Assembly (NCBI GenBank): GCA_951406725.2
Contig: OX597820.1
Span: 113,832,001-113,896,000, forward strand
Source of the DNA: Octopus vulgaris
Lineage: Eukaryota
Reading direction: 5' to 3'
Length of the DNA stretch: 64,000 bases
Position numbers and translations under genes: made by a program. The notes below the pieces were generated by a model. The model had not been told where the DNA came from. It searched no databases and saw only the letters and a list, made by a program, of their open reading frames with translations. Of this stretch, positions 1-64,000 are shown one piece after another; position 1 is the stretch's first letter, and the number at the start of each line of letters is the position of its first letter.

Positions 1-600
1 TCAAGAAAGCCTTTATTTGCCATTTCTAGCACCGTTGCGCGACTGTAGAAGTTCTGTTGATGCTTGATATCAGATATTTCGGCAAAATCTTTCGAAAAAT
101 TCCAAGTGTCAACAGTCTTTTTTGCCAATAGGGGGCGTAGTGTGTAGAGTTGTCATGAGCAAACTGCGGCCTGATGTAAAGAGTAACATACAGCCTACCA
201 GGTGTAGAGTACTTTTTCCTCAATTATAATAATTTTAACACCTTTTTTCCCCCTTTTTTCCCTCTTTTCCTCTATCTCTTTTGTTTTCCCTTCATTTCTT
301 TTCCTTTCTGCAGAAGGATTAACGTCAGAGCATTCGATATTCATCTGACATGTTAGACTATTGCCGCGTTCATCTTACTTTGATCTTTCCGTGTTGTTCT
401 TTAAGTTGCTTTTTTGGGAGCTTTTGATTTTTGTATATATGTGCGTGTGTGTTTATATAATTAATAACTTTCAGTTTAAGATCCTATATATTTGTGTGTG
501 TGTGTGCGCGCGCGCGTTTGTATGTATTGCATAATGTGCAATATGATGTTTATATGCGTAAGCGTGTGTGTGTGTATGTATGTGTGTATATATATATATG

Positions 601-645
<45 letters not shown>

Positions 646-973
646 TTATTTATTTATTTATGTATATATGTATGTATGTATTTATATATATACATACATA
701 CATGCATACATACATACATACATACATACATACATACATACATACATACATACATACATACGTACGTACGTACGTACGTACACACACTGCAGTACCAGGC
801 AGTGGTTCTCATAGCTTCTGATCTTAACTGATTGGAAGTGTTATTATATGTACATGGTTTTGTCTTGGTATAAAAGATGGGCTACGGCAAATATTTTTAT
901 GTGTGTGTGTATATATATATATATATACACACACATACATACATACATACATACATGTGTGTGTGTGTGTGTG

Positions 974-1047
<74 letters not shown>

Positions 1048-1050
<3 letters not shown>

Positions 1051-1602
1051 TGGCTGCCCCCTCGTTATCGAGTATGTCCATTGCACGAAGCTTAATCAAT
1101 GTTGTTATCGTGCAATGCCTGTGTAAGAAGATTTTTTTTTAAAGTGAGGAAAGGCTGTGCACTGAGTCAATCCCACTCACTAAGCAACAGCAGCCATAAT
1201 CCGAAAAGAAGAACAAGTCAACATCATCGGTAACCACTGAGCCGCAGATCTTATGTCGGAGTTATCCCAGTTACCTGAGTTACCTTCTCCTAGAAGGATG
1301 CCCTAACAAAGGCTAGGAGTCCTTCACTCCCAATGGTTTAACCGCGCGATCGGGTATTCAGTCCGATTATTTCTATGTCCCCGCGCATGATACAGCCTTA
1401 AGACATTTATTGGATGGCCATTGACTCTCAAGAGTTCCTCCGCCCTTTGACGGGTTTTGTTTTTCATCCCACAGGGTGTCCAATAAACACCCTCCTCACC
1501 AAGCAAGCTTGGTGGGGTTTCCGGTTTAGTGGCCGACGACCCAACCATGCAACAGGTTGTACTGGGTTACATGTTAGCAGTAGCACTCGAAAGTGACCTG
1601 AC
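1048..1602 (-). mobile_element. Non-coding RTE-derived short element between TA-rich microsatellites
   Basis: Minus strand carries GGGCATCCTTCTAGGAGAAGGTAACTC, similar to the RTE 5'-UTR motif. GC-richer than the flanks, no credible ORF. Confidence 0.4.
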
Positions 1603-1649
1603 ATACATATATACATACACACACACACATACATACATACATACATACA

Positions 1650-1685
<36 letters not shown>

Positions 1686-1692
1686 TACACAC

Positions 1693-1746
<54 letters not shown>

Positions 1747-1747
1747 G

Positions 1748-1778
<31 letters not shown>

Positions 1779-4700
1779 TTCTCTCCTTGTTTTTTTTTTC
1801 TGTGTCCCTTTCTGTAGAAGAGCGTAGGCTCGAAACGTAAAAGACTTTTTCTATTCCTGAGTGTTATACTAATACATCTGTTTGTTTTGTACACCACCTG
1901 TCTTTGTCTTTTGTGTTTTTTTCGTAAACTCTCACATATATATATACTTCCAAAAATGGTTTGTATGTATTTATGCACTATGGGCATACAGGTAGTTTTA
2001 TCAATCATCGAGACTGTATTCCCGTAGCTGTTTGATGAATTCCACGTATCTACATTTCTGTCCTCTCTCACATCTTCACTATACTTTAACCCTGCCTGGG
2101 ACAGAAACCAAATCTCTCACAAACAGCACTCTACCATCTTGAAAAACGAAAGGACACATTAGACTTTGCAACTTCGCTTTTCACCCTTTCACATCATTCT
2201 CTTTTGCTTAACCACCTCTCTCTCCCTCTCTCTCTCTCTCTCTCTCACTCTCTCTGTCTCTGTCCTTCCTTCTCTCTCTCTCTCACACACATACACACAC
2301 ACATACTCACACACACACTCTCTCTCTCTCTCACTCTCTCTGCATCTGTCTTTCCTTCTCTCTCTCTCACACACACATACACACACACATACTCACACAC
2401 ACACACTCTCTCTCTCTCACTCTCTCTGCCTCTGTCTTTCCTTCTCTCTCTCTCACACACACATACACACACACATACACACACTCTCTCTCTCTCTCTC
2501 TCAATCATATCTCTCCCTCAACATCAGCTATTTTCCTCACACTTTGACGAAGCGCCAGAATGACGAAACGTTTTATACCCTCACACCTCACATCAAATAA
2601 ACTTTATAAATTTTCCGAACCATATTAGTTGATTTTTCCTGACATTGACTGTCCCCCACACCTTGGATTCCCGATAGTTTCCCTATTTCAATGTTATATT
2701 TTTTCAGGCCCTTGTCGTGAAATCATTTTTTATTGGTGATATTGATAAGGGTGGGAAAGGAGTTTTATCGAAATCATGGTTTAAATTTTGATATTTCATC
2801 GACTCTTTGGAAAACGTTTGCGTTTCCACATCATGCACACACACAAACACATACATACAGACATCTATATAAAGTGATGGATAGATAGACAGACAGACAG
2901 ACAGAGATGGAGACAGATAGTCACACATAGATATATACAAGCATTCATGCATACATAATGCGTACGTAAGCATACTGATACATACATATAGACACAGTAA
3001 CAAACATACACACACGTGCGTGTGAGTGTGTGTGCGTGTGTGTGTGTGTGTGTGTATGTGTGTGTGCGTGTGTGTGTGTGTATTTATGCTTTTCTGTGTC
3101 CATATGTACGCGTGAGTACGGCCAGGATTACGTTTATCCCCATTAGTGTAGCTACCAGCGCCACCTAGTGCCAGACAGTGTCTTTAAATACCAGTAGCAA
3201 ATGTATTTTAAGAGAAAATAAGACACTAATGGATACAAAAACAAAGGCCACCGTGAAACGATGTTAGACTCTAAGACAAAAGGGCGGGGGGGTTGGTCGA
3301 AGGAGGAGTAGGAGCGATAAGCTGGGGGGGGGGGGAGATGTGGGCAGATAGGTTAGTGGGGGGGGGAGGGTCTGTAATACCTGAAAGATGTATTATTTAT
3401 GCAAGTGAAATGATGAACGTATATGTGTGTGTATGCATGTGTGCGTGTGCGTAGTTACGTACTTAAATACGTATAGGAAATATGTGTGTGTGTGTGTGTG
3501 TGTGTGTGCGTGCGTGTGTAGCTATATGTGTATTTATGAGCAAAAACATGTATTTAAATACATATAAGCAATATATATTTATATACATACACATACTTAC
3601 ATAAATATGTATGTATATATATATATATATTCATGTATATATATATATTCATATATATATATATGTGCGTGTGTGTGTTTGTGTACGTATGTATATATAT
3701 GTATGTGTGTGTGTGTTTGTGTACATATGTAATATGTATATTGAACATATATATGTGTGTGTATGTATGTATGAATGAATTTATGTATGTGCATGCATAT
3801 ATGTGTGTGCGTGTGTGTGTGTGTGTGTGCATACAAACATAAACATACTTAAATACATACGCATATACACGAACACACACACACACACACTCACACACAC
3901 ACACAAACAAACAAACACAAGTCTATATATTTTTGTGTGTATATAATTATATGTGTGATTAACGGCTTTCAGAACAGACTCCTGATCATGGACACTGAGC
4001 TAAGGTCATGTGACTTTATATATAATTCGTCTTCTCTCATCTTCAGTCGTACCATATAGTAACATCTTTGGGAGATAACTATTTGATCGGCAGCCATGAT
4101 TGTGACGTGGTTTTTATGGCGTTGCTTCACTTCAAATATTTGCTTTTGAAGTACGTCAGTTTGATCATGCACCGTCCATACATACTAATATATATATAGT
4201 GTATGATTGTTTATCTTTTCGAATGGCTAGCTAACTAGCAAGTTATCTTGCATCTATTAAGTCCGTCGGTCTATCTTCCCATTTATATATCTCTAACTGT
4301 CGTCTGCCTCTAAGTGTTCATCTAAACACCAGTCTATTCATCTATCTAGCTGTTTATTTGTCCGATGATGCATGAACAAATTATTCGGACGTTGTGTTCA
4401 CGATTGTAAAGTCGCGAGTTCGATTCCCGGACCGGGCAGAGATTATGTCCTTAAGCAATGTACATCATTTCATGTTGCTGTAAATGACTACTTGCTGATG
4501 TTCATGTTGGTATAGCTCTCTCTCTCTCCTTCTCTCTCTCTTTATCTCTCTCTCTCGCGCGCTCTCTCACGCGCTCTCTCTCCCTCTCTCTCTTGCTCTC
4601 TCCCTCTCTCTCCTCTCTCTCTCCCTTTCTCTCTTGCTCTCTCTCCTTCTCCCCCCCCTCTCTCTCTCTCTCTCTCTCTCCTTTCAGCAAACACTCCTCG

Positions 4701-5351
4701 GTGTCCCAATAGGACAAACTAAGAAGACCGAGAGGATATTCTGTGTTTGCTGGAAACTATAGAGGCACCTAAAACTATTTGAGAAAGCGCGGTACAACCT
4801 ATTAGGTTATACTCGTTTGCGAGTGACGGCTAAGCATTTTACATCCTATTTACTTGTGTCTCTGACAATCTTTCCTGTCGTCTCTATATATGTCATTCTA
4901 TTTCTCCATTGATATGTGTGTATGTGCGTGCATGTATAAAGAGAGAAACAAAGATGAGAGGCAATAGTATGATGTTATATACGGAAAATCATAATAGAAA
5001 CGATTAACAGAAGACAAGAATGCATGAAACATCTCTCGTCAGCTATGGAGTCACCGTAGTTTCAGCGCGTTTAAAGTTCATGTATTTTGTAATAATAACA
5101 ATAATAATAATAATAATAATAACAATAAGATGATGGAGAAGGGGGATGGAGAAGAAGAACAACTACAACAACGACGGCGACAAATGAGAGAGATTTCCAA
5201 TGTTTACAAGAGAAAAATGAGTTAGGTGCTCGAAAGAAAATTTAACGGAGGGAATATTCTTTTCTACTCTAGGCACAAGGCCCGAAATTTTGGGAAGGAG
5301 CCAGTCGATTAAATCGACCCCAGTACGCAACTGGTACATAATTTGTCGATG

Positions 5352-5478
<127 letters not shown>

Positions 5479-5722
5479 AGAAATTGGAATAGAGTGTCCA
5501 GTAGAACTGTTACAAAAGGTTTGCCTCCTTGGCACGGCCAGAATATTCAGGAAGTATTAGATAGCTGAACAGAACAAATAGCATGGTACCGTAGGCTGCA
5601 CGTAGTAAGCCTGCTATGCATGCAAGACTCACAAAACCTGTGGTAAAGAGAAAATAATAACAACAACAACAACAATAATAATAATAATAATAACAATAAT
5701 AATAATAGTAATAATAATAATG

Positions 5723-5770
<48 letters not shown>

Positions 5771-6048
5771 GTTTCAAAATTTGGCACAAAGCCATTAATT
5801 TGGCACAAAGCCATTAATTTTCAGATAAGGGGTTAAGTCGATTACATCCACCCCAGTGTTCAAATAGTACTTGTTTCATCGACTCTGAAAGTTGACACCG
5901 GTGGAATTTGAACTCCGAACAGAAGGACGGACGGAATGCCGCTAAGCATTTTACCCGGCGTGCTAACAATTCTACCAGCTCGCCGCCTTAACAATGATGA
6001 TGATGAAGATGATGATGACGACGACGATGACGATGACTATGATGAAGG

Positions 6049-6121
<73 letters not shown>

Positions 6122-6384
6122 CGAAGAGAGGAAAATTAATAATGAATCCTCAATTTCATTCTAGATGAAGACAGAGACCAGAGAACTACAAACACAGACA
6201 TACAAATACTTAAAGATCAATCATTATAGACGCGTTAGATTAATACTTAAAACAGAGCTAAAGACAGAATATATGGTAACAGATATCATCACTATTCTAG
6301 CTGTCGTGGTCAAAATGTTGTTGTAATATTTACCATCCAACTGAACGATAGACGAAGTAGCGAGACGACAGTAAAACAAGAAAA

Positions 6385-6970
6385 ACAAGAGCACTCAGAG
6401 ATCGCAAACCTCCGCCAAGGCAACACCAACATCCTCTCAACGATTAGCCAGAGATGATTTTTTTAAATGAGAATATCTTAAATAAACTCGGCTGCTCTCA
6501 CAAACGAGAATACTAAGAATGAACCCGACTGCTCTCAAAAGTAAAGTAAAAAAGAGAACGGAAAAATAATCCAGAATCCTTGTCCGGTACCGGATCGATC
6601 CCAATGGTAGTCATGGAATGTGAAGGTGGCTGTAGAAAATTTTGTAACAGTAATAAATAGTTTATCCTTATCTAATACAAGCTGAAGTTAACAAAGTCAC
6701 CATTCAAAATAGTTAAGTCTAAAGGGAGATAATTGAGAAAGACTTGAAAGTTAACGTAAGATCGTAACCATGTAACGTAAAGTAAATATAATAATCCAGA
6801 ATCCTTGCCCGGATCCGGATCGATCCCAAAATCTAATCAGTTCGTGCTAGTCACGAGGCCAAACATCCCTGAAAGTTTCATTCGAATCCATCCAGCGGTT
6901 CTTGAGATATCTTGTCCACGGACAAACAAACAAACAAACACAACTGAAAACAAGCGAAAGTGGAGGTAAA
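6385..6970. mobile_element. DINE-1/HINE-like (Helentron-associated) non-autonomous element
   Basis: Subterminal ACCTCCGC...GTGGAGGT inverted motif, internal duplication (AATAATCCAGAATCCTTG...GATCGATCCCA at about 6566 and 6790) and an (ACAA)n tract. Confidence 0.45.
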
Positions 6971-7096
6971 AATTACTGTATCGGATATACCTCTTAGAAT
7001 CTGGGATAGAAATACTCTATTCACCAAGAATACAGGAACTAATAAAGTTCCTGTATTCTTATATCAAAATTTGACAGGCTACTTAGTTTCACCCCT

Positions 7097-7171
<75 letters not shown>

Positions 7172-7183
7172 TATATATATATA

Positions 7184-7491
7184 ATTATATAAAAGGGCTT
7201 AGTAAAATAAATTACTTTGCCGCATACTGAACTCATTAGAAATAGCAGCTAAAAAAACTTTTTTAAAACTATTTCCAATACTTAAAGAAAATCTCTCTCA
7301 TATAGTGTTTGCTCAATTCAACTCACGAAAGTATGAGGGTTGAATTTCGTGAGTTGAATTGAGCAAACACTATATGAGAGAGATTTTCTTTAAGTATTGG
7401 AAATAGTTTTAAAAAAGTTTTTTTAGCTGCTATTTCTAATGAGGTCAGTATGCGGCAAAGTAATTTATTTTACTAAGCCCTTTTATATAAT
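7184..7491. repeat. Near-perfect long inverted repeat (about 147-bp arms, 14-nt loop)
   Basis: 7184-7330 is the reverse complement of 7345-7491; I see one mismatch. The region lies between (CA)n/(TA)n tracts. Confidence 0.9.
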
Positions 7492-7581
7492 GTAATAATT
7501 TGAATTCGCCTTAAATGGTCCCTTTGCATACTGAATACTTGGTGAAATTGATTAATTAATTAATTTTACCCTCAATTGTTG

Positions 7582-7646
<65 letters not shown>

Positions 7647-7858
7647 TTATGAGAGGTAATGGTGTCAAGAAGACCCAAAGGTGTCAGGTAATGCTGAATA
7701 AGTGCTACGGACAGACTATAGTTAAGCTCCATGTTGAGTGATTATGCGAATGAGGAGTCCTGCGTAGGTCATATATCAGCATGCATATATATAAAAATTT
7801 AACAGAATGAGATAAAAATCCAAGGCTGTGAAAGATTTCAGAACATTTATAAATAGAA

Positions 7859-7908
7859 GGTCTCCGATGAAGGGATATATAAAATATCCCGGAAACAGCT
7901 GTAAGACC
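7859..7908 (+). ncRNA. Minimal type-I hammerhead-like motif (U4C core variant)
   Basis: GGUCU-CCGAUGA-A-GGGAUAU(auaaa)AUAUCCC-G-GAAA-CAGCUG-UA-AGACC. Perfect stems I and II, palindromic ACAGCUGU; sits in the loop of an inverted repeat. Confidence 0.6.
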
Positions 7909-8190
7909 TATTTATAAATGTCCTGAAATCTTTCACATCCTCGGATTTTTATCTCATTTTGTTAATTTATATATATATATATATATATATACATGTTTCA
8001 GTCACTGATTGTTGCCATGCTGGGGTTGAAGTTTAGTCCAACGAATCGAGCTCAGTCCTTTTAATAAAACCCGCTACTTATTCTGTCTTTTTTGCCGAAC
8101 CGCTAAGTTACCAATACCGGTTGTCAAGCGCTGGTAGGGGACAAACACAGACACAACCACACACACACACACACAAACACAGACACAACC

Positions 8191-8225
<35 letters not shown>

Positions 8226-8569
8226 CACACACAAACACGCACGCACATTCATATATATATATATGACGGGCTTCTTTTAGTTTCCGTCTACCAAGTCCAT
8301 TCACAAGGCTTTGATCGGCCCGAGGCTATAGTAGAAGACACTTGCCCAAGGTGGCATGCAGTGGGACTGAACTCGGGCCCATATGGTTGAGAAACATATA
8401 AACACATACTAAATAGAAACCGGTTTATTAACAGACTGCCGTAGCATTGATTAAAGAGTGCTAATTAAGAACCGTTCTTTCCTAATGATAAAACGTCATC
8501 TCCTGAAACATGTTTGACGTCACATGGTGTCACGTGATGATGGAGTGTCCTGGATCCAAAGGGATGAAC

Positions 8570-9044
8570 TCAATATCTCGTGTCACCACCGTTAGCGTTG
8601 ATTACCACCAGCCATCTTCTGTACATTCGATGCAGCAAACGAATGATGAAGGCCATGGGGAGAGCATCCCACACAATCTGTGAGGATGGGGCACCCAGCC
8701 GGACGTCGACAAGACAGATAAAAAGATTTCAGCCGGCGGTAAACTGTCTCTACATAAATGAGTCTGTGGTGAGTCCCTAAAGTTTGTCTAGCTGATTCCA
8801 TTGCCCTCAGGAATCGGTCCTGCAAGTGCTGTCGGTGCAGGTAACGATCTTGACGTGCCATTGTAACCCTCGGTCGACCACTTCGTGGACGATCATTTGT
8901 GCTGTTTGTGGCACTGTATCGTTCCTTCGGCCGTTCAATTGTCCGAATACTGCAGTTCAAGTCATTAGCAATGACCCAAGGACGTTGACCAGCGTGAAGA
9001 CGTCCGATGGCTTGCTCCCTCTGATTTCGCGTCAGTCTTGGCAT
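8570..9044 (-). mobile_element. Tc1-family transposase remnant, internally deleted
   Basis: N-terminal paired/HTH region with the RSGRPR motif, fused to the Tc1 C-terminus WDALPMAFI...NGGDTRY*. The DDE core is absent. Confidence 0.8.
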
Positions 9045-9263
9045 GCTTGCTGCGAACGGGAAACGAATGAATTTTTTTTATTGCCCACTAGAGGTCAACA
9101 TAGATGGGGACAATACAATCTGGGGTCAGATATACGAATGCTTTTACAATAAAATGCGGTTAAAAATTGACATATATAAACAAATGGAGTGGTGCTTGGG
9201 TTTAGCTTCGACCCCACGAACCCCAACCACCACTGATACATTTTAGGATACGTTATGGCCTAT

Positions 9264-10295
9264 TCATTCGGCTACAACAACTCGCGACACTCGTGCTACA
9301 TATCTCCATCTTTCGTTAAGCAATTTCACTGACAGACACCTCCTCTCCAGTCCTATTTTTCTTTTCAAATGTAAAGCAAAATACCTCTGTAAGGCAAAGC
9401 CAGAGGCAAAGCTGCCTGTCTTTACTCCTTTCATTCTTGTCTTCCATGATACCTCTTTCGCTATTGCTACTACAATGAGAAAACAATTCTTACCTTCATT
9501 TGATAAAAAATCAGGCGGGTCAATTTTTATAATTGACTCAGTTGATAGCTGTATTCTCCTTGTACCAGACAACAGGTGTTCTGCATAAGCCTACATCTCC
9601 GACATCTCTGGACACTGGACAATAGCGTGCGGGACGGTTTCCCTATCCCGCTCACATCTTGGGCAGGTCGGAAAGTCGCATTGACCATGTCTTGCAAGCC
9701 TATCCCGAACGGGCAAGGCATTTCTGTAACATTGCCAGGTCAAGGACTTTCGGAAGTTATCCAGCGTCCTCAACCTGAACGTACGAAAAAACAGGCTACC
9801 AAATTGAATAAATCCGAGACCCTGAGTCTACCCCAGGCCATCGTCGCATTCAGCCTCTACCAACCCTCTATAGAAAAATGCTGTAGAACCCCCATCGCGG
9901 GTATTACCCGAGCGACGGAAGAGCAGGAGTGCCTTCAAGCATTCTGTATACCACTAACTCAACCTTGATCTACGAAAGCACCAGGCTTCCCGTCCACCGA
10001 AACTAGCGAATGAGGGAAACATCCGTTCCGCCAGCGGAGACCACACCTCATTCCAGAAGAATCCAGAGATGCCTCAACCTCAACGCGTATTTGCGCATCA
10101 TTAGCCAATGCATACCCAGTCCTCCCTTTGACGGTATTTGACAGCAAATAGAGTGTCTTACAAGTGGCTTCGAGCCCTTCCACAAAAAGCGAAAGAGCTG
10201 TCTTTCCAACTTGATCAACCACGCATCCGAGCAAGGAACGACGGTTAGGCGGTAGGTAATAACCGATGCGATAAACACATTGGCCACCTCCGTCC
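9264..10295 (-). mobile_element. L1/Tx1-clade LINE 3' fragment (post-RT region and zf-RVT), degraded
   Basis: FRFLWKG...SKGGLG motif and CPRCERDRETVPHAIVQC zinc knuckle spread over several frames. Confidence 0.8.
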
Positions 10296-11235
10296 TCTAA
10301 TCACGAGCAGAAGTAGTGGGGGAACATCAAAGCCATGTGTTGAGAGGAATTTTGCGGGGTTTGAATAATTCACCTCTGGAAACATGGATGTTTTGTTCAA
10401 CATCCTTGAACGATCCTTATTCAGAGACCTTTTGAGCGGGATGGGCGACTCGACATGAAGATAATTCTAACTGGACCCCACCTGCAAGGTCATGCGCTGT
10501 TTATCTTAATATGACACCATGTCACGCGGTAGTCATGATGCGTATACTGGGCTTCGTATTTTCGTACGCCAGTGTCGCTTTGATGGCATGCGCTGCTCTC
10601 TCACTCACTCAAGAAGAAGAAGAAGAAGAAGAAGAAGAAGAAGAAGAAGAAGAAGCTTATTGTGTACAGTGCATAGGTTCACTACAATTCATTCACACAC
10701 ACACGCACACTCTCGCGCGCACGCATACACATACACACACACGTGTATGTATGTACTATAATGAAAGACTCTTGCCTAAAATGCTGCACACTGGAACCAA
10801 TCCCTTCTTAACCACGTGACCGTATATGGATATTTTCTATCCTTTCCTTGTTTCAGTCCTTGTTTGTCCCCTCTGTGTTTAGCCCCTTGTGGGTAGTAAA
10901 GAAATAGATATATACATTATGACATCTATGTCATAATGTATATGTGAATGTATTTGTATATACATGTGTGTGTGTGTGTGTGCGTGTGTGTGTGAGTGAA
11001 TGTGTGTGGGTGTGGGTGTGCGTATGAATGCATGTGTATGTGTGTGCATACTGTTTGTATCCGGTTGTAATTTCCTGATCAGAAGAAATCCAATTAATTC
11101 TAGAGAATGAAGCAATATTGAAATAAACACACGCGCTCCCGCCACCAACTTGCCTCTACAAGCCTACGTTCACCAACATCTCAAGCCGTGTCTCCTTGCA
11201 TCCTTACAATATCTACCCAGTTACTACTACTGCTG

Positions 11236-11614
11236 ATGTTGCTGTTGAGCGAACGGTCTTCGTCCCAGAGCTCGCAAGATGGGAGAAGTCCGAAACGTGG
11301 TCCTTTGCTATTCGTAAGACCCGCAGAAGAGAGAGCAGGTCAACCCCCGACACTGAGAGCATCGACGGATGGATGAATGCGCATTCAGGCTCAGCGGTTG
11401 CATAGGAAGTCGGGGATAAGAAACAGGAAGAAAGAGTGAGAGAAAGTTGGAGCGAAAGAGTACAACAGGGGTCGCCACCACCCCCTGCCGGAGCCTCGTG
11501 GAGCTTTAGGTGTTTTCGCTCAATAGACACACACACAACGCTCGATCTGGGAATCGAAACCGCGATCCTCCGACCGCGAGTCCGCTAACCTAATCATTGG
11601 GCCATTGCGCCTCC
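11236..11614 (-). mobile_element. tRNA(Arg-like)-derived SINE; sister copies at about 20300-20640 (+) and 55810-56143 (-)
   Basis: A/B-box-like head (TGGCCCAATG...GTTTCGATTCCC) and about 350 bp shared by three copies in the window. Confidence 0.8.
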
Positions 11615-12869
11615 TGTTGTTGTTGGTGGTGGTGTAACTGGTATATACAAAAATGTGTAATCATATATGGCTGCCAATGTAGATTGTTGTTGGAGTCATG
11701 GGGAGACGAGCATCGTTAAACTTCTAGCAAACCAAAAACCGCGATCTAGATTCGAAGCCATTAACATCTCACTGGAACACCTAATGTCCTTCGAAAAAGC
11801 ATGAACGACTCAACCTCACGTTTCAAGTCCTTATTCTTTTTCTTTTCTAAAGAGTATACAGATTCGTGTGTAATCAAAGGAAATCAATATCGAATCAGTG
11901 TAATGTTCCAGACGTCGACTTCGATTTTAATCTTTCACTGTATCGGAAATTGATATGAGTACCAGCTCTGTACTGGAGTCTTCATGAAATCTTCGCATAA
12001 CATATTTATCCTTTTTTTAAGCCCCTCCACCCCCACTCCAAAAAATCCTCTTTTTCGATTTTTTTAAAATTAAAGTTTAAAATACTGACAGTCCGAATTT
12101 TTTGCGTAAATCCCAGCAATGAGCCACCTTTGGGTGCATCATCATTCCATTAAATGTGTCTATGGGGAGAAAAAATATTGAAAAACATCAATGCATTTCA
12201 GAGCGACAATGGAACGAGGAAGGTATCAGGCGGTCATGAGTTGTGCTAAAAATAACAGCTAAACTGACTTTAAATCACACACACAAAAAAAATATTTTGC
12301 TTTTTTTCATAATCGTATGAATTCCCGTTGTGTTGAACACAAATTCGCAAACATTCTCTGAAAATTCCAAAAACTAAAAAAGTTATGAGGTGCTTAAACC
12401 AGAACTCCGCCCAATATTTTACATGAGAAAACAAACGGTTTGTGCAGTAACTGAATTGGTAGCACATGAGACTGAATTCCTAGTGTTGTTCAGTTACCCC
12501 TGATGAGTTCAAATCCTGTCGAGCCACTTTTATTCCTCTAAGATCAGTAAAACAAGTTACTAATCTTGTATTTTGGTCATTTTAACAAATCCAGAATTGG
12601 CAAAATTGTGTTCCAGCAGACATTTTAGGGGGAAAAACCTAGGGATTTCATTATTGTTCCGATTAAGTAACGTCAATGAAAAAGACGCTATTTCAATATC
12701 TATGGATGAGTGAGGGATTAAAAACTTATACAAAGTGGTAATTGTGACATGAAAAACAGGAATATAGCTTTCTGTAATGATAAAATGATCATTGATAGAT
12801 GGTCCTTTTTTCTAACCAAATATTACTTTCCAAAAATCATGGATCTGCGCCTGAAAAGTCTTGTTGCAA

Positions 12870-13545
12870 TCTTGATGGCAGAACAGTGTCTGCTGTAACT
12901 GTAGAGACCCACATATGAGTAGCAGTCTAGGCTGCAGTCATCACAGTTGAAGGCGTTGCCCGCTAGTCTTGTTCTGATGTTTTTCCATCGAATTTGCTTC
13001 TCTCCATCAGCAATCCTAACCCTTTCCTCTCATCTTTAAACCCGTGTCTAATTCCAGTATCCAGTGAGAACGATCATCAGCAATGTTCTCCCATTTTCCA
13101 AAATTCAAATTAAGTGACATTATGCCGCTCTTGTAGACATCATTGAAGCAAAATTGGAGTTGTTTTTGTGTTCTTTTACCCGAAGTCAGTTCACCATATT
13201 GCAGGGCTAACTCAATCATAACTTCCATCTGACATGCGGTATGCAATGCCTGGCCAACGGAGGCGTTGTTGCAGCAAGTAAGAGACTTTGAGACACTGCT
13301 CCTATCTGGAGTTCATGCTCCAGATATCACTGCCACAAAGCAGTGTGCTGGGAACGCGAACTCTGTAGGCTGCAATTTTGATGTGCATTGTTGGCTAATC
13401 GTTCTCCCAGACTCTTGTTGTCAATCTAGCTAATACTGAGGCAGATCTTCCAATACCTCTGTTTATCTCAGGCTCTAGAAAAAGGTTGTCCGTGACAGTG
13501 GAGCAGAGGTATTAAATTCGTGGACTGCCTCCAGCTCACAATTGT
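12870..13545 (-). mobile_element. RTE-clade LINE 3' fragment, degraded
   Basis: LQYGELTSGKR...WENIADDRSHW, an RTE C-terminal motif; RT thumb remnants upstream. Confidence 0.7.
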
Positions 13546-16377
13546 TTAACACACACACATACACGAAATGCATTCGATCAGTGACTAACTCAATCATAAC
13601 TTAAATAACAACAGTATTTCACTAAAATTGATGTCAGCAGAGATCAACTGAAGGATCTTGATTTTGCTATTTTTCTTCCTAATAAGCTTATAGTTGCTTA
13701 GCCCAAAGTCAACCTTTGGGTTAAACAACTCATCAAAGTGCTTCTAACTGTGACCATCACGTAGAGTAATATCAAGGTATACAAATATGCCAGTTTTTTC
13801 CTTTTTTATGAGACAGTTTGAGAGAGAGTTGTTTGCTACGCCTAGCAAGTTAGGTTTCTTTCAGTTTCCCTACTATCAGTTATACACAACTTCTTGAATG
13901 TGTATTGTGCAGTCGAGATCAACCGTCATAACTCGCTCTACATCGATGGTTCTTAAAGTAGGTCTTAGCCTCCCCTTGGTGGCATTATGAACTCACAAGG
14001 GAGCGATACTTGTCGAGGGGCTGCCATTAGGAGGAGATGCTGACTGTTTAGAGATGGTCGTGATTTTTCTTAAATATATTTAAACCAATTATTTGTATTT
14101 CAAACCCATTTTCATAACGAAAAAATCTTCGTCGGGATTAGAATATATTTTATTATTTTTTTCCGGCAAGCAGACCTCATGACTGATTCAATATAATTTC
14201 ATCGCTTAGTTTAGTAATCTCTGTAAAATCTTATCCGAAGAGACTCAAGACCGTTAGGATCTATCTAAAAAGAGGCTCATACTGGACACGATATTAGAAG
14301 AAAATATAGATAATAAATCACTGCATAAAATTGGGTTGTTTGATTAAAATATATGGGTACAACTTAAGCGTGCGGTCTACTGGAGAATCCATAGTATATG
14401 CTGTGAAATAACCTGTTCTGGCTTATGATTAACGTTTAGGGTTAGGTTTAAACTGCTGAAATGTAAATGGCCAGGAAGACCACATGTGGCACCTATGATT
14501 GGTGTTATTTTTCGAAGCAAACAACATGCGAAGATGTTTACAAACATCATTCCATAAAGGTGAGGTAGAGTGGCTAAGCAACAAAAAGATTAAGAAACAC
14601 AACTCTACACCAACCTACCTAAGTGTAAAAGTATATCACTAAGTGTTTGAATATTCGTGGTGAAACAGTAAAATTCTATTAAAGGGAAACAACTTAATTT
14701 CAAGGGAGATGACTCAGAAATGATTAAATGTGATTTCTAACCTGGACAATGCTTTTTTGATGATGGTTTAGCGAAGTGGTAAATGATGTAATGTGGCTAA
14801 AGCCCTGGTAATATATGTTCCGAGTCAGGATAACGAACATCAAGAAATGTGATAAGATAAAATTGAGTGCAACATTTATTCCGACGCTAAAAGAAAATAC
14901 AGAAACTGGTATAACATGAATTTGTCAAATACAATACAGAGTTTCTTGAAGTGCTCCTTGAAGATGAACGCTGGGAAAAGAGAGCCATGTGACAAGGATT
15001 CCTGCTAGTTTTCTCCTCACTGAAGCTGCAAAGCGGAATAAAACTGCTCTCATACCGAAGATCCAAACTCGCGCATTACGACCCACCTATCTAAGGAATT
15101 AACAGGAAAAGCTCCCCCTAAATAGCTGATGTTGGGATGCTTGGCTAGTCTATCATGTTAAGGGGTAGAGAGTCCACGTAAAGCTAGATGGACTGGACCA
15201 TCAGGTGATGAGCCAAAATGGGTACCAAAAGGTAAAGAGGCAAAATGCGGATACCCAAAACTAAAGAGCGAACATGCTTCTGCTACAATGGTATATAAAT
15301 TTGTTCTTATAGATCTATCCAATATCTAAGTTGCAATACAAGAATATCAAATCGCCCGTAAGGTACTTTAATTCTATCGACCCGGAAGGCTAAAAGGTCA
15401 ATAACTAAATACCGCAGACATTGTCCAGAGTTTTAACGATGTTGTCAATTCACTCGTACTTAAGTTATCTACCATAGGATTAACGTAAAATCCTCTCACA
15501 GTCATACAAGTGCAGTGGAATGACAGAATTGTTAAAGAGTTGGCAACAATGCTTTGCAATATTTCTTCCAGTGGTTTCCGCTCTGAGTTCAAATGCGCCA
15601 AAGTCAACTTTGTATTTTATACTTTTATATAAAGTACCAGCTGAGTACTGGAGTCGATATTATCAACTAGACCCTACCGTTCCCTTAAAAATTTATGGCC
15701 TCGTAGATTTAAGCTTTTTGTAAAAATTTAGTTATAAACTAAAGCGATGCTCTAATTTTCAGTATTTGCCGTAAGTGCATTGTAAAAGGAAAGCTATTAA
15801 TATGAATTTACGACTTACGCTTCCTAGAAAAGACAGGAACGTCACACATTTGCATTTTCTATAAATATTTGTTGTAACAAACCGATATCAGGACTTAAAT
15901 CGAAACATTACGAAATTTCGAGTTGTGATGGGCGATTGATCTAAAGGGAGACAACTTTAATAAGTAGTCACATACTAAACCCCAAAATTATTTAATGCGA
16001 AGGCACACGAGTCCAAATACGTCATTTAATATCAATATCTTGAGTACTGAAAATCTCCCAGAAGTACAGAATTTAGGAGGTATCAGGCATCGATTAGGCT
16101 CGTCGGGTACTAGACTTCACACTACCATTTGCAATATAGCTGCCAAGTTTTAAAACTTTTAACAGTCACTACAAACCAACAGGTTCATCATAATTGTCCT
16201 TCATTTTATCTTGGGTAAATACCTTTTCCTATAACCCTGGGCCGGAAATTGAAAGAAGTCCATCGTGTATGTGTGCTCAACTCCACATCTATGGTGCTGG
16301 TTTGTTTCCCCATATAACTTACCAGTTTGGCAAAAACGGACTGACAGAATACCAGGCTTCAAAAAATAAGTATTGGA

Positions 16378-16788
16378 CATTATTTACATTCGACAGATGT
16401 CCTCATCTTGTTTGTTAACACAACGTTTCGGCTGATATAACCTCCAGCCTTCTTCAGGTGTCTTGGGGAAATTTCGAGCCTGGGTTCTCATTCCTAAGGT
16501 ATTTTTCGATATTATTATTATTATTATTGTTGTTGTTGTCACTGCTTGGAATCGAATTCGGAATCTTGGGGTTAGTAGCCCATGCTCTTATCCACTCTGC
16601 ATAATAATATCGAAAAACACCTTAGGAATGAGAACTCAGGTTTGAAATTTCCCCAAGACACCTGGAGAAGGCTGGAGGGTGTATCAGCCAAAACATTGTG
16701 TTAACAACAAACAAGATGAGGACAAATATCCGTCGAATGCAAATAATAATGTACATAATTCCTCGTCTCTTAAATATAGAACTGTATT
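16378..16788 (-). mobile_element. Non-autonomous retroelement: tRNA-derived head, (AAT)n and hammerhead-bearing Penelope-like repeat, with an inverted second copy
   Basis: 12-bp direct repeat ATAAGTATTGGA at 16366-16377 and 16789-16800; inverted arms at about 16378-16518 and 16601-16752; tRNA-like segment at 16538-16602. Confidence 0.75.
16417..16462 (-). ncRNA. Minimal type-I hammerhead ribozyme (Penelope/retrozyme type)
   Basis: Minus strand reads GACAC-CUGAAGA-A-GGCUGG(aggttata)UCAGCC-GAAA-CG-UU-GUGUU: intact core, stems I and II, and palindromic AACGUU in place of stem III. Confidence 0.75.
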
Positions 16789-17230
16789 ATAAGTATTGGA
16801 GTTGATTTGTTTGACCAAAACCTTCATCATTGCTATTCTACTACAATGGCTTCTGCTCCTCTAAAACCAAGTGCCATTTCATTAAGGACGGCTCATGTAC
16901 CTTTTTCTCTTCACCTCTTATCTCTACTATGTTTCACCATTAACCTTGAAAATTTCCAAATGTAATGCAACGCCTCTTCCTCCTCATTCACCTAAATAAC
17001 TATCATAACACTCTTAAAACCTATTAAGGTAATACAAGGTAGCAGATACACAATTAGTCAGTAAGCTGATAATACACCAATTTATATCTCATCTGTATTG
17101 CTCAACCACCATTAGCATCACATTTACATTTTTTTCTCCAACACCAATACCATCTGGCTTGCAAATTAAAAGAGAAAACAAGTATTTAAGCACAAACCAC
17201 AACATATAGAAAAAATTTTTTAATTTTTCT

Positions 17231-18373
17231 TTAAAATGAATAACCAACTATATCTAAAACATTGGCTCCAAGAAGTTGGAAATGTTCTAAGGCACTTTGA
17301 AGAGCTTCTGTGTTGTGCTTAATGTCCTTTCTGCACATCAGTTCCAATGAAATATTTTGCTGATTGTCTTCAGTTTTTCCAGGATTACTAACGGAATTAT
17401 CAGAACGAAATGTTTCATCAGGAACAGTTGATGTCTGTTCTTCAGTAACAGTTTCATGTAAAACATTACATTCTTTCTTTAATTTTTCTTTGTGTTTTCT
17501 ACTCTTTGGAGCAGTACATTCTTCTGTAGAGACTTTATCAGACACTCCTGCAGACACTGAATCTTCTTGGTTAAGATTATCCATTTCTTCTCGAGATCTT
17601 TTCTTTTTCTTTTTTTTTCTTCTTGTGTAAAAATCTTCATCTCTAGTTTCTAAATCTTTTTCTATTTCAACATTAAGCACTGCTGTACTTTGCTCCCCAC
17701 AACTGGGAACTGTACTTTGGTTCTCAAGATTAACAAGTGCCGGACTCTGCACCATAGAATTATGAAGTACACTTTTAGAATCAACCACCTCACAATCTTG
17801 TTCCTTCTTTTTCTTCTTCTTCTTTGACTTCTTTTTCTTTGCCTCACCAGTTGTTGAACAAACAGTTTCTCCATGACTTACATCATTCTCACCATCACAG
17901 TCAACAACATCAGATGTGCTTTCCTTGCACTTTTTATGCTTGTCTTTTTTCTTCTTATGTTGAACCATCTCAATACACTCATCTCTCATCTCAACAGATT
18001 GGTTTTTATAATTATCTACAGATTCAGAATTATGCTCACCATCTACATCAGTTATTAATTCACATGTTGCCTCTTCTTCAAATTCCTCATCCTTAACCTT
18101 CTTTTTCTTTTTCTTCTTTAACTTCTTAACAGCCTCCTCGGGGCAGTGGTCAACATCCATAGTAGAATCTGACTTATCTTTGATAGTTTGCTCAGGGCAG
18201 TGGTTAACCTCCATAGAACAATCTAAGTCTGTAGGTTCTGTAACCAGAGATTCCTTGTGTGCAGAATCACTGCCTCTTACTTGTAAATGTGCTTCTTTCA
18301 TTGCTTTCATTTTCATAGCAAAATATTCCAATATACTCTTCCCAGTATTTATGGTAAAATCTCCAGTAGATTC
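17231..18373 (-). CDS. PINX1: PINX1 terminal exon 5 (K/E-rich low-complexity tail)
   Basis: Acceptor TTTCTAG is in frame with the 366-aa ORF; [10 protein letters not shown] motif, poly-K tracts, TAA stop. Confidence 0.85.
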   Translation of the reverse strand, partial: ESTGDFTINTGKSILEYFAMKMKAMKEAHLQVRGSDSAHKESLVTEPTDLDCSMEVNHCPEQTIKDKSDSTMDVDHCPEEAVKKLKKKKKKKVKDEEFEEEATCELITDVDGEHNSESVDNYKNQSVEMRDECIEMVQHKKKKDKHKKCKESTSDVVDCDGENDVSHGETVCSTTGEAKKKKSKKKKKKKEQDCEVVDSKSVLHNSMVQSPALVNLENQSTVPSCGEQSTAVLNVEIEKDLETRDEDFYTRRKKKKKKRSREEMDNLNQEDSVSAGVSDKVSTEECTAPKSRKHKEKLKKECNVLHETVTEEQTSTVPDETFRSDNSVSNPGKTEDNQQNISLELMCRKDIKHNTEALQSALEHFQLLGANVLDIVGYSF

Positions 18374-21315
18374 CTAGAAAATAGATAGAATTTTACTTTA
18401 TTAAAATAATTGATTATAATTTATCTTTAATGAGGTAAATAAAATCATGAGCCAAATAAATAATTGAATGAGGAGGGGGTAGGTGATGGGAGGAGGGACT
18501 GAGATAGGGTTTCGCATGAATGAGGTTTTACAAATATGGATATATAGGCAGCACAGGTGTGGCTGTGTGGTAAGAAGCTTGCTTCCCAGCCACATGGTCT
18601 TGGATTCAGTCCCACTGCATGGCACCTTGGGCCATATAGTCTTCTACTATATATAGCCTCAGGCCAAACAAAGCCTTGTGAGTGGATTTGGTAGATGTAA
18701 ACTGAAAGAGGCCCATCATATATATGTGTATATGTATGTGTGCGGCCCCTTATGTCCATGTTTGTCCTTGACAACTGGCGTTGGTGTTCACATCCCTGTA
18801 ATTCAGTGATTCAGCAAAAAATCCTTGATAGAATAGGTATTAGCTTTAAAAAAGAAAGTCCTGGGGTTGATTTATTCAACTAAAACCCTTCAAGGTGATA
18901 CTCCAACATGACAGCAGCCAAATGACTGAAACTAGTAAAAGATAAAAGATATATTTTATTTCGTTCTGATTTCCATCAACATTTGCTGTTTAGATGTCTG
19001 ACTTCCTGCTGCTAACTAATCCCTTGAACTGATGAAGATAGAGAAAGAGGATACAATGAAATGGAATTAAGTACTTTGTTCTTACGTCCAATTGGAAATA
19101 TAAGACATACTAACATAAACACCTCCTGAGACCTGAGAAGTTTTCTCAAGGCCAATAATGTTTCACAGCATGATAACAAGAGGTAATTCCATGCTTTAAC
19201 CGCAGCATCAATTGAAGAAACTCCAGATTGAGACAGCAGACAAAAGAGTGTGAAGAGAGACAGAGCAATGTGGTATTATGATATATAAAAATAAATGTTC
19301 CTTCTCGAGCCATACCAGGCTCATAAGGGCCGGTTTCCCAGTTTCTGTGGCGTAGAAATTCCCCACCTGGACGGGACGCCGGCCTGTCGCAGGATTACTC
19401 ATTTTTGCCAGCTGAGTGAACTGGAGCAATGTGAAATGAAGTGTTTTGCTCAAGAACAAAACGTGTCGCCTGGTCCAGGAATCGAAACCACAATCTTACG
19501 ATCATGAGTTCAATACCCTAACCACTAAGCCACGCGCCTTCACAATGTGGTATTGGACAGAGAAGATTTGTATATGTACACATATGATGGATAGTAGAGG
19601 GGAAGGAAGCAAGAGAGATGTAATGCATCTTTGTGAGTGTGTCTGAAGGAGTACACATAAGCTTTTCAAGGCAGACACACAGAAATACTGTTGTATATAT
19701 GTATGTGTACTTCTGTGTGAATGCATGTGCTACGTATATGGAGATGTAACAGAGAAAAGAGGGAGAGAATGGAAAAATGAGAGCATCAAAGAAACCTTAC
19801 TGATTTTGCATCAATATTAGGAGCCTCAAGAGCAACCACTTCTGATGGTGAGGATGATGATGGCACCAGATCAGTCTCAGGTTTCTTCATCTTGATTTTC
19901 CTTCGGCCAAATATACAATCCATGTCCTCTGCTGTCCGACCTGACAGATCTTTGCTTTTCATGTGTTTGTGGTAGCTGAGAGAAAATAAAGATAGGAAGA
20001 TGAGGAGCACTGAAATACTGTTAGGGGTTAGAGCTAAATATAGTATGTGGAACAAAGATAGGAAGCTGGGGAGGGCTTTATTCAATTTTCAGGGTCAATG
20101 AGTTAAATACTGTAGCTGAAAAAAGATTGGAAAATGAAAAGGACTTTAAACAGTGTTACAAGTTATTGGGTTAACCATGAACATTGTCCTGATCCATGAA
20201 GATTCTTGTTAACTTGAACACATACATGAATTTTCTTCACAATGTACAAATTTCTTGTCCAAAGAAAGAAAATCCTTAAATTACAGCAGCAGTAGCAGTG
20301 GAGGCACAATGGCCCAATGGTTAGGGCAACAGACTCGCGGTCGGAGGATCGCGGTTTCGATTCCCAGACCAGGCATTGTGTGCATTTATTGAGTAAAAAC
20401 ACCTAAAGCACCACGAGGCTCCGGCAGGGGGTAGTGGCGACCCCTGTTGTACTCTTTCGCTACAACTTTCTCTCACTCTTTCTTCCTGTTTCTTGTCCCC
20501 AACTTCCTACGTAACTGCTGAGCCTGGATGTGCATTCATCCATCCATCGAACTTCTGCGGGTCTTACAAATAGCAAAGGACCACGTTTCGGACATCTCCC
20601 ACTACAGACGGGATGAAGACCGCTTCGCTCAACAAACAAAGCAGCAGTAGCAGTTCTTTCTAGAGTCAGTTGACTGCATCAACACCAGTCCCTGACTGGT
20701 ATTCATTTTATTGACTCCGAAGAAAATGAAAGGCAAAAATCAACCTTAGAAGCATTTGAACTCAGAACATAAGGAGTCTGAAGAAATGCTGATAAGCATT
20801 TTGTCTGGCATCCTAACAATTCTGTCCGCTTATCACCTTTTTAATGATAATAATAATGGTTTCAAATTTTGGCACGAGGCCAGCAACTTCAGGGAGGGTC
20901 TACTGATCCCAATACTAAACTGGAACTTATTTTATCAACCCAAAAAAGATAAAGTTGGCTGCAGTAGAATTTGAACTCAGAATGTAAAGACGGACACAAT
21001 GCCACTACGCATTGGCCTGGTGTGCATACAAGTCTGCTAACTTGATACTTTACAGAACAATGTTAATAATGCTGATAATATAGGTGCAGGTGTGGCTTAC
21101 TTCCCAACCACAAGGTTCTAGGTTCAGTCCCACTGCATGGCACCTTGGGCAAGTATCTTCTACTATAGCTTCAGGCTGACCCAAAGCCTTGTGGATTTGG
21201 TAGGCGGGAACTGAAAGAAACCTGTCGTATGTATGTATGTGTGTATATATGTGTGTGTGTGTATATATATGTATGTATGTATATATATATATATATATGT
21301 ATGTATGTGTGTGTG

Positions 21316-21347
<32 letters not shown>

Positions 21348-23506
21348 TACATGTGTGTGTATATATATATATATGTATATGTATGTATGTGTGTGTGTGT
21401 CTTTGTTTGTCCCCCTCATCATCGCTTGACAACTGGTATTGGTGTATTTGTGTTCCTGTAACTTACCAGTTTGGCAAACAGACCAATATAATAAGTACTA
21501 GGCTTAAAAATAAGTCCAGGGATTGAAATCATCATCATCGTCGTCATTGTTTAACGGCCACTTTCCATGCTCGCATGGGTTGGATGGTTTAACGGAGAAC
21601 TGGTATGCTGGTTTTTGCTAGGTTAACTCTAAAGCCCTTCAGCTATTAGAGCAAGGTCACCAGCACAGAGGAGCTCCCAGAGGCAGCCTGTCTTGAATTC
21701 CTCTGTTATTGCCTGATGGACTATGATGAACAAGAGGGGCTGAGGACTTCTACCCTGGGCTTGTACAGCTTTCACTAACCACTCATCTATTCCTAGTTTC
21801 CGCATTGACCACCAGATAAGCGATTGGAGGACCCTGTCAAAGTCTTTCTCCATGTCAATGAAAGCCAGGTACAGAGGTGTATCTTTGGCTATGTATTTCT
21901 CCTGCAGCTGTCTTACTAAAACTATAGCATCAGTGGTACTTCTCCCAAACTGCATCTCCCTAACTCTCTCTCTTTAATTGGGCTATGACTTTCCATGACT
22001 TTCATCACTTGATCCAATAATTTAATACCTCTATAATTATTTCTATCTAATGCATCACCTTTACCTTTGTAGCAGTTGACTATGGTGCTGCTACACCAGT
22101 CATTAGGTATGATTCCTTTGTGTACCACCTGGTTAACTATACGGGTGACTAGCCTATAACCTACACTGCCAGATATTCTAAGCATTTCAGCAGTGATTGC
22201 TGATGAACCGGGGGCTTTCCCTGTCTTCATATCCTTAATTGCTTTATCTACCAAGGCACTGTCAATTCAGATTGCTGGTCCCTCTGTTAGGTTGACATTT
22301 GTCAGACTCTCTTTCTCCCATTCATTCTCTTCATTTAGCAACCTTTCATAGTGGCATCTCCAAGTCTCTCCCTTTGCAGCATCATTAAATGCAAGTGAGC
22401 CATCATTCATGTAGACACATTTCTCTGAAATGTTCAACAGTACTCCAGCATGGCCGCAGTCTAATGACTGAAAACAAGTAAAAGAATGAAAGGATAATAA
22501 TTAAGATAACTTACTGCACACGTCTTTTGGCCACACAAGACTTTTCTACCAACTTGCTAACATCACCTGTATCAGCATGACTGACACTAGTGTGGGTTTC
22601 ACTCAAGCTGCTCAACAAGGAGTTAAAATCATCCTGGTGACTTATCAAGTTGTCACCAAAGACGTTTTTAAAACCAAGCCCTGTAAAGTCATAACAGGAA
22701 AATAAATTAACACATTTGGTATGGGAAAGTGAAGTGTAGAGAGGAGTGACAATAGCAAAGTTATGGGTGTAGAGAGAAGAGTCAATGATGACAAAGATAA
22801 GAGTGTAGAACATTGCAGTGTCATTGAACAATTCCTGTTGATTCAGTGGAATGGAAGATCTTCATAGTTTGTTGATGAGGATTCAGTTGCTCATCCCTGA
22901 ATTGAATGTGTAGTGTTCCCTTAACATTTTTCTCAAGCAGAATCACTGGTATACAGTGAATGTGACAAGGCTTTTGAATTACAAGTACAATTTATGTCGG
23001 GCTTCTGTACAGTATCAGTCTACCCAAGGCCATGCCCCAGTATGGCCACAGTCTAATGACTAAAACAAGCAAAAGATAAAAGACTCAGTTTTAATCACAA
23101 GACATTATAAAAGCTCCTTCACTGGTCAGCAATGTCCTGTCAATGATACCTAGTTATGGTCATGTAACCCTAAAATTTCAATCTTCATACAAGTGGTTTA
23201 CATTTTTAATGAGGAGTAAAGAATCTGCTGAAGAATATTTGGCTACTACATTAAGCAGATCAAGTCACAATGTAAAAGGCTCCTTCCTTTGCTTAGGTCA
23301 CCTCGATTTGCTGCTACACTGAACAAGTGATCTCATGATCAGTATTTCAAAGGCAGTAAGTTCTTTTGACAAAGAGATCTGGCACCCACCACATGGTTTC
23401 AGGTCCAGTGCCACTGCATGGCACCTTGGGTCTTCTACTATAGACCCAGGCTAACCAAAGCCTTGAGTGCATTTAGAAGATTGAAACTGAAAGGAAGATT
23501 GTCATA

Positions 23507-23539
<33 letters not shown>

Positions 23540-26500
23540 CTGTGTGTTGTGTCTGCATATTTGTTTACATTTGTACTTCTACAAAAGTTCCAACCTATAA
23601 GCAATGATGTCAGTTCTCTTGTCAACAAATTATCCACTCACTTCATGCCACTGAAGCCATGTGGAATAACAGGTAAGGATTTTAACCCTTTCGTTACTGT
23701 ATTTATTTTGAGATGCTCTGTGTTTTTTTCAATTACTTTAATTATAACAAAGAATTTAGTAAAATAACTTAATTATCATTCAGCTAGTGTTAGGAGCATT
23801 AATTGTGACTAAGGTTTGGTGGGAGATTTTAATTCAAAACTTATGAAAACAAGACATTTGTACTACGGAGCCAGAGCCGGTCTCAGCTGGGTTGGTAACA
23901 AAAAGGTTAAACAATAGTTCAATAGTAATCATCTAATCCATGATGATAAAAAGAAATGCATGTAAAACCCTTCAAAACCTGTCCCACTAATTTGCATAGC
24001 TGTTTTCAAATCATTAGGAAATTTACTATAAGAGATTTGGTATATGCTGGAGCTGAAGAATTTACTATGTAAGATGTTTACAGCAGCTCAGAGCAAAATA
24101 TGAAATGTTAACCTATCAGTCAACATCATAATTTAGCAAACTATAACACAACATCATCATGGTAAGAACTAAATGAAAGGAACAAATGGTAAGAACTAAA
24201 TGCAGCACATGTTACAAAATGGTCACTGATTTCTAAAGGTTATGAAAGAATTCCTAAGTGCAAGAGCGGTTAACTTACCTTTGCTATCACTCTTCTTTGT
24301 GACTTTCACATGTTCTTTGCAACCGTCTTCTCGCAGCCCCAAACCTTTACCTTTCTTCCAGCCAAACTTCTCAAGCATCTTCTGACCAAACTTACTTTCA
24401 TCTGACAAAGGAAAAATAACAAATATGGATGCTGCAAAATAGTCATTTAACACCCATCTTCCATGCTGGCATGGGTTGGACAGTTAGACAGAATGCAAGC
24501 CATAGTATTGAGCACCAATATTGTCTTTGGCATAGTTTCAACAGCCAGAGGACACACTTCCTAATGCCAACCACTTCTCAGAGTGTACTGGGTGATTTTT
24601 TTTTTTTTTGACACTAATGAGGTCACCAAGTAACTCACAAGACAAGATCCTTCAAACAAGTTGAGGTGTAGTATTAAGAGAGCTCGTTTTGTATCAGGTA
24701 TTGACAGGTTCAAGTATGACAGAGTGACAAGAACAGGTGTCTTGCTGTAATGAAGATATATGGCTACCAAACAGTAAAAATTTACAATATAGTCAATATA
24801 ATCACAAGTATGGATGTTTAGAAGTTGGGTTCAAGCCCATATTGTTTCAGGTTGCTCCCACTGAGCAAGAGCCTTCTACTAGATTTGTGGTATCAACTGG
24901 GGTTCATATAAGGTGTTTGGGAGTCCATGCAACAAAATAGTAAACTGGGGATCCACAATAGCATTTTAAGGACCCCTGGAAAAAATTATGCTTTAGCTGT
25001 ATTGGTATGTATTACATGAAACAGCTAGGTTTCTTTCTCTAGCATTTTCCATAGTTCAACCTACACAGGTTAGAATGTGAAAAGCAAAATAGGAATTTTG
25101 AAAGAAGTTTCTATGAAACTAGTTTTTAAATATCGAATGGTTATGGGGGTCCACCAGAATAAAATAGTAATCAAAGGGGTCCTTAAATAAGAAAATGGTT
25201 TTAGCCTAACACACAACTATTTCTGCCTTAAAAAGATTGCTTTTGACCAGAGACTAGAACTTTGTCTTTATATATATATATTTCTTTACTACCCACAAGG
25301 GGCTAAACACAGAGGGGACAAACAAGAACAGACAAACGGATTAAGTCGATTACATCGACCCCAGTGCGTAACTGGTACTTAATTTATCGACCCCAAAAGG
25401 ATGAAAGGCAAAGTTGACCTCGGCGGAATTTGAACTCAGAACGTAACGGCAGACGAAATACGGCTACGCATTTCGCCCGGCGTGCTAACGTTTCTGCCAG
25501 CTCGCCGCCCTTCATATTGTCTTTATATATATATACACACACACACACATATGTATGTATGTATGAGAGGATACCCAAAAGCAACTGACAATTTCTCTGT
25601 TGTAATTCAGGCTTCTGCCACTAGAAGCCACTTGATGTGACCCTCAGGCATCAGTCTGTCAACCGGTAGCATCGAATGAAGTCATACTGCCATGGGAAGT
25701 GTCTTTGTTTTGCAGTGCTTCTCCACTGTTCATCGATTTTTGCAATGGCTGAAACAAAGGAACAGCGTGCTTCTGTGAAATTCTTTCTGCCAGGGAAAAC
25801 GGAGGCCAAAACAGTTGTCATGCCTCAAACAACTTACAAGGAAGCTGCCATGAGCAAAACACAAGTTAACAAGTGGTTTTCATGCTTTAGGAATGGTCAC
25901 TTGTTGCTTGAAGACCAACCTCATTCAGAGTGACTGTTGACCTCCTGAACAAAAATGAAAACATCACGAAAATTCATGAACTAATTTTAGAGGACCATCA
26001 GCAAATAATTGATGAACTTGTTGATATGACTGATGTGTCCTGGAGCTCCTGCCAACAAATTAAAAAGAGTTGCAGCAAGATTTGTGCCCTGCCCGTTCAC
26101 GGAAGATCAAAAGCACAGATGCATTGTATTTCAAAGATCCAGGATTGTGTAGCTGATCGGAGATTTGTAATGCTTCAAATCACAAAATATGACCACATAA
26201 ACTGAGGTGAAATTTGGAAAGTCATGTAGGTTCACAACTCTGACTTGTAATATCTTGATATTTCCAGCATTAAAAAAAAATCTTATCTTTCCTAAGAAGG
26301 CCTAAAAGATTCAGAAAATGTTTAACAATTGTGGCAAAAGTGAATCTAAAGACACAATTTTTGATAATGCAGCCATGTTAATATTTATAAGAATGATGTT
26401 TTATGTAGGCACAAGGCTTCAAATCTGGGGGTAAAGAAACAATCGATTACATTAACTTTAGTATTAATCCAGAAGGATGTACAGTAAAGTTGTCCTCAGT

Positions 26501-28726
26501 GAGAGTTAAGCCCAAATCTTGAAAAGCCAAAATAAACACTGTTCACTGCCAGCCATGCAGCCTCAAAATTTCAGAATGTGATAGAGTCAGGTGGTCTTTC
26601 ATTTTAAGCATGCCAGTGGCACATAAAAGACACCATTCCAGTGTGATCGTTACCAGCTTCGCCTTACTGGCACTTGTGCCCAGTGCTAGTAGGGTGCTAA
26701 GAGCACCATCTGAGTGTGATCGTGAGCGGCTAACTGGCTTCCGTGCCGGTGGCATGTAGGAGGCACCATTCGAGCGGGATCATTACCAGCATCGCCTTAC
26801 TTGGCATGTGTAAAAAACAAAAAATTCGAGCGAGGTCGTTGCCAGTACCGCCTGACTGGCCCCCAAGCTGGTGGCACGTAAAAGCACCCATGCACTCTCG
26901 GAGTGGTTGGCGTTAGGAAGGGCATCCAGCTGTAGAAACACTGCCAGATCAAGACTGGAGCCTGGTGCAGCTATCTGGTTCGCCAGCCCACAGTCAAACC
27001 GTCCAACCCATGCTAGCATGGAAAGCAGACGTTAAACGATGATGATGATGATGAACCATTTCATTCCATCCTATGTCATATTCCTCTAATGGCAAAGGCA
27101 ATGAACTGGCTGAATTATTAGTACACCAGGCAAAATGCTTAGCAATATTTCGTTCATCATTATGTTCTGAGTTCTAATTCCACCAAGATCCACTTTGCTT
27201 TTCATCCTTTCGAGGTCAATAAAATTAGTATCAGCTGAGCACTGGGGTTGATGTAATTAACTGAAGCCCCTCCCACTAAAATTAGTATCAGCCGAGCACT
27301 GGGGTTGATGTAATTAACTGAAGCCCCTCCCACTAAAATTACTGGCCCTGTGCCAAAATTTGAAACTAATATCATCCAAAGGTTGGGCTCAACACTGATA
27401 ACACAGAATCATATAGCATACTCGGGAAGCTTGGAAACTGCAGTATTCGGTTTCCAGACTTTCTACAGAATATTTGTGCTAAGTATGACACACAACGCTA
27501 ATTTTAGCACTGCTTCCATCATTATTAAAGAATATATATAAATATATAAATCATACAATTTTACGTAGAGATTGTTAACTTTAACAATACTCAGAAACAG
27601 GCTAGAATCGGTACTACTTAAGAAGAGTGGCCCCGGTGCGCGCACTCGCGTACTCGCGCTAGCTAGTCGTGAATAGTCGATCCTACAACGACTACCTAGC
27701 AAAGTAAATAAAACACAAAATAAATAATTTGTTTTACACAAAGTAAATAAAACACAAAAACAAAATATATATTTTTTTAAACAAAGTAAATAAAACAAAA
27801 ATACAAAGTAAGGATCGACTATTCACGACTAGCTGGAGTGGATGCGCAAGTATGCGAGTGCGCGCACCGGGACCACTCTTCTTAAGTAGTACCGCTAGAA
27901 TCAAATTACCAGTTGCGTACTAGGATCGATCTAACCGTCTGGGACCCCTCCCTAAAAATTTCGGGCCTTGTGCCTAGAGTAGAAAAGTATAGCAGTACTT
28001 CCAGGATTCGGCCCATCTCTCGTCCGGGAGATAAAAATAAACTATTGAAATATGCTTTATTCTTTGGGGGATAAAATTTTAATTTTCGAAAATGTTACCC
28101 TTTGGGGTACATGTATGAATTATTTGAGAACACGGCGAAGTCTTTCGGAAGAGTTGTGTATATTTGAAGATTTGACTGCTATTTATAGATCCAGCGATCT
28201 CAAGTAACACGTGCTGGGGGGGAAATGTGTCTACAATGAGGGTCCATATAATATTTTAACATATTTTGTAACACAATTCCTAATAAATTTTAATTACGAA
28301 AATTTAAGGTAAATCTAATTGGATAGGATTTTTAAAAACACAGAATGGGTACGAGGGTCCAGTTGAATAAAATAGTAATCAAGAGGGTCCAGCGGCAAAA
28401 ACAAAAAAAAATAGTTGAGAACCACTAAGTTAGATAAATTGGTGATCCTTTAAATTAAGGTTTTGAACCAAACAAACAGTAAGAAAACACATAATTCGGC
28501 GAACGGTACTCGTAACGAAAGATCGCCAATTTTTTTTTTTTTGCGTAACTTCGGTATAGGTACCGGATACATTTCAAGAAAGTGGGTTTTTGGCACTGTT
28601 ATGCTTTTAGCTGTCAGAAGTGAAAGTCGTCAACTTCGTGTATTTACGTCAGATTTATACCTTCGTTAATTTACGTACCACCACGCTGTTAGGTTTATAA
28701 AACTATATATATATATATGTATACAC

Positions 28727-28788
<62 letters not shown>

Positions 28789-29783
28789 AGACACATATTT
28801 AATTAAACTATTGACCGCCTTAAAACGGGTTTCATTAATGAATAATGCAAGAATATATTTATTTCTAAAGTTTCAACAGAACATGGAATGAAATGTATTT
28901 ATTTATAATATATATGGGGGAGTTAGGTTTGGGAGAAAATGTAAACAAAGCCACTTCCGGTACCTATACCGAAGGATCGCCTTTTTTTTTGTCTAATGTC
29001 GAAGTTGGTGTGTGAGTGTTTTATGTTTGTTATGTATTTTATGATCAGATTTATAGATATTACGCATATATATATTGGGCTAAACTGGCAAAATGATCAT
29101 TCCTAAATACAACACTATTCGTAGTGTTTTAATTTTTCCTTTTCTGTCTAATGAAGAAGTTGGTGTCCCGTGTGTTCAGAACTAATAGGGTTCCTTTCGT
29201 TCCTTATTACAAGAATCGGGTGGAGCCGCTGCCACCCGTCATTTAAAAGCATTTATTTTATGTACGAACTAGCAGTATCGCCCGGCGTTGCTCGGGTTTG
29301 TATAAGCATTTTTAGAGAGTTACTTCCCTTATATAATAGCGAAAAAATGCATCAAAATGGAAAAAAATGATGGTAATTTTTTTTTTAAATCGTAAACTCA
29401 TTGTAGACGCGCGCTAATACCCAGAAGGGCTCGATATGAATCACGACTATAAGATACCCGGTTTTGGTTAAACTGCACCGCAAAATGTGGGAGTAGTTAG
29501 GAATCTAAATCGAAGGGGACAGGCAGCACACAACCTCTCTTTTATATATAAAGATATTGCTGAAGTTCTTTAGAAATGTCTTTAATGACGTCCGCGTTTG
29601 TATTTGTCTCGTCATTGATTGCTACTGGCTCCACGTTGGATTTATTTTAATATGTTTATTTGAATTTATGACTGGATTGAAATGTCGATAACCGAAAAAA
29701 AGTCGTAGAAACTTACCATTACTCCAGGCAGAACCAGTTGGATTGACGGAGTATTTCACTCGTTCGTGTTTCTCTGCTAACAT
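17231..29783 (-). CDS. PINX1: PinX1-like G-patch protein (PIN2/TERF1-interacting telomerase inhibitor 1 family), 5 coding exons, 557 aa
   Basis: Exons 29783-29717, 24401-24279, 22680-22515, 19975-19801 and 18373-17231 are all GT-AG with consistent phases (1674 nt). The spliced protein [44 protein letters not shown]...HQDDFNSLL...[15 protein letters not shown]...EYFAMKM matches the PinX1 N-terminus and G-patch motifs. Confidence 0.9.
18550..18950 (+). mobile_element. Abundant SINE family (GGTAAGAAGCTTGCTTCCC...GGATTTGGTAGA...CCAGCATGGCC); further copies at about 8000-8392, 21085-21525, 30920-31110, 33680-34025, 36570-36880 and 42670-42830
   Basis: The same ~400-bp sequence, with an internal (TA/TG)n tract, recurs on both strands through the window. 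Confidence 0.8.
19285..19545 (-). mobile_element. tRNA-derived SINE (related head at about 47157-47495 + and 4385-4500 +)
   Basis: Head TGGCTTAGTGG...GTTTCGATTCC followed by a CTTGAGCAA...CCAGTTCACTCAGCTG body. Confidence 0.7.
19801..19975 (-). CDS. PINX1: PINX1 exon 4
   Basis: [23 protein letters not shown] motif; acceptor TCAG, donor GTAAGG. Confidence 0.88.
21615..22426 (-). mobile_element. RTE-clade LINE RT fragment in PINX1 intron 3, same family as 61400-64000
   Basis: [30 protein letters not shown] and [10 protein letters not shown] (degenerate YADD); internal deletion and frameshifts. Confidence 0.85.
22515..22680 (-). CDS. PINX1: PINX1 exon 3
   Basis: GLG...[12 protein letters not shown]...KRRVH; acceptor ACAG, donor GTAAGT. 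Confidence 0.9.
23686..23906. mobile_element. piggyBac-type MITE with TTAA TSD; copies at about 40337-40553 and 58155-58368
   Basis: TTAA|CCCTTTCGTTAC...GTAACAAAAAGG|TTAA here; the copy at 58155-58368 ends GTAACGAAAGGG|TTAA. Confidence 0.8.
24279..24401 (-). CDS. PINX1: PINX1 exon 2 (G-patch)
   Basis: [21 protein letters not shown]-patch motif; acceptor TCAG, donor GTAAGT. Confidence 0.92.
25285..25510 (-). mobile_element. Second abundant tRNA-derived SINE family (GGCGAGCTGGCAGAA...GAGTTCAAATTCC...CTGGGGTCGAT); copies at about 5770-5990, 20680-21045, 27100-27365, 39320-39520 and 55330-55535
   Basis: B-box GTTCAAATTCC and a shared body across multiple copies. Confidence 0.8.
25565..26120 (+). 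mobile_element. Mariner-like transposase N-terminal remnant
   Basis: EQRASVKF...GKT...[16 protein letters not shown]...LEDQPHSE and [12 protein letters not shown] motifs; stops and frameshifts. Confidence 0.8.
26610..27052 (+). mobile_element. Abundant retroelement family ending in CCATGCTAGCATGG...(GAT)n; copies at about 36900-37135, 40610-40775, 41835-42060, 44745-45075 (-) and 51675-51945
   Basis: Shared GGTTGGCGTTAGGAAGGGCATCCAGCTGTAGAAA core and (GAT)n tail. Confidence 0.8.
27610..27893. mobile_element. MITE with ~70-bp TIRs and 9-bp TSD (Merlin-like)
   Basis: GGTACTACTTAAGAAGAGTGG...CCACTCTTCTTAAGTAGTACC; GCTAGAATC duplicated at 27601-27609 and 27894-27902. Confidence 0.85.
28549..28974. 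mobile_element. MITE-like element with a 19-bp terminal inverted repeat
   Basis: CTTCGGTATAGGTACCGGA ... TCCGGTACCTATACCGAAG; internal (TA)n; no clear TSD. Confidence 0.55.
29269..29554 (-). mobile_element. Non-autonomous Helitron-like element in PINX1 intron 1
   Basis: Minus strand A|TCTTTATATATAAAAG ... CCCGAGCAACGCCGGG hairpin ... CTAG|T: Helitron 5'-TC and 3'-CTAG ends inserted in an AT dinucleotide. Confidence 0.7.
29717..29783 (-). CDS. PINX1: PINX1 coding exon 1 ([22 protein letters not shown])
   Basis: ATG at 29783, donor GTAAGT at 29716-29711. Not in the ORF track. Resembles the PinX1 N-terminus MLAE...AWSND. Confidence 0.85.
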
Positions 29784-30192
29784 GACTTCTTCGATGTAAG
29801 AAATACCAAGACAGAAATAATCTTTCGAGGCTGGCGAGAGAGAGAGAGAGGAAGTCGCTACGAGTGTAGCAGCAGCGGTGGAAACAGTTTAACCTGATTT
29901 CATTCAGCTTTCATTCAGCCACACAACCAAACATAGACTGATGAATCACTGAACGTTGCACATATCATCTCTGACATCACTAAACACTGAGAAGTATTCT
30001 CAATCCAGTCGACTAACAACATTCTGTAATTCATCAGTATTCTTAACAACTAAAATATCGGAATAACGACGACGACAATTGGTACTTAAACTGGTACATC
30101 GTCTCACTTCAATAAAGGGGGAAAAAAAGGGGGAGGGCGACCCTTGCAATGAAGAATTCAGTTTGTGTATTTTAAATCGAATTGTTGCCAAC

Positions 30193-30224
<32 letters not shown>

Positions 30225-30755
30225 TGTGTGTATATATGTGTGTGTGTGTGTATGTTGTGCGTATATATATGTGTGTGTGTGTGTGTTGTGTGTATATATG
30301 TGTGTGTGTGTGTTGTGTGTATATATGTGTGTGTGTGTGTGTGTATGTTGTGTGTATATATATGTGTGTGTGTATGTTGTGTGTATATATGTGTGTGTGT
30401 GTGTGTGTATATATGTGTGTGTATGTTGTGTGTATATATGTGTGTGTGTGTGTGTGTATATATATGTGTGTGTGTGTTGTGTGTATATATGTGTGTGTGT
30501 ATGTTATGTGTATATATATGTGTGTGTATGTATGTTATGTGTATATATATGTGTGTGTGTATGTTATGTGTATATATATGTGTGTGTGTATTATGTGTAT
30601 ATATATGTGTGTGTGTGTGTGTTGTGTGTATATATATGTGTGTGTTGTGTGTATATATGTGTGTGTGTGTATGTTATGTGTATATATATGTGTGTGTGTG
30701 TGTTGTGTGTATATATGTGTGTGTGTATGTTATGTGTATATATATGTGTGTGTGT

Positions 30756-30790
<35 letters not shown>
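30193..30790. repeat. Compound higher-order (TG)n/(TA)n microsatellite between the PINX1 and PLK1 starts
   Basis: About 20 variable units of GTTGTGTGTATATATGTGTGTG. Confidence 0.9.
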
Positions 30791-30791
<1 letters not shown>

Positions 30792-30887
30792 AGAAGTATT
30801 GGGGGTGATGTACAGATTAATACATATGAAAGAAAAAAGGTGTTCAGAATGCTGAATGGTTGTAAAAATATATATTTATTTGTATAT

Positions 30888-30918
<31 letters not shown>

Positions 30919-31378
30919 GTTTGTCCCCACTAGCATTGCTTGACAACCGATGCTGGTGTGTTTATGTCCCAGTTACTTAGCGGTTCGGCAGAAGTGACCG
31001 ATTGAATAAGTACTGGGCTTACAAAAGAATAAGTCCCGGGGTCGAGTTGCTCGATTAAAGGCGGTGCTCCAGCATGGCCGCAGTCATATGACTGAAACAA
31101 GTAAAAGAGTAATATATACGGTTAAAATTATTTTTAAAGCTATTTTAATATGCGGCCACATTTTTTGATGGAATTTTTTTCTGTAAAAAAACTTCATCCT
31201 ATATTAGTAGTATATATATATATATATATATACACACACATATACACTACCTTCCCAAGATACAGGGGAAATGGGAGTTAGAGACTACAGTGGAATCAGC
31301 AGCAGTTTCACGTTTGTTCCACTCTTACTTCTCCTCTCTTCGCCTCCCACTCCAGCTTACTCCCTAATGAAATTTCAG

Positions 31379-31482
31379 CCAATGAAATGTCGAGTTATAT
31401 ACATTATCCAATGAAATCGATTGTTTGCGGAAAACCGCAATATTTAAAAAGTAATCCTGATTTTGCATCAAACAAGTTTGAA
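31379..31482 (+). promoter_or_regulatory. Putative G2/M cell-cycle promoter of PLK1: two CCAAT boxes, an E2F/CDE-like site and CHR-like hexamers
   Basis: CCAATGAAAT at 31379 and 31408; GCGGAAAA at 31427-31434; TTTAAA at 31443-31448; TTTGAA at 31477-31482. All lie within 150 nt of the ATG. Confidence 0.55.
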
Positions 31483-31521
31483 CTTGCTTCAATTTGATGT
31501 GAAAAACAACTTAACAGAATT

Positions 31522-52603
<21,082 letters not shown>

Positions 52604-53540
52604 GCCTTTTGTAAATCATCAAATAATGGACTAATAATCATTTGGTGTGGTGGAGACACTGGCACCAGGAAACTCAAGGAGGATCTTCTATTGCCTCTTG
52701 ACTTCAGGGTTTCGAGCAATTCTTGAAATTGCCAGACAATAGTGTAAAATGAAATTAAAAGAAACCCTTTAGTTTCTCACTGCTTTGACTTCAACACACA
52801 CACACACACCTCATATATATGTGTGTGTGTGTGTATTTGAGATCTATACATAATATCTAAAATGGTGTGGTTTAAAGTGTTACTGTTTCAGTAGTAACGC
52901 ATTTTGTATACACACACACTCACACACACAAACAATCACAAATATATTCTCACACTTTACTCGCCCCCTTCCCAACTCTCCAAACTCAATATTTAAGCCT
53001 TTAGCCCTTTCTTTTCTGTTTCTATTGCTGAAAATGTGCTCCTTACCTGTGTCTGGTGACTGTTGGTCATGTGTGTGTGTTTCTATCCACTTTCTTTCCT
53101 TATCCAGCCTTTTATTTTTTCCTTTCATTCTTTTATCAATTTAATATCTTCTGTCAATGTTGCTATAATTGGTGAAGGCCAATTTCTTTGAAATCCCAGA
53201 AGCGGGCCAGAATTGAAACAGGATCAAACTATAACTGGTATTTTAAAGAAATAAAACGAGAAACCTTCACTTCTTTTACAACATAAATTTTTAGGGAGAA
53301 ATTGCCAAAAAAAAGATAGATATGTATATACTGATTTTTTTTTTTTTCTCTTGTTATTAATTTTCAACATTGCTTGGGACTGTTGTTTAATGAAGTTCTC
53401 CATTGTTATGCTGTGCAACATTTAGGTCTACTGATAGTTGCTGCTGTGCTTCGTTCTGCTTGATATTTTTCTCTTGAGAAATATCTTGCTACATTCATCT
53501 ATATTTTTGCTGCATCTTCCTTCACTTCGTCTTATATATA

Positions 53541-53574
<34 letters not shown>

Positions 53575-53999
53575 TGTGTGTCTGTGTGTGTGTGTGTGCA
53601 TATATGTAATTACATATACACATGCACACACAATATCAGTGATCCTGGACCACTCACGGACAGGAATTCAGGCCTAGACTTGATGTCTACGTGTCCACCT
53701 TCTGGAAAACTCTTTCACAATTTCATGACATTTAGGGGAGGTTGGGGTGGGATGGGGGGGTCAGAATAGGTCTTGATATCTTAATGTAGAGACAATGTAC
53801 ATATGAACTCTACTTAAATTCAACCAAATTCTTGGACTGACTCCAAAGTTGGTTGCATTTAATTTCTCTTCCTGTTGTGATTTTAGAAAATGGATTCTCT
53901 CTCTTTTTCTTCTTCCTTTCAACCTTTTATCTTCTGTAAACATTTTCTTAACCCATTTGTAAGTAAGCAGGTTTTTTTTTTTTTTTAATACTTGTTTCC

Positions 54000-54005
54000 A
54001 ATAAA
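54000..54005 (+). terminator. Likely PLK1 polyadenylation signal
   Basis: AATAAA about 1.4 kb after the stop, followed by a U-rich downstream element (about 54029-54051); repeats resume afterwards. Confidence 0.5.
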
Positions 54006-56574
54006 GATTTACACATCTGACCTTAATCCTTGTTTTTAATTTTTATATTTTCCAATTGAAAAAGCCTAAGCCTTTTGGTACCAACCTTGCTTTTATACAA
54101 TGAACTTTCAATATTAAAGTTATTTAAATTAAAACCTATCAAAATTTTACAAATTAATTGAAACAAAGACTATTTCTACAGAAATATGGTAACAAAAGTG
54201 CTAAAGGTTTTCCAAAACCAAATGCCCATTTGTATACACATAAACTATCTGTTGACCTTTGGAGCCTTTTAGTAAAGATTCAAGTCATTTAAGATCATTT
54301 CCATTACATCAATTTCAGTCAGTTTAGTGGCATGATGGAGAACCTAAAGTTATGATTTGGCTTCTCTTTTGTTTAGTCAAAATACGAGCACCAACATAAT
54401 CCCTGACCGGGCCTCTGAGACTGCTGTTAGGAGACTATCATTTGAATCTTTGCAACACCATGGAGTGACAAAGAATTGGTGTTAAACCAAACCAAAGAAC
54501 AGGAACAGTCTTGTAACGGTAAATGTAATTTGTTGTAGTCAAGGGTTGCCAATTTGTAATGGTTTGTATTATGATAATTGTTGGAGTCAGCAGTTACCAA
54601 TTGTAACCGGTGTTGATGTGCAAGATGAAAAAACACCGATCAAAGTTGTAAACATTTATTTACTGTGACATATTGTTATAGCCAAAGCATAATGGCTGCT
54701 AAAGTATAATTCGTAAAGCCTGAGAGATGAAGAGTGACCGCAAAGATTTTTTCCTTCTATAGGTATGTTTGTGTTCTCATCATTGTGTAGCAGTAAACCA
54801 CAGATAGAGGTAGTGTTGTAGGGAAGTGAAGCATCATAACTGCTGACTTCCACACAGAAATGTCTTCTCTCTCCCCCTTGGGTCAGGTTGCCTCTTATGT
54901 TGGTCACTTTTTACCAACTGACTTTGGCTTACAGAGTTCTTGTATTTATAACTATAGAAAACTAGTTAGAAAAATAGGTATATTGCAGAAACAATAGTAT
55001 TCTTTGGGGTCTTCTGCTATCTCAATTCAACTCTCCATCACATACAAGTGGCAAAAACAAATTGGCTTAGCCAAGCTGTGTGTTAAATATAACTACTATT
55101 GTCTTTCTGTGAGAAAAGTGCTGTTGAAATATGGGAAATTTGCCAAATCAGGTTCGAATCTATTCTATGCCTAAACAAAGTCACTACATTACTCATCCTC
55201 CAGAGAGCTAAGGAAAATAAACAAATGATCTCGGGAGAGTAAAGGCACAGCAGAAAAACATCCCATATTTTACATGGCCATTGGTGTGGCACTAGTAACC
55301 CTTTTTATATTTAAACCAGCCTTAAGGTGGAAAACTGTCAGAATCCTAAGTGTGCCGAGTGAAATGCTTAGTGGCATTTCATCCATCTTCACATTCCAAG
55401 TTCAAATTCCACCGAGGTTGACTTCACCTTTCATTTTTCAGGGTTGACAAAATAAGTACCAGTTAAGTACTGGGGTTAATGTAATCAACTTACCCCCTCC
55501 CCGAAAATTGCTGGCCTTGTACCAAAATTTGAATTCAATATTTAAACTGGCCATATCCAGCCCAAACATTCTGTTTCATGTTCTAACTGGTCTGAACTCT
55601 CACCTTATGTCTTTCTAAAAATATACAATCACATCACCAAAATTTTAAACCTAGGACAAAATGCATGATAAATTCAAAACAATGTTGATAAATAAGCATT
55701 CTATTTGACAGTGATCTGAATGCTAAAAGGTTAAAGATAGTCAGATGGTAAACTTGTCTACATGGAGCTCCCTCACCACCCAGTTATATCCTAGTTTGGA
55801 CATTTGCTGTTGCTGTTGAGCGAAGCGGTCTTCAGTGGGAGAAGTCCGAAACGTGGTCCTTTGCTATTCGTAAGACCCACAGAAGTGAAAGCAGGTCAAC
55901 CCCCGACACCGAGAGCATCTACGGATGGATGAATGTGCATCCAGGCTCAACGGTTGCGTAGGAAGTCGGGGACAAGAAACAGGAAGAAAGTTGGAGCGAA
56001 AGAGTAAAACAGGGGTCGCTACCACCCCCTGCCGGAGCATCATGGAGCTTTAGGTGTTTTTGCTCAATAAACACACACAACGCCTGGTCTGGGAATCAAA
56101 ACTGCGAGTCCGCTGCCCTAACCATTGGGCCATTGCTCCTCCACTACATTTGCTGCTGAAACATTTGTCAACCTACAAAATGTGGGAAGATTTTTGTTGA
56201 ATGCTGTATATCTTCCATTCAAGTAATTTGGGTGGTATCCATCTCCTCAGGATTTAGGTGCTGACAGCTCTCGAGGAGAGATTTTATTTTTAATTCTGTT
56301 GGGTACCCACATATCTTCTTCACTGGGAAAACCCAGCAAGAGGACAGTTTAACCCATTTGTTACTATATTTCTATTGAAAACTTCACCTTTTTTTTATCA
56401 TCATTATTTTAAAATTAATTTTTCTAAGCTTGCATAAATCAGGTGGAGTTTGAGGCAGATTTTCCATAGCAGGATGACCATTCTGTTGCCAACTTTTACC
56501 TATTTCCAAGCAAAGTATTTCCCCATGGCCTCATGCTTACCTTCTTGTACCTTGAGAGTTTGTTCTTGCATCAT

Positions 56575-57020
56575 TATCATCATTGTTCGACCGTGGTCGA
56601 GACAATGGAATTTACTATGTTACGCCAGACTTCACAATCCATCATAGCATTACGGAGGTTCTGTTGCTGGATGCCTGTATCCCTGGAGATTACATCAGAG
56701 TAGGAAAGTGTGCGCTCTCTGGCATCGCAAGCAGATGGCTTCCAGAGGAGAAGAGTAGAAATTACCTCGTTTTCAGCTCTACAACAATGTCCTGCAAACT
56801 GGACTCTTCTACCTTTCACAAGAGATGATACAGGTGGTAGTTTCCCATATATTTGTACTTTGGTTGGATGACACTTCCACGGGAGATTTTGAGCTCTCAT
56901 AAGGAGGCGAGTGTAAGTTCCATGCAACCACCTCTCAAGCTTCTTTGATAACGTCCAGGTTTCTGAGCCATATTGTAGAATTGTTTCGACTGTGGCTTTG
57001 AAGATTTTTAAGTTCTGGCA
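56575..57020 (-). mobile_element. RTE-type LINE 3' end fragment
   Basis: KIFKATVETILQYGSETWTL...RRVQFAGHCCR...LLLWKP followed by a (GAT)n tail. Confidence 0.8.
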
Positions 57021-57762
57021 CTCCATCACTACCCTCCATGTATCTCTTCTGCAACAAGTCGCCTGTGCTTGGCCCTTTGTCATACAGCTGGCACAAAGCC
57101 ACTTACCCCTCTCAAATACTCCCTACCAGGATCTTATTCCTTTTCCTTTTGCCCTGTTCTTATTTTTTTTTTTTTTTTGTTCTACAAGTCGCAGGGCAAA
57201 CTCACTTGTGCCAGTGGCATAAGAAAGCATCCAGTACACTCTGTAAGACGGTTCGCATTAGGAAAGGCATCCAGCTGAAGAAGCTATTCCATAGCAGACA
57301 TTGGGGCCAAATGCATTTGTCTGGCTTGTTTGACCCTGTTGAACCATCCAACACGGAATATGGAAGTTAAATAATGATGATATGTGTCTGTGTGCTGATG
57401 TCATGTCTTTACTTCACATGGTAGTTGTAAATGAGTGTCACTGATATGCAAGCCGGCTTTTGTTCCCAATTTTCTGTGGAAACATCTCACCTTGCTAGAA
57501 AACAGGTGAAGACTGGCAGTAGGAAGGCCATTCAGCTATATAAAAACCCCCGCTCAAATTCTGTCTGATCCATTCATACAAGGGATAGTTGACATTAAAA
57601 TAATAGCATATCAATAACCTGGTCTTGATTTGGCACCGTCAGAAACATGTCTTTGGCTTAACAGGATCATGTGAGCTATTTCTATTCTGTTCAACATAGT
57701 AAATAAATCCTTCCCCAGTTGTTCACTCAACAGAACAACATATTGATTGAATTATAGCAGAA

Positions 57763-58110
57763 ATAGCTGAGCATTCCAGACACATGTACCTGGAAGTAGC
57801 TGAGTATTCCAGACATATATGTACCTGGAAGTAGCTGAGTATTCCAGACACATGTACCTGGAAGTAGCTGAGTATTGCAGACACATGTACCTGGAAGTAG
57901 CTGAGTATTCTAGACACATGTACCTGGAAGTAGCTGAGTATTGCAGACACATGTACCTGGAAGTAGCTGAGTATTGCAGACACATATGTACCTGGAAGTA
58001 GCTGAGTATTGCAGACACATGTACCTGGAAGTAGCTGAGTATTCCAGACACATGTACCTGGAAGTAGCTGAGTATTGCAGACACATAGATCTTGGAGTAG
58101 CTGAGCATTG
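57763..58110. repeat. 33-bp minisatellite, about 10 copies
   Basis: Unit CACATGTACCTGGAAGTAGCTGAGTATT(C/G)CAGA, head-to-tail with no spacers. Confidence 0.92.
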
Positions 58111-58935
58111 CTGATCCATGAACCCTTAAGCTGATTGTGTTTGAAGATTGTTAACCCTTTCGTTAATGTATTTATTTTGAGATGTTCTGTGTTTCTTCCA
58201 ATTACTTTAACTATAACAAAGAATTTAGTAAAATAACTTAGTCATCATTAAGCTAGGAACATAATTTGTGACTAAGGTTTGGTGGAAGATTTTAATTAAA
58301 AACTTATGAAAACAAGGCATTGGTACTCAGAGCCAGAGCTGGTTTCAGCCAGGTTGGTAACGAAAGGGTTAAAGTGTGTGATTACAGATATAGTCTGTCT
58401 ATATGACTTCCACTGTTTGTTCAATCCCTTTCACTCACTCACCAACAGATGATACTCATCCCATGTAGTGTGAAGTACATTTCAACTTCAAATTTCTATC
58501 GTTGCAAAGTGATTTATACCATTCGATCATGATTATAGCCACTATTCAACATACTTAAGCACAACCTCCAACCAGCATTCTATTTAAAGATTCAAATAAT
58601 ATTTAAATGAGATGAATATACTTAATTACATTACAGAGCATAGATAAACAGAAGCCAAGAAATATTATTCGAAGCCTGTTTTAAAATATGAAATAAGATC
58701 AGATCTGAACTATGCTTTAAAATATGAAAATGTGTTTCTAATAGAGGCATTTCACCCTAAGTCCATTAGACTTGTTAAGGTATTTCCCATAATTCAGAGT
58801 AGCAAAGCATGCACCCTTACCTATCATCTGAATAGGGTAGTACATATTTTATTATGCTCCAGGTAATTTGGAATCTAATCTTTTTTTTTTTGTCTTTTAC
58901 TTCTCAAATTTTTTCCATGAGTGATGAAACAATTA

Positions 58936-60694
58936 CACTGGTCAACAAAATGAAACTTCTTTTAATCATCAGAGTTGCTGATTGACTTTTCTGGGTTAAT
59001 TTTTGATGCTGATTACGAATCTGAAGTCCAATTTCCTCTATCAGGTCACATTTTCATGTTAATGATACCTGCTGTTTTAACTTATAGGATACGTAAAGCA
59101 TGTCTATATAAAGTATATTGAATACAAGATACGATAATTTCATGGCTTTTGATTGTACAAAATTAAAATTATTGTGTACGAATAAGTTAGAATACACTCA
59201 AATGCATAACAACTTAAAATCTTTGGGATTTGGGATTTGGACTTTCTATTGTGTTTTGTCTCAAGTCTATTCCTGTATAACATCCAACAGTAGTCAACTA
59301 ACATTCCTGCATTCCAAAATCCTAGATATTGTTGTTCATCAATGCAGTATCTTGATGAAAGTGTTCCCCTTGCTCATTAGACACTGCTCCAAGGTTCTCT
59401 GCAAAAAAGTCCTGATGTGAATCAAGGAAATGGACTTTTAGTGACATCCAACAGCCCATTGCAGCGTAGGAGTCTAGAAGATATTTCACTCCATTTCTAA
59501 ACTCTAGAGATCTCTTGTTGCCTAGGCAATTTTCACAGAGCCATTTGAAGGATTCCCAGGCTTTAAGCTCAATCTCATCCAGTGCTGTAAGGAAGTGGTT
59601 GTCCGCCAGGAGTTCTTTTATCATCTGTGGACCTAGGAATATGCCCTCCTTCAGTTTTGCCTCAGTGATTTTTGGAAATTTGGCCTTCACATATTCAAAA
59701 CCTTTTGAGCTTTTCCTGGAAAGTGTCTTCACGAATCGTTTCATGAGGCCAAGCTTTATGTGAAGAGGGGAAAGAAGACCATTTTCTGGGTTTAAAAGTA
59801 GCTTACTCTGGACGTTAGAAACTCCTGCTCATATGATTTTTGCAAAGGCCACTCTGATTGCCCATAGTGCTTGTTAGATGCACGACTGTCCCATAGGCAT
59901 AAAAAACAACAATATTTGGTGAACCCAGATTGCATTCCCTTCAACATTCCAATCACCTTCAAGTCTCCACGTATTTTCCAGCTGTAGTTTGTATACTTTA
60001 TGGCATTGAGTCTCTAACTAAATCATTTAACTCTCCTTGAGAAAATTTCTGTGGTACATCTTCATTTTCAATCTTGAAATCTGCATCCACTTTGGTGTCT
60101 TCCACAGCAGTAGTATTTTCTTCAGGAAATACATCTTCATCAGGCATCTGAAGGCCATTTTCTGGTGGTATCGGAATAGGAAGATCATTGTTGTGTGGTA
60201 CTGGTCTTCTTGCTGATTCCAAGTTGGGATACACAATCTTATGCTTGGTCTTTACAGTAAACCCACATACATTAACGTATAAAGTATAACTGGTAGATCT
60301 TCTTGATTTCACTTGTGATGGCATGTTGCTGAGCTTTGGTGATAAATGAACCACAGACATGACAAAATATATCAGGACTGTTCTTGCATTGACATCCTGA
60401 GTAGAATTTGATGATGATGATGACTTGGCACCTTAAACAGAAAGTAAAATTTATTAAAAGAAAAGATTATGAAAATATAAAATTACAAAATGAATAGTTA
60501 TAAAACAGAAGTCAAAATTTACCTGTATAAGACAGGTGTAGTGGTACTGCTGATGGGAGTTATGTACCTCTCTTATCTCATCAGAAAAACTGTGCCTGAT
60601 AGAAGGAAACCGATTACATTTTTGAAATCTGCGAACAAAACTACATATAAAACACCATATAATATCCCTGATGAAAATTGGTTGTTGACCAGTG
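58936..60694 (-). mobile_element. Chapaev3 (CMC superfamily) DNA transposon with both ends and a decayed transposase
   Basis: Perfect 13-bp TIR CACTGGTCAACAA / TTGTTGACCAGTG with TTA duplicated on both sides. Peptides IVYPNLESARRPVPH, GDLKVIGM..GMQSGFTKYCCFLC, KFPKITEAKLKEGIFLGPQ and MSLKVHFLDSH...FHQD. Confidence 0.85.
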
Positions 60695-60777
60695 TTATTT
60701 GAAAGTATAAGAATCTCTGCTTGAATTTCCAAGTACAACCGATTGTATGTAAAAGTGTTCAGGTTAGTTATGTCACA

Positions 60778-60814
<37 letters not shown>

Positions 60815-61399
60815 TCGGCCAACGATGTCCAAAGCAAGCTAAGATCTACTCATTTCATTTCTTCCGATCACTTGTACTACATTAGCCACTAACACTTAGA
60901 ATGTATTATTTATTTACTAACTGTTTGTTTTTTCATGAGCTAACCATTGATATTGTCCCCTCAAATATAATTTTAATTTTGATGATAATTTGTTCGTTTC
61001 TCTATGATAATTTGTTTCTCTCCGATAATTATTTGGCTGAAACCCTCCTAACCTAACACTGGAATATACATATTTCTGCTACATCCCTTAAAACTACACC
61101 ATTCAATGACCATAATACTTGCTTACAATGCTACTAACATCTGGAATATCAATATTTCCGCAGCACAGCTTACATCTACATCATCGATGACCTTAATGCT
61201 TATGCTTACAACACTGCTAACACCGGCTCCTATCTCCAGCAGGGGCAACAATCTTAACATGCCTAAATGCTTGAATGTTGTCAGGTCGGAAGAGAGATCA
61301 GATGAAGTATGCCTAAAAAACGATCACCACAACAACCCTCTTCTCAGGCACTGGATTACATCCCTCCTCCCCAAACCTCACCCCACATTACCTTCCCAG

Positions 61400-64000
61400 T
61401 TTTCAGAGTTGGCACTGTCAATGTTGGTATACTGAAAGGAGACAGGTTGACGTATGCTGCATACAAGAGGTAAGATGGAGAGGTGCTTCAGGTAGGATCC
61501 TCACAGGCAAGGCACATAGGTATAAAGTCTTCTGGCAAGGTAACATGGATGGTGTAGGCATACTCCTTGCGAAGAAATGAGTGGATAAGGTCATAGGGGT
61601 TGTCAGGGTATGCGATAGAGTACTTGAGCTCAGGCTAGTCCTACAGAACGGCACAGCTACAATTATCTCCGCCTATGCCCCACATGCGGGGCTACCAAAT
61701 GATCAGAAGGACCACTTTTATGATACCCTTCTACAGGCTACCTCAAAGACGAGTGGCAATGACCTCATCTTTGTGGCTGGAGACTTTAATGGGCATGTTG
61801 GGTGGGAATCGGGTATCTTCACTGGGGTACACGGTGGCCATGGTATTGGCACCCAAAACGATGAGGGAGCTAGACTACTGGAGTTCTATGATGCATGTAA
61901 CCTTTTAATCTGCAACATTAACTTCAGGAAGCCAGACAGCCACCTTATAACCTATCAGTCAGGGGACTCTGCTAGCCAAATAGATTTCATCCTCACCAGA
62001 CAGTGGGACGCAGGGTTGCTCTTAAATACAGAGACCCTCCTGGGTGAAGAATGTATGCCTCAGCATAGGCTAGTCATTAGTGACTTTAGACTTGAGGCCA
62101 GAAGGATACCAAGAAGCAGACCAATCCAGAAAAGAAGGATTTGGAAGCTAGAGAACCCTTCACATGGTCAGAGATTTAGGGACATCCTCATCAAGAAATT
62201 TGATAAAAGGGAGGAAGAGCTACAGACGTCGGACATAGAAAGTAGCTGGAAATTCCTACGGGACAGCTTGCTGAGTGCCACAGACCAAGTCTGTGGATGG
62301 TGCAAAGTCCCTTCAAGACCTAGAGTTACGTGGTGGTGGAATAGTACAGTAGACAAAGCCATTAGAGCAAAGAAACAGGCCTGAAAAGCCTGGAGGGACG
62401 GGGGTAGCAGGGAACTGTACCAGGTAGCCAAAAGGGAGGGTGGGCGGCAGGTATACATAGCCAAGGGTGAAGCAGAGAAGAACTTTGCTAATGTCCAGCG
62501 ACGTGAGGACCAAAGAACTGAGGTATTTCGGATTGAAAGACAGTGTGTGAGAGAAAATTGTGATGTCACAGGAGAGAAATGCGTCCGCATGGATGATGGT
62601 GCACTTGCTTTCAGTGATTCTGAAAAGAAAGAAGCTTGGAGAAGCCATTATGAGAGACTGCTGAATGTGGAGAATGAATGGGAGGAGGAGAGCCTGCCAA
62701 ATGTTGACCCAGTAGAGGTACCAGCTATCCCAATAGACAGCTCCCTAGTAGTTAAAGCATTTAAGGGTATGAAGCCAGGAAAAGCCCCCTGCCTATCAGG
62801 AATCACTGCTGAGATGCTTAAAACAGCTGGTTGTGTGGGCTATGGCCTAGTCACCTGCATTGTAAACCAGGTAGTTCATAATGGAGTCATACCCAATGAC
62901 TGGCATAGCAGCACCATAGTCAACTGCTACAAGGGTGATGCTCTAGATAGAAATAACTACAGGGGTATTAAACTGTTAGATCAGGTGATGAAGGTCACAG
63001 AGATGGTCATAGCTCATCTCATTAGGGAGAGAGTTTGCTTAGATGAGATGCAGTTCGGTTTTGTGCCGGGTAGAAGCACCACTGATGCCATATTCCTGGT
63101 TCGACAACTGTAGGAGAAATACCTAGCTAAAGATAAACCCCTCTACATGGCTTTCGTGGACTTGGAGAAAGCCTTTGACAGGGTCCCCCGATCCCTTATC
63201 TGGTGGGCGATGCAGAAACTGGAGATTGACAAATGGTTAATAAGGGCTGTACAGGCCCTATACAGAGAGGCCAGCAAGGTTAGGATTGGCAATGAGTATA
63301 GTGAAGAATTCCGGGTAGAAGTAGGGGTCCACCAAGGTTCAGCCCTCAGTCCCCTTTTATTCATCATAGTCCTCCAGGCAATAACAGAGGAACTCAGGAT
63401 GGGTTGCCCCTGGGAGCTCCTCTATGCTGATGACCTGGCCCTCATAGCAGAATCACTACCAGAACTAGAAAAGAAATTTCGGGTGTGGAAGCTAGGTTTA
63501 GAATCAAAAGGCCTTAGAGTCAATGTGGCAAAGACCAAAGTTCTAGTAAGTAGGAAGGCAAACACACCACACACCACTTCAGGTAGGTGACCCTGCTCGA
63601 TCTGTAGAAAAGGTGTAGGTAGAAACTCCATAAGATGTACCCAGTGTAAGCTATGGACACATAAGAGGTGCAGCACCATCAAAGGAAAATTAACCGAGAG
63701 GATAGCTTTTGTGTGCGGCAGATGCACAGGTGCAATAGACACCACAGATACTCAGAAAACAGATTCCATTACACTCCTAGAGGAAAAACTAGAAGTAGTT
63801 GATAGCTTCCGCTACCTAGGTAACCAAGTTAGTAGTGGGGGTGGATGCTCAGAGAGTGTTACCTCTAGAATAAGAATAACCTGGGCAAAGTTCAGAAAGC
63901 TCCTACCCCTACTGGTGACAAAGGGTCTCTCGCTCAGAGTGAAAGGTAGATTGTACGACACATGTGTGCAAACTGCCATGCTTCACGTTAGTGAAACATG
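61400..64000 (+). mobile_element. RTE-clade LINE ORF (APE endonuclease and RT with embedded PHD finger), disabled, continues past the window end
   Basis: [47 protein letters not shown] and LLYADD. In-frame stops at 61578, 62382, 63111 and 63588. Confidence 0.92.

Follow-up and report, generated by a model that had tools for sequence, protein, structure and literature searches.

By definition, SINEs depend on LINEs, and it took until 2024 for Pol III heads to be generalised for LTR-dependent elements. In the genome of Octopus vulgaris, where SINEs make up 11.6% and Penelope-like elements (PLEs) 6.83%, an insertion of 411 bp raises the question of which enzyme copies a repeat that carries both a tRNA-type head and a hammerhead-bearing terminal unit. 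The insertion and its flanking duplications occupy positions 16366-16800 of the window, namely the whole stretch of 64,000 nucleotides from contig OX597820.1 that we analysed. We report that it belongs to a repeat family of very high abundance in octopus, in which a tRNA-type head is joined to a Penelope end bearing a hammerhead, and that this repeat is likely copied by a Penelope enzyme rather than by the LINE enzyme of ordinary SINEs. In our estimate, the probability is about two in three that the element is non-autonomous, has a Pol III head and owes its mobility to a Penelope-like enzyme acting in trans.

Structure of the insertion and its target site

The original prediction described a 12-bp duplication around an insertion that splits a host SINE, and its coordinates check (Table 1). 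The 12-mer ATAAGTATTGGA has two exact occurrences in the window, both at the borders of the insertion, and 12-mers repeat 400-450 bp downstream at only 70 of 63,500 positions of the window. An intact copy of the host SINE at 41395-41515 joins both flanks without break and carries the 12-mer once, in agreement with the split. Upstream of the element, at a distance of about 440-850 bp, is the stop codon of PINX1, whose exon is 99% identical to that of O. sinensis. LINE fragments are also present in the window.

Table 1. Coordinates of the insertion, its parts and neighbouring features in the window
Feature	Position	Strand	Remark
Host SINE, left half	16295..16365	+	start approximate
Target-site duplication, left copy	16366..16377	.	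12-mer ATAAGTATTGGA
Direct arm, Penelope-type terminal unit	16378..16510	-	stops at first 3' end class, tail absent
Minimal type-I hammerhead	16417..16462	-	motif inspection against PMC4209133 descriptor
(AAC)n(AAT)n linker	16511..16537	-	
tRNA-type head	16538..16600	-	5' end cut inside A box
Inverted 5'-truncated arm	16601..16747	+	linker remnant and unit
41-bp extension (Penelope 'tail')	16748..16788	+	one end only; second 3' end class
Target-site duplication, right copy	16789..16800	.	12-mer ATAAGTATTGGA
Host SINE, right half	16801..16825	+	end approximate
PINX1 last coding exon	17231..18373	-	context, outside element
Solo head and (AAT/AAC)n	49402..49513	-	unit absent, no clear TSD

Within the duplication, the minus-strand order of head, linker, unit and hammerhead agrees with the prediction, and the inverted 5' copy contains, as claimed, a decayed hammerhead at 16657-16702 on the plus strand. 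The alignment of the two arms spans 147 columns, in which there are 11 substitutions, 4 of them of CpG type, and 7 gap letters. The inverted arm also carries the 41-bp extension, which is absent from the direct arm and had been overlooked at first. Both the neighbouring copy, inverted and 5'-truncated, and the restriction of the tail to a single end match insertions of endonuclease-positive (EN+) PLEs (Fig. 2, PMC8557442). From head to tail the element measures about 300 bp, under the 700-bp limit of SINEBase; it is non-autonomous, and no frame for a reverse transcriptase (RT) with GIY-YIG was found within the 411-bp insertion. Both the A box and the B box of this copy are damaged relative to the family majority, the B box (16557-16548) by one substitution. 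The solo copy of the head predicted near 49420-49511 was recovered with 86% identity over 86 nt (E 5e-23).

Recurrence of the head and the terminal unit in public contigs

To survey the family, contigs of four public runs (X1, X7, X10 and X14) under three organism labels were aligned to the window. X1, X10 and X14 are DNA-type, and the RNA-type status of X7 is a guess. Of the 189 joints, 15 were listed; the corresponding figures were 12 of 123 for between-letter rows and 24 of 1,361 for loose ends. In contigs of the four runs, the head and the arm were 10^3-10^5 times deeper than the flanks. In three runs, the summed depth at position 16557 of the head, which is not equal to copy number, exceeded that of the flank by a factor of 22,000-28,000. 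A near 1:1 ratio of head to unit was rejected as a stoichiometry, because the unit contigs are split over two arms and the ratio used one arm only; with both arms summed, the unit is about 2-5 times deeper than the head (in depth bins of X1, up to 4.7 million for the unit versus 1.1-1.5 million for the head).

Compared with the standard A- and B-box consensus, the majority letters in all four runs restore the B box (16557) and the A box (16591, 16597 and a loose end at 16596), and the contig majority likewise restores the hammerhead core. Thus the family majority holds, at the level of motifs, an internal Pol III promoter with consensus A and B boxes. The 5' start of the head is marked by the loose end at 16596 in 136, 90, 111 and 17 contigs. 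A competing explanation makes the head a passenger. An ordinary SINE would once have received a Penelope end in its (AAT)n tail, and the resulting chimera would have multiplied via Pol II read-through transcripts and the Penelope machinery, Pol III having no role. Penelope proteins do start reverse transcription internally in vitro and tolerate 5' truncation of the template, and the sole RNA-type run is the one whose status was guessed. However, the family retains consensus boxes and a defined 5' start common to many contigs, whereas read-through templates would leave ragged 5' extensions, and the sense strand of head, linker, unit and tail in the insertion copy has no run of four T. We regard the passenger head as unlikely, though it is the best of the alternatives.

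At the other end of the repeat, a first class of 3' ends falls at 16747 (381, 362 and 418 contigs in X1, X10 and X14) and a second at 16786-16790 (75-132 contigs per listed row), so that two classes about 40 bp apart are present in all four runs. The sequence past these ends consists of AT-rich, unrelated flanks (agreement 0.39-0.51) with no simple-repeat or poly(A) tail. About ten of the 15 joints listed among 189 connect a direct arm to an inverted one, with differing truncation points. These inverted arms, two classes of 3' ends and AT-rich flanks are marks of Penelope integration, and the head lies inside them.

Co-occurrence of the head and the unit in other copies was found in two forms. 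Before the unit, (AAT)n is present in 119-188 contigs per DNA-type run, and one contig among those listed, X7 contig 27, bridges arm, linker and head across 16445-16579, with 57 and 33 letters flanking the linker. Its 7 substitutions and its depth of 45, versus 5-9 in the flanks, indicate that it represents copies other than the locus at 16366-16800. Rows falling on the linker repeat were excluded from the listing. Moreover, four junctions at positions that differ from those of the locus put the 5' end of the head against an inverted arm: 16578>16716 and 16581>16699 in X14, where the missing 5' letters of the head stand between head and arm, 16594>16748 in X1 and 16600>16667 in X7. Where a side is stated, as for two of the head joints, it holds 27-28 letters, under the caution level of 30. 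Together, the contig and the four junctions support the proposal of a Penelope-mobilised SINE, since the head and the unit stand together in other copies and the family has the anatomy of Penelope insertions.

The junctions bear also on the notion of two independent families, a SINE (head and AAT tail) repeatedly struck by short, ATT-preferring Penelope end-pieces, so that the linkage reflects target preference and the locus is a local chimera. The cutting of the Anolis PAc protein at ATT, the solo head at 49402-49513 and the greater depth of the unit all speak for such a history. On the other hand, insertion into a SINE tail would place both arms 3' of the head, whereas at the locus the head sits between the arms within the target-site duplication and is 5'-truncated at the inversion point, and the four other junctions put its 5' end against an inverted arm. 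Two separate families are, in our judgment, slightly less probable still than a passenger head.

The hammerhead motif and searches of sequence databases

Minimal hammerheads of PLEs have CUGANGA and GAAA boxes, a helix I of 4-5 bp, a helix II of 6-8 bp, an extra nucleotide between 9 and 10.1, a G10.1-C11.1 pair and palindromic 15.2/16.2 (PMC4209133). All five features listed there are found in our motif, which has the core boxes, helices I and II of 5 and 6 bp, an extra A (16450), the G10.1-C11.1 pair at 16449/16430 and the palindromic positions at 16425-16424; the predicted cut lies between 16422 and 16421. The Rfam search did not return the hammerhead, even at E<=10. At the gathering level Rfam gave 0 matches in the whole window, and at E<=10 only models of long-hairpin microRNAs, reflecting the inverted repeat, and noise. 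Similarly, ARAGORN found 0 tRNA genes and Rfam no tRNA at E<=10 with the two decayed copies of the head as queries. Thus the labels "hammerhead" and "tRNA" rest on inspection of motifs.

In its natural context the hammerhead does not form in the predicted fold, and the z-scores (-1.22, -0.07 and -0.28) were not significant. A catalytic dimer can be drawn, with a predicted -24.3 kcal/mol. Two monomers reach -26.0, and the best predicted dimer, at -29.2, lies about 5 kcal/mol below the catalytic one. The helix pairs show no variation between the two arms (11/11). One helix-II pair, read indirectly from peptides, appears as W/Q in 5/8 scored units of the family and as R/R in 27/77 units of a sister family, corresponding to U-A versus C-G, and both changes are reachable by CpG decay. 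An apparent excess of inverted pieces starting at the predicted cut (16698; 3 of the 15 listed joints within 5 nt versus about 1 expected) was not accepted, because it is confounded by mismatches of the insertion copy at 16690 and 16695.

Among protein sequences, P0003, a gene model of O. bimaculoides, contains the unit and tail in translation, and P0012 holds an inverted pair with no head between. A search for an autonomous partner through a frame across hammerhead and tail gave only short spurious ORFs, the longest of the 85 peptide matches having 195 aa; the openness of the frame was given no weight, because it is what protein libraries select for. Spurious ORFs across unit, linker and head yielded no candidate in a protein search, an uninformative result because relatives found by HMMER were missed by its index, and ESM Atlas gave only scores <=0.82. 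When collections of viral, metagenome and prokaryotic genomes were scanned for exact patterns, each gave 0 matches, as expected for an animal repeat.

These data weigh upon the suggestion, part of the original prediction, of a non-LTR retrozyme, whose tandem copies would self-cleave to monomers and, after ligation into RNA circles, propagate through rolling-circle reverse transcription. The type-I hammerhead and the small AT-rich unit would suit it, non-LTR retrozymes derive from Penelope terminal repeats, and the sister family has head-to-tail repeats of 43 codons in 15/73 peptides. However, each insertion has a single intact hammerhead and its second copy is inverted, unrelated flank follows the 3' ends, none of the 11 peptide matches from the hammerhead-bearing octopus family holds two units, and no back-joint was found among the 15 of 189 joints listed. 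As no tandem arrays were seen, the circular-RNA idea is left without support, and we consider it improbable.

How the repeat may be copied

The mechanism that we propose for mobilisation by a Penelope-like enzyme starts from the observation that head, linker and unit lie inside a single target-site duplication at the locus and recur together elsewhere. The A and B boxes would drive a Pol III transcript, which would run on into the flank because of the lack of a four-T run on the sense strand. A Penelope protein may then bind unit and tail and nick AT-rich DNA, and reverse transcription may begin at one or the other of two internal positions of the transcript, separated by about 40 nt, as modelled on PAc, whose two start sites of reverse transcription are matched by the two 3' end classes. 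Such an internal start at two sites would make a defined 3' end or poly(A) unnecessary. The inverted arm at the 5' junction is observed and would arise by addition of a second, 5'-truncated copy. The hammerhead was presumably inherited from the terminal repeat of the partner and would need a dimer or help from protein; it is likely dispensable, because a cut would part the head from the priming end. In addition, whereas autonomous Penelope elements must be arranged in tandem to be expressed, the internal promoter would release a single copy from this need.

The least credible explanation is a LINE-dependent SINE of the ordinary type that contains a Penelope fragment by chance. A head with a simple-repeat linker is usual for SINEs, and LINE fragments are present in the window, but the 3' end of the repeat has neither a simple-repeat nor a poly(A) tail, and its two end classes, its tail on a single side and the frequency of inverted arms are all traits of Penelope elements.

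Comparison with known retroelements

We tentatively propose, at slightly less than even odds, that the repeat is a true Penelope-dependent SINE, a third kind of retroparasite with a Pol III promoter beside LINE-dependent SINEs and LTR-dependent TRIMp3, that its octopus copies number in the tens of thousands owing to an internal promoter and the internal priming of Penelope, which together render one copy of 300 nt self-sufficient, and that the family was previously undescribed. A search of the literature, with Repbase and Dfam outside its scope, found no Penelope-dependent SINE. If true, it would fill the remaining slot beside the LINE- and LTR-dependent kinds and offer a natural minimal substrate of 300 nt for mapping the recognition by Penelope enzymes in trans. 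It would also make it possible to test if retrotransposition requires the hammerhead, is limited by it or is unaffected, and it would mean that, for part of the repeat fraction of octopus genomes, pipelines file one element as separate SINE and Penelope pieces.

The closest relatives in anatomy are EN+ PLEs with minimal hammerheads (PMC4209133, PMC8557442, PMC11167929), which share the minimal type-I hammerhead, the inverted 5'-truncated neighbour, a tail of 30-40 bp on one end and AT-rich flanks, whereas the octopus element has no RT/endonuclease ORF and a tRNA-type head with A/B boxes replaces the truncated ORF. The tRNA-derived SINEs (SINEBase, PMC3531059) are likewise short, non-coding, dispersed and abundant, with an A/B-box head and a target-site duplication; in octopus, however, the simple repeat is internal rather than terminal, and the 3' part and insertion marks indicate a Penelope-like instead of a LINE partner. 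SINEBase includes three families from octopus, due to Ohshima and Okada (1994). Known high-copy repeats that combine a Pol III-type promoter with a type-I hammerhead are, in the parts of the sources consulted, often tandem and cleaved from multimers, so that the promoter comes last in the monomer, on its 3' side, and no Penelope partner, inverted arm or tail is described there, whereas octopus copies are dispersed and the integrated unit begins, on its 5' side, with the head. Non-LTR retrozymes (PMC7229834; bioRxiv 10.64898/2026.07.22.740005) are also non-autonomous, hammerhead-bearing and related to Penelope terminal repeats, but the sections consulted define them by circular RNA and by a minimum of two hammerhead units in tandem, head to tail, and describe no tRNA head. 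Non-autonomous Chlamys elements such as MRC1 (PMC8557442) are PLEs with 3' ends common to autonomous ones, but, in the portion consulted, hammerheads are mostly absent and a Pol III head is not described. Finally, Helenus, Ajax and Cassandra (TRIMp3; PMC10886601) are non-autonomous, LINE-independent retroelements with a captured Pol III promoter derived from a small RNA, as proposed for our repeat, but LTR retrotransposons serve as their partners (two LTRs, PBS, PPT and a target-site duplication of 4-5 bp).

Anatomy of the insertion

It was proposed that the element is an insertion in a host SINE flanked by a 12-bp duplication, and our analysis confirmed this. Exact search of the window found the 12-mer only at the two sites flanking the element, and an intact copy of the host SINE has both flanks contiguous with the 12-mer present once. 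This indicates that the 12-mer is a true target-site duplication. The predicted order of a tRNA-type head, an (AAC/AAT)n linker, a unit and an inverted 5' copy was also recovered: between the duplications, the minus strand reads inverted arm, head, linker and direct arm. The inverted arm starts with a linker remnant and extends 41 bp beyond the end of the direct arm. The 147-column alignment of the two arms contains 11 substitutions, 4 of them CpG-type, and 7 gap letters. Because the head lies between the arms, within the duplication and truncated at the inversion point, it moved with the unit at this locus. The solo copy of the head was found as well, with no unit and no clear duplication around it; it sits within an intron of the kinase gene. 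A fragment related to the broken LINE lies near 21629-22266.

Features in the window
Feature	Position	Strand	Remark
Target-site duplication	16366-16377 and 16789-16800		12 bp
Direct arm (unit)	16378-16510	-	minimal type-I hammerhead
Head	16538-16600	-	truncated within A box at 16600
Inverted arm	16601-16747	+	5'-truncated reverse copy of unit
Frame of ~51 codons from ATG	16628-16786	+	spans hammerhead and tail
Tail	16748-16788
PINX1 (tblastn)	29783 down to 17234	-	five pieces; stop at 17231
Protein kinase gene exons	38793-52603		Pfam Pkinase at 40841-41158; presumably Polo-like
Different SINE head	47166-47219	+	consensus A and B boxes
Solo head	49402-49513		86% identical to the element's head; simple-repeat run like the element's
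Broken LINE	61581-63587		endonuclease and reverse transcriptase domains

The last coding exon of PINX1 is 443 bp from the element, and this exon is 99% identical to Octopus sinensis and 89% to O. bimaculoides. Together with the unit-derived peptides in O. bimaculoides gene models (below), this assigns the window to an octopus near O. sinensis. The element (16378-16788) lies 440-850 bp downstream of the stop, with head and hammerhead on the PINX1 strand. The positions of ATTAAA (17219, 16025, 15991, 15956) and AATAAA (14875) signals suggest that the 150-bp fold-back may fall within the PINX1 3' UTR, where it may be an editing substrate. Contigs of X7, a public run that is RNA by guess only, cover both flanks of the element. 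The right-flank contigs of X1, X10 and X7 reach 26-29 letters into the tail, while X14 contig 24 (organism E) fits the right flank only from 16792, after 35 unmatched letters, which hints at an empty site in organism E, the joint itself lying outside the entries listed.

Other copies of the family

The 801-bp stretch with the element was present, whole or in part, in 20 of the runs listed, which come from 11 studies and carry five organism labels. Contigs from 4 of 24 listed runs were aligned at 80% likeness, namely X1 and X7 (organism A), X10 (D) and X14 (E). The entries listed comprise joints (15 of 189), between-letter entries (12 of 123), loose-end entries (24 of 1,361) and pieces (32 of 74,457), with linker rows left out. 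Summed depth of head and unit, which is not copy number, was 10^4-10^5 times that of the flank in X1, X10 and X14 and ~10^3 times in X7. In all four runs the majority letter differs from the locus copy at 16557, 16591, 16597 and 16665, and the majority letters restore both promoter boxes, B and A, as well as the hammerhead core; the box consensus used here is the standard one. A loose end at 16596 (136, 90, 111 and 17 contigs) supplies the absent 5' letters of the head, and (AAT)n precedes the unit in 170, 119, 188 and 18 contigs. Beyond the 5' end of the family at 16596-16600, a short self-complementary stretch follows, clear in X1, X10 and X7 and less so in X14; this could be a hairpin at the 5' end or a head-to-head inversion. 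Contigs leave the stretch at 16747 and at 16786-16790 and then continue, at the first of these sites after a few further family letters, into long, AT-rich and mutually dissimilar sequence (agreement 0.39-0.51); the dispersed copies thus have two classes of 3' end ~40 nt apart. About ten of the joints listed connect direct and inverted arms at differing truncation points.

The expectation that head and unit occur together elsewhere was borne out among the entries listed. One X7 contig covers 16445-16579, with 57 and 33 letters flanking the linker. It carries 7 substitutions and 10 gap letters and has a depth of 45 versus 5-9 in the flanks, which points to an origin from other copies. Four joints connect the 5' end of the head to an inverted arm: 16578>16716 and 16581>16699 in X14 (in both cases separated by 5' letters of the head itself), 16594>16748 in X1 and 16600>16667 in X7. 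Their positions differ from those of the locus copy, though two have sides of only 27-28 letters. Such junctions would not arise if Penelope ends had repeatedly inserted into a SINE tail. On the other side, the parts also occur separately (P0012, a protein-search match, and the solo head), and unit depth is ~2-5 times head depth with both arms summed, a ratio compatible with 5' truncation plus inverted arms and also with headless units.

The hammerhead

The direct-arm hammerhead has a 5-bp helix I, a CUGAAGA core, one extra A, GAAA, a 6-bp helix II opening with G-C and palindromic C15.2/G16.2, features that appear in the list of Cervera and de la Pena for minimal hammerheads of metazoan Penelope-like elements (PMC4209133). 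Of 11 core-pattern matches across the window, it alone shows both helices on inspection. The hammerhead is assigned by motif inspection; the Rfam search left it undetected. Its activity is doubtful as modelled: the 66-nt fold has a z of -1.22, the predicted catalytic dimer reaches -24.3 kcal/mol versus -29.2 for the best dimer, head-plus-unit RNA is predicted to adopt another fold, and the whole insertion is predicted to fold back on itself (-226 kcal/mol). Minimal Penelope-like hammerheads have low activity in vitro (PMC4209133), and that of PAc, the Anolis Penelope system, cleaves only with protein and is dispensable for insertion (PMC11167929). The predicted cut lies 44 nt and ~90 nt upstream of the two 3' ends, so cleavage would separate the head from the priming end. 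The ribozyme is likely an inherited and dispensable part.

Search for a partner and a sister family

An autonomous Penelope sharing the unit, which had been anticipated, was not found; protein search with the frame across hammerhead and tail gave only 85 short spurious ORFs, none >195 aa. By scoring, 11 belong to the element's family, 73 to a sister family (among P0002-P0085) and one has no assignment. The sister family, absent from the window, shares the hammerhead-to-tail module (~47% identical at the peptide level) and the end point with the element's family and differs upstream. Unit-derived peptides lie inside two O. bimaculoides gene models (P0001, P0003). P0001, a dystrobrevin beta isoform model, starts with the unit peptide, by exonisation or as a mis-modelled exon. 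The ~51-codon frame has one stop in the locus copy, at a CpG-type change, and recalls the PAc ORF, which begins within the hammerhead; no long protein beginning like this frame was found.

Consecutive units in head-to-tail order and circular RNA are the defining traits of non-LTR retrozymes (PMC7229834 and bioRxiv 10.64898/2026.07.22.740005), and the suggestion that the element is such a retrozyme is unsupported, since its arms are inverted, the family ends are dispersed, no back-joint occurs among the joints listed and tandem peptides were seen in 0 of 11 matches. The sister family, in which 15 of 73 matches contain repeats of 129 nt in head-to-tail order, is the better retrozyme candidate.

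Proposed mechanism and known systems

The anatomy, the joint occurrence of head and unit, their abundance, the dispersal of copies and the consensus promoter boxes are observed. Beyond these, we propose, with a probability of about two in three, that the element behaves as a SINE whose partner is Penelope-like. Pol III transcription would run through linker, unit and tail (the sense strand of the locus copy has no four-T run), a Penelope-like protein would recognise the RNA, priming would be internal at two sites and a truncated copy would then be added in inverted orientation. The locus copy itself is probably dead because its A and B boxes are both damaged. The element falls outside SINEs in the strict sense on LINE partner and terminal tail, and outside retrozymes on tandem units. 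Among the papers listed in literature searches, judged by title, opening of the abstract and selected passages, none described a Penelope-dependent SINE or this octopus family; a repeat so abundant is probably already in automated repeat libraries under some name.

A 9-bp stem between tail and unit, around the first end class, is predicted, though not above shuffles, and is reminiscent of the PAc stem-loop. The two 3' end classes of the family correspond to the 'tail' signature of Penelope-like insertions (Craig et al., PMC8557442), which Frangieh et al. (PMC11167929) attributed to reverse transcription starting internally at two sites.
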